NCBI GenBank assembly: GCA_001179505.1
Contig: CDMY01000562.1
Location: 1-64,000, forward strand
DNA length: 64,000 nucleotides
Direction of reading: 5' to 3'
DNA from: Vitrella brassicaformis CCMP3155
Taxonomy: Eukaryota; Protista; Chromerida
The position numbers were made by a program, and so were the translations under genes. The number at the start of each line of letters is the position of its first letter. Position 1 is the stretch's first letter. Shown here one piece after another: positions 1 through 64,000 of this stretch. The notes below the pieces were generated by a model. That model was given only the letters and a program-made list of their open reading frames with translations, did not search any database and had not been told where the DNA came from.

Positions 1-409
1 GGCAGTCACATCGTCGGCTGCATGTGGACAGCGCAGACGTCCCTTTCTCGTTGCATGCGCAACAGGGGGGCCCGCCGCCGTCTCGCGGGATGAGGGTAGG
101 TGGAGGGGGTTGGGTGTAGTCCGATACACGCTCGCTCATCCGAAAAGGAGGAGAAACAGCCGAGAAATCACCAACTCAATCATGGGGGGTAAGATGTGAT
201 ACATACATGGATGGATGGATGCATGTGTATGCCAGTGGGTATGTTCGTGTGTTGTGGTGTGCGGACTGACCGTTTACATGAAAGCGGCTTTGTGACCCAA
301 GAGCTTGCGAGAGGCAGGCGAGGGAACTGGGGTGCATTTCGGCATGCACCAGATCCACTATGACGGCCGCTGCAAGTGTTCATCTTTCTCTTGACGCCTC
401 GATGACGAG

Positions 410-1849
410 ATGAGCTTATCATCTTCCTGGTGCATCGTTCTGGTGGTGGTTCAGGGCATTATCGCCGGCAGCACCTTCATCTTCACAGACACCCTCAAGG
501 ATGCCATTGATCCGCTATCGCTTGTGGCTTTCCGACTCGCCATCGGCAGCGCGGTGCTGACGTCGGTCTTCCTACTATGGCAGCCGCAGGGGCGAGGCGA
601 GCGGCAGGAGTCGCTCGCGTCCTCCACCCATCTCATGAGCGTCGTCGCGCTGTCGATAATGAACCAGATCGTCCCGTACAGCTGCTACCCCATGGCGATG
701 AAGCAGGGCATCTCGGTGACCACAGCGGCCATCCTGTCTGGTGCCGGTCCTCTCTATGCATCGTTGCTCAAGCTGCTCGCTGGGTGGCGCTGGCTGACTT
801 GTGGGCATCATCATCATCGGGGCGGCACGTCCACTGTCCGGGCTATACAGATGAGGGAGGCCGCACCGGCTGATGGCGCATTATCTCCAGCACCTTATGA
901 CGGTGGTGGTGAGGAGGAGGACCATGAGGCGCGCTCAGCCACACGCACCCTGACAGCGGGGCGCGGCCCACTGAGGTGGCAGAGTGGTCTCATAGACGAC
1001 AAGAGGGACGTCTTCGGGCTCGTCATCGGCTTCATCGGCGTCACATTAGTGGTGGCCTTGACCACGCACGGCTTACCGCATCAGCACGGCAAAGGGCAAG
1101 GGGCGGCGGCGGCGGAAGCGTCGGCCACGAGCGTTGTCTTGGGTCTGGTGCTGCTGGCCGCTGCGCTGTTGAGCAAGGCCTCGGCAGCCGTCTTCGCCGA
1201 GGCAAAGGTGACGCCGCACTTCCACTTCCTCACTCTGGCGTGGCTTCAGACAACCATAGGGTCTGCCATTGCGTGGACGCTGGCCCTTGCGGTCGAGTCG
1301 CCCCTGGAGACCCTCATGCAGCTGCTGAGCTTCGGTGGTGATGATAGTAGTGAGGGTGACGACCGTCACTTTGACACGTTGGCCCCGCCAGCTATGCCCT
1401 GTGGCACACCCACCAACAGCAGCAGCAGCAGCAGCAACACAGCGCTATGCCGTGTGGACCTGGATCATCAAGACGCTGAGGACTATCTGGGTGTGTGGGT
1501 GTCGCTGCTGTACTTGGGTGTGGCCGCCTCCTCTCTGGTGTACCTCTGCCAGTTCCTGCTCATCGGCCAGGTGGGGGCCGTCAAATCCATGGTGGTCGAC
1601 TACATCACTCCCGTCGTGGGGGCGGTCGAGGGCGGGGTGCTGGCCGGCCGGTCTGCACAGTGGGGCGGCGTGTATGTCACAGTGGGGCAGGTGGCGGGCC
1701 TGGTGCTCATATTGCTGGGGGTGGCACTCATGAGGTGGACGGCGCCATGTCGGCAGCCAGAGCAGAGTGGCAATCGTGATGAACACCGCGGTGGTACTAA
1801 TGGGGTGGGGGAGGAGAGCCTGCAGCCGTTGAGGCAACAGGCCGGATGA
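410..1849 (+). CDS. EamA/DMT-superfamily membrane transporter (intronless, 479 aa)
   Basis: Single ORF with about 10 hydrophobic segments in two repeats: 'IDPLSLVAFRLAIG', 'AAILSGAGPLYASLL', 'GLVIGFIGVTLVV', 'IGQVGAVKSMVVDYITPVVGAVEG', 'QVAGLVLILLGVAL'. This is the typical EamA pattern, with low-complexity loop insertions. Confidence 0.78.
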   Translation: MSLSSSWCIVLVVVQGIIAGSTFIFTDTLKDAIDPLSLVAFRLAIGSAVLTSVFLLWQPQGRGERQESLASSTHLMSVVALSIMNQIVPYSCYPMAMKQGISVTTAAILSGAGPLYASLLKLLAGWRWLTCGHHHHRGGTSTVRAIQMREAAPADGALSPAPYDGGGEEEDHEARSATRTLTAGRGPLRWQSGLIDDKRDVFGLVIGFIGVTLVVALTTHGLPHQHGKGQGAAAAEASATSVVLGLVLLAAALLSKASAAVFAEAKVTPHFHFLTLAWLQTTIGSAIAWTLALAVESPLETLMQLLSFGGDDSSEGDDRHFDTLAPPAMPCGTPTNSSSSSSNTALCRVDLDHQDAEDYLGVWVSLLYLGVAASSLVYLCQFLLIGQVGAVKSMVVDYITPVVGAVEGGVLAGRSAQWGGVYVTVGQVAGLVLILLGVALMRWTAPCRQPEQSGNRDEHRGGTNGVGEESLQPLRQQAG

Positions 1850-2278
1850 GGCTCACGGAGAGGGAGGAAGGGAAGTCAGTCAGACGGACAGTGTGTGTGT
1901 GTGTGTGTGAGTAATCTTTTTTCCGCGTGTGTTTGCTCGGGTGCGCTGCTCTACGAAAATGGGCCCGTTATGTATATACTAAAGTGCATCCCTGCCAGTT
2001 CCGGCTCAGGAGTGGCACAATCACCTCGCGAATACATCATGGTGCAACGATTCATTCATCAATACGAAAACGCCACGAAGCGTGGCATATTCGTCAGGTT
2101 ATGTGACTGTTCGCCGTTTCGCGATAAAGATCCATCCCGTTCGTCCATCCACCATGCATGCATGCAGCCATGGCGCAATGAATTGAGGCGAGGCAACAGG
2201 CCTCCCTCGCAAAGGTAGGGGACCACGCAGGGGTGTCACTCCTTCTGGTCCAAAGCACTCGACCACTCAATCAATCAC

Positions 2279-5200
2279 TCACTGCAAGGCCTGCCTGCAC
2301 ATCTCTGCAATGCGCTGGTTCATCCTGCACACACACACATCCACACATGCGACCGTGTCGCTTGTGTGCGGCGCGGTGCGCTGCGCTGCCAGGCTCACTC
2401 ACTTGATGTCGTCCCCCCTGACTATAAGGTCGATCTGACCACCGGCGGCCACCTTGCCGTGTAGGAAGACCGGCGCGTTGGCGAGCGAAGGCAGCTGGCC
2501 CGCTCCGATGCCCTCACTGCCGATGATCTCGACCACACAAATATTCAATGCGTGCTGCATAGCATGGGACGGACAGGCAGAATGAACCAGTGGGTGGGTG
2601 GGTGGGTGGGTGCTGGTCTGATCAGTGGCCGACGTACCTTGAGTTTATCCATGAGGTCGGCACAGCTGGAAACGCCCCTGGCGCCGCCCACCGACACCCG
2701 CTGCTCGTGCTTTAAAGTGCCCCAATGACCCCCCACCTACACCACATGAGTGAGACACACAACACACAGAAACACATAGAAGGATTGACACCATTGATCT
2801 ACCTCTCCCCTCCCCTCTGGCAACCACACCACCGTCCTACCTGTTGAGTGGTCCAGTGCAGCGGCACAAGCGGTGACGAGGCAGCGGCACTTACACCAAC
2901 ACCAGCACTCAACGTCGGCGCCACCGGCACATCGAGCGAGAGGATGTCCATCTGGTCTGCCTGTTGGCTGCCGCTGACTGCAGCGTCAGGCTGACCCTCC
3001 TTGCCGCCCGTGACACTGGTCGTGGAAGCAGAAGTCGGGCCGACAAACCCGTCCGAGAGGTCCAGCAGGTCCACATCCAGATCGGCACCCCCACCACCAC
3101 TGGCTGCCGACGTCGGCTGCGCGGCTGGCGGCTCAGCCACAACTACCCTCTGGCCGTGCAGAGCCCCCCGACCAACACCTGGCACCTGGTGTGCCGGCTG
3201 TGTGTGGGGGACAGTGGATGGGGGCGGAGGGGGGCTGGTGGCGGTGGGTGCTGCCCCAGCCCCTAGGCCGAGGCCGCTGAAGAGCGCCGCAGCGGTCTTC
3301 TCCTTTTCTGTGAGCTCCCTCGCTGCCGCGGCTTTCGGCTGGGCCGCCTCTTGCGCACCGAGTGCTGGCCCGCCGAATGGTCGTGTGGGCGACACGACGG
3401 CTGCCACAGTCGGAGGCTTGGCCTTGCTGTCCTGCTGTGCTGCCTGCGGCTGCGCTTGCCTGGCGTCGGCACCAATATACCCCTGAGGGCCCCACCTTCG
3501 CGGACCTGACACACAGACAGACAGACAGACAGATACTACGTCAAGACCATTCGGCTCCCTCGTTCACTCACCTGACACCTGCAGGCCCGTGGCTTTTGCT
3601 GCGGCGCCGCCCTGGTCAGTAGCACCACCAGACGGCCCGAAGCGGCCGTTGGCAGGTTTGTCAAGTGTGGTGGCGAGTGGCGGCGACCCACCAGCTGCCC
3701 CGGCCGGCTGGCTGGCGTCGGCGGCGCCCGGCAGCTGAAAGGCACGCATGGGCTTCTGCGGCGCCTCGTAGGGCGTGAAATTCAGACCCAATGTCGCGTG
3801 GGTGGCCTGGTATGGTGGGGGGAGGAGGGAGAGAGGGAGAGGATGATGGATGGTGGCTGGGTTGTGTGTGTGGTGATTTATGTCGCCATTCTTTTATTAT
3901 ATGGCTGGTGGGTTTACGGACGTACGTGCTGTGGTGAGTGCAGGGCTTGGGGGACGGTCTTCTTGCGTTCGCTTGGGGGCACGTACGACTTAGCGCCCTC
4001 ACCTACGGCCTTCTGAACGAAATCCTGTTTAGCGAAAACAAGACACAGACACAAACAGACAGACACCAAAGGTAGGTCGAATATGTGTGCGGTGTGGCGC
4101 GGGTCGGTGGCTGGGTGACTGACTGACGTCAAGGAATGAGAGGTCCTCATCGACTTGCACGTCCTCACAGGAGGCGTCATAGGGCAGCACGTCCCTGAAC
4201 ACATAAATACCACACACGCACACAGACACACACACACACACACGCGCGCATAGGCATAGATAGGTGGATGCACCCACCTATCTGCCCAACGTGTGGTGTG
4301 TACCTCATGAGTTGTGGGTTGGCGAGCAGCCTTTCGAGCTCGTAGCACCTCTGCTGGATGTCGGTGGACTGGGAGCTGCGGTACCGCTGCAGCACCTCCT
4401 TCACCCCTGCTGAGTGCCACAGGGCGTTCTGCACACACACAAGAGAGAGAGGAGAAGAGACAGACGGTCGTGGGAGGTGTGCACATTCACTCGGCCATCC
4501 ATCCATCCATTCATCCACTGTCTGTGATTGTGTGTGGTGTGACCTGTCCGACAAGCTTGGTGATGGCGGCAAGAATCCAGCCGCGAGTGGCGGAGTCCTC
4601 AAAGGTCCTGAAAAACACACACACACACACAAGATACAGAGAGGTGAACGGTCAGTCATCCGACCCATCCATCCATCCATCCATCTGTGTATTCCTTGTT
4701 TCCACACCACACCACACACCTGTCGATGGCGTCGCAGAGCAGGTCGAGTATATCCTCGAGGGTGTAGCCCTCGACCGTCGCCAACACACCGTACTCACCC
4801 AACACCCAACCAATCACCTGCAGGCCAGGCCTCACACAACCCACGGACACAAGATACATACATTTAGATAGACAGACGTGTCAACTGGCGTCTGTTTGAG
4901 TGGGTGCTTGGGGTGCTGTGCCTTGCTGTGCCTTGCTGTGCCTTGCTGTGCCTTGCTGACCTGCATGAGGATGTCGGGAGGGTTGGTCGCCTTCTCCAGG
5001 ATCTTCAAATACGTGTTGACCGCATAACGCCTGAGGGACACATCCATCCATACATACACTCCTCCATTATATATGACAATAATGTCCACTCCCTCCCATA
5101 TGCCTGGCCGTCTGTCTGTGGCCTGGCCAGGGTGGCTGTGCTGACCTGAATGCTTCGTCCTGCTCTTCGTCGCCGATGGGCCCCTCCGCAATGAGGCGCA

Positions 5201-7732
5201 TGAGGTTGTACGCCGTGTCGTCGGCGATGAGGTTGCCACCCAGCTCAAACAGAGTCGTCAGCGTGTCCAGGTACCACTGGTTGCTCGGCGCATACCTACA
5301 CACACCCATCCATCTTGACACGTATGTGTGTGTGTTGACACGTATGTGGGTTAGTGTCTGCGTGTCTGGAAGCGCGGCGCACTTTTCGGCGAGTTGGGTG
5401 ATCTTGGAGACCAGGTCACGCCTCAGATGCTGATCCGATGACGCCCTGGCACACACACACACACGCACGCACAGAGAGAGAGATATCATACATACCACAT
5501 CGGCTCGTATCAGGCCATTCATATAGCTATGGCTAGCTAATTCAAGTGCCTCGCCCGCCTAGTTACTTGAGGTGGAAGAGCAGTTTCTCGACGACGACGG
5601 TGACGTTTTGTGGGTTGGTCATCTTGAAGAGCAGGTCGAGCGTCTTGCGCTTGAGGGTCTCGTCGGGGTCCTCCAGACAGTCCACCACCACCAGCTGGTG
5701 CTGGGCCGCATACATCGGGTTCACCTGATGGATGGAGCAATGAAGGTAGATAGGCACACACAGACACGCGTGAATGCGTCGCTCTCGACGTGTCCTCGTG
5801 GGTGTGGGGGACGGTGAGGGGGAGGGGGAGGGAGGGTGGGTGAAGGTACCTGCACGATGGCTGCGAGGCCCGTCACGCCCACATATTTGAGGTTATGGTT
5901 GTCAGCCGATATAAACCTGACATTTAAACCACACACACCACACGCCACACACGAGACGAGCTACATCCATCCATCGGTGAACATGCACACACAGACGGGC
6001 CCACCTTGAGATGGACGAGGCAGCGATCTCCAGGAGGTTGTGCGAAGGGTATATCGATGTGATGGTCTTGACGCACTCGAAGATGATGGCGTAGCCCACG
6101 TTCACACCGCTGTCCGCCCGACGCATCACCTCCTGCAGCAGCTCGTACATCTGCTCAGACGCCTTCTGATCCGCATGACCCAACGTCGCCAACATCGACA
6201 GCAGCTTCACCTGCACACACACGCCAACACACACGCACACGTGGACGGACTCATCCGATGGAGGGGTGGTTTGGTGGTTTGGTGTGTTGCCTGCAGCCAT
6301 GGTGCGGGCATCCTGTGGTAGTCGAAGTCCCTCGGCAGCCGGTGCTCAGTGACCTGCTTCAAGATGCTCACCAAGCTCGGCACCAAGTCCTGATGTGTAC
6401 ACACACACGGCACGGCCATACATACACAATTCTTCCGTCTGTCTGTGTGTGCGTGCGTGAGGCCGTGCAGTGTGTGTTATGTATGGTTGTCATCGATCAT
6501 GACACCTGTCTTTCTCACCTTGCATGAGCCGGGGTTGGTCTTGGCCAGGTCGTGGATGAGGTGCAGCGACGAACCCATCACCGAAGGGTCAGGGTCACAC
6601 AGCGCCCGCCTGCACACACACGAACGAAAATGTCAGTCACGCGAACGCCCCGCCCCGAAACATCACCGCCGCCCGGCCCGAGCAGTCTGTCTGACCTGAT
6701 GTGGTCCCTTGCCTCCTGGATGACATCTGGCTGCAGCTTGTACAGCTTGTGCAGGGCCATGCAGGCCTTCTTCCGTACGGCCTCGTTAGTGTGGCTCATG
6801 AGTTTGAGTATCTGGGGGAAGATGGCGGGGATCATCTCGTGGTTGACCAGCCGGCTGATGCACGTCAGGGCAGAACACACCTCCAGGTGGTTGGCGCTGC
6901 TCAGATCCTGCACACGTGCACACGTGAACACTGCCTCTGTTCTGTGTGCTTCATGTGTGTGTCATGTGTGTGTGTGTGCTGGGGTGCGTTGCTGACCCTT
7001 TGAATGGTGTTGATGAGCAGGAGCATCAACTCGTGGTCCCGATGGAGGCACAGATTGCAGGCGAGATAGCCTGCAACACATCACATCACATCACATCACA
7101 TCACATCACAACACGTCAGTCAGTGTTAGGCCGCGGGCATCTCTTAATTGTCTTCTCTCCTCTGATCTGTTCTGTTGGCTTGTATACCCATTTTCTTGCA
7201 GATGAGGTTCCGGTCGTTGGTGAGGTTGATGGCCTTGATGTAGGCGAAGGAGGCGTCGTGGCCCAGCATCTCCACGTATAAAGCACGAACCAAATACTCC
7301 TTCATCTTCTTCTGAACACACACACACATGCCCATTCAGACATACGTGTGCATACGGACAGACAGACATGGCCCTCTGTTCGTCTGTCTGTCTGTGAGTG
7401 ACGACGTACGGGCGCCACTTGTGGCTCATTGAGCCTTGACTTGAGGATGGCCATCTCACTCACAATGATCTTGTCCTCCTCCTGCATACAATCAAACAGA
7501 CAAGCAGACAAGCAGACAGACACGCAAACAGTGATTCAATTAGACAGCATCTGTCTGTCTAATTGTGACTGTGACTGTGACTGTGATTGTGGCTGTGGCT
7601 GTGGCTGTGCATCCTATCTCATCTGCGCATCGTATTCTGCTGTGATGTGTCGTCAGGCACCTGCTTTGACCTCGACTCGCCGATGGACTTGACGAGCTCG
7701 AAGAACTCCTTGGATAAATGGCCGCCTGACAT
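2279..7732 (-). CDS. AP4E1: AP-4 adaptor complex subunit epsilon (multi-exon)
   Basis: Spliced exons give [24 protein letters not shown]|[14 protein letters not shown]..., [110 protein letters not shown] and [11 protein letters not shown], then a low-complexity hinge and a C-terminal appendage ending ...MCRQALQ* at 2279-2281. Confidence 0.93.
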
Positions 7733-7897
7733 GGCCGCAGCTATCTTCGAAAGGCAGGCAACAGAAGTCGACCGCCTCACACCATATCGCCGTAACAGCC
7801 CAGTTCCGCTCTGTGTGCAAAGATCTCCGAGCTCGCATGCTCCTCCTGGTTTGCACCAAGCCTTTTCTGACCCCATGGGTGACGAGAAACGACCAAC

Positions 7898-10802
7898 ATG
7901 AGCCGCAAGATTCCCAATAGCGCCATTCCGCGTCGGCGCGACGATGACCGCACCATTACGATTCGCATCACCCATCTCACCACTCTGCAGTCCCACGAGC
8001 GGCGAGTCAGCATCAGGCGAGACGCCTCGGCCACGCTGAGATGCCTTCTGGGCAGCAGTTTCGGGCCGAGCGGTCTAACCCAGGGCTCGAGAGGCCAGCT
8101 GTGGGGCATATGGCGCGCCCGCGATGGGAGGATGGTGACCGACGCGAAAGTGGTCGACTCGCTGTTGCCCGAGGACCACCTGTACATAAGCTCATCGTAT
8201 GACGGCAACTCGAAGGAGCATGCGAGGCTGGTGCTGTGGGCGGTGCATGAGGGGCAGCAGGAGGTCATCCGCGCCTTCTTCGAGACCACCCAGGCCACCC
8301 TAACCCCCGCCCAGGTAGAGGCCTTCATGCAGCCACTGGTCGGCGGCCGGCTGTCGCTGGTCTCCATGTGTCTGCGGCACATCCAGCGGCGGTTTGTGGC
8401 CATGGTCCCGCGGCTTGGCGAGATGGCCAACTCGGTCGACTGCCAGGTGGTGTGTGACGCCGCCAAGCTGAGCTTCGAGGTGGAGCCGCCACTCACTGCG
8501 TTAGTCTACTGGTTCAGCACTGTCAGACACAGTAAGGAAGGGGAAGGGACAGACAGAGAGGGAGAGGCTGAGAGAACGTACTGGTTGGTCTTTTAGCCGT
8601 GAATGGATCTCTGTCTCTGTCTATGTCTTTCTCTGTGCGTGTGTGTGCGTGTCAGAGTCGCCGCTGCTTAGCATGATGGCCCACCGTGTGCGTGACGTAG
8701 CGCGTCTGCGGCTGTATGCGGGCAGCTTCACCGAGGCGGCCGTCTCGGCGCTGCTCGAGAGCCCCGTCACTAACCGCATCGACGCCCTGCAGCCCATGAC
8801 CCGACTCCTCTTCAACTGGGCGTCCAAGGGTCAGACACACCACACATACGCACACACCACAAACAGGATGGTCAAATGCCACTCACTGTCTGTCTGCCTG
8901 GATGACCCCCAGGCACCGTTGCCGATCGCAAGTCGCGACTCGAGTTGGCGGCGAGCGCGTTGGATCGGTTCGTGTCGCTGTCCAAGAAGCGCATCAACCG
9001 CACCGAGATCAAGCGCACCCTCTCCAAGATCCGCGCCAGCCTGCTGCGGGGCGACCCCTCACCCTCACCCTCACCGCCACCCCCAACCAAACCGACACCC
9101 ATCAGCCGCTGGGTCAAGGTGGCGCCACCAGAGACACTGCCTGTAGACACCTCTCCATCCCGCCCTGCTGGCCTTCCGTCGGTGTGTGAAGCGATCGAGC
9201 CCCCACTGCCCGTCCTCGACGCCCGTGAGCGGAAGCGACCCCTCGTGGCGGCGCCCACACGTGCATCTGCTGACGCACCGATCGAGGGCACACCGCCCGG
9301 CCCCTTTGGTCGGGACGGCCGTGGGGGTGCGCGTCTGCGGCCGTCCAGCCAGAGTGCGCCGCCCAGCCCCCTCACCCACAAGAACGCATCCGCCGTGTCG
9401 ACGCCACTGCTGTCCAACCACAAGCAGCACGCCTCCACGCAGACACAGCCAAAGGCCACCACCACCGGCAGGACCACCGCCACCGCCACCACCACCACGG
9501 GCAGCAGCGCGACCAAGCCGCTTGTCCCGGCGAGAAAGATGACCGTGTTGCGGCCTCAGCAGGGCACGGCGCCCTCCACACCGGCACGGCTCAAGGGGCT
9601 GCGGCATCCCATCACAGCGGATCACCCCATCGCTGCGTTCTCATCCACACGGGAGGATGGGCAGGCAAGGGGCGGTGTCGCCAGGGGTGGTGTTGGGAAA
9701 GGTGGTAGTGGCAGTGGTCGTGTTGGTGTTGGCGTGTCTCGTGGGGTCGGCAAGGCGTGGCGCAGTAGGGGTCGAAGGGCCCGTTTGGCGGCGGGCAGGT
9801 GCCCCGGGGGGCCGATGTTCTGCCCATCGAATTTGCTGAGTGAGGGCATCCGGCAGAGGCAGACCAATCGCTACGCCTACCAGCCACTGGTGAGTCACGT
9901 GGATGGACGGACGGATGGGCGGGGGCATCTCTGTTTCCTCATCATGGTGTCATGTATGCTGTGGTGCAGGTGCCGCTGTTGAGGTACTTCTCGGCTAAGG
10001 AGCTGCTGTGCTGGCTGCACAAGAGGTGGGAGCTCGTCAAACTCGCGGGCCCAGACAGCACCAAGGTGAATAAGGAGGCCGGCGGCATCGATTCACTCTC
10101 GCGCGACAAAGCTCCTTTGTTTTCTGTGTATGTGTTGTGCTGGTATGGATGGATGGATGTCAGCGTGTGTTGGTGTTCGCCACGGAGGATCGCTGGCGTG
10201 AGGTGATAGCCGCCGGGCCCAAGTTCGCCCGACCTGAGCAGCAGGTGAGACGAGCCGAGACGAGACGAGATGTGATGACCGCTTGTGCATCATGCTGCTG
10301 TGTGTCTGTGGATGGATGGATGGATGTATGGATCAATCAGCCACGCGGGCGGAAGATCTTTTACGGCCGCATGCGTGACGTCGAGTGCGTGGCCCTCTTC
10401 GTCGCACACTGGCTCATCAGACTTCCGCGAGCCGACGTAAGACAATATCACACCACTTCCACCCACTCTCCAGCCGACCCTGTCTCTCTTGTCTTCTCTC
10501 AGCGTCCCCACTGCCACAAGGGCCTGGAGAACGCCATCCGTGATTTCCTCAGCAAGTGCCGCACCAACCGGGTGTTCCGCCACCTGACCGCCCCCCTCTC
10601 CCTCCCGGACACGCAGCAGCGGCGCCTGATGGAGCTGCGCCAGATGAGCTGCAACCGGAGGCTGCGTCACGACCTGCCGCCTCTTGTGGAGGCGCATGTC
10701 AACGACTACGGCCACCATGGCTGCAAGTGTCTCGAGGAGGGGGCGGCGGCGGGGGCGGGGCGGGGAAGCCACGGTAGTGGAATGGTAATTGGGGGATTGT
10801 GA
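7898..10802 (+). CDS. Hypothetical multi-exon protein; possible N-terminal beta-grasp (KHA/DCX-like) domain and a Pro/Thr-rich linker
   Basis: Long coding exons at about 7898-8520, 8655-8830, 8912-9890, 9970-10066, 10180-10244, 10340-10436 and 10503-10802, separated by GT-AG microsatellite introns. No confident family match. Confidence 0.6.
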
Positions 10803-11224
10803 ATTGGACCGAGGTCGGGCGGGTTGGATGGCGCGTAGGCTGGCCCCCTCTTGTGTTAGCATGGGATGGATGGCTGGATGGATGGATGGAGCCAGTGAGC
10901 AGGTAGAATAGATCGGATTGGCGGGGGACAGGGGGAGGAGGTCGGTGAGGGTGACGGGGATGCGACGCATTGTCCGATCCACCCCCTGGCTTGATTCTCT
11001 CTCTCTCTCTCTGAGAGTGCGTGTATTGGTATTGCGTCTAGCTCTGTATGGATGGTGGGTGGAGTGTGGCGTGGCGTGAGCCCGCCCATCCACTCATCTC
11101 TCTGCCTCCGACCGTTTTAAGCAGCTCATTTGTCACACGGGTGACCGACCTGACACGACACACGTGTACCCGTTTTGTACAGACATGCAGAAGGGACGTA
11201 CAGCGCGCCTCGTCGGTTCGTCTA

Positions 11225-11261
<37 letters not shown>

Positions 11262-11503
11262 GCACTGTGTATATAAAGACACACACATTCCTATTCCTCC
11301 CTCTGTATACTTATTCACTCACTGACTATACTACGGTACGATCAGTGCTGTGTGTATGCGTGTGCATGTGTGAGTGCATGCGTGTGTGTGTGTGCGGGGT
11401 GACATTTTGGAGAGGGGCAGGGTGGAGAGGGAGGGGGGAGAGACCACGAATGGTGGAAACCACGAATAATATGGATTCATTCAGGCCTTCACGATGAAAC
11501 TCC

Positions 11504-11545
11504 AGGGTTAGGGTTTGAAACCCTTACCCCTAGGGTTACCGGTTT
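11504..11545. repeat. Interstitial telomere-like (TTAGGG/AGGGTTT) cluster with inverted repeat AGGGTTTGAAACCCT
   Basis: Sequence agggttagggtttgaaacccttacccctagggttaccggttt. It contains the reverse complement of the AGGGTTTCAAACCCT motif at 20953 and lies about 160 bp upstream of the 11703 ATG. Confidence 0.55.
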
Positions 11546-11702
11546 GAGAAGTGGAGAAGAGGCTTATTGAGAGGCACTGAGAGGCTGAGTCGAAAGCCAA
11601 ACTGAGAGAGGATGCATCGCATCGAATTGTCGTTTGCCACATCTGCGCATCCGCATCAAGTTGTCAGATTCCCTCCGTTAACAGCCGTCTGCCGTCATCC
11701 TC

Positions 11703-12866
11703 ATGAATCACTCCGCGAGATCCCTCCTCTTCCTTGTTGCAGTACAGGCCGCACACATCCAGTACGCAGATCTCTCGCTCTTTCTCTCTTTGTCTTGTGC
11801 GCTCATGCTGCCTGTGTTCTGTGTGCGTATGTCTCCATCACCAGGTCGTCCACTACCCCGCCGCCAGCTGTGTCAAGCAACACCGACACATCAGTGGACG
11901 ATTACGGTGTGTGGCGGACAGACGACGAGCAGTACACGCCTGTGAGGACGGCCCCGCATTACCACCATCTGGCCATTGAGGACCTCATGTGGGTGGACCT
12001 CTCCGCCGTCAGCACAATCGAGAGCATCGTCCTCAACTTCAAGAACGGCGATGAGGTACGCCGACGGATGGCTGGGTGGGCACAACAAGCATTGATGTTA
12101 CTTGCTCTCTCTCTCTCTCTCTGTGTGTGTGTGGATGGATGGAATGGTCAGTTCTACGGCCTGGTGACAGGCATCGTGCGGAAGGGCCGCAAGGGCGAGA
12201 GCCAGCAGGAGTCAACTGGCCCCGCCATGACCGTCTACTTCGGCGGCTTCATTCTCGAGCTCTACATCAGTGAGCACACACGATCACACACACACACTCA
12301 CACACATCCACAGTCCACACACCTCTTTCGTCTGGCTGTCTGTCTGTCTGTCTGTCTGGTCCTTCATTCATTCAGATGGTCTGGTCCTCTACGGAGCCAA
12401 CGGTGGTCAGGTGCTGCATCAGGCGCGCTTCACCACCTTCAAGGTGCCCGCCTCACCCAACCGCACCAACACCAACACGGACACCACCACGACCAGCAGC
12501 AGCAGCAGCCATAACCTGCGCCAAAGGGCCCTTCAGGGGGGAGCCTTTTTCGGCCCTGGCTCGGCATTCGACGGCGCGTTTGGCGGCCCCATATCAGCCG
12601 TCGACTCGGACCGCCGGCTCGACGACTGCCCCGCCGGTGGGTGCGGCACGGCGCGCATCGGGCGGGGGCTGAATCGCCGCCGCGCGCAGAACTGCCAGTG
12701 GCAGACGGGGGTTGAAGGTGGCTACGATCCGTGTAATAGTCCTGCGGTATCGACTGCCAACTTGTTCGACCCCACGAGGGATCAGATGCTGGGCATCGAT
12801 CCGGTCAGCTGCAACGACTTCATGACCTTTGGCTGCAACTTCGAGCAGAGGAATGGGTGGGCTTAA
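11703..12866 (+). CDS. Hypothetical secreted protein with a Gly/Cys-rich C-terminus (4 exons)
   Basis: MNHSARSLLFLVAVQAAHIQ (signal-like) splices in frame to SSTTPPPAV...IVLNFKNGDE | FYGLVTGIVRK...ELYI | NGLVLYGANGG...CNFEQRNGWA*. Canonical GT-AG introns. Confidence 0.65.
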
Positions 12867-13550
12867 GCAGGGGGAGGGGGAGGGGGAGAGTGGAGTGGAT
12901 GCTCCTTCGTTTTGTGAATATGGGCTTGTTTGTCAACTAGAGGTGCTGGGTGCTGGTGTGAACACTATGTGAATAGACATTGGCAGGTAGGGAGGGGTCG
13001 GTTGGTATGTGTTCCTGTGCCTGTCTGGTGAGTGTATGCTGTCCACCAGCTGCTTGCTGCCTACGTCATTGCACACATGGATGGATGATTGGATGGATGG
13101 ATGAGTGCGTCCATTCGTGTGTGGACATACGATAATGCCCCACTGTGTGTGTCATTGAGTACGATGATGCTTGAACAATGAATCAGCCCATCAATCATGG
13201 TGTACACAGAGAGACACGTACGATCACACGTGAGGTGAAGGGAAGGTAGATCGTTTCGACTACCGACACTCTACCTGGAAGCCCGTATGATACGATTCCT
13301 GCCCAAAGCAAAGGCGGCCTTCACTTAGTGACTCCACCACTCAGCTCTCCTCATCTAATTCTCATCAGAGAGGCAGCATTTCAATTCTCATCAATCGCAT
13401 GTGTTGTCCGCATAGGTACGTCCGCACCACTGACTTCTCACTGACGCATCACGTTATTCGCTCATAAGCACCATCGCTGATGGATATGAATGCGACGTCC
13501 ACGCGCACATACACATACACATACAACTGAATCATAGCAGCTATGCGTTC

Positions 13551-15257
13551 TTAAAACAGCTCATCGTCATCATCATAACCATCATCATCCTCGTCCCCGT
13601 CCTCATCCTCATCCTCGTCGTCTTCTCCGTCACTGTCATCGATGTTATAGTCAGGAAAGTCCACTTCGAGCTCGACGATGCCCTCACACGCCATTTGGCA
13701 GCACTCAAAATGCCACTCACCGCACTTCATCTCACTCGGGTGCACATCATACTCCAAATACTGCATAGCAACAACGTACAGACATCAGTATTCGTGCACA
13801 GCTACGATATGCGTAAGTGTCTCAAAGACATACATGCTTCTGAGGCGCATCGCTACCAACGCGTTTGCCATTATAGAATACTCTGACTTTGAACGGTTCG
13901 TCCTCTAACGCCTCGTACGTCCCGGGATACCCCAGCGCCAGCCCAACAGCCTCTGCGATCACTGTATACTCTTTGGCCTCGTAGAAAGTCCGCCTTACAT
14001 GACTATATCGGGGGTGCTTCCGATTCGCCAATATCCAACCACCCTGACACACACACATACCACCACACAGATTCCGGCAAGCCATGCATGCCAACAAGCG
14101 CTGATCATATCACACTTTGAATCCAGTGTGCCGCTCAGGTTGGCCCGCTGTAAGGGTATAGCTTGTGGTGCGCATCTCGTGGGTGATTTCGTGCAGCTCC
14201 ATCTCAATCCCGTCAATCTTTGTCGCCTCTAGAAATGGACGGAACGCTCTCTCAACGATGCCTCTTGCATAATCAGGACACCTGCACATACAGCACAGGA
14301 CACACACGTACAACAATCTTTAGCTAAGCCCCATCCCTCGTTCTGTCATGCCTTACTTGTACACATGGATCAGGACACACGGTTTGATACCGACAAGCAG
14401 TAGCAATAATTCTCCCACCAGGCTCATCTGCTTGATGATTTCTGCCACCGACTTGTCCTCTCCCGCGCATAGCTTCTGCCGGTCCGCCGTTGACAAGCTA
14501 TCGAAATACTGCCCCTCCAGAGTCTCAAAATAGTCAAATGCATGCCCGATCTTCTCGCGTGCTTCTGGTGTAGCCATGAGGCCCTCAAATGCTCGACGGA
14601 TCTTCCCTTTCGTCATAGGGCTTTCTGTGATATGCAGCGTCGCCTCAGCGCCCCATATCGGACCCAATTGTAAGAACTCCTGGGCCGTAAGTAGAAGGCG
14701 TATAGCTGTTTGTTTTCAGGAAGTCTGACGGCACACAACATGGATAGACAGCGACAACACTAGAGAGAATGGCAACATGTAATGGCTTTTCTCACGCCAG
14801 CTCACGCTTTAAGACCGTCTTGCAGCGTCGTAACAGCAACCGGGTATTTCTTCTGAAGCACGCAAGTATAAAGCAGCAGTTCAACATGCCTGCTGTTCTC
14901 TTTGCCGTATCCGTACCTGTCGTATTAGCACAGTAGCCTTCCGTGCCCATGCCTTCACCAGCTTTGGGTTGGCCTCCAGCGCCGCGCTGAAATCGTCCAG
15001 CGCCACCGACAGATGGCCTTGATGCATCAGACACGCGCCCTTGTCTGTGTGAAGCATAGCCACACAGACAGACATCATGTGTGCATTGTTCCAAGCAGTG
15101 GCTGCTTACTGGCGAGAATGACGGCTCTGTTGGCTGTGTCGGTCGTCGGCAAGCGCTGCAGGGCATCCTGGTACGTGTTGTGCGCCTCGGGAAACTGGCC
15201 CTGATTGTACAGCTGGTTGCCCAGTCTGCCAAGTTGTAGCGCAGCACCTCCCTTCAT
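13551..15257 (-). CDS. TPR-repeat protein with an unknown central domain and acidic tail; apparent 1-nt frameshift near 14690
   Basis: MKGGAALQLGRLGNQLYNQGQFPEAHNTYQDAL and KGACLMHQGHLSVALDDFSAALEANPKLVKAWARKATVLIRQ|KKYPVAVTTLQDGLK are TPR helices. Later exons (GPIWGAEA..., CPDYARG..., GGWILANRK..., YLEYDVHP...DDDDELF*) splice in frame with each other. Confidence 0.62.
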
Positions 15258-15408
15258 GACGCTTGCCCCGCTCCTGGATCTCACTGAGTGTCTGAAGGGC
15301 TCTCGGGTAGCTCTGTCGTGAAACCGCCAGGGTTGTAAGCGATCGGCCTCAAGGATTGTCCCTGACAGGTGACGCTTTCTCACACAGTCTGCCGAGTAGG
15401 GTCGTCCC

Positions 15409-18400
15409 ATGTCGCAGCGTGAGCCGTCCTCCATCTTCGCCTCGTGTTGCCTGTTCTTTGTGCCGATGGACGGGCTGTCGGCACGGGCCACGAAATTGAT
15501 GAAGCCACGCGTCCTCGAAATGGGAGGGAGAGTGGAGGACCAGCTCACCGTGATATTCAGCGGAGATCTCACACAGCAGGAGGAGGATGACAACGATGTC
15601 ATTGATCTCGAGCAAGACGACGAGCGCGTCATGAACCCCGTCGTGACGCACCTCATTGTTGCGAGGAGTGTCAACAGCGATGTGAGCAGACACCACAAGG
15701 CGGACGGGGGCCATTTGTATGAGTCGGTTCTTTCGATGGGTTGTACTTTGTTTGTTCATATATGCAGTCGTTTCTTCGCTATCTGGGGCGGCATGACATC
15801 AGCGAGGCCATGATAGCTCGGCTGCACGTGGTCACCGACGGTTGGGTGACAGACTCGATCAAGAAAAAGCAGAGGCTCAACGAAAAAGGTGCGTATACAC
15901 CACCACACGGACAGACATGCGTCCAGACTTTCTCTGTGTCCAGACCACCAGTTCCCCTACCACAGCGTCGCCAGCAGTCCAGCGTTGTCCCGCCAGGCCA
16001 CCCCGACGCAGAGCCCCCCGCCCCCCTCCCCTCCCCTCACCCCTCCCGACCCCCCTCTCCCCCTCGCCCTTGCTGCTAGTGGTGGTGCTACGGTGCCGCG
16101 TGTGCCGGCGGTCAAGATGGAAGCGTCCATCCCTGAGGTCAAGATGGAGGTGTGTAGTGCACATGGTGGTGGTGGTGAGGAGGAGGAGTATCACCACACC
16201 AGGCCTAGCATGGAGAGGAACAGACGCCTAGCGAAGGTGGGTGGGTGGCAGGCAGGCAGACAGGCAAGACAGTAAGGGGTCCACCCGTCCGCCTGTGTGT
16301 CTGTGTGTATGTGTGTATATGCAGATGTTCAAGCAGCTGTCGAGTGTGTACAAGGCCATAGCGACCGAGCCGAGTCAGGATTTTCAGCGCTACCGGCATT
16401 ACAGCAGGATCTCGGAGATCGTGTCGACGTGGCCAGAGCCCATCGAGTCGGTGCAAGACCTGCGCCCTCTGCGCGGGTGCTACGGCGCCAAGACGGATGA
16501 GAAGGTCAGTGCATGCGTCGGCTTAGAGGGAGCCGCCGATCCATGTGTTCCTTCCTTCGTCATGTGCTTACAGGTGAATGAGTTCTTCAGAACGGGGTCC
16601 TCGCAGCGGCTGGCACACCTGCTGGTAAGGGAGAGTGCGAGGGCGAGGGTGAGGGGAGATTTCTCCTGCATGCTTCTCTGCTGCGTTTGCTGTGTGCTGA
16701 ATGACCACGTACGTAGTCGGACGAGCGCACGAAGGCCTTCATGGAGTTCCAGCAGATATGGCATGTCGGCGCCGCGGAGAGCAACAAGCTGTATAGGCGA
16801 GGTGAGCCAGAGGCAGGGAGCAATGAACATGTCCACAATCGTGTCGAAACGATGCTCATACATCGGTGGATGGATGGCTGTTGCAGGCCTGCGCACGTTG
16901 GCTGACGTGAAGAGGCACCCTGAGTACCTGTCGACCGACCTACAACGGGTGAGTGCGTGAGTGAGTGGGTGGGGTGGGTGGGTGGACCGATGGACGCGCG
17001 TGTTGTCGCCGCTTCCACACACATGGCAGGATGTCTGTCTGTCTGTCTGTCTGTTTGGCCGGTCGGTCGGTCGGTCGGTCGGTCGGTCGGTCAGCGCTGC
17101 CTCAAGTACGTCGAGGATTTCCAGAAGAAGATGACGCGAGCAGAGGTGGAGGAGGCGCACCAGCAGGTGGGCTCCCGTGGATCACATGCACAGCGCTGCA
17201 CTGCACAGCACAGCACACGGGGATGGATGTATGGGTGTTGTCTTGCGTGTGGTGGTGGTTGGTGTGCATCCATACATACAGGTGTGTAGTGTGGCTGAGC
17301 GGTTGTATCCAGGTGAGCTGCACATCGTCCTGACCGGCTCCTACCGCCGCGGCGATGCCCAGACGAAGGACATCGATTTCCTGATTACCAGACACGTACA
17401 CACAGCACACAAGACACACACGAACACTCTCACACACACGTGGAGAGGGGTTCCGTGGTGTGGTGTGCTGTGGTGTTGCTGCTGTCCCATCCGTCCATCC
17501 ATCTGTCTGAAGGATGACAGGGAGGTTGCTGACGAAGTGAATCGGATTGTAGACAGGTAGAACGGTGGCAGACACGCCCACCACCCACTCACCCCACACA
17601 GACGCTCCTTGTGGGTCGGTGTGTACCTTTCTCTGATTGGTATATGCTATGCAGTCTGAGCCATGACGGCTTCATGACGGACACGCTAGTGCTGTCGCCG
17701 GGGTGTGGATTCGGCGCCAAGTCAGAGCACAAGTCGGTCACTTTCTACGGCGTCTGCCGGCCGCGCAAGGGAGGGCCTCTGCGGCGGATCGATATGTGGG
17801 TGAGTGAGGCGGGGAGAGAAGGGGATGGATGGATTGATGGATTGATGGATGGACGGCATTGTTTTGTCCTCTCTGCGTGCAGATGCAGCACCGGTCTGAG
17901 TATGCCTTCGCACTGCTGCACTGCACCGGTGATTGGGGGGGGTGGCTGGGTGGGTCACTCACAGACGACACACACCATCCGTCCATCTCATCTCTCCGTC
18001 CGGATACATGCATGCCATTATATATGTGCAGGGTCGGCCCAGTTCAACATAACGATGCGCACACACGCCGACAAGATGGGTCTGCAGCTGACGCAGCACA
18101 AGCTGGCCAAAGTGATCGAGGCCACCGGCAGCAAACAGGCAGGCATAGCAGGCAAAAGGCCGTCTCTCCCTGCACACCTGTGCATGTGTGTGTGTGTGTG
18201 TGTGTGTGTGTTAGGGGGCTCGCCGCAGCGGCCAATCGCGGAACCTCGTGAGTGAGCGAGGCAGACAGGCAGGCAGGCAGGCAGACAGGCAGACAGACAG
18301 ACAGGCAGACATGCGCTGAGCGACGATGGATGCACCCACACGCGACTAGCTGAATGCACGGCGCCTCTCTGGCTGTCTGTGTGCAGACGCATGAGGGGCC

Positions 18401-18874
18401 CCCCATCCCGTGCGAGACAGGTATGTGGGCGCATTGGATGGATGGATGGATGGATGTGTCGACTCGTGTGTTTGTCAGAGGAGGAGATCTTCACGGCAAT
18501 GGGCCTTCGCTACCGCCCGCCGCCGCAGCGGTTCCACGACAGGGACTTCGGAGCCGAGTGCCACGAGGCCATCGCACACCGAAAACTCACCTGGTGATCG
18601 GAGGGACGGACATACATCGCCACCGTGCCTGTGGGTCACGTCTGTCTGTCTGTCTGTCTGTGGGTGTGTATGGGTCAGGTATTGGCCTGATGGTGGTGCA
18701 GTGGATTCTAGTGGGGAGCCGCTGGCCAAGAGACGGAAGAAGGACGACATACCCCGGCCGCCCATAGTGGATCAGCTGCTGGTGCGGCAGCAGCACCAGC
18801 TGCAGCTGAAGAGGGAGAGGGCCATGGCCGCCGGCAACTTGAAGGGTGCCATGATGGCGCTCAAGGGGGCGTGA
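15409..18874 (+). CDS. X-family DNA polymerase (Pol lambda/mu-like) with N-terminal BRCT domain
   Basis: BRCT motifs (IFASCCLFFV, VTHLIV, LHVVTDGWVTDSI). 8-kDa HhH region (RGCYGAKTDEKV). Catalytic TGSYRRGDAQTKDIDFLI, RRIDMW, ALLHCT|GSAQFNITMR and EEEIFTAMGLRY. The 3' end is either the stop at 18597 or a spliced tail with KRRKK ending at 18874. Confidence 0.93.
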
Positions 18875-19359
18875 TGGACTTGTAAGAGCTGCCTGCCTGC
18901 CTGCCTGCCTGGCTTGCTGATAGATGTGTGTAAATATGTAGCGCGGCCGAGGGCACGCTGTGTTGTGTCTGTGTAGACACCGTGGTGGCCTCGCTGACTA
19001 CGGATGCGTCCATGTGTGTGTGTGTGTTGATTGAATCAGCTCCCTCCTGAGAGAGAGTGCATCATGCAGAGGTTGATCTGATCTGGTATGGGTTGGTTGA
19101 GGTTCTCGTGCAGGCCTGGTGCATGGCATGCGCAAACAGACGTCCATCCATCCATCCATCTAGCCATCCATCCATCCGTCCATCCATAGCTATCGATAGC
19201 TATGCACAAGCAGCGCGCCAAAGCCTGGCTACCTGGTCCAAAAGCTACACCCTACACTAACAACTCTCGCACACACCATTGCAACAATTCCACAAAGTGT
19301 CGGTCCACTCCGTCGGCCCATCTATGTCTGTGTGTCTGTCTGTTGATCTGTCTGTCTAT

Positions 19360-20891
19360 CTATCCGCCCTTGGCCTCTGTGTGCTCGGAGTGCAGCGCGT
19401 CGGCGAGTCCTGAGAAGACCAGGCCGTAGGCGAACAGGTACACGCCGTCGAAGATGCGGTAGTTCTCCCCCGCCAGGGCGTCCAGCTCACGCAGCAGAGA
19501 CGGCACCTCGATCCGCAGGATCTGAACCAAATCATACAGACACATAGACAGACAGATAGACAGAGAGATGCCGGCACCTCTGTGTGTGTGTGTGTGTGCG
19601 TGTGTGTGTGTGTGGATGGCTGAACCGCACCTCGATATCTTCCTCCTCGTCCAAGCTGATGAACCATGAACAGCGCCAGGCAGCCAGACAGGTGACAGAC
19701 GGGCTCAGTGACGGCACTCCTTCCTTCCCTCCCTGACTCCCTCACTCTTGCTTTGGGTGGTGGTTCTTCTCGTCGTCCAGGTCGACCTTCAGCGTCACCA
19801 CGTGGATGCTCTCAGCCGTCATGCCAGGACTCAAACACAGCTGCATGCAGCCGGTGTGTCCATCTCCTTAACCATGTGTGCATGTGCAGACGTAGGGAGC
19901 GTACCTCAGGCGACACGTGCACAACATCGTTGCCGATGCGCGACCCCTCCAGCGGCTCGCCGATATAGCCTGTTTCCTCCTTCAGCTCACGCAGCTGACG
20001 GGGGGGCCGCAACACCAACAACCAACCAACCAACCAATCAGGTGTGTGTGCGTCGGCTGCACAGACAGACGCCCTCTTTCTGTCTGTGCCATGCTTACCG
20101 CTGCCTGAAGGGGCGTCTCGCCTGAAAGCATAATGGATGGAACGGACAAACGGGGAGATCCGCTTCCACGTCCTTGGCTCTCTCTGTGTGTGCGTGTCGG
20201 TGCGTGTGTGTGTGTGTGCGTGCGTGTCTGCCTACCAGGGTCGATGAGGCCGGCGGGGAACTCAATGGTGTACGCATTGACCGGCGGGCGGAACTGCTTC
20301 TGCATCGAGATGAGACGACGATCAATTTGGTACACACATCCATCCAGACAACAGAAGAAACACATGTCGTCTTCTTGTATCTCATCGTCTGTCTCACCAC
20401 GAACAGGAGTTTGGGGTTTTCCGTGTGGCTAGTGAGGAGAGCGACCACAGCCACTGCATCGGCACCCGAGTGCGCCTTGGTGTCCGGACCCTCCTCGTCC
20501 ACAGCCTCACCACGCCGCTCGGCAGCAGTGGTCCGCGCGCAGCTGCACGTCGAATGAATGAATGCATGTTGGAAACCACACCAGGGAGAGGCAGACAATG
20601 AACGATGGGATGAGTGTGCACGTGTAAGCCCATCCATCAAACAGCCATGAAGTCAGCACCTGTCCCATCTGCACACACACACAACAAAGATGCGCAGACG
20701 ATATGAGAAGGGATGGATCTTGGCTGCTGGTGCGTCACGTTTTCGTCCCGATCTGCCCGCCCGGCTTACTTCCTGGTGTTGCCTTTGGTGTCCTTGTAGA
20801 GGATGGACTGCAGCTTCAGCCACAAAGCTCGGGCTGTCGTCGTGCAGCTCACAACGTGAGCACTGCCGGCATGGAGATGAGTCGACGACAT
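19360..20891 (-). CDS. Nudix hydrolase, ADP-ribose pyrophosphatase (NUDT5/Ysa1-like)
   Basis: Spliced Nudix box GLIDP|GETPLQAA|LRELKEETGY, plus KQFRPPVNAYTIEFPAG, DAVAVVALL and SPGMTAE. N-terminal LWLKLQSILYKDTKGNTRK|WD|SCARTT uses a 9-nt microexon at 20660-20668. Confidence 0.9.
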
Positions 20892-20952
20892 GGCTTCTTA
20901 GGGACAAAAGATTCCGGCTGTTTTCCTTTTCCTGCTCGCTCCTTATGTTTTG

Positions 20953-20997
20953 AGGGTTTCAAACCCTGAAGCCCCACGCAGCTCGCACCGCGCTGCA
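20953..20997 (+). promoter_or_regulatory. Shared ~45-bp element, copy 1 (in a bidirectional promoter)
   Basis: agggtttcaaaccctgaagccccacgcagctcgcaccgcgctgca is near-identical to 28588-28634. It lies between the divergent ATGs at 20891 and 21028. Confidence 0.55.
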
Positions 20998-21027
20998 TTC
21001 CGTGAAACCGCTCTCTCGCTGAGCGGC

Positions 21028-21494
21028 ATGCAGATGCAGCAGCAGCAACAACATGACCAGCATCCCTTCTCGTACATCTTGGTTGGTCGCCGCAGCTTCT
21101 ATCTCCTCAGCCTCACGGACATACTCCAGCTGAGAGCCACCTGCACATGGCTCAGAGATCTCTTCGGAGCGGCCCAGCTGCGAGATCGGCTCCGCCACTC
21201 TGTCGGCTCACAGGCGGGGCTGCGGCGGCTGGTCAACGGGCAGCAAGTGCAGCTGGTGCGGTTCGACGATGAGCAGTTCGAGGTGTGTGACCTGCTGGCG
21301 GCTGTGTGTGTGATGGAGGAGGGGAGCTGGGTGGAGATCGGCGTGGTCATTGAGCTGGCGGGGCAGTGCGGCTACTGTAAGCTGCCTGTCATCCTCACAG
21401 CTGATGACATCAACGCACACGCCAGCAAGACGGTAAGGCACACACACAGGGGCGGGGGGAGGGAGGTGCACTCATTCCTCTCTCTCTCTCGCTC

Positions 21495-21531
<37 letters not shown>

Positions 21532-22395
21532 GTGTGTGTGGTGTAGGCGTATAGCTCAGTAGCTCGTGTGTTGGCGCAGCTCATGGTGGTCGGCCGCCAT
21601 GTGGACTTCCGCGACGGCAGCTGCCTGCAGATCTTCCGTTATGGCGATAGTGAGATGAGGGCCATCGAGGACGACCCCGTCTTTCAGCTGACTATCAACC
21701 CGCCCCTCCCTGCCCACCATCTGTATCAGCAGCACCGACTAGAGCATGACCCACCAGTGCACAGCCGCATCTACTACTTGGGCGGATGGCAGTCGTTGGG
21801 TCTCCCGTACACCGATGCGTCACTGTCGTCCTTCGTCAAGCGTGTGATCCTCCGCCACTTCTTCAAGACTCACCAGATCAATAGCACATCGATATCACTC
21901 AGCAGGTAACACCACGTCAATGGCACCAGTGGCGAGAGGGGTGCGCCTTCGATTGTGTGTGTGTGTGTGTGTGTGGTTGGTTCAGGCGTGTTGGTGGGGG
22001 CCGTCTAGATGGCCTCCTCGCCCAGTCGCCCCACACACCAGTGGCCGGATGCACCACCACAATGAGCTGGGACGGTGACATGCGGCGGCTGGTGGTCACC
22101 GACGGCACACACGACTTCGTCGCATGGATTTACGTGTGGAGACCATCGCGAGGTGCCTCAGGTCAGTCAGGTCGGCAGACGGTGAGCTCAGCCTTAGCCG
22201 CTAAGTTAGATGTTGCTGACGTCCTCTCTGTGGTTGTGTTGTTTGCCTGCAGCGTGGGTTGACGTCTGGACGACCGAGGCGCCCGTAGTGTGTGCGAGCA
22301 GTGCCTTTAAGGACCGCTTCCCCGTGACCACTCAGCTGGCCCGTATGGCGTTGGGGCCAGTGGCGCCATACGTCTTCGACGGACAAGTAGAATGA
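21028..22395 (+). CDS. Lineage-specific hypothetical protein with an F-box-like N-terminal motif (4 exons)
   Basis: MQMQQQQQHDQHPFSYILVGRRSFYLLSLTDILQLRATCTWLRDL..., then exons at about 21547-21905, 21985-22160 and 22252-22395 joined by GT-AG introns and ending ...YVFDGQVE*. Confidence 0.68.
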
Positions 22396-22699
22396 TGATG
22401 ACGTGACGACGGTAGGGACACGGGCAAACACAAGCAGGCGCCGGATGGACCGCACGAGGTGGCTTGTGTTGTGTGTGGTTGTGTGTTATCTGTCGTGGTA
22501 GCTTCCGACGATGGCAGCGATGATGAGGGCAGTGCAGGTCTCTAGGAGGGAGGGAAGGCACACAGCACATAAGTGTGTCCCTCCCTGTGCACTCGACAGG
22601 TGATGCTGTCTGATTGAGCGGTCAATAAGCTCTGGTACGCCACAGAAATGCCACGCGCGAAGCCGATGAATGGTTCGGTCATCCTAAAGGCGTTGTGTG

Positions 22700-25600
22700 T
22701 GTGTGTTATCAGGAGGGTTTCTTGGCGTCTCTATGGCCGGGCCGGTCCGTGTGCGCGCAGGCCGAATGGTGGTCGGTGTACCACTCACTCGCCTCGGATC
22801 TGGGATGACCAGGAGTTACCATATGCCCCTGATGACGCGTCGCGTCAGTTAGGCTGTGGCTCTGCTTTTTGTCCGTGCGTCTCTCCCTCCCCCTCCCCCT
22901 CCATCTCTGTATGTCTGTCTGTGTGAATAGAGATCTTCTCGTCCTCATGGCTGGCTGGCTGGCTGGCTGGCTGTGGTGGGGGCTGTGGGTGCTTGGTGCT
23001 CTTCGCTGCTGCAGTGGCCGATTTTGATGAGATGCTCCGAGGTGTGTGACTCTGTTTGGCTGCCTGGTCGGGTCACCCGCAATCAATGCATGTGTGTGTG
23101 CTGATAGAGACCTCTCCCTCAATGATTGTGCGTGTGGTGGAGTGTGTTTCCCTAGCGGACACTCCCACACCCCCAGGGACGTGGGTCCAGCCATGGGAAC
23201 ATAGGGGTGGACAGCAGCTCCAGGATGGGCTGCTTTTGGATGCATTCTTTGTGGACAAAGAATGTTGATGCCCAGCTGAAGCCAGAAGAGACCAACTCTC
23301 GGATCACGAGGGGGGAGAGGATGACAACAGCAGAGTGCTCCTGGCATCACAAGCCAAAGCACAAGCGAACAATCGGTGCCGGATGCAGGAAATTTACGAA
23401 TTGGCGAGAATTTGAGACGGATGGGGAGTAATGGAGATCTAGGCAGAAGCGTCCCCACAAGGTCGCCTTCAGCTACAACATCATCTCCAGATGCCCCGGT
23501 AGTGTTGGTCGAATTCACTCCCTGGTTCTGCGTCAATCAACGAGGAGAGCAAGCCAAGCGAGCCGATCGAGGAGGGCAGCTACGATGGGTCGTCACCCGC
23601 TGCCCGCCGAACCCACAACCAAACGACCGCCGCCCCGTCACCAACCGATGGCCCCTTGGCCTCGACCGACCCATTCTACTCATTCCCCTACATGCCCCCC
23701 GTTCCCACTTTTCCCCCGCTACCATCGGCTGCTGGCGTATCACTTGACGAACACGGGGTCGACCACAATTACACCCAACAACAAGAGACTCCTGTCGTCT
23801 CATCGCGGGGGTACGGAAAGAGGAGGGCGTCGAGCGAGCCGTCGAGCCATCGGACGCGGGCAGAGGAGGAAAAGTTAATGAACGGAGGAAAGTTAATGAA
23901 GGCATTGGACGGATGGGTTGTGTCATTAAATGATGGTTTCGTGCCTGATTGTCACAGTTGTCTAGCGTCTCAGGGGGGTACGCATTGTCTCGTGTGACCA
24001 TGAATGATGCTGCGGGGAGGGCGGAGGGCGCCGCTACTGACGCCGCGGCAAGGCCCGCTTCATCTTCACCATTCTCGGCGGGCATGTTGTCGGTAATGGC
24101 TGGATGGAGGGACAACAGTGAGATGGAGACAAACACGTGTGTGCTTGCTTTTCCGTGGTGGCCAGACGTTCTTTGAGAGGTCTTCGACCGAGGACGTCAC
24201 CATGCCTCCACCGCCACCACTCGGCTCCATCGCTCAACTACCCCCGGCCCTCTCGTCACTCTCGAGGTGCGCGCCCACTAGCCACCCCTGCAAGAGATTT
24301 GGCATGTATGTCTCTGTGTTTCTGACCATCTCCAGTATGTGTACGTGAGATGGTCAAACTGGGCGTCATCCGCCACTTCGCTGATCACGTGGATATCCCG
24401 ATGTGGTCCCTCAACCGCCATGTGATGCAAATCGACACAAAGGCCAACTACCGCGCCAGCGTCAAGAACCGAGACCTCTCATACATGGTCGGGATGTGCG
24501 CGACCGACTGGAAGGAGGGGTACTACAACAATGAGGCGCTGCTTGGATGCTACAGCGCCAATTGGGGTGCCACAGGCTTCACGAGGCACACGGTAGACTC
24601 AACCAACAGACTCGGCGACAGCACCCTTGTGCGTTGTCGATCAGTTGGTGTTCACCCTTCGCTCGATCAAGACTCAGCTGCCAGCGTCAGCAGGCTTCTA
24701 CAAGAGCGGCGGAGAAGCCAAAAGCGGGCGGGACCTCTACCTCTTGGACTCAAACGTTAGACATGCATCACATGTGTATGTGTAGTTAGTGGCGACCTGC
24801 CGATCATGTATTTTGCATGCGGTGCATGTACGGATGCATTTGTGCAGGATGACGAAAATGAGGCTAACCAGCCGCACACCCATCTCGAGGGGCGAGAGGA
24901 CTGGTTGCGCGTGTTCGACGACGGTGGCCACACATTGACGCAGCGAATGGACTACCTCCAACATCTCGACGACGCCATGGAGAGGGTGCGTAAGCTCGAG
25001 ACAGCAGCAGCGATGATCGGGGCATCGCCAGGGCAAGACGCGAGCATGGGCGTCGGTGCTGCTACGACGCCAATGGACGTCGACGGGGGCGCCGGGCGGC
25101 TGGTGATGGTGAATCCATCAACTGCAAGTATCGCCTCGACGACGGCCACTTCCACTGGGACTGCAAACGGCTGACGCACGACAAGACAGCTAGACCTCCT
25201 TCATACCGAATCATTCAGCCATGGCGCCAGAGACGAGGAAACTCTCAACGAGGATACTCTCAAAGACCTGGTCAACAGCCTAAACTTCCAGATAGACGTC
25301 CAAATGGAAGATTAGATGCGGCTGATCGAACACACCTTCCCTGTCTCTCTTGTCGAAGGTCTGCATGCGACGGCATCTTCGCAGGGGCTCTTGCGAGGCT
25401 GCGAGAGTGCCCGCTTTGCGAGGTAATGGCCCCAAGCCCGACCATGCTGTGCTGCTTCGCGTCGATTACAACGCTCTCAAGGCTCTCTGCGCCAACCCTG
25501 TTGACAAGCAAGTGCACTTTCTGCAGCAGCGGAGAACATGTACGAGATGGAAGAGAACATGGCCAAAACAAATGGAAGCTTCAATGTTTTCGTCGCTGTT

Positions 25601-27260
25601 GAAGCGACCGTTGAGGAGGCCAGCGATGGCCGGAGGCCTTTTAGAGGCCTCCTAGAGACTTCTCGCATCTCCTAGAGACCCCTGCGAGAGCGGGCAATGA
25701 GGTGGTTCACCGGATCTAGAAGACAACGTATGCCAGCCGAGACACGATACTGCCAGTATTGGTTTTACGACTTGTGGGGCTGCCGGTGTTGTGTCTCAGG
25801 TGAATGAATTGTTCGAGTTGATCAACCAGGCTGGTGGAGCGCTCATTATGTGAATGCAGAGGGGCAGGAACTACACGATGAAGAACGGTGGTCTGCACTC
25901 GACGAGACAGAAGCACCAGCTGCTGCGTGTGTTATACGTGTAGATACATGAAGGGATACGCGCCGCCCCTCAATGTGCTTGTGCGGTTCGGTGGTGGTGT
26001 TATGGCACAGCGGACGTGCCGGGAATACCAGGGCATCCCACTGGTGGGCAGAAAGGATAGAGGGGGGGATGAATCTGATGTATCGTGGCGTATCTCTATG
26101 CTTGTGTGCACTTGTCTTTCCGTCATCGGAACGTCTGCTTTATAGAAGGTGAGAGAGGACAGCCACCTCTCCTCTCAATGACTCATTTGGTAGTTCTTTC
26201 ATTCAGGTATTCGTCAGTTTTCATCGGCTTTCACCCTGTATGGTCCGCAGCCTTGCCGCAGCCGCTGTTCGCCGTCGGTTATTGTGCCTAAGATGACAGC
26301 TGACGGGCCTGCGCTGCCGCTGATGAAAGTGTTACCCCTGTTGCATCAAATCACAAGGGGACGGCGCCAAACGAGCCGCACTGATGGAGGCATTCAAAGA
26401 TGTGCACAACCTCTGCATGGATGCCTCGGGCAGCATCGCCCGCTACGCTTTCACCACCCTCTCTACGATGCTCACGACAAGGCAGCTCGCGTCCAGCGGC
26501 CAAATGAAAGGGAATATCAAAGCAAGACTATCAATCGTATGTACTGTCTCAAGTGAGGGATGCGAGAGGAGGGGCAAAGGCATATTGGTGTGTCATGTAT
26601 ATTGATTGGATGCAGAAAGCTGCTTCTGCCGCGCATCCGAGAAGACGGGGATGCGGCAGCAGACATTTATATCGTCTCTGGTGTTTTTATTCCACATGAG
26701 GTCCCGCATGTGACTACTCAGCGGACAGCAGAGCGGTACAACGTAGAGCAGTACATTATGGAGACCCTCCGTCGGCTGTTGGAGAGGTACATATGTTGAT
26801 ATGTTGAGAGGCGCCAGCGGTATGTGTACAATACATGCAAAGTGTCTGTCTGCAGACCTGGACCACGCGTATATGCCTGCCGCAACGTCGACTTTCACAG
26901 CTTGGGCGTTAAGGATGGCGACATATGGTCCAGCCGACATTTCGAGCCACTCTGGTATATTAACAGTTCGCACGACACGCCAGACGAGCCCGACGAAGAG
27001 GCTAAATCACGAGCGAACGCCAAATTCTTGGTTATATCTAGACTACCAAAAGCACCAAACGTTGTCGACCTCTTCCTGTTGCAGAACAAATCAAAACCAG
27101 GTGTGTCTCAGAAAGGCGTTACAAGTAGATATCCGTGATTGTCTCACTCATTGTCATCCATGCAATGCAAAACACCGTCGATGGACTCAAACTCTGACAC
27201 CCGAGACACGGAAGAAACGACACACAACGACACAGACATGCCAGGCACAATGGATGACTG
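22700..27260 (+). pseudogene. Decayed multi-exon gene(s) of unknown family
   Basis: Series of protein-like + strand frames (23207, 23656, 24350, 24806, 25350, 26284/26384, 26560, 26824) broken by in-frame stops and frameshifts, e.g. ...QIDVQMED*MRLIEH... Residual GT-AG junctions are visible. Boundaries are approximate. Confidence 0.4.
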
Positions 27261-27427
27261 ATGGCAGCTCAGCGAAGGTGTTGGTTGAGTGAATGCTGGC
27301 TGGGGAAAAGTCTGGACAAAAAAGTCAGTAAACAAAGTAGGCAAGCCAGCTCAGACGGACGACACGCGCCAGGTGAATCACATCCACATGTGTGCATAAA
27401 GTCACACTGAGAATGAAAGGACATACC

Positions 27428-28145
27428 TTACTGCACAACCGCGTCCGGATCACTTGTACATAAACTGCACAACCAGTTCTGGTCCACTATTGGTGACTTT
27501 GATAGAAGATCCAATAGTGGGTAACACTTGTGCATCTCACTCCGCAGCATGTCGTTGAACACCGCTCGCTCGCCGGCGTCAGTGAGGATGGGCTCGATGC
27601 ACTCGGCCGCCTCAGCCCCAAGTAGCCAGCAGCCGTCTCGAGAATCGTCATGTAGCTTTTCGTCTCTCCCAACGATACGGTTTCCCGATACGCGTAGATG
27701 TAACGACAAGTGTATGGACAGCCATCTTGGCCAGCGCCTGAATCACCTCCCCTTTCTTCTGTTTGACGCCTTCAGGCAGCCGGATGTCGTCTTGGTCGAC
27801 GTTGATGCCAAAGTAGCGGAGCTCACGCAGCACAGCCTTCTTGTTGACCGATGCCTCCACATAAATGGGCAGGCCGTGGCGGTGGAAGTCCAGCACATAT
27901 GGGAATGAACATCTCAGACACAGACGACACAACAGAAGGACACAAGCAGCCTCTCACGCGGCACGTCATTATTGCCTTCCCTGATGCACGTGCGTTACCG
28001 ACAGGTCCTGTTGGATGCACTGATACTCGGCAGTGTTCTCGTTGGCGACCAGCTGGCCCAGCAATGTCTGTGGGTGCCGCTCGATGGTCGTCCAGGTCAC
28101 GTGGACCGTCTGGCCGCCGACATCAAGTCGAATGGGAGTCGTCAT
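27428..28145 (-). pseudogene. BTB/POZ (KCTD-type T1) domain gene, probably frameshifted
   Basis: MTTPIRLDVGGQTVHVTWTTIERHPQTLLGQL ... FPYVLDFHRHG ... KKAVLRELRYFGI is the canonical KCTD BTB signature. The intron phase near 27920-28000 and the frame near 27700 do not join without indels. Confidence 0.65.
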
Positions 28146-28587
28146 TGCGACACGCACGCACACCTGCAGCACGACAGGCAACAGAGGCACACATGAATGT
28201 GGGCGAAACGCGCTGATCTTTGTCTGAGCTTCGTTCCCCCTTTCTATCTCACCCTGAGAGTAGCTAGGAGAACGATGGATGGGCCAAATGGGCCACAGCA
28301 ATTGGGCCACAGGGTCCTCACTGGAGATGCTGCAAAGAACAGCAGCAGAGCGATAGCTGATGAATCCTCAAGCATGCTACCTGCAGAACTTCGAGTCCCT
28401 GACCTTCCTGGATGCTCAGATGGACAGATCAACAAGCAGATCAGAAGCTACTGATCAAAGGACATGAACACGCGAGGGTCATCCGTGCCCCTCGTTGCCC
28501 CTCTAGCGTACAGGAAGGCGAGGACTCGGAAATACAAATGCATCATTCCTTCGCGTGCGCTCCAGGGTTTCGGTCCCTGCTCCCTCC

Positions 28588-28634
28588 AGGGTTTCAAACC
28601 CCGAAGCCCCACGCAGAGCTCGCACTGCGCTGCA
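28588..28634 (+). promoter_or_regulatory. Shared ~45-bp element, copy 2
   Basis: agggtttcaaaccccgaagccccacgcagagctcgcactgcgctgca, 70 bp upstream of the 28704 ATG. A partial tccagggtttc duplicate precedes it at 28561. Confidence 0.55.
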
Positions 28635-28703
28635 GAGAAGACGCATCGGATTCATACATCCATATATCCATATCTCCGTCCTTGTCCGCCAGATAGACAG
28701 ACG

Positions 28704-30612
28704 ATGTTTGGCGGCTTTCGTTCTGTGCTCCTTGGGTCCCTCTGTGTGGCTGCCACTGTCTCATCGGCATCACGACGACCGCTCGGCTTCATCCCTCAGC
28801 AGAGCGCTCATCGCGTCAGCAGATCTATCACTCCGCACAAACATCGCCCATCACACCCATCGCATCCGCCTGACCTCCGCAGCAGCGGCTCTCTGCTTCA
28901 TTCACCACCTACTGACCCCTACAGCACCAGCAGTAGCAGCAGGAGCAGCAGCAGGAGCAGCAGCAGGAGCAGCAGCAGCACCGGCAGGGGGCTGACGCGT
29001 CTGCAAGCATCGTCGATGGCGGACCTGCAGGAGTATCTGAATGTCAACCCCTGGTCGGTCAGCGCCGAGGACATTGCGGGTCAGCTGTTCGCCGCCTCTC
29101 TCTTCCCGTACCTGGCCTTCCTGTGGTTCCTCTCTCGCCCCGAGACGCGGATGCCGAGGCTGGCCAACTTCGGCTTCCAGTTCTTGCTGGTGTTTGTGGG
29201 CATGACCATTCCCGCTGGCATCCTTGCCAAGGTCTGGTACAACGAGAAGCTCGCCAACGTCGACTACCTCCACGGGGGCGCTGAGTCGTTCCTCACCGTC
29301 ACCAACCTGCTCATCGTTATCGGCATGCGCCAGGCCATTGTTGACGAGGTGCGGCAGCAGCAGCAAGTGCAACAGGGAGTGACGGCGACAGTGAGTGGGG
29401 AGAAGGGCGACTGGGCTGAGGTGACGGCCTCGGCTGTGCTTGGGAGGGTGGACAGCAAGGGCGGAGGGAGGAGGCTGGAGAGCTCGGTGGTTGCGGGTGT
29501 GGCTGTGCTGCTGGGCGCCTTGTCGGTGTTTTCTGATGCGCACCCTGAGCCGTGGAACGCCTTGTCGTTGCCGACGTGGGCCATCCACGTGTCGTCGCTG
29601 GTGGAGTGGCTGATCGCCATGGGGCTGATATGGCAGTACGCCGATGTGCGAAGGAATCCCGCTTGGAAGGGGCTCACATGGGGGTAGGATACGCCCACCG
29701 GGCACACAAACACAGGTGCAGGGAGCGGGTGGATGTGTGTGTGTGTGTGTGTCAGCATGTTGCCGCTTCATTCGAGTGGCATCTGCGCGTGCACGTACCA
29801 CTTCTTCTACAACGCCAGCCAACTTGACTTCCTCGTCGGGCTGCAGGTCGGTGGATGAGATGGTGCCAAGACGAAGACAAGACGCATACCTTGACAGACA
29901 GACAGACAGACAGACAGAAAGACACCGCAGTGTCTATCGCTTCCTTCCCCTATGTGTGCAGGCCTTCCTGACGGTCGTGGGAGACACAACCTGCGCCCTC
30001 GCTGCCTGGCGGATATGGCAATCGGAGAAAAACCTTCCGACGCCCGCCACCGACACACATCCACAAACACAACCACAGCCACAACCACAGCCGCAACCAC
30101 AGCCGCAACAAGCCTCACGACTGCCGGGTAAGTCGAGGCGAGCGAAGGAGGGAGGGAGGCGCCACTCCAACACACCACCCACACACACGTGGCTGTGGTT
30201 CGTGTGTGTGCTATGCAGACGGCGCGACCGTCGCCCAGTACAGTGGTGGAGGTGCGGGCGGGGGGAGCCCTTTGAAGGGGTGGGAGGACCTGGGTGAGCT
30301 CTTCGGGCAGGACTCCAACCTCAGCTTCGGCCTCAAACTCGCAGCCATATCCGTGGCAGTGTCCGCCGCGGTCAAATACGGCGAGGTAGGTTAGCGGGAG
30401 GGAGACGGCCGATGGACTGTCTCACACGAGATGGACCGTCTAAGCGTGAAAGTGATGTGTGTGTGCGTTTGCTGTGTGTACAGTTGTATCTTGACCTGCC
30501 CTTCTCCCCGTCCCTCACCCCGGCGCTGGCCATCATCGGCGTGCCGACACTTCTCAACAGCGTCAAGTGGGCCTTGCGGAGCAGAAACAGCAGCGCCGAC
30601 CTGCCCTTCTGA
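28704..30612 (+). CDS. Plastid-targeted DUF3593 + DUF2499 (Ycf49-like) membrane protein
   Basis: Bipartite leader MFGGFRSVLLGSLCVAATVSSASRRPLGFIP. DUF3593-type LFAASLFPYLAFL...NVDYLHGGAESFLTVTNLL. Ycf49-type HPEPWNALSLPTWAIHVSSLVEW...WKGLTWG|MLPLHSSGICACTYHFFYN...LQ|AFLTVVGDTT. Ends ...SSADLPF*. Confidence 0.88.
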
Positions 30613-31238
30613 CGGTCCACACATGCATGTGCCGCTTTTCTTCCCCGGAGAGGGGTATTTTTCGTGTAAACCGGTGTGGTGCTTTCTTTGTGTGGGGGAT
30701 GGATGGATGGGTGGGGGGTGACGTATGAGGGTGAGATTTTGAGCCTCTCTCTCCATCGGGATCTCTACTGAGAGGCGATGGATGGAGGTATTGATGCCGT
30801 GTGAGAGGTGGGGCTTTTTCCATGTGGGTGCACTGCGACCGACCGCTTTGGTCTGGACATTGTTGGGGTGGTGGGGTGGGGTGGGGTGGGGTGGGGTGGA
30901 AGGTGTTAAAGCTCATTCAAAGTCAGTGATAGGCAACAGGTACGGGGCACGGACACACGGAGACACACACAGAGTTGCCGGCTGGTCCGACTCTGCTGGT
31001 TTGGTTGCACCAACCACATCCATCCATCCATCCAGACACACACAAGGGAAGGTATGTAGCTATAAAATCCGTCGCGCAACATAGTGGACGTGCAGGCACT
31101 CACCTCACTCGTCCTCCTACTCTTCATTCGTTGACTATACACCACCCCACACACAGACGTCCTCGCCGCCCATTCGCTCCCAGGCTGGCTCCCTGGCTCT
31201 AGATATAGCTCCATGGGTCGCTTCCGCGACCACCGAAA

Positions 31239-31538
31239 NNNNNNNNNNNNNNNNNNNNNNNNNNNNNNNNNNNNNNNNNNNNNNNNNNNNNNNNNNNNNN
31301 NNNNNNNNNNNNNNNNNNNNNNNNNNNNNNNNNNNNNNNNNNNNNNNNNNNNNNNNNNNNNNNNNNNNNNNNNNNNNNNNNNNNNNNNNNNNNNNNNNNN
31401 NNNNNNNNNNNNNNNNNNNNNNNNNNNNNNNNNNNNNNNNNNNNNNNNNNNNNNNNNNNNNNNNNNNNNNNNNNNNNNNNNNNNNNNNNNNNNNNNNNNN
31501 NNNNNNNNNNNNNNNNNNNNNNNNNNNNNNNNNNNNNN
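31239..31538. other. Assembly gap (300 N)
   Basis: Run of N between the Ycf49-like and ClpB genes. Confidence 0.99.
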
Positions 31539-31759
31539 CCCCACAGAGGACAGAGAGGAGTGGGTGCGTACCAAGACGATCGAGTATGAAGCCCTCTGTC
31601 TCTCTCTCTCTCTCCTCTTGCCCTCTCCCTCCCTTGCCTTGCCCGCCTGAGTGGATGGGCGTGGCGTACGACTGACTGCCTGTACACGCGACACGGACTA
31701 GTGAGCTTCTCACTTGGCTGCTTGCTTCATTCATCAGGGGATCGATCACACATGGGGAG

Positions 31760-32826
31760 CTATGACAGCACCGGTTCTTGTGGCTGCGACGGCGGGGACG
31801 GCGGCACCTCGGTCGTGCGGCCGGGGACGCTCAGCACCAGACGGTCGTTCTTCACCGCAACCGATATCAGGTCGCCTGCACATCACGGTGAGAGTGTGTG
31901 TGCCCATCCTCCTCGATCGTCCCTCCTCACTGACTGACCTTCTTTGAAGTCTCCCTTGAGGATCCCCTTGGCGATGGGTGTCTCGACTTCCCTCTGGATG
32001 GTCCTCTTGAGCGGCCGCGCGCCGTACTGCGGGTCGTAGCCGATGTCGGCAATGTAGGCCATGGCGTCCCCGTCGACGCGCAGCTTGATGTTCTTGTCGA
32101 ACAGACGCTCGGCAACCTTGGCCAGCTCCAGACCTACGATCTCACGCAACTCTGATGACACAAACATAGAGAGAAAGAAAGAGGGAGAGAGAGGGTAAGT
32201 GGTTGCCTTGGTTGGTCGATCAGTGCCTGCCTGGCATGCTGGCTGCTTACCGTCTTTGACAAGCGAGTCGAAAATGACAAACTCGTCGATGCGATTGAGG
32301 AACTCGGGGCGGAACGTCTCGCGCACGGCGTTCATCACACGCCTGCACATGACACAACACAACACATATCACATAACACATTTCCCACTCTGTGTGGCCC
32401 GTGCCCCTTTCTCTCTCTCTCTCTCTCGTTGGCGTACGTCTTGATCTCTTGCGACAGAGATCGGTCTCCGGCGAGTTCCAGGATGCTGGTTGAGCCGATG
32501 TTGGAGGTGAATATGATGATGCAGTTCCTGAAGTTGACGGTGTTGCCCTTGCTGTCCGTCACGCGCCCGTCGTCCAGGATCTGCAGCAAGATGTTAAACA
32601 CGTCGGGATGGGCCTTCTCCCTGCACACACACACACAGACACGCCGCGGCAAACCAAACCGACACACAAGTGTATGGTGTTTGTCGTGTGTCTGTCTGTG
32701 CTTCGTGTGGCTGACTACTGACATTTCGTCGAAGAGGATGACCGAGTAGGGCTTCCGTCTGACTGCGTCGGTGAGCTGCCCGCCCTGCTCGTAGCCAACG
32801 TACCCCGGGGGCGCGCCGATGAGCCG

Positions 32827-32862
<36 letters not shown>

Positions 32863-32891
32863 CAGGCGGATCATGGCGTCCTCTACACACA

Positions 32892-32924
<33 letters not shown>

Positions 32925-35900
32925 GGAGAGACAGATCAACATCACCTCAATCAACAGATCGGCCCGTGCGCTGCCTACCCGTGTCAAACATGTACTGCGC
33001 CAGCGCTTTGCAGAGCTCGGTCTTGCCGACGCCAGTGGGTCCGAGGAAGACAAGCGACGCGATCGGCCTGTCCGGGTCGTTGAGCCCCGCCCTGCTCCTC
33101 TGAATGGCCTCCGACACCACCTTGACAGCGTCGTTCTGGCCCACGACCCTCTTGTGCAGCTGGTCCTCGAGATTCATGAGCTTGTCCCTCTCAGTCTGGC
33201 TGAGCTTCTCGGCGGGTATTCCGGTCCACATGGAGATGACGGTAGCGATGTCCTCGACAGTGACCTCGTCGCGGAGGAGCCGCTGGCCGCCCGCCGTCTC
33301 CTCGTTGTACTTGTCTTCCTGGTCACGAAGCTGCTTGTCCAAATCAGGCAGCGTCTCGAACCGAAGCTCAGCTGCACGATTGAGGTCGAAGTCACGCTCG
33401 GCTGCAGGCAGGCAGGCAGGCATACACACACAGAGGGAGGAGGGATTGAGGGGCCCGTTGGCTTGGCTGTGTGTTTGTGGATGTGTGTGGATGGTGGATG
33501 TGTGTGCGTGTGTGTGTACCTTTATCGATTTCGACTTTGACGACATCGATTCTCTCCTTGAGAGCCCTGATCATGTCCACGCGCGACTTCTCCTTGCTCC
33601 ACGCATCCGTCAGAGAACCCTGCACACACACGCACGCACGCAGGAGCAGTCATTCAATCAGCCGGCCTCTGTGGATGGATGGATGGATGAGTACGTCAAG
33701 GTGTGGTGTCCGCTGTGCACCTACCTGTTCAGCCTTCAGCCTCTCGATTTGGCTCTCGATGCTGCGCAGCCGCAGCAGCTCCTGCTCGTCCTCGAGAGTG
33801 CGCTTCCCATCTGCACAGAGATACACACACATACACAGAGTCACAACATACTTCCCATTTCCTGCCTGCCACTGACCTCCGGTGATTGAGATTTTCTCCA
33901 TCTCCAGCTGGATGAGTTTCCTGTCGATCTCGTCGAGCTGCACGGGCTTGCTCGTGACGGCAATCTTGAGCCTCGCGGCGGCCTCGTCCACCAGGTCGAT
34001 GGCCTTGTCGGGCAGGAACCGGTCGCTGATGTACCTGTGGCTCAGCTGGGCCGCAGCCACGAGGGCCGAGTCGAGAATGCGGACACCGTGGTGCACCTCG
34101 TAGCGCTCCTTGAGGCCGCGGAGGATCGACACGGTGTCCTCGACCTGCGGCTCGTCCACCGACACCTGCTGGAAGCGGCGCTCGAGGGCCTTGTCCTTCT
34201 CGATGTACTGGCGGTACTCGTTCATCGTCGTCGCGCCGATGCAACGCAACTCGCCGCGGGCAAGCATCGGCTGGACAATCACACAGACAGATCGACACAG
34301 ACAGATGGACATAGAGAGGTGAGGAGACGGAGATGGATAAGATCGATCGTGTTGGCGTCGGTCGCACCTTGAGGAGGTTTCCAGCGTCCATGGCGCCGTC
34401 CGATGCGGCCCCCGCGCCGACGACGGTGTGTATCTCGTCGATGAACATGACGATCTGCCCCTCGGCCTCCTGCACCTCCTTCAGGACCGCCTTGAGCCTC
34501 TCCTCAAACTCGCCCCGGTACTTGGCACCTGATCCATGAATGGCGGCAATGGATGGATGGATGGCTATGTGAGCGGCTGGCTGGCTGACCTGCGATCATG
34601 CCGCCCATGTCGAGTGCGACGAGTCTCCTGTTCTTGAGGGAGTCGGGGACGTCACCCGACACGATCCGCTGGGCCAGCCCCTCAACGATGGCAGTCTTGC
34701 CCACACCTATATATAGGTAGACAGACAGCCACACGTACAACCAACAGATGGATGAACAGTCAGCGTGGGGCGGGCGGCCTGTGCCCATCCATCCATCCAT
34801 GTGCGTGGCCTTACCAGGGTCGCCGAGCAGGATGGGATTGTTCTTGGTCCGTCGGGAGAGGATCTGCACCGTCCGCCTGATCTCGGTGTCACGACCTGCA
34901 CGCAATGACACAGACACAGAATGAAGGACATGCAGCCTCTTATTGTCTGTCACGTCACCGCAACACGCACACACACCGGCAGAGGTTCATAAGGACACCT
35001 CCTCGCCTACCGATGACGGGGTCGAGGCGGCCGGCCTTTGCAGCTTTGGTGAGGTCCCTGCTGTACTTCTCAAGTGCCTCGTAGCTGGCCTCTGGGTTCT
35101 TGGACGTGACCTTCTTGGACCCCCTGATCTGATCCACACCGTCCTTGAGCTTGTTCATCGACACATTCTGACGCTGCAGAGCCGTCCGAGTGAACCTGAC
35201 GCACACACAAAACAAGGAGATGGACAAAGGGGAGTGGGGGCCCCCCGTGTGTGGGTGTGTGGTGTGTACTTGGTGTCCTCGACGGCGAGGGCGAGCATCA
35301 TGTGTTCGATGGAGATGTACTCGTCTCTGTATTCCTTCTTGTATCGCCTTGCGGTGGTGAGGACGTTCTGCAGCCCCCTTCCCAGCACCTTCTGCTCGCC
35401 GCCGCCAAACCCCATCATCTTGGGCATGCTCTTCAGGTGCTGGTCAAGCTCCTCCTGCAGCGTCTTGACGTTCGCACCGGCCTTGAACAGAATGCGCTGC
35501 GCCAGCCCGTCAGGACCCTCATCCAGCAACGCTGACACACACACACACACACCCCGACCCAAACCAGTGCATCATCCACACAGCAGGTACGCCGCCGCCC
35601 GTACGGCCCGTGTATGCCGTTGCCTCCCTCCCTCCCTCCCCCACTCACCTTTGAGGAGCATCTCGGCCTCGACGTATCCCGACTGGTATTTGTCGGCCAC
35701 CTGGTTGAGCTGACTCATGGCGTCCCATGCCTTCTCCGTGTAGTCGTTGGCGTTGATCGTGTACCCATCTTGCATCCGCAGACTCGTCAAGGGCGCCACA
35801 CGACGCACGCCGCTCGGCAGCAACGGCCGCCGATGCCGAGCAATGGGAGCACGCACGGCTGACGCATCAGACAGGCAGACAGATGCACAGAACGACACAC

Positions 35901-36197
35901 AAGCAAGGCGACAGAGATGCGACGAGACGACAGACAAGCCGTGTCTGTGTTGTGGGCGGCTGTCTGTCTGTGCGTACCTGGCATGGCGAGAAAAGCTGAC
36001 GATGCATCACTGATGGCTATGGGGAGCCTCAGATCTGCAGGTGACACATCCATCCATCATAGCATTCCATGCACCCACCGACAGCACAGGCAGCAGTCCG
36101 GTGTGGGACACCCATGCGTTTCATGCATACCTTCCGCAGCAGTGGGCATGCCAAACAGCACGGGAGCCAGCAGCAGCAACAACGTCAGCTGCATCAT
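31760..36197 (-). CDS. clpB: ClpB/Hsp100 disaggregase, plastid-targeted
   Basis: Signal [16 protein letters not shown] plus transit region ([10 protein letters not shown]), Clp N-domain, LEKYSRDLT...[17 protein letters not shown]|[33 protein letters not shown], coiled-coil M-domain, [36 protein letters not shown] and [11 protein letters not shown]. Ends ...QEPVLS* at 31760. Confidence 0.97.
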
Positions 36198-36553
36198 GAC
36201 CCTCTCCCTCCCAGCACAGCGGATCTTCGCAAATAAGGAACCAGATCTTGGGCAGATGGCCTTCTCGGGGGTCGCGATGGCTGGAAGACAAGAGAGAATG
36301 AGGCAAGACACACGCGAATTAGCTCGCGTTTCGGGCTAGAGCCGATCTGGAGTTCGGCCGTGCCATAGGCTTGTTGCGGTGCAGAGATCTGGACTGCACT
36401 TGTGCGTTCAGTGTGCTTCTTGTCGGTGAACGACGGCCCCGATGAAGCCATGATTCAGCCAGTCAATTTGTCGCACTGACGAGTGTGGAGGTTGGTTCGA
36501 CGCGCAGGGTAGCTGATTGGTGCTCCCGAGGCTCTCCCGAGTAGTGCCAAATA

Positions 36554-38604
36554 ATGGATAGTGCTCAAGCTCCGGAACCAAAACGACTCAAGAGAGATGC
36601 TCAGCCTGGTGAGCAACAATCAAGCAGGAGAAAGGGCCACACTTGTGAGCACTCATCACCTGTGTGTGGGGTGTGTGTGTGTGTGTGCAGCTGGAGCAAG
36701 GAAGATATCCGTTGCAGACCTTGTGCCCCTCGCTGCAGGACTGCCTGCAGCGAGAGGAGTGCCTTCCATCGAGCTGACAAAGACGGATTCTCATGAGTTC
36801 ATCGGCCACAAGTATCGGGACGACATGCTGGAGCATATCAAGAGTTTCTGCGACCTGGAGAGCGGCTCACCGCGCGGCCCTCAGCCCCGGAGCGACAACC
36901 AGAATGCCCTCCCTACGCGAATCCCTCCTATGGCCCTCACTCGTCATCCTTCAGGAGGCAAGACGAGGACGCTTAAGGAGATTGGCCTCGCGCTTCGCAA
37001 GCAGGACATCTTCTCCCTCTTCATCACATTCAGCGACCTCACTCAGTATGATGCTGCAATCGAGCGGGACCGCACATGGCTGCAGTCGCTGCTTTTGCGC
37101 ATCGGCTGGGCGGCTGCCAGGGACGACGTGCGGGGGAGTGTAGGGGACGACTTCTCAAGGTGGCTGACCGAAGTGGACGTTACCAAGGACACCATTTGCA
37201 AGTGGCTAGGTGATGCCGTCTGCGTCCTTCTTGTTGATGAGCTGAATAAATTGATGGTGGGAGAAGGCCGACAGCAATTTCCTGATGAGGGAGCGATCGC
37301 GGCGGAATTTCTTCGGGCAGAGTTCGTCGACAAGCGTGGCCGCTATCTCGTATTCTCAAGCCACTTCACAGAGACGGGCACGAAGCTCACGGTGTTCATG
37401 GAGAGTCTAAGCAATCGGGATGTCCTTCGCCCCCTCTTGCCGGTGATCACATCTGTTGATCAAGCGGCCGTCCTCAGCCAGGAGGCCGCCTCGGCTCCCA
37501 AGCTATATTATCTTGGATTGACACCCGCCCTAGTTCACAAGGCGTTTGCCGTTGAGAAACGACCCGCTACTTGTGTTGATCAGCTCTTCGACAGGCTCCC
37601 GAAACCGCCCTTCACCAGGGCCACGCTGCGAGCCATGATCATGCTTGCGCTGGACGGAGCTGCGCATCGTGTGGCGGGGTTGGGCGGTTGGGCTGCGGCA
37701 TTGGATGCGTTTGTCGATGACCCACTTCGACTTCCTATCGGGACCCCATCGTACACGTGGTCGCCATGCTTTCTGGCAGCTGCCTGTGAGCAACTTGTTG
37801 GTGTTGGCGAGTTCCGCCAGTCTCTTCGTCAAGGCCTGTGGCGGATCGTCGCCAACCTACGGCAGCTGGCTGAAGCAACAGAAGGGTCCGGCGTGCAGTG
37901 GGAGGGCGTTTGTGCTGCGGCACTCATCCTACGGATGCTGCAGAGCGACGTTGGAGATTATAAACCCTCAAATCTGCATGCAGAAGCCAGAGCAATCCTG
38001 CCTACTGCGGTTCTCAATGGTCGGTGACACACAGATGTGTAAACACAAAAGCTCTGGTCGATAGATACAAATGAGTAGTTCATCAGTCTTTCGTGTTTTG
38101 TGCTGTTCGTGTGGGTGTCATGTCAGGATGTGAATTTGGAGGTGCCTTTCGTCCAACCGACTCAGCTGGCTTCATCGGACCGATTGCTCTCCAAACATCG
38201 CTCTCCTGCGCCGGATGGTCGAGACCGAGATATCAAGACCATCCTACCGGCAGCAGGGGCTCGACAAGGGCATTATGGCGCTTTTTGTACAGCCGGCTGC
38301 CAGCAGTTTTCCTTGGTATGACATGTTCATCTTCGTCTGTTGCGACGGGCGGGTGGAGGAGATCTGGGGGTACCAGTCGAAGACAGGCAGTGGCACTCCT
38401 GCAGACGCGCAGACGTTGGTGTCGAAAGAAGTCGATAAGTCAGTGTGGCTGCGCGGTGATGCAAGTCAAGGAGTGCGGAGGGATAATGGGTGGATCGTCG
38501 CCTCTCGGACAGCAATTGAGGCGTTGTGCGGCTTCAGCTTGAAACGCTCATGCCCTGCCAATTGGCTGTTGGATCCAAGGGTCTGGGAGCGGGACGAGAA
38601 GTAG
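36554..38604 (+). CDS. Crinkler/RHS-type P-loop NTPase + restriction-endonuclease-fold protein (possible frameshift near 38180)
   Basis: N-terminal NLS-like PKRLKR, Walker A-like MALTRHPSGGKT, Walker B VLLVDE, YLVFSSH, GVQWEGVCAAALILR, and C-terminal P-x4-FPWYD...WGYQSK (D...QxK endonuclease-like motif). Introns at about 36619-36690 and 38021-38126. Confidence 0.68.
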
Positions 38605-38890
38605 TCAAGGGTCTGGGCGGGTGGCCAGGTGTTCTTTGGGTGTTCTCGATATGGCCTTCCCTACTGCCCGAACGAGGCGGAGGGGCTGGACCTGGCACAC
38701 CCGCAGACACAAATAGGGTACGCGCATACAGACACACACAGATGATGGCTGTGGCAACGCATCTGCATCTGTGCGTGTGTCTAGACGTGAGAAGGGTCTT
38801 TAGTGGTTCACGTTTCGGCGTTCGTCTCTGTGTCGGCCTCGTCCTTTGGCGCTCCTCAGTCGTCGTCGACGTCGTCCGCCGTCGGGTCTG

Positions 38891-40619
38891 ATGGACAGCG
38901 GTGAGGAGTCGGGCGACGACCCCTTCCTCAGACCACACCGACTGACAACATCCACAAACGTCGAATTAGAAGGTATGCAGCCACACACATACCGACCGTA
39001 TCATTCGTGACATACCGGCGACACAATCACTTTGGCTGTCTGTCTGTCTGTATGTCTGTGTGTGTGTGGGTGTTTCAGTCGACGAGGAGGAGCTTTGCTT
39101 TTCCGGTCGGCATCCATCGGCGCAGACGTCGGACCCTGGTCGGCCAGCCACATAATATACGCACACTCAAGTCAAGTGTGCTCCCTGCACTCACTGTGTG
39201 TGCGCTCGGTTGGGTTGGGTGTGTGCAGCTCTGCAGAGCTTCCACAATACCATGCACGACGCGACGGACGGGTCAGTCGGTGCACTCACGCCCACACGCC
39301 CCTTCTGCTGCACCATGTGTGTGTGTGTGTGTGTGTGTGGATGGGTGCCGCAGTTGGTGGTCGAGGGCACCCGTTCACTGTCGATGGCGATATCTGATCT
39401 GCACGAGCGCGTGCGGCGCCAGAGGAGGGCCTGCGGGGCCGTCATCGTCAACCTTCTCCACCACAGACGTGTCGCAGCAGCTGGTGGAGCTGTGTCAAAA
39501 CAGCACCGGGGAGCAGCCAGACGGGGGTCGCACCCCGAGTGAGCATCAACTCGTACCCTCACTGCCCCCTCCTGAGCTCACCCCAGGAAGCAACAGGTAC
39601 GTGACACAGGGGGGAGGAGGAGCTCACCCGATACATTGCTGAGGTGTGTTGTTTGCCTTGGTGCAGCCCTCTGCCACTTGAGTCGCCTGTGGCTGCGTTG
39701 GTGGACGAGTTGGACCGGTGCGGTGCGAGACTGATCTTTCTGCGAGAATAGCGAGGGCACGCGAGCACCTGCAATACATACACCACAACGTCGACGAGTG
39801 AGCGCGCTGCATGTACACATACACCGATGGAAGAGCAGGCAACGACGAGGCTTTGCTTCAGTCTGATTGTAGCTGTTGGTGAGGCTGCCTTGCGAGGGGA
39901 GACTGAAGGACCTACAACGAGACAACCAAGAGCTCGTACAGCGCGATGCAGACCGGTGCGCTGACAAACGGATCTACACACATGACCCCCTCCATCCATT
40001 TGTCTGCCCGTGTCTGTCTGCCTTGGGTGCGAGTCTATTCAGGCTGACCAAGGCGAAGCTCAACACATTCACGTAGGTGGCCGACGTCATGCAGTTCCAG
40101 CATGCGGCGAGCAACGAGAGCAGACGCCTGCAAGCCCTTAAAGACCGATCCCACGAGCATCTCACGAGGCCTCATGATGAGTCCTTCAAGCGTGACGTGG
40201 AGCGGCGTATCGCGGCGCGCGACAGGGAGGCAGCTGAGCAGCTGCGACAGTACGAGGAGGCAACAGAGACAAGGGTACGAGAGATCCAATCGGACATGCA
40301 GGCGCAGCTGGAGGAGGAGCGGGCCAAGCGTGAGGAGGAGCTCAGGGCCAAGGCCAAGAGCACGTGAGGTGATATTCATGACTTGTCGCCACAATAGTGC
40401 ATCTGCAGAGGTGGGTCAACATATGAAGTCTGTGTGTGGTGGTCAGGGGCAGGCAGGCATCTTTTGTGTGTGTGTGTGTGTGTGTGTGTAGGCTGTTTCG
40501 AGCGAATGAAGAAGGAGTACACCAGCAAGAAGCCGTCGTGTCCAATCTGCCGAAAGCCTGGACATTCGGGCCTCGTTTGGGAACAGGGGTGGCACTCCGA
40601 TGACTGCCTGACTGACTGA
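38891..40619 (+). pseudogene. Decayed coiled-coil + C-terminal RING-finger gene
   Basis: Exon 1 is MDSGEESGDDPF...ELE|. Stops follow in later exons. Coiled-coil ...EQLRQYEEATETRVREIQSDMQAQLEEERAKREEE. Half-RING VIFMTCRH...|CFERM...PSCPICRK lacks the first CxxC and is in a shifted frame. Confidence 0.45.
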
Positions 40620-41338
40620 CTGCCTGACTGACTGAGAGCAGGCGGCGTATGAGCGGGCGATGTGTGTGCTGTGTTGTTTTCTGTGTCCGAGTGCCGTGCG
40701 TTAAACGTTTTATGTGTCTAGTAGGTCTATCTAGCTATAGATGTATCTGTGCCATACACATGTCTGTATGCATACGTATATGTATACATCGATGCACACA
40801 GGGGTCGTGTCTCTTTTTTGATCGGAACACATTGTGGCCCGATTAATGGCGTGTGAGAGTCAATTACATAATGGCTGCACTCTTCGTTATGGCGCATGAC
40901 GAACACTCAGTGATATTCGGGTCTCACTTTCCCTACCGATTCGCCCTCCCTCCCTTCAAATGCACCGACCATGTCGTCACACGGGACAATGGGTACAGGT
41001 GAGGCCGCACTTCATTTGGCAATGGCTGTGGAGGGAGCCGTACGTCCATGTCTCTCTCTTCACTTCGATTTGTGCATCAATGATTGACACGTCGATGGTT
41101 GTTCGTGCCCTCCGATCCGACATAGGTCAACACAATGTGTATCGTCCCCTCTTCTCTGTCTCGTCCGCACAGGCTGTCCCAATCATACAAGCTTCCTTCC
41201 ATCTCGTCGGCCGTTCGAATTAAAAAGAAAAGAAGCACTCTCATCAATACCGAACCGTGTCGATGAAAAGTATGAGACGAGAGACATAGAAACGCTCACT
41301 CGATCACTCAGAAGGGTGCGTGTGTTGTCTGTCTTCTT

Positions 41339-44062
41339 TTAGCCCACAGCGTTGTGCTCGAGGAGGAAGGCGCTGACGGTGCCGACGGGGGTTCCATCGG
41401 ACAGAAGAATTGAGCTGTCAAACACGGTTTTCCGTTTTTCCTGGGATGATGGCATCGTCCTTCTCGATGAAGTCGGAGTCGGAGCTGAAAAGTTCAAGTC
41501 CGATCTCCACCTGCATGATTCGTAATAAGGCATTCACACATGCAGAGAAGCTACCTTTTCTGCTCAATGACTCACCCACCTGCCACACAGTGATGTCGGC
41601 ATTTTGGGGGAGTGATGTGTCCTTCTTGAACAGAAAGCGGCCAAACGCCGAATTGCGGGTGCAGCTTTCGTAGCTTTTGCAGATGGGTTTGTTGTTTTTC
41701 TAAGTAAGACATTCCATGATGAATGCGATATCTATGTGTGAGCTCCGCACGGACCTTGAGGTTTGCCGGAGTGATAGAGGTTGTGCCAACCCGCTTGAGA
41801 GCGTCACGGAGAGAGACTCTAGGGCCCGAGTTGGCGAACGTGGCGCCCACAAGCCTGCATTGTGCAGCCGCCAGGAACAAAACATTCAGTTCATATGAGT
41901 CAGAGGCGTATTCACCTACAATAGACGCTGGTAATCCTGAGCTATACCCAAATTCTCCTCAAATCTGCCCATCATGGGACCCAGCTGCATTAAGTAGCGC
42001 AATAACATGCAATCAACCTGGACAGCGTCTCTTACCTGCTTCCTGATTTCGAAGTCCGAATCTTTTTGCTGAGGGTCTTGCATGAGCTCGATGCAGATAT
42101 CGATGTAGAAATTACCTGGGGGGTAGGTCTGAGAAGTTTAAAGCACACATCCATATGGGAACGCAGTGTGGCACCAATGGCGATATCGCACCCTGTCGAG
42201 GTGGTCCCGTGTCGGAGACACAGTGCATATGATGTCGATGTCCTGGCCTTGTGCCCCCGTGAAGAAGAGGTAATTCAAAGAGGCCGTGTTCGTCTCGACT
42301 GCAGTTGGCGGCAGGAGCAGCTGACTCAGGTCATACTTGGTGATTGTGGCGTCAAACTTGCGAACAGCATACGGCTCTTCTAGGCAGGCCTTGGCGATGA
42401 TGTGGATAGGCAGCACAGCAGGCAGCAGAAGGGAAGCGGCTTTGAAGGGGTCGAACTTGAAATCTGAGAGGGCAGTGCCAACAGCGTCTTCCAAGACCTG
42501 CAGACATGCAGCACATGTGAATGACAAGATGCACAACACATATCGTGCGCGGCAGCTTTCGCCCCACTTTGATCATGCAGAGGAGCTGGTGAGCGACACT
42601 TTTACGCTTAAACGGCTTCGATGGCAATGCCTCCTTAGACTGAGGCTCCTTCTGTTGGACACACGACTTGACAGACTGCCGTAAGTCCGGCACAGCCTCG
42701 ATAATCGTGGTGATACTCTCTTTCTGCAGTTTGTCGGCAAGGTGCTTTCCCCGGCGACTGCTTGCGATCGGTGCATTTTAGTCACTGCTGAGCATCAGGT
42801 TACGCTGCAGTGTGTCGTAAGCGTTGGTTTTCTTGCATTAATAGGAAAAGGGAGATAAGGGTCAATCCGTGTTGCTTTTCGAAGTTGATTTCCATACCGA
42901 GGACAGGGCTGTGAACGCCTTTTCGTAGTCGAACTCCCTCTCTACCTGCTCGACGTTATAGGAGAATCCGTAGCTCTGCACAGCGACATACAGAGGACAC
43001 CTTTCGAAGCGCTTTCACATCCCCGTTCAGCCGAGACGTACCATGTACCAGAAAGCAAAGTTCTTGAGATACACACACAGAGGGAGACGCGCAATGAGCG
43101 CGAATGAAGTGCTCTTCTTTCTCTCTGTCTCTCTGTGTCTCTCTCTGTCTCTCTCTGTCTCTCTCTTTGTGTGTGTGTGTGCGTGCGTGTCTGTGTGTGT
43201 GTATGTGTATCAGCTGATCAACGCACTCTCAATAGATACAGCTCTTTGATGCTGCTGCCATCCTCCAAGGACGCTTCCGGGCAGCCCCTGCAAAACAGAG
43301 AGACGGGATTGGCATGAGAGACATGGGTATCGGGCGCGCAGCCAATCTCACCAATGCGGTCCGAATCTATCAACCCAGGCAAGGTTCACGACCAGCAACG
43401 CCGACCCGGAGATGTCCGACTGCTGCCGAGCGATGTTAGCCACGTGACAAGGCTTGTCTGTGTGAGTTTCGACGCTGTGTATGTTGTCCGGCATGATAAA
43501 GATCGATCCCTGGATTCCTGGGCCGTACTCCATGCTGTAGGTATAGATGTCGTTGATGTGCGTGATGAAGATCTGCAATGCCAGTTCTCCTGAAAGCCGA
43601 AGCCTACAGGCATAAGACACACACATACACATTAGTTAAGTGACTGAGACAGACAACAACATGAAACTCTGTCCTAGCTGCTTCCCGCGCTTTGTCTTAC
43701 ATCATCGGAGACCAGCTGTCAAAGTTTTTCCGCATGTATGCTGTAACAGAGAGGGAGAGCTTCAGGTGAGTGGCTCCTTTGATAGGTCCCGTCATTTTGC
43801 TCTGCCACGGATCAGGTATCTGGACGTGGCAAGTCATGTTCAGCGCTCTGTCAGGGTTATGAGGGCTGTACAGCATCGATCGGTAGGCGTCACCGTCGTC
43901 GACCACTGATCTGCACAAGGGGTCATCATCCAGTGGCAAGTTCTCGTCGGCAACATGCACAGGCTGGGTTCCAGCCTCGCCTCGGCCAACAACTTGAAGA
44001 ACTGTGTCAGCCCGAGCTGCGGCGAACGCTGTCGAGAGCAACAGCAGGAGAGCAGCCGCCAT
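41339..44062 (-). pseudogene. Multi-exon secreted-protein gene; 5' exons intact, 3' part disrupted
   Basis: Signal peptide MAAALLLLLSTAFAAARA. Exons splice in frame (...WSPM|MLRLSGE...GPH|WGCPEA...). Downstream protein-like frames (SYGFSYNVEQ, KLQKESITTII...MIK|VLEDAVG...) contain stops and frameshifts. The 3' boundary is approximate. Confidence 0.45.
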
Positions 44063-44363
44063 TGCGTGACGCGCGGACAGGCGGGGGCGCGAAGACAGGG
44101 GGCTGCATGCATCTTGAGACGTGGCCCACGTCTCGTGTAAATAAACGGCCAAGCTAATGGGAGGGGTTGACGGAATCACAAAGTCCGCCTCCCATCAGCT
44201 GCCTTCAGTGAGCGTAGGGGGACAAGTGTGTAGCATTCATGCACGTCCATGGTCTCGCCTTCAGCTCGCATCTGCGAGCTTCTTTGCAGATCTCTTCTGA
44301 AGAAGCGGCGAATTCAGTCAAGCACCTCTCGGTCGCAGTTCTGCTGACCACTACTCAGCAAGA

Positions 44364-47323
44364 ATGTGGATCACCGAATCCCCCGCCGTCCTTCAGCTGT
44401 TACTGTGGCTGTCATCCTACTTGGCCACCACATCTACCCTTGCGGAGCGCCTCACCATCCCGCACACAACCGTCCTACACAGCCGTGGCGCCAACCCATG
44501 GCCATCCCACCCCGTCGGTGAGGTCGCAGCCGACGACGACAGGCCGACGCACAAGATGCCTCCCACCGTCCCCCGCGACCCACACAGGTTCTGGCGCCGG
44601 CTGCGGTCGTTTGGCAACATCGTGAGGTCGACCGAGGGCTCGTTGGACGTGCCGTCCCGTCGCGTGGCTCAGGTGCGTCAGGTGGTTGAGCCAGTGCCCG
44701 AGACCTTCTACTACATCATGGACATCCTCAACGCCAAGGTGTATGACGTCGTCAGCGAGACCCCGCTGGACCGGGCCCCCAACCTCTCCAAGAAGATCGG
44801 CAACACGGTGCTCCTCAAGCGGGAGGACCTGCAGCCCGTCTTCTCTTTCAAGATCCGAGGGGCCTACAACAAGATCCGCTCCCTCACCGCCGAGCAGCGC
44901 GCCAAGGGCATCATAGCCTGCTCGGCGGGCAATCACGCGCAGGGGGTGGCGTACAGCGCCAAGAAGCTGGGGATATCGGCCAAGATCTACATGCCCGAGA
45001 TCACGCCGTCCATCAAGGTCAACGCCGTGCGGTCCTACGGGAGCGGGGTGGAGGTGATACTGGTGGGGAGCAACTTCGACGAGGCCTTTGCCGCCTGCAT
45101 GGAGTGCGCCAGGCGGGAGGGCAGGACGCTCATCCACCCATTTGATGACCCACTGGTCATTGCTGGCCAAGGTGAGAAAGAGAATCGGACAGCACCCCAC
45201 CCATGTGTGTGTGTGTGTGTGTGTGTGTCAGGCACGATAGGGATGGAGGTGCTGAAGCAGACGACATCTCAGCCGATCGACGGCATCTTCATCTGCTGCG
45301 GCGGCGGCGGGCTGCTCAGCGGCGTGGGCGCATTCATCAAGGCCGTCGCGCCACACATCAAAATCTACGGCGTCGAAACCGCTGATGCTGCTGGTAGGCA
45401 ACTCTATCACCGTCATTCGGTCCCTCAGTCAGTCAGTCAAATCAAGAGAGCGAAGTGGATGGATGGGCGGGCCTGTGTGGGTATGTGTTGTGTGTGCGTG
45501 TGTAGCGATGACAGAGAGCCTGAAGGCGTGTCGTTTGGTGGAGTTGGACACGGTGGGCACCTTTGCCGACGGGGCGGCCGTCCGCAGAGTGGGCGCCAAC
45601 ACTTTCAAAGTCTGCCAGGTGCGTCCACACGTCCACACGTCCACACATCCACACACACAGACACACAGACACACGCACACACGTGCACATCGACGACATG
45701 TGTGATTGGGGTGAATGGGATGAATGTGACTACAGGAGGTAGTGGACGAGATGATCACTGTGAGCACGGACGAGGTGTGTGCGGCCATCAAGGACGCTTT
45801 CACAGACATCAGGGTCGTCCTGGAGCCTGCGGGGGCACTCGCTATCGGTACACACACAACACAGAGACAGAGAGAGGGGGATGGATGGCTGTGTGTCGGT
45901 TCAGCTGGCATGAAGAGCTTCGTTGAGCGGACGGGCGCCAAAGGGAAGACATTCGTGGCCATCGCATCCGGTGCACACACAGACAGACAGAGACACACAC
46001 AGAGAGATCCTTCCATCCATTCATCTGAGCACTCACTCTGTCATCCATCGTGATCGCTATATGGTCAGGTGCCAACATGGACTTCGACCGTCTCCGGTTC
46101 GTGTCTGAGCGGGCAGACACGTCCGAGTCGCTCGTCTCGGTCATCGTACCGGAAAGGCCCGGCACCTTCAGACAGCTGTACGACATCATCTACCCACGGT
46201 ACGGTACGCTGCGTACCCTCCCCCCCCACACACACAACCCAATTCCCCTGCATGTGCATCGTCGTCGTCTCTCTCTCTCTCTTTCTCTGTGTGTGTGTGT
46301 GTTGCAGTGAGGTGACAGAGTTCAGTTATCGGCTGTGCAGCCAGCCCGAGGACGTCAAGGGGTCGGGCAATGGCAACGGCAACGGGGCGGCAGCCAGGGC
46401 CGCCAACCAGGCGCACATAATGATGAGCTACAGACCCAAAAACAGAAAAGACGAACAGGATGTAAGCACAGCACACACATAGTTTAAACCCCCCCGCGCA
46501 GCACACACACGCCTTAATGGATGGATGGATGGATGCGGTGCATGGCCATGTGTGCAGGTGGAGAACAAGCTGAGGCGGGCGGGGTTCATCACCATGAACC
46601 TCAACTCAAATGAACTTGCAAAGGTACACACACACGTGTCTGGACCATCCCTCCCCTCCCTGCGGTCATCCATCCATCCATCCCTCCATCCGTCCATTCC
46701 CGTGTGCTTCTACCCTACCCAGACCCACGGTCGTCACCTGGTGGGTGGCCGCGCCCCGCTGGCCAAGGACGAGGTGCTTTATCGAGTGGAGTTCCCCGAA
46801 AAGCCCGGCGCTCTGCGGAAATTCCTCTACTCATTGAGCTCCAAGCGGAACATTTCCCTGTTCCATTACAGGTCACACACACACTCAACCAACACAGAGG
46901 GCGAGGGGAGATGCCGCCAGGGGGCAGTGCAGTGTGGGTGGCTGTGAATGAATATGGTTGTGATGTGATGTGATGTGATGCTGTGTGTGCAGGAACCATG
47001 GTTCTGACATCGGGCGTGTGTTGGTGGGCATCCAGGTGCCCCCAGAGCACAGGGGAGAGTTCCAGGTCAGTCAGCCACACAGCCACACAGTCACGTCATG
47101 CACTCACACAGACAGACAGACAAGCATACGGCCCTCCCTCCTCTCTCTCCCTGCTTTGTTTGTTTGGTTCATTCAGGACACGTTGCACACATTGCAGGCG
47201 GCGGGGTACCAGTGGATAGAGGAGACCTACAACCCCGTCTACAGGCAATTCCTCAGCAACAGAACCGCACCACCCAAGGGACGGCGCAAGACACCAACTT
47301 CTGCAAGGACAACCGACGCATGA
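44364..47323 (+). CDS. ilvA: Biosynthetic threonine dehydratase (threonine ammonia-lyase), predicted plastid-targeted
   Basis: [20 protein letters not shown] (PLP-binding Lys), [25 protein letters not shown]|[30 protein letters not shown] and [16 protein letters not shown]. Two C-terminal ACT-like repeats (PERPGTF; FPEKPGAL; FHYRNHG). Signal + transit leader. Confidence 0.96.
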
Positions 47324-49002
47324 AGCAAGAAAGAAAGAAAGAAACAAGTTACCGGTCGGAGAGAGAGATGACGAGGGGGGGGAGGGGGGTGCGTGTGTCT
47401 GAATGCCTGGGTGGGTGTCTTCCTGCTTGCGTGGGTGTCTACTACTATTTATGGGCTGGCTGGCCGGCTGGCCGTCCGGCCGTGTACATAAGAAGGAGTG
47501 AGCACAAAGCGAGAGAACGAATATTAATGTGCGTGTAGAGGGAGGGGAGGCAGTTAGTCAGTGGATAAGACAGACAACCTAACCTAACCTGTGTGTGTGT
47601 GTGTGTGTGCGGTTGGTGATAGCTATCAGCTAGCCCATAATGAATTCCTTCCTTACCGTTCCTTCCCTCCCTCCCTCCCTCCCTCCCTATACACCAACTT
47701 GCTGGAGGGAGTGCCTGAGTAAGTATGTGTTGATTGATTGGCCTGTTGATTGATTGATTGTACCATAACCGACGGACAGACAGACAGAGGGCCTCTCTCT
47801 GTGTGGTCGGTTTTGTGTTGACACACGGACGCACAGACAGGGATGGATGGATGGATGGAGGGATGAGGGGATGGGCGCACTTCAGTTTTGACCCCACCTC
47901 TGTCTGCCAGTTCCCATGAGTGAGTTGATCTGTGTTGTGTCGTGTTGTGTTGTGTTGTGTTCGTGCGTGTGTGTGAGTTGGAAGGAGAGAGGGGAGGGGG
48001 CTGTGTAGGATGGATGGACGGTAAGCAGTGAGTGCTCACAGCTGAGCTGCACCAATCAACAACATGTACTGCTTACTACTTCGACAGCAGCTGCTGACCC
48101 TCACTCATTGCCACTGTGTTCTTGCTTCCTCATGCCATGCGACAGATAGTCATTCACGCGATTGCACTCGTGGGTGCGGCACACTCTCATACAGACACTC
48201 TTTCTTTCAGTTATTCAGTCATTCACTGCGCTGAATGAATGACTGACTGACTGAAAAAGTGTGTGGCGTGCGTGTGTGTGTGTGACACTCGTTTGTCTGT
48301 CACCCATGCTATGCAATATGTATGAAATGCGATGAATCCACCGATCGATCCGATCAGACACCCACCCACCCACCCCACCGAACGAACAAACAAATAAGAC
48401 GCGGGGCGTCCTCCCCCCACCCCACCCCTGGTTGTTTCTGTCAAGTCCGTCCATTCCTCTACTTGCGCGATGCGGCTGGTGCGCTCCGTGCACCCTCTCT
48501 CTCCTCTCGCACAGTGTGTGTGTCCCTCCTCAATCTTGGGAAAAATAGAATATAGTTGCTACTGCGGACAGACAGAAAAAAGGCCCCCTCCCTGCAAAGC
48601 GGTTAGTTCTCCCCGACGCACGACACACACACACACACACACACACGAGCGACAGAAGCGAAATCCCCCACCCACCATCAGTCACAAAACCCCAAGGACA
48701 CCACGTGCCACGCCACGCCACGCCACGCAGCGCAGCACAGCGCAACACACGACACACAATTGTTGCCAGCTGACGCATACACGCACACACACACACACAC
48801 AAACCGCCCTCGCGGCCCCTGTTCTGCTCTCTTCACTCACTCACAGAAAAAAGGCAGCAGAGGAAAAAAGCGCTCTCTCCTCTCTCTCTCTCTCTCCTTC
48901 TGCACCCACCAAAACACACACGCACGCAGACACGCAAATTCCCTCCCCCTCCCTACCTCTCCCTCCCTCCCTCCCTCTCTGTCTGTCTGTCTGTCTGCCT
49001 GC

Positions 49003-51219
49003 CTATGCCGCAGCCGACGCCACGGCGGCCGTCGCCTCCCTGTCCACGCCTTCTTCGCCACACCTGACGTCGCCATACATACTCTCCGTCCTCGGCCGGG
49101 GATAGCCCAGCTGTTCCTTGAGACACCTCTCCACCTCCCCCAGCACAGCGGGGTCGTCAATGGTGGGCGGCACGGGACGCTCGCGCCCGTCGGCTATGGC
49201 TGCGATGGTGCGGCGGAGGATCTTGCCCGAGCGGGTCTTGGGCAGCCGCTCGACGATGCCGCAGTTTTTGAAGAAGGCCACGGGGCCGATCGACTCGCGC
49301 ACCGCCGCGATGATCTCGCGGATGACCTGGTCGGGGTGCGAGGCTCGCTCGGGCTTGAGTACTACGAGGCCGAGAGGGATCTGCCCCCTGAGGTCGTCGT
49401 GTATGCCGACGACGGCGCCCTCCGACACGGCGGGGTGCTGGACGAGGACGTCTTCGATGGCCGCGGTGCTGAGTCGGTGTGCGGCGACGTTGATGACGTC
49501 GTCGGTCCGCGACATGATGTGGACGTACCGCTCCTCGTCGATGAAGCCGCTGTCGCCCGTCTCGTAGTAACCCTCGTAGCGGCTCATGTAAGAGCTCAAG
49601 AACCTATAAGGGGAAAGAAGGTCCATTCTCTATATGTGTGTGTGTGTGTGTGTGTGTTTGTGTGTTTGGTGGTGGGCTGACCGTTTCTCGTTATTCCATA
49701 GCGTAAGCAGGGTGCCTGGTGGGAGGGGCAGCTTGCAGACGACGCGGCCCATCTCGCCCGGCTCGGCCTCGATGCCGTCGTCACGGAGAATGCGCAAGTC
49801 ATACCCAACGCCGGGGTGACCACACGAGCCCGCCCTGCACAATACACACACGCAGTGATGTGATGGGAGGGAGAGAGAGAGAGAGAGTGGTCGATGGGAT
49901 GCATGGATGCGATGCGTGTGGTTCGTTCAAGTGCCGGGCCGTGTGTCGTGTCACTCACCTGGGAGGAATGTCATTGTTGTCGAGTCCCCTGCAGATGATG
50001 GCCATAGGGAAGCCGGTCTCAGTCTGCCACCAGTTGTCGACCACCGCACACCCCAGGAGGTCGCGCGCCCAATCGAACGTCGGCGGGTCCAGCCGCTCGC
50101 CAGCCACAAACAACGTCTGTATGGCATTCAATGACGGACGCTCGAGTGAATGCTCTTGGCAGACAGACAGCCATGCAGCCAGGCAGCCAAAGGGACCTTA
50201 GTACTGACCGACCTGAAATTGGTCCATCTTGGGTTTGTAGTGTTTGATGTACTCGCCATTGGGGTCGTCCCGCCGCATCACGCGCAACGCCGTCGGCGCG
50301 ATGAACAGCGCCTTGGTGTTGGTCTCGCTTACCACACGCCATATCGACCCTGACCGATAGACCAACCAAACACAGACACAACTCCATCAGCGCGTGTGCG
50401 CGTGTGCGTGTGAGGTGCCGACTGACTGACTGACCAGGGTTAGGCGTCCCGACAGGTTTGCCCTCGTACATGACGGTGGCGCATCCGGCGAGGAGCGGCG
50501 AGTAGACCATGCACGTGTGCCCCACAATCCAGCCGACGTCGGAGGCGCCGAAGAAGGTCTCCCCGGGGTTGATGCCGTAGCACGTCGGCATGGCGAACTT
50601 GCCGCTCACGATCTGACCCGCATGGTCTCGCACGACGCCCTTTGGCTGACCTGCCATGCCGAGACACATACAGACACACACACACACACACACAGAGGGG
50701 TAACTAACTAGGTGCTTGTGTGCAGAGGGGGATGTGTGGCTTGGTGTGAGTGATGGGGGGGGTAAACGATGCGCACCTACCTGTCGTGCCAGAGGTGTAG
50801 AGGATGTAGAGTGGGTGGTTGGAGGTGACGGGGACGGCGTCGACCGGCTGGGCGGAGAAGAGGTCCTCCCACAGCATGTCCAGGGGGGTCAGAGACGCCT
50901 CACACTACACACACACACACACGCACACACAAGGCAATCAGTCGACACATACACACATCCCACACACACCCACGGGTCTGCGTCTGCCTGCCTGCCCGTG
51001 TGTGTGTGGTGTGTGGACTTCACAACGGATGCCGACCTGCGGCCTCTGCAGGATGACGCATTTGTGGGGCTCGTGTGTGGCCATGGCCAGCCCGCCGTCC
51101 AGCAGCGGCTTGTACGCCACCACCTTCTGAGCCTCAATCCCACACGACGCAGCCAAAATCACCTAAACACACCCACTCACACACACACACATAGACACAT
51201 ACACACAGCACACACACAC

Positions 51220-51261
<42 letters not shown>

Positions 51262-52601
51262 GAGGGAGGGAGAAGCCTACACACCTTTGGCTGCGAGTCG
51301 TTTATGCGTGTGGCGAGTTCCTTAGCGCCAAATCCCCCAAAGACGACTGAGTGGATGGCCCCGATGCGGGCACAGGCGAGCATGGCGACCATGGTCTCCA
51401 CCATCACAGGCATGTATATCAACACCCGGTCGCCCGCCGCCACGCCAAGCTTCCGCAGCCCCCCGGCCACCGTCGCCACCTGCATGCCTCGGCGTGGCAT
51501 GTCGGCACATTCGAGACGAGAGAGAGAGATGTGGTGTGGTGTGGTGGTTTGTTTCGTGCCTTGCCTTGCCTTGCCTGTTCGAGTAGCTGTGCGTATGTGT
51601 AATGCTTCTTGGTGTTGGTGACCGGGGAGTCGTAGTAGACGGCAACACGGCTGCCGTGGCCGGCCTCCACGTGGACGTCCAGGGCGTCGTAGCAGCAGTT
51701 GACCTGACAGATAGATAGACAGACATGATAGGATAGACAGACACACCATACATACCATCGATGGATGAGCAATGAGAAAACAGAGAAATAAGAACCACCC
51801 ATGGCATGCCATGCCATGCCATGGGTGTACGGTGCGCATGGCATGTGATGTGATGTGCCTGTCCTGTGCGTGTCTGTGTGGGGTGTGGGGTGTGTGTGTG
51901 TGGGGTTTGTGTGGTGCTTTGCCTTGCCTTGCCTTCTTGTTCACTCACTGACTCACTGACTGACTGACTGACCATTCCGCCGGTATACCACTTGTAGATA
52001 TGTTCGCTGCCCCGCGAGTCGTCCAGCACCTTGTCATACCTCTTGAACCTGCACACACACACACACACACACACAGACACACCAGAAACCACATCAACAG
52101 CACAGCACAGCACAGCCGTTCGTTCTGATGATCCATAAGAGAGAGACCAGACCCATGCATTCGCTCGTCCATTCACTCACTCAACTCACTCACCAGTGCG
52201 CCCTCTCTCCCTGCTCCCTCCTGCACACATAGATCACATAGCAAACAAGCAGACACACCACACGGACTCCTGCTTCGCTTCGCTTCGCTTTGCTTCGCTT
52301 CGCTTCGCTTCGCTTCGCTTTGCGTCACTCTCTCTCACCAGAAGTCAACTTGGTGTCTGACGGACTTGTCGTGCATGGCGTGCTGCGTGTAGATGAATGA
52401 CCGGGGGGACTCAGCCATGACCCTCGCTGAAGAAGAGGCCGCCCGTTGCTGCTGCTGCTGATGATGCTGCTGCTGCTGCTGACGAGCCATCACATGCACA
52501 TGACGAACCAGACGAGCAGAGAGGGGCGCGAGCGTCCTCGTGGCGGCGGTGAGAGTGTTGTGTGGCGGCCGCAGAGGCAGCTTATTCGCCAGATACCCCA
52601 T
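49003..52601 (-). CDS. Propionyl-/acetyl-CoA synthetase (PrpE/ACSS3-like), mitochondrial-type leader
   Basis: VNCCYDALDVHV, GDRVLIYMPV, RIGAIHSVVFGGF, PLYILYTSGTT|GQPKGVVRD, ASDVGWIVGH, YEGKPVGTP, AGERLDP, DNWWQTETG, YYETGDSG, RTDDVINVAAHRLS and LPKTRSGKILR. N-terminal MGYLANKLPLRPPH...RLVRH. Confidence 0.93.
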
Positions 52602-53095
52602 ACCGTGACTCAGAGCAGCAAACCAGTCAACTCCGTCAATATCTCGTGTGCTCTGTTGCTGATTTGGTGCTGTTGGTGCGGGCGATGACGTAACTTGGCG
52701 CAACCCTGCGGGATCTCACTATCTCAAAACACCTCTCCGCTGCACGCTTAGCTTCCGACCGCCCGTTTGGAATGCATTCCCTCTTGTCCGATGCAATACC
52801 ATTCACACACACAAGGGGCCGGGCCCTGTTCGCTGCCACCACTGCAGTCAGTCAGTCTGTCGGTCAGTCTGTCCATCCACCCATCCATCCATCCATCCGT
52901 CTATCAGCGATTCGACACCTCCCTCCCTCCCTCGTGCGTGCGTGCAGGCAGGCAGGCGGGCAGTCCTCTATGTAGCTAGCTAATAACACACGTACTGTAT
53001 GGACTGTTCTGTTCTGCACTGTACCCAACACACACGTGTGGTGTGCATCTGTCGGTCTGTCTGTCTGTCTGTCTGCAGCGCAGCACTGCTGGTGG

Positions 53096-54110
53096 TCACT
53101 CGGCCCTCCCCGTGCCCCTCCGGTCACCGCAACGGTCGCGCACCGCAGGGGCGCCGCGGTCGTCATCGTCATCGTCATCATCGTCTCCTGCGTCTGGAGC
53201 GTCCTCCAGTGGGCGGAGTGGCGGTGGCGGTGACCCGCCGCGGCCCGGGGATGAGCGGCTGGCGAAGGCCGGGGGCACCCCGAGCTCCTTGAAGGCCTGC
53301 ACGCCGAACTTGGCCACCTGCTGCTCGCTGGATGATCGACAGAGAGGGATGGAGAGGGACGGAGAGTGTGTGTGCTTTGGTTTGGCTTGGTTTGGCTTGG
53401 TTTGGCTTGGTTTGTTGGTGTGACTGACTGAGTGCATTACCTGGTGTTTTCGATGGCGAAGATGCCGTGGTTGGGGACCATGCAGGTGTCACCTGGATGT
53501 GACATGATGGGATGGAACAGACAGACAGACAGACAGAGAAGAAGGATGTGCAGTTCACAGCAGATCACACACGCCGGCTGTCCGCCCCGCCCCGCCCCGC
53601 CCACCTTTCTTGAGCAGGTCGGTATCCCACCCGCCGCCGGCCTTCCGCATGCGAAACACCACCTTGTCCTCCTCGCCCCTGTTGACGTGAAAGGTCTGCA
53701 CACACACACACACACACACACACGCTCGTGTTCAGCTGGTTGGCTGGCTGGCTGTGCGTCCGTGTGTGTGTGTAGGTGACTGACCATGGTGCCCATGTCG
53801 CTCCGCTGCGGCGGCTTCTTGGCCCCGGGCTGGAGCTGCACGAAACACAGATGGGAACAAGAGAGAGAGGAACACACAGATAGACAGACGAGTGAGTGGA
53901 TGGATGGATGGAGTGTGTTGGCTGGCTCTCTCTTTCTGTTGCTCGGCCGTGAGTGGGCATGGCATCTTCATCTTTGTGGGTCTGGTCTGCTTCATACCTA
54001 CCGTGACAATGGATGCGAAGAAATGGGGGTTGTCGTCAAACACCCGCACTGCACACACGACACACGGGAGGGAGGCATAGCATACACAAATGTCACATGC
54101 TTATTGCTCG

Positions 54111-54141
<31 letters not shown>

Positions 54142-55739
54142 GCCCGTGTCGGTCTGTCTTCAATTCCATAGCTCATTCATTCATTCATTCACCGACCGAC
54201 AGACATGCCCTCGACGTCTGTGTTCCATCGGCCGTCCTGCCGCCCCTCCACGTTCCGCCTCTCCAACTCACGCATCAGACCGCCACCGCTCACTATCCCA
54301 CCGCCTGCAATACAATACAATACAATACAATACAATGCAATACACCAACGAATACTGCCCCCCTGCCAGAGACGCCACGCTTCTCCCTGCCTGCCTGCCT
54401 TGCCTGCCTGACCTTCAGGGTTCATCCGGACGAATCTGGCTGGCGCCGCGCCCTTATTCATGAAGTCGCTCGTAACGCTCCACCGGCCGCCACGGTCCAC
54501 CCCGCCCCCCGCACCCACACCCACCCCCGCCGCTCCCCCTCTCCCTTCCTCCTCCTCCTCATCCACCATGGGGCCGGGCGGCTGCGGCTCGTTGGAGGGC
54601 ACCAGGTCCATCGCACCGCCTGCCCGCCCACCCACACCCGCACCCGCTCCCGCCTTCTCACTGCTGTCGCGCTCGTCCTCGACGCGCCGCTGCTGCCCGC
54701 CACGCCTGTCGGGCGGGTGTTGGTCCGCCTTGTCTTTGGCGGGTCGGCCGCGTGCTTTGGCCTTGGGCTTGGGTTTTGGCTTTGGTTTGGCTTTGGGCAG
54801 GCCCATTCGCGGGGCGGGCCGGGGCGGGGGGGACTCGTACTCGTCTCCCTCCTCCTCTTCTTGATCTTCCTCCTCTTGGTCTTGGTCTTCCTCCTCGGCC
54901 TCGTCTTGGTCCTCGTCCATATCTGGTTCGTCGCGCGGCTCCTCCTTGGTGCGACGCGGGGGCGGCTCGCGGTAGTCCTCATCGTCGTCAAGCCCACTCG
55001 ACGCTGAACACACATAGACAGACGGAGGCACACATGCCGACATCGTATCCACCACACACAGCACAGCACAGCAAGTGTGTCGGGCGGTCTGTCTGTCTGC
55101 CTCACCCGACGAAGAGCGTCCTCTGTTGGCCGGTTTCTTCTTCGCCTTGGCCTTGGCCTTGCCCTTAGCCGCACCACCAGCCCCCTTCCCCTTGCTCTTA
55201 GCCGTACCACCACCACCACCGGAGACCGCCACGCCGCTCTTGCCCCTCCCCCGCCCTCCCCTCCCCCTCCCCCTCCCAGCGCCCCGCCTCGCCAAACTCG
55301 TCGTAGCCATGCGCTCGGGCGACCGGGGAGAGCTGCCACGGCCACGGGCGCCGGCACCCCGACCCCTCGCCACACTGCGGCCACGACCACCGCCCCTGCC
55401 CTTGGCCTTGGCCTTGGCACGTGACTTGGCCACCCCGCCCTCATCCTCCTCGTCACGGTCCTCGGCAGATGCGCTCTCGTCCCTGGCGGCTCGGCCACGG
55501 GAGCGGCGGGAGCGGCGCGACTCCTCGCTCTCGTTTTCGTGGATGGGAGTGAGTGCGGGGTCGGCCTTTTGCTTCTGTTTCTTCTTGGGCTGGGCCTTGG
55601 GTGCGCCGACGCGGGCACGGCGGTCTGCATCGGGCTGGTCGTCGCTGTCGGTGCTGTGGCCGCGCTTCCGCTGGGCGGGGGGCACTGCGCCGCGGGCAGC
55701 GGTGGGTGCAGTGGTGTTCTTGATGCGACTGCCCTTCAT
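53096..55739 (-). CDS. Putative CENP-C/Mif2-like protein: long basic/acidic disordered region, AT-hook and C-terminal cupin
   Basis: Six spliced exons give ...RMNPE|VRVFDDNPHFFASIVT|LQPGAKKPPQRSDMGTM|TFHVNRGEEDKVVFRMRK...LLKK|GDTCMVPNHGIFAIENT|SEQQVAKFGVQ, resembling the CENP-C_C cupin. AT-hook-like KARGRPAK. An extra 5' exon is possible. Confidence 0.65.
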
Positions 55740-56274
55740 CGAACTAGAACTAACACAGAGAGGGAGGGGATTGCTGCTGGTGCCTAGGGGGTGGGGAGCG
55801 AGGTCCGGACGGAAGCAGAGAGACCTGCGGACAAAGATATGCAGCACACACAGGGATGACGTCCGTCCGTCCGTCAGCTGGCATCCCCCCCGTGAGGTGA
55901 ATGCTTTCTGACCGACCTGGTTTCTGGGTAAGCAAAGGAAACGCCGAGACGGTCAAGGCGTCTTCAGCACAACCACGCTAGAGCACGTCCCTCAGGAGGG
56001 GATGCACTCCACCAGGCACGGATACGATAGATAAGCCTTCAGCTCGACAACACACGGCTTCATCTCACGCCGCACTCATGCCTACGCCACCATTCCTCCC
56101 GTGCATCCGACGGCGAGCAGTTTCACGGAATTTCCAAGCTCGCATTTTTCGATGCTGCTCCTGAAACCGGTGCTGCTGTCGGAACGGGAAGATGAAGAAA
56201 GCAAGAAATACCGCCAACTTCCATTGACAAGTCCCTGAAGGCCGCCCAAAGTTCCTTTTTTTTTCGTCGAATCG

Positions 56275-57376
56275 ATGGTGACGCTTGATGGTTCAAGAGC
56301 GCGTGGCAGCTCTCGGCGGTCCGGGAGGCGGCAGTACGAGCGGCTCCTGCCGCCGCTGGTGCTGGTGCTGGGGCTGCTGCCGTGCGTCGTCGGGGTGCGG
56401 ACAGAAAGAAAACCACAATGACTGCCGCAATGGCAAGGACTGACTGACCTGATGATTTGTTCTTTCTGTGCTGTTGTTGTATGTGTGCAGGATTATGGCA
56501 ACTTGTGTCGGTGCATCTGTGACGGCCTCAGTGCCAATCTGACGGTGACACACACAAGACAGACAGACAGACGGACGGACAAAGGGGAACGCACACACTG
56601 TCAGGCAGGCAGGCAGTGTGAGTGCGTGTGATTGCGGGACGTGTGTGGTGTGTGGGTGGGTTGGTGGGTTGGTGTGTTGTTTGTGTTAGGTGGTGATACC
56701 ATCGATGACGGGTTGCAAGGAGTGCAACAGCGCCATGTGCATATCCCACTTCCCCGAAGACTGTGTCCAGGGCACTACCATCAACGCACACTGCATCAGT
56801 AAGTCAGTCAGGCAGTCAGTAAGGGAGGGAGGGAAAGATCTCGATGACCAGCTTTAGCTTAGCTTACTCAGCCGGCCATCCATCCATCCATCCATGTGTG
56901 GTGTGTATGGTGTGTTTGGTTGGTGTGGTGTGTGCTTTGTCGTCTTGTCCGTCCGTCCGCAGATCGTCATGCGTGGATGCCGCGGCTGGTCATAACCTCC
57001 ATGTTCGCCACCATTGGCCTCCTCATCATTCTCGGTCAGTCAGTCAGCCAGTCACCTTTAAAGCCATTAGTTAGATCCATCACCACAACCAACCAACCAA
57101 CCAGCCAACTCCCTCCCTCCCTCCCTCCCTCCTCAATCCATTCATCCATCCGTTCGGCTGTCCCTTTATCTATCTCATATATCAGGTCTGGCCAAGCACT
57201 ACATCCCCTCCCTCGGCCCCGCTCTTAGGATAGAGCACAACCGTGGTCGGACGGAGAGCCAGGAGTTCACCGTGGGCACCCCTGCCGCATCCACTGCCGC
57301 GACTGCAGCAACGGGGAGGACAGCGGGGCCGCCGCCGGACGTGGGGGTGGGGGGGAGGAAGGTCTCACCCACATGA
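56275..57376 (+). CDS. Small Cys-rich single-pass membrane protein (5 exons)
   Basis: MVTLDG...LLPPLVLVLGLLPCVVG|DYGNLCRCICDGLSANLT|VVIPSMTGCKECNSAMCISHFPEDCVQGTTINAHCI|NRHAWMPRLVITSMFATIGLLIILG|LAKHYIP...KVSPT*. All intron phases are compatible. Confidence 0.75.
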
Positions 57377-58143
57377 CAGACAGACATGAGTGAGTGAGAT
57401 CCGCTTGTGGGGTGGTGGGCCGGCTTCCTCTCTCTGGCGAGCTGCAGGAGGGAACAAGGGCGCGAGGGAGAGTTTTCTCGTCTGGTGGTGGCGGTGTGTG
57501 GCGGGGTGTCCTGCCTGCCTCAGCCAGCCAGCCGTTCTTACACACTGGTGTCGACAGCGTGGCTGCTTTGCCTTACTGGTTGACACGGTTGTACAGACAG
57601 TCTTACTGACTTGTCCATTCTGCGTGCGTGAGTTCGTGTGTGACATGGTATTCATTACACTGACATGACGTGACATAAACACTTTATCGCTCTAGGGGGC
57701 GAGTGTGCGGGTTTCATTTCTTGTACCCCTCAAGAAGACCTCCATCGCCAGGATCGAGGCACCTAAACAAAAACTGAGCTCTTCAATTGAATGCACCTGC
57801 ACACACACACACACACACGCAGAGGGGTGCCGTGCCGTGCCGTGGACATTCAGATGCGAAAACATCCGCACAGCATGTGTGTATAGATGGATTGACTGAT
57901 TCAGACACAATGGATGGCTTCAATGCATTGGTCCCTGCCTGCAGCACAGACAGCATGCAGACAGACCAGACATGTTTTCAACAAACAACACGGAGTCCGT
58001 CCCTCCGTCCATCTATGCGATGCGAGGGAAGCATCCACGTCTCCCGCACCCCGTCCAATCCACCAAACATAACATGCATAACCGGCCACACGAAGGAAGA
58101 CATGCTCACTACATGGACATCGGTCTGTCTGTCTGTCTGTCTG

Positions 58144-59444
58144 TCAGTGAAAGGTCGCCACATAGATGGGCAGATGCGACCCCGCCACGTGCCGCCCGGT
58201 GGTGTCAAAGCCGAGCAGCCCGTCGTGCTCGCAGTTCTTCATCAGCCGCTCGCAGTCCACCCGCACGCCCCTCTCTCTAGTCGACACCTGCGTCGCCACC
58301 CAACACGCTATCTCACGCCGCCTCTCGACCGCTGCACCCATGTGGCTCACAAGCACCGACGTCGACCGAGACACACGCGGCGCCAGCAGCGGGGCCGCCT
58401 TGGCCCTGTGGCACTGGTCGCCCTCGACCACTTCCACAAAGGCTTGTGGGTTGGGGGCGCCGGGGAGCACCTCTAGAAGCAGCGTGCTGCTTAAAGGGTT
58501 GCTCTCGTCCCAGAGCAGCGTGTAGAAGGCCCGTATGACGCGCTTGACCACCTCGGTGCTCTGGATGTGGTACCATTCCGGGTGCGAGAGCACCAGCCGC
58601 AGATGGGAGTCCCCCATGTTCTCGAACTCGCCGAGCGCCTTGAGCACGGCCGCCCTCTCGGCCTCCGGCGGCCGCCGGATGTCCATCGCTTCCATCTGCA
58701 GCTCATTTCTAAGGTGCTGCACGGCCATGTCGTCCGTGCAGTGGTAGAAGCGCCGCCCTAAATGCTCTCTGTGGATCTTGGCGACGAAGTCCTCCAGCAG
58801 CTGGTTGATGCGGCCCTGCCCGAGTGTGTGCTCCGGGACCAATTCTAACAAGGCGTTGAGAACCAGGACGAACTCGCCAAGGTCTCCCCCTGGTGTGCAG
58901 AGGGAGGGGGTCGCCACACGGTCGTCGAGGCACGAAAAGTGCTGGCTCGCCACGGGCATGAGCGAGAGGCCGGTGAAGCGGCCATATGACTCCGACAACT
59001 CCACCATGCTCATTCCCTGGCCGGGGCGGCTCTGGTGTAGCTTGACCTTCGATGGGCTGCAGTGGGTGGTCTGACTGCCGGCGTTGCCGTCGTGGTCGTG
59101 CTGTTTGTCGCTGCAGCTGCACTTGGCGTTGTAATGCCCGCCATTCAGCTCCACAGATCCGGCGAGGTAGTCGGTTTGGTCGGCCAGTTTGACGTGGGAA
59201 TGCACCTGGATCAGGGAGCTGGCGCCCGCCATCTCACCTGACGGGGTGGTCACCTGCACCGCATGCACACATCATCCATCCATCCACCGATCCACCCACA
59301 GCAAAGAGCAGCAGATCATCCATTCATCTCTTCATACCTGGCCTCCCTCTTTCTCACCGTTAATTTGCGCTTCTCGTGGGCGCATACTGCTGGTATGAGT
59401 ATGAGCAAGAACACGACGGTCATCACGCTCAACGGGAAAGCCAT
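58144..59444 (-). CDS. Secreted beta/zeta-class carbonic-anhydrase-like protein (2 exons)
   Basis: Signal MAFPLSVMTVVFLLILIPAVCA. Motifs SCLDDR (CxDxR), TPGGDLGEF, FYHCTD and MGDSH. Intron at about 59257-59356. Confidence 0.6.
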
Positions 59445-59511
59445 TCTTCACTTGCCCTGCCTTCAATTGTAAATTTAATTTGCGAGCTTTTGAGGAAATT
59501 GAGAGTCGGTT

Positions 59512-62500
59512 ATGCGCGCGGCTGTGGTAGTGACGGGAGGCGTTGCCGCAGGTGGGACGGCAATCCTCAGTCGTTTCGAGCTCAGGAAGAACCTCGAGGC
59601 CAACAGCCCGCCGGTGCTGTGCTACCTGAGGACCCACATCAACGAGGCCATCGTCAGTGACACGCCCAGACTCACCAGCCCTTACACACCACCACCATGG
59701 TACTCCCACAACCCTCGCTCATTGACACACAGACAGGAACCAGACCTACCAGACAGGAGAGGAAGAGTAGAGACGAATGGGCGACGCAACGCAACGAGGA
59801 AGGAAGGCCTTCTGTCTGTCTGTCTGTCTGTCTGTCTGTGTCATCCCATGCATCAGGTGTTCGGGCAAGCACACGCAGATTATCGTATGGATGTGAGTGG
59901 CCGGCCAGGGGGGGGGGGGGGAGGNNNNNNNNNNNNNNNNNNNNNNNNNNNNNNNNNNNNNNNNNNNNNNNNNNNNNNNNNNNNNNNNNNNNNNNNNNNN
60001 NNNNNNNNNNNNNNNNNNNNNNNNNNNNNNNNNNNNNNNNNNNNNNNNNNNNNNNNNNNNNNNNNNNNNNNNNNNNNNNNNNNNNNNNNNNNNNNNNNNN
60101 NNNNNNNNNNNNNNNNNNNNNNNNNNNNNNNNNNNNNNNNNNNNNNNNNNNNNNNNNNNNNNNNNNNNNNNNNNNNNNNNNNNNNNNNNNNNNNNNNNNN
60201 NNNNNNNNNNNNNNNNNNNNNNNNGGGGGGGGGGGGGGGGGGAAGGCAAGAGAAGAGAAGGGCAACACACCGCACCGCCCTCGGCATTCAAGGTATTGCG
60301 TGCATGGCATGCTGCCAACAGGTATCGGAACATGTTTTGCGCCAACAAGCCGCTGACGATCCGCAGACAGCTGGTCCCGCACAAGGACGGCGCGCAGACG
60401 GCCCTGGACTGGTATGAGGAGAAGGACCCCCACACTCTGCGGCCGCTGGCGCCCAACGCGCCGGTGGTCATCCTCTGCCACACCATCAACGGCGACAGCG
60501 AGCAGTTCAAGCTCATGGCCTACCACCTGAGGCAGAAACAGGGCTTCCGATGCGTCTGCCATGTCAGAAGGTAGGCGGTGCGCATGGCATGCATTAAGAG
60601 AGGGGAGGGGAGGGGCTCTCTCTGCATTCATTGTGTGGTGCTGTCTGTGTCGTGTGGTGTGGTGTGGTGTGTGCCCTGCAGGGGGTATCACGGCGTGAAG
60701 CTGACTACGGCAGAGTTCGACACGATGGGCTCATACAATGACACCGAGGAGGCCATCGCTGAGGTAGGTCGCAACACTCACACAGCACTCTCACTCACAC
60801 GCCACACGCACAGAGACTGAGATGCCCCATGGGTATGTATCTGTGTGTGTCCTGTCCGCCCACACATGCATGCATCCGTCCGCAGATAGAGCGTCAGTAC
60901 CCGCACGCCCCCGTGCTTCTGGTGGGCATGTCGGCTGGCACCGGGCCTGTGGTGCGCTACCTGGGCATCAGCAGGGACAAGTCGAGGGCGGTGGCAGGTA
61001 GGAAGGAGGGTGGGACATCACATCACCCCTACCGACGGGTGGCTGGGCTGCACTAACCAGGACACATCTATCCATCCATCAGGCTGCCTGATATCACCGG
61101 GGTACGACATCCAGAGGTGTTTCGGAAGGTAAGGTACACACCTACCTAAACCCACCCACACACACACACATCGGCACGCCATGCAAGGGGCAACAATGCT
61201 CATGCGCATGCTCATGCTCATGCTCTCCCTCCCTCCCTGCCCAGGTTTGAGTGGCCGTATGACTGGATCGTCATTCAGCGGCTCCGTGAGTATCTGAAGC
61301 GAAACGCCCGGGAGATCCTGGGGCTGCCCCCTTTGCCAGACGCCGACCAGCCAGGCAGCCACGCCCCCCATCACCATCACCATCACCCCGACCACCACAC
61401 GACGGCCATCACGCCCATCCACCCCGAAGAGGAGAATGCCTCCATTGCACATCCGCCGCTGCTGCGGAACCTGATGCTCAAGCGAGAGCTGGATCGGGGC
61501 AATGGCAATGGCACTGGGGAGAGGGAGAGGGAGAGGGAAAAGGGGGTGGTCATGGGCAAGTTGGAGAGCCTGCGGCGGCGCGTGTATGAGTTCATTCTGA
61601 ATCGCTGTGCAGATCTGCAGGAGGTCGGTGGGAGGAACGGAGACATGCTTTGTGGCATTGTGTATGTGTGATTGTGTGTGTGTGTGTGTGATTGTGTGTG
61701 GTCAGCTGCACGATTCGTTGCATGTGTTTGCGGGTTACACGTCTGCGGAGGACTACTACAGGAACTCCAACCCCATGAACGTCGTGTACGACATATCGGT
61801 GCCCTTCCTCGTGGTCAATAGCCTCGGTCAGTCAGTGCCGTGCCTCAGCCAGCCAGCCAGCCACCCATCCAATACGCACCGATAGACACACTGGACACAC
61901 TGGACGGACGCATGGGTGTGGGTGTGGGTGTGTGTGCTCAGATGACCCCTGCACCATCTCTGCCAATATCGAGTATGAGCTCTTCCGCAAACAGCCTAAT
62001 GCACTCCTGGGTACCCAAATGACACGCCACAGCACAACAGCACTGTTTGTTCTTCACTCACTTGGCTGTTCTTTCCTACCATCCATCAGCTCTGACGAAG
62101 CACGGGAGCCACTGCTGCTTCCTGCAAAGTGAGAACCTACAATGGCGCCCAACAGGCGCCATACATTGCCGGCCGCCATTCTTGTCTCCATCTTTGTGTG
62201 TCCAGAATCCCAGCCGTTGGGCCCGTCGTGGGTTGAGGAGCTCGTAGGCGAGTACTTCTCGTCGGTTCTGTCGCAGCTCAACATCCCCTCCCACCACACG
62301 CAGTCCATCGAGGACCCCATACCCATTCCCACCCCCCCTCCCAGCCCAACAGCGACACCCTCAACCACCACCACCACCACCAACCCGCCCACCTTTCCCC
62401 TTGGCCGCCACCCACACGTGAGCAACATCGACATGGACATGGACATGGCCTCACTCGCCATCCCAGGGCTGGTCAACACCTCAGCTCTCGCGGCCTTCCA

Positions 62501-62738
62501 CCCCCACCGCCACCCCCACCACCAGCACGAGAGCGAGGTGAATGCGGGGGACGAGCATGAGCATGAGCACGAGTCACACGAGGGCGAGGGAGACGACGCC
62601 GATATGGACATGGACAGTGGGGAGCGGGGGGAGCGGCGCGAGGGCGGCAGGTGGTGTGGGGGTCAGGGTCAGGGTCAGGTGCAGTCGGTGACGTTTCAGC
62701 TGTACATTGGCCGGAGGGTCACGTGTGCTGCGACCTGA
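59512..62738 (+). CDS. Alpha/beta hydrolase, ABHD1/2/3 (YheT-like) family
   Basis: YTPPPW, DGAQTALDW, VVILCHTING, RGYHG, GMSAG nucleophile elbow, AGYTSAEDYY, VPFLVVNSL|DDP (Asp) and TKHGSHCCFL (His). One intron spans an N gap. Pro/His/acidic tail. Confidence 0.88.
59925..60224. other. Assembly gap (300 N) flanked by poly-G, inside an intron
   Basis: N run with G tracts on both sides, after the GTGAGT donor at about 59893. Confidence 0.99.
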
Positions 62739-64000
62739 TGGATTGATGTTTGTTGTGAGTAGAGATGACATGAGCGAGGAGGGAGGGAGGGAGGGAGGAC
62801 ACACGACACGTTTTGACGTAGACACAGAGACACAGGGAGAGAGAGAGAGAGGAGGCAGCCGCAGGTTGTCGATTTTTGTACCTATAGAGGGAGGGAAGGA
62901 GGGAGGGGGAGGGCCTACGCTAGTCACCTTTGCTCTTACCAGTTTTCCCTTTTGCACTTTTCCTCCTACCGCTGTGCCGTGTGTGTGTGTTGTGCAAACG
63001 AATTCGGGCGGGTTTCTGTACAGTGACCAGACAAGACAACGGTTGTGTGTGTCGACCCGTCTTCGTATCTTGAGTGTGAGTGTGCGCATCAAAGCTGCGG
63101 GCAGACAGGAGGGTGGATGGATGGATGGCACAGAGAGGCCCGTCTGTGAGCATCCATCCGTCGGCCTGTCTGTGACCATCCACCCGTCCGAGTGAGGAGA
63201 GTAGAGAAGAAAGCACACACGCCATTTTTGCGCTAGTTAGCGAGTTGCACCAACAAGAGCGTGAGTAGGGTGGCCGTCTTTCAATCAACTGGCTGGCTGG
63301 CTGGCTGGCGAGCGACACAGTTTTGCCCTCTTGCCGTGTGCAGGTGCGTTGTCACGTGTTGTGCTGTTGTGGCTGGCTGGTGTGGTGGTGGCTGCCCGGC
63401 TTCTCCCTCCCTCCCTCCCTCCCTCTCTCTCCGCTTTATCGTTTTGGCTTTCTCCGTTGGTGAGCAAGCGAGTGGCCGCTGGATGTGTGTGTGCGTGTGT
63501 GTGTGCGTGTGGCCACATGGCGTGTAACATAACACAAAGCAGCTAGATGTCTTCGTTCAGGCGCCGCGAGAGCGAGAGCGAGAGGCTGCTGGTGGAGCCG
63601 GATTGGTTTGACGAGAAATGGCTGTGAGAGTCACTTTCTCACAGCCATTTCTCTCCAGCCCAATCCTGCCAGACCAGGAGCCTATCCCTGTGTCTTTGTG
63701 TATCTGTCCGTCCGGTGCCCCTTCCACCAGCAAGCAGTTTCGGCTGTGTGTGTGCCTGTCGCTGTGACCGCACCGTGTTGTCTTGTGTTGTGTTGCATTG
63801 CATTCCATTGCCCCCTCCTTGTGTGTATGGGATGTTCCCCCCTCCTTGCCCGCCCCTCCCCTGTTTGTTTCCGGCCGTATCTATCGTGCGTGTGTTGCTG
63901 CAGTTTTCCCCTCATGGTCCGCATTCGTGTCTGCGTGAATGCATTCCATTCGTGGGCCAGCTGGTGTCGGTTCCACCTTTTTCGTAACGGATGCAGGCAG

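Follow-up and report, generated by a model that had tools for sequence, protein, structure and literature searches.

Among the described systems, the proteins closest to the gene studied here are those of the CR (Crinkler/RHS) type. In two papers that summarise it, the commonest CR architecture defined by Zhang et al. (2016) is a header followed by an NTPase, a helix-turn-helix (HTH) and a REase, with toxicity presumed to lie in the REase and regulation in the NTPase, and free-living eukaryotes are listed as carriers of CR proteins as well (PMC5289972, PMC11064341). One view reported in the first of them is that the NTPase-REase modules derive from transposon-linked prokaryotic genes (PMC5289972).

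Other systems share features with this gene. The AAA+ ATPases of STAND/ORC type (2qen, CED-4, the NB-ARC of plant NLRs, Avs3/Avs4) have the same arrangement of nucleotide-binding domain, helical lid and winged helix as the Vitrella gene, and STAND immune proteins typically add sensor repeats, which the Vitrella gene lacks. Tn7 pairs an AAA+ ATPase with a nuclease (TnsC/TnsA); in the Vitrella family, in contrast, the ATPase and the nuclease-like domain are fused in one polypeptide.

We analyzed a gene located on a 64,000-nucleotide stretch of contig C562 of Vitrella brassicaformis CCMP3155 (the window), and searched the genome of this organism (72.7 Mb in 1064 contigs). The gene has the domain order of CR proteins (NTPase, helix-turn-helix, REase-like). 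It differs from them in that the window copy and most of its family have no header, and in the window copy the nuclease-like half is out of frame. We consider that the locus is probably a headerless paralogue, and a probably decaying one, in a family that expanded in Vitrella and has a body of CR-type NTPase, winged helix and nuclease-like domain.

Gene model and reading frame of the window copy

The features of the gene are the following (window coordinates):

36554-36608, plus strand: exon 1, ATG and 18 codons (MDSAQAPEPKRLKRDAQP), from the sequence
36609-36690, plus strand: intron 1, GTGAGC...CAG (GT...AG), with a TG microsatellite inside
36691-38019, plus strand: exon 2, N-terminal region, predicted AAA+ (STAND/ORC-type) NTPase, helical lid, winged helix and conserved helical region
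38020-38126, plus strand: intron 2, 107 nt, donor as in the paralogues (DNA alignment with C477)
38127-38175, plus strand: first piece of exon 3, in frame with exon 2 (CEFGGAFRPTDSAGF), with the conserved C.FGG at which the C-terminal domain begins
38175-38176, plus strand: frame break, 10 bp absent relative to paralogue C477 (pairwise DNA alignment)
38176-38604, plus strand: second piece of exon 3, nuclease-like D...QxK domain (38176-38601), out of frame, with its own stop at 38602-38604

Exon 1 includes a basic KRLKR patch (a putative nuclear signal), agrees with the N-terminus of the annotated product P0001 and is not long enough for a header domain. The splicing of intron 1 gives the P0001 junction (..DAQP/AGARK..), and exons 1 and 2 joined in frame correspond to P0001. 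The public annotation sets the donor of intron 2 4 nt downstream (38024) and then meets a stop at 38131-38133; its product has 464 aa and ends in ..NGRM just past exon 2.

The C946 paralogue is represented by a transcript contig, in which an intron is spliced out at the position of intron 2 of the window gene. This contig, from JGI sample 3300017148 (Ga0186167_103750, L047; P0003), is filed among the JGI metagenomes but is a spliced Vitrella transcript, identical (100%) to C946 (L003) in five exon blocks, and it gives direct evidence on the intron positions of the family. TG/CA microsatellites at 36660-36690, 38720-38745, and 39030-39075 mark introns and flanks, and they account for the "CVCVCV" runs found in many spurious ORFs of the window.

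The frame of exon 2 runs on for 16 codons at the opening of exon 3 (CEFGGAFRPTDSAGFI, 38129-38175), where the C, F, and G of C.FGG are invariant in the Vitrella alignment. At 38175/38176, the DNA alignment with C477, which is 85% identical, has a clean 10-bp gap in the window copy. Past this break, the exon 2 frame encodes unrelated residues until a stop at 38540-38542. The products of the nearest paralogues (P0002, P0003, P0005) keep their frame across this point. Although out of frame, the domain has 142 open codons and conserves its D, Q, and K. The first-pass annotation described the gene as one protein uniting NTPase and REase; the motifs of both halves are present, but they lie in two different frames, separated by the 10-bp deletion. 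Because the nuclease-like domain is out of frame, the sequence as assembled cannot yield it under either intron 2 donor, and this rules out for the window copy the "self-nuclear nuclease" that had been suggested.

Searches were done separately with the exons and with both pieces of exon 3; C477 stood for the intact C-terminal domain. Between the window gene and C477, dN/dS was 0.90 over exon 2 (438 codons) and 0.59 over the C-terminal part, and other paralogue pairs gave values of 0.2-0.66. A dN/dS near 1 could reflect diversifying selection as an alternative to decay. Neither an exact pattern across the deletion point nor a protein-guided scan of metagenome contigs found an independent read or a transcript from the window copy, a weak negative, as these searches may omit the Vitrella genome.

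Predicted ATPase and nuclease-like domains

The motifs and the HTH of exon 2, with the elements of the structure model that hold them, are:

36942-36965, plus strand: variant Walker A loop RHPSGGKT, between the strand 80-83 and the helix 90-103 of the model
37224-37241, plus strand: Walker B VLLVDE, strand 177-182 of the model
37617-37760, plus strand: predicted winged helix-turn-helix, helices 309-321 and 324-336, hairpin 337-340 and 353-356 of the model

The P-loop, MALTRHPSGGKT (36930-36965), has its GGKT at 36954-36965, and the QWEGVCAAALILR helix lies in exon 2 as do the P-loop and Walker B. A variant P-loop and a Walker B had been proposed at these positions, and conservation in 72 diverse relatives bears them out: the G and K of the P-loop and the D of Walker B are invariant, and the P-loop T, the R that follows it, and the Walker B E are each conserved in at least 90%. 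The family consensus of Walker A is RxSRGGKT, in which the first glycine of GxxxxGKT is replaced family-wide, a difference from the STAND/ORC AAA+ proteins. On sequence grounds, both the ATPase and the C-terminal motifs exceed chance.

The AlphaFold model of exon 2 (pLDDT 88.8, pTM 0.90) was compared with known structures. The VIA matches include the archaeal Walker ATPase PAB2304 (2qen; Z 13.5, 266 residues aligned), the entries 9h2l (Z 13.1) and 6j5t (Z 12.0), plant NLR resistosomes (Z 12-13), ORC/Cdc6 (Z 11-12.5), TnsC (Z 9.6-11.5, with MuB also among the matches and within that range), and Avs3/Avs4 (Z 10-11). Foldseek matched CED-4 (E 4e-6). The VIA alignments with STAND and ORC proteins extend through residues 366-382. 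From the model, exon 2 can confidently be assigned to the AAA+ ATPases of STAND/ORC type with lid and winged helix (residues 309-356). The sequence identity to these proteins is 8-13%.

At the sequence level, matches to known families were few. Neither exon 1 nor exon 2 had a Pfam match at E ≤ 1, and no Ubl header was present, in agreement with the headerless copy proposed earlier; there were weak Pfam matches to AAA_16, ATPase_2, and AAA_22. The scans of the window pieces with Pfam, NCBIfam, and PADLOC had no match, and when the protein and the family profile were searched against PDB sequences, chance P-loop matches were all that appeared. C-terminal sensor repeats (TPR, LRR, WD40) were absent from the exon 2 model and from the Pfam results. 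Past the winged helix there is a short helical segment and then the nuclease-like domain, which in the Vitrella family would take the place of the effector of STAND NTPases.

The C-terminal WYD...GYQSK segment described by the first-pass annotation is present, and its D, Q, and K are almost invariant among 89 sequences (YD...GYQxK; D in 87/88, Q in 86/89, K in 83/89). In the window, the D of WYD is encoded at 38320-38322, and the Q and K of GYQSK at 38374-38376 and 38380-38382. The window copy's C-terminal domain is 83% identical to that of C477, whose model (pLDDT 81.7) has the order strand-helix-strand-strand-strand-strand-helix, with helices at 27-38 and 130-144 and strands at 52-57, 69-75, 78-88, and 107-112. 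In this model, D68 starts the second strand of the meander, and Q86 and K88 are at the facing end of the third.

A helix followed by a three-stranded meander is common to PD-(D/E)xK nucleases and to the C-terminal model, and so is the layout in which the D opens the second strand and the QxK faces it on the third. Two differences were found: the Vitrella family has Q in place of the second acidic residue, and the model has a loop instead of the usual second helix. Foldseek had no match to the C-terminal model at E ≤ 0.001, and the best VIA-align match was a weak one, to Tk-TIP26 (Z 4.0). About one third of the weak VIA matches listed are PD-(D/E)xK nucleases (Z 2.4-3.6) aligned over the same core, including EcoO109I, McrC, Bax1, the nuclease domain of DdmD, NotI, Can2, PaqCI, BsaWI, Hjc, NucS, Card1, and AF1548; the transpososome entry 9bw1 had Z 2.5. 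A protein language-model look-up with the C-terminal domain alone did not point to a usable family; its score of 0.83 for an RHSP cluster is taken as a lead only. The earlier assignment to a PD-(D/E)xK REase has the strand order and the conserved triad on its side, and the weakness of the structure matches against it. Judged from the model, a PD-(D/E)xK nuclease fold is likely for this domain.

The family in Vitrella and in other protists

When each half of the gene was searched alone against the Vitrella genome, the ATPase exon matched 61 places and the C-terminal piece 25; both halves taken together indicate about 40 loci, and at least this number. Some copies consist of one uninterrupted frame (645-784 codons), and C630 is a single-ORF copy. 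The copies C651 (MMETSP) and C946 (transcript contig) are transcribed. Three annotated members, P0004, P0012, and P0013, also lack the C-terminal domain; the short annotated Vitrella proteins may be incomplete gene models.

Several loci are clustered, with at least five copies on C345 within 60 kb (26500-86000; L030, L031, L040-L042). In four of the C345 copies surveyed QxK is changed to KxV or KxA (GYKCV was seen), so the putative catalytic lysine is gone from this subgroup. Of the 29 Vitrella copies surveyed, 14 lack one or more residues of the D/Q/K triad; the window copy keeps all three. Short fragments with 85-92% DNA identity to the P-loop region of the window gene occur at C295:180147-182297, and they are probably remnants of further dead copies.

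A profile built from ten Vitrella members retrieved 725 cluster representatives at E ≤ 0.001, of which 169 were at E ≤ 1e-30. The relatives occur in diatoms (Nitzschia, Bacillariaceae, Attheya), Chromera velia, Symbiodinium necroappetens, the aphelid Amoeboaphelidium, and many short marine metagenome contigs. Outside Vitrella the identity is 25-30%, and most relatives have 500-650 residues and no additional domain. A word-based search with a diverse alignment recovered hardly anything but Vitrella proteins and nothing new, and a scan of viral contigs found no relative.

Extra domains were observed in some relatives: SAP in P0193 and P0081, BRCT in P0053, SAM in P0145, and UCH in P0064 (precomputed). 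The Pfam E values for SAP, BRCT, and SAM range from 5e-9 to 8e-5. These fusions to DNA- or chromatin-binding and signalling domains are hints of an intracellular role on nucleic acids.

The relatives with N-terminal Crinkler headers are:

P0030 (Nitzschia): Crinkler headers (PF20147), two in tandem, immediately upstream of the module, 29.6 bits, above the curated cut-off of 24.6
P0097: N-terminal Crinkler header, 23.7 bits, below the cut-off
P0034: N-terminal Crinkler header, 21.4 bits, below the cut-off
P0177: N-terminal Crinkler header, 19.4 bits, below the cut-off

The headers of these four proteins are also similar to each other. The header-bearing relatives match the family profile at E 1e-42 to 1e-59 (residues 289-802 of P0030 at E 9e-59). 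The CR-type body that had been proposed for the window gene is therefore backed by relatives in which a Pfam Crinkler header precedes the same module. None of the Pfam models, RHSP (PF07999) among them, matches the body, and a language-model look-up lists a Crinkler cluster (0.93), as a lead only. Judged from the header fusions, this subfamily is probably among the CR families of Zhang et al. (2016). In the window, the upstream DNA shared with C477 begins just 181 bp before the ATG.

Origin and possible roles of the locus

The DNA that the window gene shares with its closest paralogue is:

36373-38700, plus strand: shared block of 2.3 kb, 85% identical to C477:98019-100286 (blastn)

C477 is the sole close DNA copy of the window gene, and the block consists of the gene with flanks of about 180 bp and 100 bp. 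Inverted repeats, direct repeats and a target-site duplication are all absent from its ends, and no transposase, integrase, reverse transcriptase, or other transposon gene was found nearby.

The neighbouring genes are ordinary ones. At 31000-35940 on the minus strand, in head-to-head orientation to the window gene, is a multi-exon gene for a ClpB/Hsp104-type chaperone (Clp_N, AAA_lid_9, AAA_2), and the N-terminus of its product has the look of a targeting leader. An ORF at 28464-29687 (plus strand) has DUF3593 and DUF2499 (E 7e-37 and 5e-15), a pair known from plastid and cyanobacterial proteins. A 520-codon ORF at 44364-45926 (plus strand) encodes a pyridoxal-phosphate-dependent enzyme domain (PALP, E 8e-55).

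A mobile origin had been suggested for the gene, which would then be cargo or enzyme of an element inserted in the ClpB promoter, such as one descended from a TnsC/TnsA-like transposon. We regard this as very improbable. The family is multi-copy, TnsC and MuB are among the fold matches of the ATPase (Z 9.6-11.5), and the D...QxK triad resembles that of TnsA. The transposon-linked prokaryotic origin reported as a view in the literature points the same way (PMC5289972). However, the matches of the ATPase to STAND and ORC proteins are better than those to TnsC, and the locus has neither the transposase nor the element ends of Tn7. The number of close copies and the comparison of flanks, with a single 85% copy, a shared block of gene and short flanks, no terminal repeats or target duplication, and no transposon enzymes nearby, largely refute the mobile-element reading for the window copy. 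More probably, the copy arose through a gene duplication of 2.3 kb beside ClpB, with no recognisable transposition.

The state of the copy allows two further explanations. The 10-bp deletion could be an assembly error, in which case the gene would be intact and encode a headerless NTPase-nuclease of about 600 aa inside the alga's own cell; it could serve in defence against invading DNA, as prokaryotic STAND-nuclease systems (Avs) do, or be a selfish nuclease. The length of the open out-of-frame domain (142 codons) with its D/Q/K, the transcription of the sister copies C946 and C651 and the correct splicing of the former, the likeness of the ATPase to Avs3/Avs4 (Z 10-11), and the SAP and BRCT domains of some relatives, which fit an intracellular role on DNA, are in favour of this explanation. 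We nevertheless find it unlikely, as a clean 10-bp gap between well-aligned sequences is atypical for an assembly error, dN/dS is about 0.9 in the ATPase exon, the gene is without the sensor repeats of STAND immune proteins, and no transcript of the window copy was found in the searches described above. The last point also weighs against a functional truncated form, in which the 464-aa ATPase with winged helix would regulate the intact members or partner them in the manner of an antidote. Exon 2 has an intact Walker A, Walker B, and winged helix, and P0004, P0012, and P0013 end similarly before the C-terminal domain; yet these proteins may be incompletely modelled, and dN/dS, at 0.90 for 438 codons, does not point to purifying selection on the ATPase. 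We assign this form a slightly lower probability than an intact gene.

We thus prefer to see the locus as a headerless paralogue that is probably in decay. The intact members would bind nucleic acids, or assemble, in an NTP-dependent manner through their STAND/ORC AAA+ ATPase and winged helix, and the ATPase would gate a C-terminal PD-(D/E)xK-like nuclease with a D...QxK triad. From the window copy, at most an ATPase and winged-helix protein with a nonsense tail, or the annotated product of 464 aa, would be made.

As a single copy, this headerless and frame-broken paralogue of a module known from Crinkler/RHS proteins matters little. The family matters more: its members in marine protists number in the hundreds and are unannotated, mostly headerless and some fused to SAP, BRCT, or SAM, and it raises the question of the role of a Crinkler-type body inside its own cell. 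A speculative answer, to which we give a low probability, is that the headerless family of chromerids and diatoms is a eukaryotic intracellular immune system, an NTP-gated nuclease acting against viral or invading DNA, similar to the prokaryotic STAND-nuclease (Avs) defence, and that the Crinkler effectors are its header-equipped, exported offshoots. If this were true, the window copy would belong, as a decaying member, to a repertoire evolving by birth and death. The transcribed paralogues that carry the triad, such as C946, are natural material to test what such a body does in its own cell.

Follow-up and report, generated by a model that had tools for sequence, protein, structure and literature searches.

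The window, by which we mean the whole stretch of 64,000 nucleotides analysed here from the chromerid alga Vitrella brassicaformis CCMP3155, contains an expressed nuclear gene that probably encodes a 601-aa protein of the CENP-C family, with a kinetochore function predicted from the sequence. CENP-C proteins anchor chromosomes to the spindle, and no free-living, photosynthetic organisms are more closely related to the apicomplexan parasites than the chromerids. The gene is real, is spliced as modelled and is expressed. It is a new member of its family, which has been known from the parasite relatives since 2022.

The gene lies on the minus strand and spans positions 55739-53096 in eight exons, with 1806 coding bases (601 codons) running from an ATG at 55739 to a TGA at 53098-53096. 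Its seven introns all begin with GT and end with AG, and measure 89-166 nt each. Coding exon 1 (55106-55739), which is covered by RNA contigs, encodes residues 1-211 plus one base and specifies a basic, lysine-rich, predicted disordered segment with the sequence RRSRRSRGR at 55517-55491, RG/RGG tracts at 55400-55239 and KAKAKA at 55166-55134. Coding exon 2 (54413-55003) encodes residues 213-408, including an acidic tract (54932-54834), a PKPK run, an AT-hook-like RGRP (54752-54741) and the stretch KGAAPARFVR (54455-54426). Coding exon 3 (54197-54304) supplies residues 410-444, directly N-terminal of a cupin domain which is itself divided among the remaining exons. The cupin begins in exon 4 (54002-54048; VRVFDDNPHFFASIVT) and continues through exon 5 (53785-53835; LQPGAKKPPQRSDMGTM), exon 6 (53605-53695), in which it carries an insertion, KAGGGWDTD, and exon 7 (53441-53492; GDTCMVPNHGIFAIENT). 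Exon 8 (53096-53327) provides the final strands of the cupin, which end at about 53297, then a proline-rich and poly-aspartate tail and the TGA codon, and is continued by a 3' UTR that is 361 nt or longer (52735-53095).

The original prediction had assembled a spliced protein from five small exons, and these do exist and join in phase in both the gene model and the transcript. Its limits were exact for three of them and off by 1-2 bases for the other two, which truly lie at 53695-53605 and 53327-53096. The peptide that it gave was likewise right save for one doubled serine at the junction of exons 7 and 8, which reads ENTSEQQ and not ENTSSEQQ. The list of five was correct as far as it went, but it missed exon 3 (54304-54197) as well as introns 1 and 2, which are hidden within a 552-aa ORF. 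Both of these introns (55105-55004, 102 nt, and 54412-54305, 108 nt) keep the frame and contain no stop codon, and the ORF therefore seems to read through both. Retention of intron 1 or 2 would add 34 or 36 residues, respectively, and leave the frame intact. Short tandem repeats, namely (CAGA)n, (CCAAG/CCAAA)n, (GT)n and (GTATT)n, fill nearly every intron and are sited at 53360-53420, 53510-53545, 53700-53725, 54110-54150 and 54305-54345; (CAGA)n also recurs across the whole window, where it gives many short blastn matches.

Splicing was verified against public transcript data. In a transcript contig of 1031 nt (L001), exons 3-8 directly follow the end of exon 2, all contiguous and 100% identical to the genome, after which the contig runs on collinearly through 361 nt of the 3' UTR. 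Within it, the last 89 nt of exon 2 are followed by exon 3 at positions 90-197, exon 4 at 198-244, exon 5 at 245-295, exon 6 at 296-386, exon 7 at 387-438 and exon 8 at 439-670, while positions 671-1031 are identical to the genomic sequence downstream of the stop codon. The protein encoded by L001, P0001 (222 aa, JGI sample 3300017148), is the spliced C-terminus of the gene model. Contigs from four public runs belonging to three studies were aligned to positions 53000-55900, and as spliced records were found in all four runs, these contigs derive from RNA. The exon joints of the gene model, those of exon 3 among them, were confirmed by spliced contigs in the four runs and three studies. At introns 1 and 2 the contig joints showed spliced forms only, and the 102-nt intron 1 was removed in every one of the four runs. 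One record of 1517 nt (run X8, record 14) aligned in pieces covering the end of exon 2 as well as exons 3, 5, 6 and 8, the piece for exon 5 being exact. The 59 nt between two of its pieces are the remainder of exon 3 plus exon 4, and the 45 nt between two others are exon 7 minus 7 bases of boundary ambiguity.

The RNA contigs also bear on the 5' end of the gene. They are collinear with the genome up to 55827, adjoining an acceptor AG at 55826-55825, and the stretch 3' of this acceptor (55740-55824) belongs to the 5' UTR, within the first coding exon. Beyond 55827 the contigs extend by a further 84-185 nt (84 nt in one run and 177-185 nt in each of the other three) with sequence that lies outside 55828-55900. 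The upstream exon that fits best would be a putative untranslated one, about 185 nt long, at 55917-56101, its upper limit being approximate, with a donor in which CAG is followed by GTCGGT (GT at 55916-55915); this donor hexamer is the same as that of intron 3. The contigs break with a 3-base ambiguity, which a CAG common to the putative donor and acceptor sides would explain. The putative leader exon has an in-frame stop at 55966-55964, 47 nt before the donor, and its three ATGs (56093, 56079 and 56063) open only short upstream ORFs, MVA and MSAA, each followed by a stop, and one of 23 codons. Such upstream ORFs hint that translation of the main ORF is regulated. An upstream exon encoding a CENP-C motif, which the original prediction had suggested looking for, was not found: the single upstream exon to which the RNA contigs point is blocked by the in-frame stop, and other in-phase donors yielded only short peptides devoid of the motif. 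Given this stop and the shortness of the upstream ORFs, the protein most probably starts at the ATG at 55739, with no hidden motif-bearing coding exon upstream.

The cupin domain, which occupies residues 445-535 of the full-length protein (54048-53297, exons 4-8) and is followed by the tail of about 65 residues, identifies the family. Residues 66-156 of P0001 match the Pfam family CENP-C_C (PF11699) over profile positions 4-85 of 85 with an E-value of 5.9e-7 and a score of 30.1 bits against a gathering score of 29, a margin of only 1 bit; P0001 also carries a precomputed PF11699 label in its source database. The generic models Cupin_1 (14.3 bits, cut-off 22) and Cupin_2 (12.7 bits, cut-off 27.2) both scored below their cut-offs, about 16 bits behind CENP-C_C. 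Thus the profile test of the spliced protein, carried out through P0001, was positive, with PF11699 the best profile. When the exons were searched singly against Pfam no match was obtained, the cupin exons encoding only 16-30 residues each and three of them fewer than 20. A sequence search of the PDB (177,635 distinct sequences) with the domain returned two matches only, the cupins of Schizosaccharomyces pombe Cnp3 (6o2d, E 0.0044) and Saccharomyces cerevisiae Mif2 (2vpv, E 0.83), with weak E-values, and the alignments to both are collinear over the barrel and have in common FFAS, PG..K, F.V..G and VP..N..I.N. The three nearest clusters in the ESM Atlas are Mif2/CENP-C-like (0.94, 0.91 and 0.91).

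An enzymatic or storage cupin of the Cupin_1 or Cupin_2 type was rejected on the basis of these sub-threshold scores and of the metal ligands. The part of the cupin encoded by exon 7 retains the G-x5-P...N skeleton and has no metal-binding histidine, and in the P0001 sequence GDTCMVPNHGIFAIEN a phenylalanine occupies the position of the ligand histidine, motif 1 likewise being devoid of HxH as read from the sequence. It could still be argued that the product is a nuclear protein whose cupin has no functional relation to kinetochores, and that the PF11699 match reflects only general cupin similarity, and the borderline Pfam score, the unreliable structure model and the failure to find relatives would all agree with this. 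We consider it unlikely, however, since CENP-C_C outscores the generic models by the difference given above, the PDB search matched only two CENP-C cupins though many other cupin structures have been deposited, the top three ESM Atlas clusters agree with CENP-C and the enzymatic metal-ligand histidines are absent. An unrelated cupin as the best match, the outcome which had been named as grounds for rejecting the original prediction, was not observed. AlphaFold run on the sequence alone gave a model too poor to rely on (pLDDT 43), and a Foldseek search with it gave no significant match; cupins, including the CENP-C cupins of fly and chicken, ranked high in that search, which was not counted as evidence.

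Searches for relatives were carried out at several levels. HMMER with residues 1-170 of P0001 against 1.84 billion representative proteins recovered P0001 itself and three repeat proteins, and no real relative. These three (P0002-P0004), bacterial-type FG-GAP/beta-propeller repeat proteins with E-values of 1e-4 to 1e-7, were dismissed as artefacts, because their scores sum many repeats that weakly match the same 30-50 query residues; profile matches of this kind, made up of multiple stretches, need checking. A word search with the 516-aa read-through ORF gave no match, and one at the length of the transcript fragment found P0001, the searches covering proteins of 126-903 residues. Metagenome contigs scanned with the DNA pattern of the 5' exon and with P0001 gave no match either, and no second cupin gene or tandem paralogue was present within the window. 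As the only protein bearing this cupin in the word searches (126-903 residues) and the HMMER search was the 222-aa fragment P0001, public gene models of this genome may lack the cupin.

The region in front of the cupin, residues 1 to about 444, is of low complexity and probably disordered, being made up of lysine-rich, RG/RGG and KAKA segments, long acidic tracts, PKPK and a single AT-hook-like RGRP. The K/R/G-rich and acidic tracts with RGRP at 54752-54741 are present as originally described. The architecture, with a long disordered N-terminus, an AT-hook-like core and a cupin near the C-terminus, lends further support to membership of the CENP-C family. The canonical CENP-C motif, R-x-x-x-x-P-x-x-[YW]-W, was sought with regular expressions and found neither in exons 1 and 2 nor in the six frames of 50001-60000, which bears out its absence as noted at the outset. 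Of the claim that the gene encodes a CENP-C/Mif2-like kinetochore protein, the domain family is thus upheld by PF11699 and the PDB matches, but, with the motif absent, assignment as a CENP-C orthologue is not. About 40 residues N-terminal of the cupin there is a loosely motif-like stretch, KGAAPARFVR (54455-54426, residues 395-404). The core of the CENP-C motif is P-x-x-Y-W-R, in which the arginine spacing and the tryptophan are functionally critical (PMC4830207); KGAAPARFVR has the order P-x-x-aromatic-hydrophobic-R as in that core, without the tryptophan and without the correct arginine spacing, and the pattern, defined post hoc, occurs in 2% of shuffles. As a CENP-A-binding element, KGAAPARFVR is a lead only.

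If that lead held, the gene could be CENP-C proper, with a CENP-A-binding element that has degenerated or moved. We regard this as possible but rather doubtful. P-x-x-F-V-R resembles P-x-x-Y-W-R and has a basic residue four positions upstream, and it lies within the 100 or so residues before the cupin, where the vertebrate motifs sit. Against this, the pattern was set after the sequence had been seen and is matched by shuffled sequences at the frequency just given, and the two features known to be critical, the arginine spacing and the tryptophan, are not kept.

The other reading of a CENP-C-type cupin without the motif comes from the sister lineages. Using iterative HMMs on 90 alveolate proteomes and transcriptomes, Brusini et al. 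2022 (PMC9418836) described CENP-C homologues with a cupin from Apicomplexa and dinoflagellates, of which CENP-C (and SEA1) have the CENP-A-binding motif and AKiT9 and AKiT10 do not. They recognised two old lineages in Myzozoa, a motif-bearing CENP-C and a motif-less AKiT9. In the sister lineages, cupin proteins of the CENP-C family, motif-less paralogues included, have an established place in the kinetochore (PMC9418836). Their species list was taken from Koreny et al. 2021, whose data set had Vitrella and Chromera. No paper found by our literature search names a chromerid CENP-C. It is quite possible, if short of probable, that the alga gene is an orthologue of AKiT9 and that a separate, motif-bearing CENP-C gene lies elsewhere in the genome: a CENP-C-type cupin without the CENP-C motif is what defines AKiT9 in PMC9418836. 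On the other hand, no second cupin gene was found in the window, which was the only part of the genome searched for one, and loss of the motif occurs within the CENP-C lineage too, AKiT10 being an example. On balance, an AKiT9-type and a CENP-C-proper lineage appear about equally likely for this gene. Because the CENP-C motif is absent and a motif-less AKiT9 lineage exists in Myzozoa, we have filed the gene as CENP-C-family (PF11699) and not as a CENP-C orthologue.

Comparison with the characterised proteins is in keeping with membership of the CENP-C family as judged by the domain. With Mif2, Cnp3 and CENP-C the alga protein shares a cupin near the C-terminus that exceeds the PF11699 gathering score over nearly the whole profile, the pattern FFAS...PG..K....S...M.F.V..G...G....VP..N...I.N, and a long disordered N-terminus, with an AT-hook-like RGRP as in Mif2. 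It differs from them in having no R-x-x-x-x-P-x-x-[YW]-W, in its N-terminal RG/RGG tracts and in its proline-rich and poly-aspartate tail of about 65 residues downstream of the cupin; and it differs from Cnp3 and Mif2 in the KAGGGWDTD insertion in exon 6, of about 8-12 residues. The myzozoan lineage and the CENP-C-type cupin are shared with AKiT9, AKiT10 and SEA1 (PMC9418836), and with AKiT9 and AKiT10 also the absence of the CENP-A-binding motif. AKiT10 has in addition been described as having an AT-hook (bioRxiv version of Brusini et al.), whereas the coccidian AKiT9 proteins are much shorter than that of the alga (PMC9418836). KiTT8/CENP-C of Tetrahymena (bioRxiv 10.1101/2025.11.28.691167) is similarly an alveolate CENP-C that is recognised only by a divergent C-terminal cupin. 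Unlike the alga protein, however, in which no such motif was found, KiTT8 has kept a CENP-C-like motif, and it also has a putative MIS12-binding motif.

If it behaves like those of Mif2, Cnp3 and CENP-C, the cupin of the alga protein would dimerise, its partner being a second copy of itself or, as has been proposed for AKiT9 and AKiT10, a paralogous cupin. Basic tracts and AT-hook would then keep this dimer bound to the DNA or nucleosomes of the centromere, and the protein would sit in the centromere-proximal layer of the kinetochore. Since the canonical CENP-A-binding motif is absent, direct recognition of CenH3 may be divergent, being achieved in a different way, or may be left to a partner. 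It is also conceivable, though improbable in our view, that this is the sole CENP-C-family gene of the alga and that it recognises centromeric chromatin through the AT-hook, the RG/RGG tracts and the degenerate P-x-x-F-V-R near the cupin, without the canonical motif and its arginine anchor and tryptophan. Were that so, Vitrella would offer a free-living photosynthetic model for the way in which the motif-less apicomplexan inner kinetochore (AKiT9 and AKiT10) contacts chromatin.

The suggestion that the gene might bridge to apicomplexan kinetochores has been largely overtaken, as the cupin proteins CENP-C, AKiT9, AKiT10 and SEA1 were described from Apicomplexa and dinoflagellates in 2022, and the picture of myzozoan kinetochores drawn in that year is unchanged by the alga gene. 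The gene does mark a probable gap in public gene models. With its gene model verified, it provides a short-branch chromerid sequence which can help to root the duplication that gave rise to CENP-C and AKiT9, and which can help to date the loss of the CENP-A-binding motif.

What the first reader, a model, noticed from the sequence alone, without database searches (positions are those of the whole stretch)
58144..59444. Secreted carbonic-anhydrase-like protein with rewired metal ligands
SCLDDR (about 58918-58932) and TPGGD echo the CxDxR and PGG motifs of beta/zeta-class enzymes, in which the metal is bound by Cys-His-Cys with an Asp-Arg dyad (e.g. diatom CDCA1: CVDGR...MPGG...HGD...GCG). Here the expected HxD reads YHCTD and the expected GCG(H) reads GDSH (about 58603-58614), so the third ligand Cys appears replaced by Asp. 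This could mean a new metal preference, a different hydratase activity or a pseudo-enzyme. A His/Cys-rich N-terminal segment (KCSCSDKQHDHD...HC) may bind metal. A signal peptide suggests an extracellular or periplastid carbon-concentrating role.
Basis: inference. Interest (0 to 1): 0.7.

Follow-up and report, generated by a model that had tools for sequence, protein, structure and literature searches.

The report
Secreted zeta-carbonic-anhydrase-fold protein, rewired metal site
This alga gene encodes a secreted protein with the fold of the diatom cadmium/zinc (zeta-class) carbonic anhydrase, from a very large, unnamed family also found in Toxoplasma and bacteria, and its branch has replaced two of the three metal-binding residues, so its metal and substrate are open questions.

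Summary
A two-exon gene on the minus strand of Vitrella brassicaformis (59444..59358, 59253..58144) encodes a 391-398 aa protein with an N-terminal signal-like leader.

No Pfam, NCBIfam or PDB sequence match exists. A confident AlphaFold model (pLDDT 85.5) matches only the three repeats of diatom CDCA1, the zeta-class carbonic anhydrase (CA): Z 12.1-12.4, about 185 of 210 residues aligned, next best Z 3.4.

A profile search finds 1310 cluster representatives of the family. Many members carry the canonical Cys-His-Cys triad plus the Asp-Arg dyad (SCxDGR, FYMHTD, GCGH). A bacterial member of that kind also matches CDCA1 alone (Z 12.4).

The Vitrella protein belongs to an alveolate branch (Toxoplasma TGME49_230535, Eimeria, Alphamonas, a dinoflagellate, Stentor) whose triad reads Cys130-Cys194-Asp237. 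So both the second ligand (His to Cys) and the third (Cys to Asp) are changed.

A carbon-concentrating role is unlikely, because most orthologue holders are heterotrophs.

Activity, metal and substrate are untested. A Vitrella paralogue with Ser at both Cys positions keeps a non-metal or pseudo-enzyme reading open. The scan had not reported this family before.

The parts
59358..59444 (-). Exon 1: start codon (59444-59442; alternative annotated start 59423-59421) and signal-peptide-like leader, ending ...AVCA/HEKRKLT
   Evidence: Sequence and translation. P0001 starts MTVVF... and continues KLT|VTTPSG across the same splice.
59254..59357 (-). Intron, 104 nt, GTGAGA...CAG, phase 0
   Evidence: Read from the sequence; consistent with database protein P0001. 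No RNA reads were available to confirm it.
58144..59253 (-). Exon 2 (369 codons plus stop TGA at 58146-58144)
   Evidence: ORF list and translation; 100% identical to P0001.
59059..59121 (-). N-terminal Cys cluster C67-x-C69 ... C87. The cysteines are conserved; the His/Asp-rich spacer between them is not.
   Evidence: A1: C67, C69 and C87 at least 90% conserved. In A3: C 60, 50 and 69 of 104, the rest mostly gaps. pLDDT below 50 for residues 73-82.
58147..59034 (-). Zeta-CA (CDCA1 repeat)-like domain, residues 96-391 of P0001
   Evidence: VIA-align: model 96..390/391 against CDCA1 R1, R2 and R3, Z 12.1-12.4, rmsd 3.3-3.7, 184-188 residues aligned. The Foldseek top 5 hits are all CDCA1, prob 0.98-0.99.
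58918..58932 (-). C130-L-D132-D-R134: first metal-ligand Cys plus the Asp-Arg dyad
   Evidence: D132 and R134 invariant in A1; D 94 and R 101 of 104 in A3. CDCA1-R3 has C473-V474-D475 with the Asp/Arg dyad (PMC8217695).
58870..58896 (-). T142-P-G-G-D146-L-G-E149-F150: the family's most conserved loop and helix start
   Evidence: G144 98, G145 100 and E149 99 of 104; strand 139-142 followed by helix 145-157.
58729..58743 (-). H193-C194-T195-D196-D197: Cys194 occupies the column that is His (second ligand) in canonical members
   Evidence: Column 194: H 43, C 39. Column 193: M 36, L 18, H 17, F 17. T195 82 and D196 86 of 104.
58597..58614 (-). G236-D237-S-H239-L-R241: Asp237 occupies the column that is Cys (third ligand) in canonical GCGH members
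   Evidence: G236 invariant. Column 237: C 51, D 34. Column 239: H 79, F 13. CDCA1-R3 has C535-G536-F537. Residue 237 caps helix 238-245.
58318..58512 (-). Second-lobe conserved residues W270 (58512-58510), C303 (58413-58411), P310, H326 (58344-58342), R334 (58320-58318); roles unknown
   Evidence: W270 94, C303 82, P310 97, H326 84 and R334 98 of 104.

Best explanation
The gene encodes a secretory-pathway protein whose main domain (residues about 96-391) is a single zeta-class carbonic-anhydrase-type repeat. It belongs to a very large family without a Pfam model, a structural sister of diatom CDCA1. The family's canonical members keep the Cys-His-Cys metal triad and the Asp-Arg dyad. The Vitrella protein sits in an alveolate-wide branch whose triad has become Cys130-Cys194-Asp237, with the dyad D132/R134 and His239 retained. 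The mechanism I think most likely is inferred, not shown. Two thiolates and a carboxylate hold a divalent metal. The Asp-Arg dyad orients a metal-bound water or hydroxide, which attacks a small linear molecule such as CO2, COS or CS2, as in beta- and zeta-CAs. The changed ligand set probably shifts metal preference and/or substrate. The role is a general secretory or extracellular one shared with heterotrophic alveolates, not a photosynthetic carbon-concentrating one. Shown here: the gene model, family membership, the fold, the ligand-column substitutions and the taxonomic spread. Inferred: metal binding, catalysis, substrate and location.
For: Fold: the model has pLDDT 85.5. CDCA1 R1/R2/R3 match at Z 12.1-12.4, rmsd 3.3-3.7 and about 185 of 210 residues aligned, while the next hits (beta-CAs 8thm, 1ddz) score Z 3.4 or less. 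Foldseek ranks only CDCA1 chains with prob 0.98-0.99. Family: 1310 cluster representatives at E<=1e-3 and 916 at E<=1e-10. Ligand triads among 104 aligned members are C-H-C 36, C-C-D 27, C-C-C 6 and C-C-N 3. A canonical bacterial member (pLDDT 89.3) also matches CDCA1 alone: Z 12.4, 18% identity, next best 6.5. Motif equivalence with the published CDCA1-R3 site (C473-V474-D475, H525, C535-G536-F537): C-[IVL]-D-G-R and G-C-G-[H/F]. All three positions lie in one lobe, at the ends of strands 128-130 and 191-196 and at the cap of helix 238-245. This agrees with the CDCA1 lobe that carries its three ligands (PMC4413181). The dyad, TPGGD-GEF, T195-D196 and G236 are conserved across the branch. Orthologues occur in Toxoplasma, Hammondia, Eimeria, Cystoisospora, Cyclospora, Alphamonas, Colponema, Tripos and Stentor.
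Against: No residue-level superposition on CDCA1 could be obtained. The ligand equivalence therefore rests on fold, secondary-structure position and motif match. No sequence method links the family to CDCA1 or to PF18484. Across the family the triad columns are among the least conserved of the motif positions, with at least 30 state changes on the tree, whereas D132, R134, G144, G145, E149, W270, P310 and R334 are nearly invariant. A second Vitrella copy has Ser at both Cys positions but keeps the other motifs. Some branch members have N, S or V at column 237. Cys194 occurs essentially only together with Cys130, which would also fit a disulfide in a secreted protein. No expression data for Vitrella were obtained.
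Confidence: 0.55

Rival explanations
1. Pseudo-enzyme or binding protein. The zeta-CA fold is kept, but the catalytic metal site is gone. Cys130 and Cys194 form a disulfide in the oxidising secretory pathway, and the conserved Asp-Arg, GGD-GE, TDD and R334 surface binds a ligand or partner without catalysis.
For: The triad columns change state at least 30 times among 104 members, and some members have no plausible ligand at any of the three positions (for example D-T-S with F239). The Vitrella paralogue has Ser at both 130 and 194 but keeps D132, R134, GGD-GEF, TDD and GD-H. P0030 lost both cysteines together. C194 is seen essentially only with C130. The protein and its relatives carry signal-like leaders and further conserved cysteines (C67, C69, C87, C303).
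Against: Within the alveolate branch C130, C194, D237 and H239 are at least 90% conserved over deep divergences, from ciliate and colponemid to apicomplexan. The Asp-Arg dyad has a known catalytic role in beta- and zeta-CAs. Asp and Cys are both good metal ligands, and C-C-C intermediates exist.
Confidence: 0.25
2. Sulfur-compound enzyme. The family's real business is small sulfur molecules (COS or CS2 hydrolysis, or persulfide/thiosulfate chemistry), and the alveolate protein is a secreted variant of that activity rather than a CO2 hydratase.
For: CDCA1 itself hydrolyses CS2 (PMC8217695). Seven canonical bacterial members carry an N-terminal rhodanese domain (E down to 2e-14). In one such locus the gene overlaps a downstream thioredoxin gene. 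In another it follows YeeE/YedE-type sulfur-transporter-like genes.
Against: All of this context belongs to the canonical C-H-C bacterial clade, not to the C-C-D alveolate branch. Other bacterial and eukaryotic loci show no sulfur context. No rhodanese domain is present in the Vitrella protein.
Confidence: 0.15
3. One reading: an extracellular or periplastid carbonic anhydrase of the carbon-concentrating mechanism with an unusual metal.
For: A zeta-CA fold with a signal-like leader in a photosynthetic alga.
Against: The closest relatives are in non-photosynthetic alveolates. The residue after the predicted cleavage site is His. The next segment is conserved in heterotrophic relatives as part of the mature protein. 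Two of the three canonical ligands are changed. Earlier scan notes report alpha- and iota-type CAs elsewhere in this genome (not tested here).
Confidence: 0.05

Closest known systems
Zeta-class carbonic anhydrase CDCA1 of Thalassiosira weissflogii (PDB 3BOB, 3BOH, 3UK8, 7BEZ; Pfam PF18484)
   Same: Same overall fold (Z 12.1-12.4, about 185 of 210 residues aligned). The C-x-D-x-R motif with the Asp-Arg dyad is shared. A G-[C/D]-x-[H/F] motif sits at a helix cap, where CDCA1 has C535-G536-F537. Some family members are multi-repeat proteins, as CDCA1 is (P0031 and P0032 have 4 repeats).
   Different: Only 10-12% identity, and no hit to PF18484 or to CDCA1 by HMM. About 110 extra residues are present, including roughly 35 between ligand positions 2 and 3. 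The triad is Cys-Cys-Asp instead of Cys-His-Cys. An extra N-terminal Cys-bearing module is present. The protein has a single repeat. It occurs in heterotrophic alveolates.
Beta-class carbonic anhydrases and their COS/CS2-hydrolase relatives (e.g. PDB 1DDZ, 8THM)
   Same: The same active-site logic: Cys-His-Cys plus an Asp-Arg dyad. According to the literature one CDCA1 repeat mimics a beta-CA dimer. They are weak structural hits (Z 3.2-3.4).
   Different: Only marginal structural similarity and no sequence similarity. The ligand spacing is different (H-x-x-C in beta-CAs).
Canonical (C-H-C) members of the same unnamed family, including bacterial rhodanese fusions (P0125, P0134, P0146, P0170 and others)
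   Same: Clear homologues (profile E down to 1e-40 and better). They share the domain, the TPGGD-GEF loop and W270, P310, H326 and R334.
   Different: They keep His at column 194 and Cys at column 237 (FYMHTD, GCGH). Some are fused to rhodanese and sit next to thioredoxin or sulfur-transporter-like genes.
Toxoplasma gondii TGME49_230535 and coccidian orthologues ('putative membrane protein', 'hypothetical protein')
   Same: Same branch, same C-C-D triad and same architecture, at 33-37% identity.
   Different: Uncharacterised. No paper in the searchable library mentions the gene id.

Membership tests
Zeta-class carbonic anhydrase (CDCA, PF18484) | CDCA repeat fold (two-lobe alpha/beta domain) | tested here: met
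   Z 12.1-12.4 to R1, R2 and R3, with 184-188 of about 210 residues aligned and the next hit at Z 3.4. Foldseek prob 0.98-0.99, though E is only 5e-3.
Zeta-class carbonic anhydrase (CDCA, PF18484) | Sequence match to the family profile PF18484 | tested here: not met
   No Pfam hit for the protein, for 25 relatives or for 104 family members. Profile searches of PDB sequences do not find CDCA1. The whole-genome PF18484 search was blank, but its controls did not ring either.
Zeta-class carbonic anhydrase (CDCA, PF18484) | Cys-His-Cys metal triad | tested here: not met
   Family alignment: Vitrella has C130, C194 and D237 where canonical members have C, H and C. The equivalence to CDCA1 Cys473/His525/Cys535 is inferred from motif and fold, not from a residue-level superposition.
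Zeta-class carbonic anhydrase (CDCA, PF18484) | Asp-Arg dyad next to the first Cys (C-x-D-x-R) | tested here: met
   C130-L-D132-D-R134. D132 and R134 are invariant in 25 relatives, and D 94 and R 101 of 104 family-wide.
Zeta-class carbonic anhydrase (CDCA, PF18484) | CO2 hydration activity with Zn or Cd | not testable with these tools
   Needs recombinant protein, metal analysis and an activity assay.
Beta-class carbonic anhydrase | Beta-CA fold and the H-x-x-C motif | tested here: not met
   Best beta-CA structural hits score Z 3.2-3.4. There is no Pro_CA Pfam hit and no H-x-x-C at the relevant position.
Unnamed zeta-CA-like family defined here (profile A2/A3) | Full-length profile match with the D-x-R, TPGGD-GEF, T-D, G236, W270, P310 and R334 signature | tested here: met
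   P0001 scores E 6.6e-107 against the family profile, and all signature residues are present.

The most novel reading that the evidence does not exclude
This gene is a member of an undescribed, very large sister family of the zeta-class carbonic anhydrases (at least 1300 clusters at 50% identity, in bacteria and many eukaryotes). In that family the metal triad has been rewired repeatedly. The alveolate Cys-Cys-Asp branch, which includes Toxoplasma TGME49_230535, would be a new kind of secreted metalloenzyme with a different metal and/or substrate (for example COS or CS2 rather than CO2). That would amount to a new CA-related enzyme class present in apicomplexan parasites.
Probability: 0.3. 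Interest if true: 0.8.

Novelty: new variant of a known kind. Interest (0 to 1): 0.62.

Why it matters
Zeta-class carbonic anhydrases are usually described as a diatom speciality, known for using cadmium. Here the same fold turns up in a family at least 1300 clusters strong that has no Pfam model and no informative annotation. It spans bacteria (some members fused to rhodanese), algae, ciliates and coccidian parasites. Its members show natural experiments at the metal site: C-H-C, C-C-D, C-C-C, D-H-x and ligand-free forms.

If the Cys-Cys-Asp branch is active, it widens the known ligand chemistry and probably the substrate range of CA-type enzymes. It would also give Toxoplasma and Eimeria a secreted enzyme with no host counterpart. 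If it is inactive, it is a clean case of a conserved secreted pseudo-enzyme. Either outcome can be tested directly with one recombinant protein.

Tried and rejected
- **Sequence searches for exon 2, 25 relatives and 104 family members:** Pfam, NCBIfam and PDB-sequence searches returned nothing meaningful.
- **PF18484 in the Vitrella genome:** the search was blank, but the control genomes did not ring either, so it says nothing about absence.
- **ESM Atlas:** the feature search was blank. The Atlas's own model of the protein is poor (pLDDT 0.38). A shape search with my model gave only TM<=0.26 rows.
- **Expression and splicing:** no run on record as RNA holds the stretch. All laid contigs are colinear with the genome, intron included, so the splice rests on the database model and on homology.
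- **Residue-level superposition on CDCA1:** I could not bring a CDCA1 sequence or coordinates into the session. The mapping of C130/C194/D237 onto Cys473/His525/Cys535 is therefore by motif, secondary-structure position and published residue numbers only.
- **Joining the exons:** Exon 2 was searched by reference, and after that the database protein P0001 returned by the search was used.
- **Literature:** no paper in the searchable library names TGME49_230535 or a 'CDCA-like' family of this kind.
- **Rejected, His193 as a ligand:** the column is unconserved.
- **Rejected, the His-rich N-terminal stretch as a conserved metal site:** it is unconserved and has low pLDDT.
- **Rejected, a plastid transit peptide:** the post-leader segment is conserved in heterotrophs.
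- **Complex prediction:** no job was sent, because no protein-protein binding is claimed.

Full report
**What is there.** The window comes from Vitrella brassicaformis CCMP3155: the protein of the main exon is 100% identical to a database entry of that species, 'unnamed protein product', 391 aa (P0001). The gene lies on the minus strand.

- The first ATG is at 59444-59442. The database model starts at a second ATG, 59423-59421.
- Exon 1 ends at 59358 (...AVCAHEKRKLT).
- A 104-nt GT..AG intron spans 59357-59254.
- Exon 2 runs 59253-58147, with a TGA stop at 58146-58144.

Exon 2 was searched by reference, and later steps used the database protein that the search returned, which carries exactly this splice. 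No RNA run was found. The public contigs that hold the stretch are colinear with the genome, so they neither confirm nor contradict the splice.

**No sequence-level annotation.** Pfam, NCBIfam and PDB-sequence searches give nothing for the protein, for a profile of 25 relatives, or for 104 family members scanned one by one. The Pfam model of the zeta-class enzyme (PF18484) is never hit.

**The fold.** An AlphaFold2 model built on 25 homologues is confident: mean pLDDT 85.5, and above 90 for most of residues 90-391.

- Foldseek against the PDB ranks five chains of diatom CDCA1 first (prob 0.98-0.99, E 5e-3 to 1e-2). Everything below looks like noise.
- An exhaustive VIA-align search of 48,161 representative chains gives CDCA1 repeat 3 at Z 12.1 (rmsd 3.4, 184 of 214 residues). 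The next hits are at Z 3.4 and 3.2 and happen to be beta-class CAs.
- A second look gives Z 12.1-12.4 for repeats 1, 2 and 3, with 184-188 residues aligned.

The match covers a whole domain and stands far above the background. I take the zeta-CA repeat fold as established for residues about 96-391. The Vitrella domain is about 110 residues longer than a CDCA1 repeat.

**The family.** A profile of the domain searched against 1.84 billion cluster representatives finds 1310 proteins at E<=1e-3, 916 at E<=1e-10 and 325 at E<=1e-30. This is a large family, not an orphan. Some members have two to four repeats (for example a 1888-aa protein of Cyanophora), which recalls the three repeats of CDCA1.

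I aligned 104 single-domain members and counted the columns. The nearly invariant residues are D132, R134, G144, G145, E149, G236, W270, P310 and R334. The three columns at Vitrella positions 130, 194 and 237 are bimodal:

| Column | Residue counts (of 104) |
|---|---|
| 130 | C 74, D 18 |
| 194 | H 43, C 39 |
| 237 | C 51, D 34 |

Taken together, 36 members read C-H-C, with the motifs S-C-x-D-G-R, F-Y-M-H-T-D and G-C-G-H. That is the Cys-His-Cys triad plus Asp-Arg dyad that defines beta- and zeta-class active sites.

The published CDCA1 repeat-3 site has these parts (PMC8217695):

- ligands Cys473, His525 and Cys535;
- Asp475 and Gly536 bonded to the metal-bound water;
- Val474 and Phe537 in the CO2 pocket.

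This matches the family's C-[I/V/L]-D-x-R and C-G-[H/F], including the F seen in 13 members at column 239. The three positions sit at the ends of strands 128-130 and 191-196 and at the cap of helix 238-245. All are in one lobe, as described for the metal-binding lobe of CDCA1 (PMC4413181).

As an independent check, I folded a canonical bacterial member (P0120, pLDDT 89.3). It too picks CDCA1 alone: Z 12.4, rmsd 3.1, 177 residues aligned, 18% identity, next best 6.5. The Foldseek top six hits are all CDCA1.

**The rewiring.** The Vitrella protein reads C130, C194, D237. Twenty-seven of the 104 members share this triad. Six read C-C-C, three C-C-N, and eighteen start with Asp.

But the second ligand is changed as well, from His to Cys. 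His239, just after Asp237, is conserved in both the canonical and the rewired groups, so it is not the compensating ligand in any simple sense.

On a maximum-likelihood tree built with the ligand columns masked, the triad states are strongly clustered but need at least 30 changes. The Vitrella protein falls in a group of 20 rows, 16 of them C-C-D (SH-aLRT 92, quick search, unrooted). The family therefore remodels this site often.

**Who has it.** The C-C-D/C-C-C branch is alveolate-wide:

- Vitrella;
- the colpodellid Alphamonas edax;
- Colponema vietnamica;
- the dinoflagellate Tripos fusus;
- the ciliate Stentor coeruleus;
- coccidia: Toxoplasma gondii TGME49_230535, Hammondia, Neospora, Besnoitia, Cystoisospora, Cyclospora and several Eimeria.

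Their database names are 'hypothetical protein' or 'putative membrane protein'. No paper in the searchable library mentions the Toxoplasma gene id.

Most of these organisms are heterotrophs, so a carbon-concentrating role cannot be the conserved function. The leader looks like a plain signal peptide. The residue after the likely cleavage site is His. The following segment (S-L-I-Q-V-H-S-H..L..Q.D-Y-L.G) is conserved in Alphamonas and Colponema as part of the mature protein, so it is not a transit peptide.

The cysteines C67, C69, C87 and C303 are conserved and probably structural. The His/Asp-rich spacer is neither conserved nor confidently modelled.

**Hints about chemistry.** CDCA1 hydrolyses CS2 as well as CO2 (PMC8217695).

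- Seven canonical bacterial members have an N-terminal rhodanese domain.
- In one such locus the gene overlaps a thioredoxin gene.
- In another it follows YeeE/YedE-type sulfur-transporter-like genes.
- Other loci show nothing consistent.

This points to sulfur chemistry for that bacterial clade. It is only a lead for the alveolate branch.

**What argues for caution.** Vitrella has a second copy (contigs C716 and C966 of the assembly). That copy reads H-F-S-S-L-D-D-R and F-Y-H-S-T-D-D, so both cysteines are replaced by Ser, while the dyad, GGD-L-GEF, TDD and G-D-V-H are kept. Another relative (P0030) also lost both cysteines together, and Cys194 occurs essentially only with Cys130. The two cysteines therefore act as a pair. 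That pair could be two ligands of one metal or a disulfide in a secreted protein. I could not get coordinates or a residue-level superposition, so I cannot decide this from geometry.

**Verdict.** It needs correcting on the second ligand, and it is unsupported on the N-terminal metal site and the carbon-concentrating role.

My best reading (confidence about 0.55) is a secreted metalloenzyme of the zeta-CA fold with a Cys-Cys-Asp site, acting on a small linear molecule. The main rival (about 0.25) is a conserved pseudo-enzyme or binding protein with a disulfide in place of the metal.

Whichever holds, the family itself appears to be undescribed: large, without a Pfam model, structurally tied to CDCA1, with canonical and rewired branches and a Toxoplasma member. 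I class the finding as a new variant of a known kind.

Noticed in passing
G000:C716 (L002 about 400-1750, minus strand) and G000:C966 (L003): A second, multi-exon copy of the same family in Vitrella. Both ligand cysteines are replaced by Ser (HFSSLDDR, FYHSTDD), while the dyad, GGDLGEF, TDD and GDVH are kept. It is split over two small contigs that overlap in profile positions 179-279, so these may be two copies or haplotigs.
   Followed up: partly
L007 5460-7359, L008 2536-4435, L013 1224-3590 (metagenome contigs): Bacterial canonical (Cys-His-Cys) family members fused to an N-terminal rhodanese domain. In one locus the gene overlaps a downstream thioredoxin gene. In another it follows two YeeE/YedE-type sulfur-transporter-like genes. 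This suggests a sulfur-compound function for that clade.
   Followed up: partly
P0031 (Cyanophora paradoxa, 1888 aa), P0032 (1877 aa), P0173, P0053, P0063: Family members with two to four tandem copies of the domain, reminiscent of the three repeats of CDCA1. P0144 (1161 aa) combines the domain with an H+-pyrophosphatase match, which may be a gene-model fusion.
   Followed up: no
window 59512-60574 (+): A divergently transcribed neighbour starts only about 67 bp upstream of the finding's ATG (head-to-head). Its downstream part has a weak alpha/beta-hydrolase match (PF00561, E 0.016). An assembly gap (run of N, roughly 59930-60250) interrupts it.
   Followed up: partly
window 58115-58143 and 59811-59839: Tetranucleotide microsatellites. 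One (GACA/TCTG type, seen as CLSVCLSV in ORF translations) lies directly after the stop codon of the gene, and another lies in the neighbour. The reads tool skipped 58115-58155 as a repeat.
   Followed up: no
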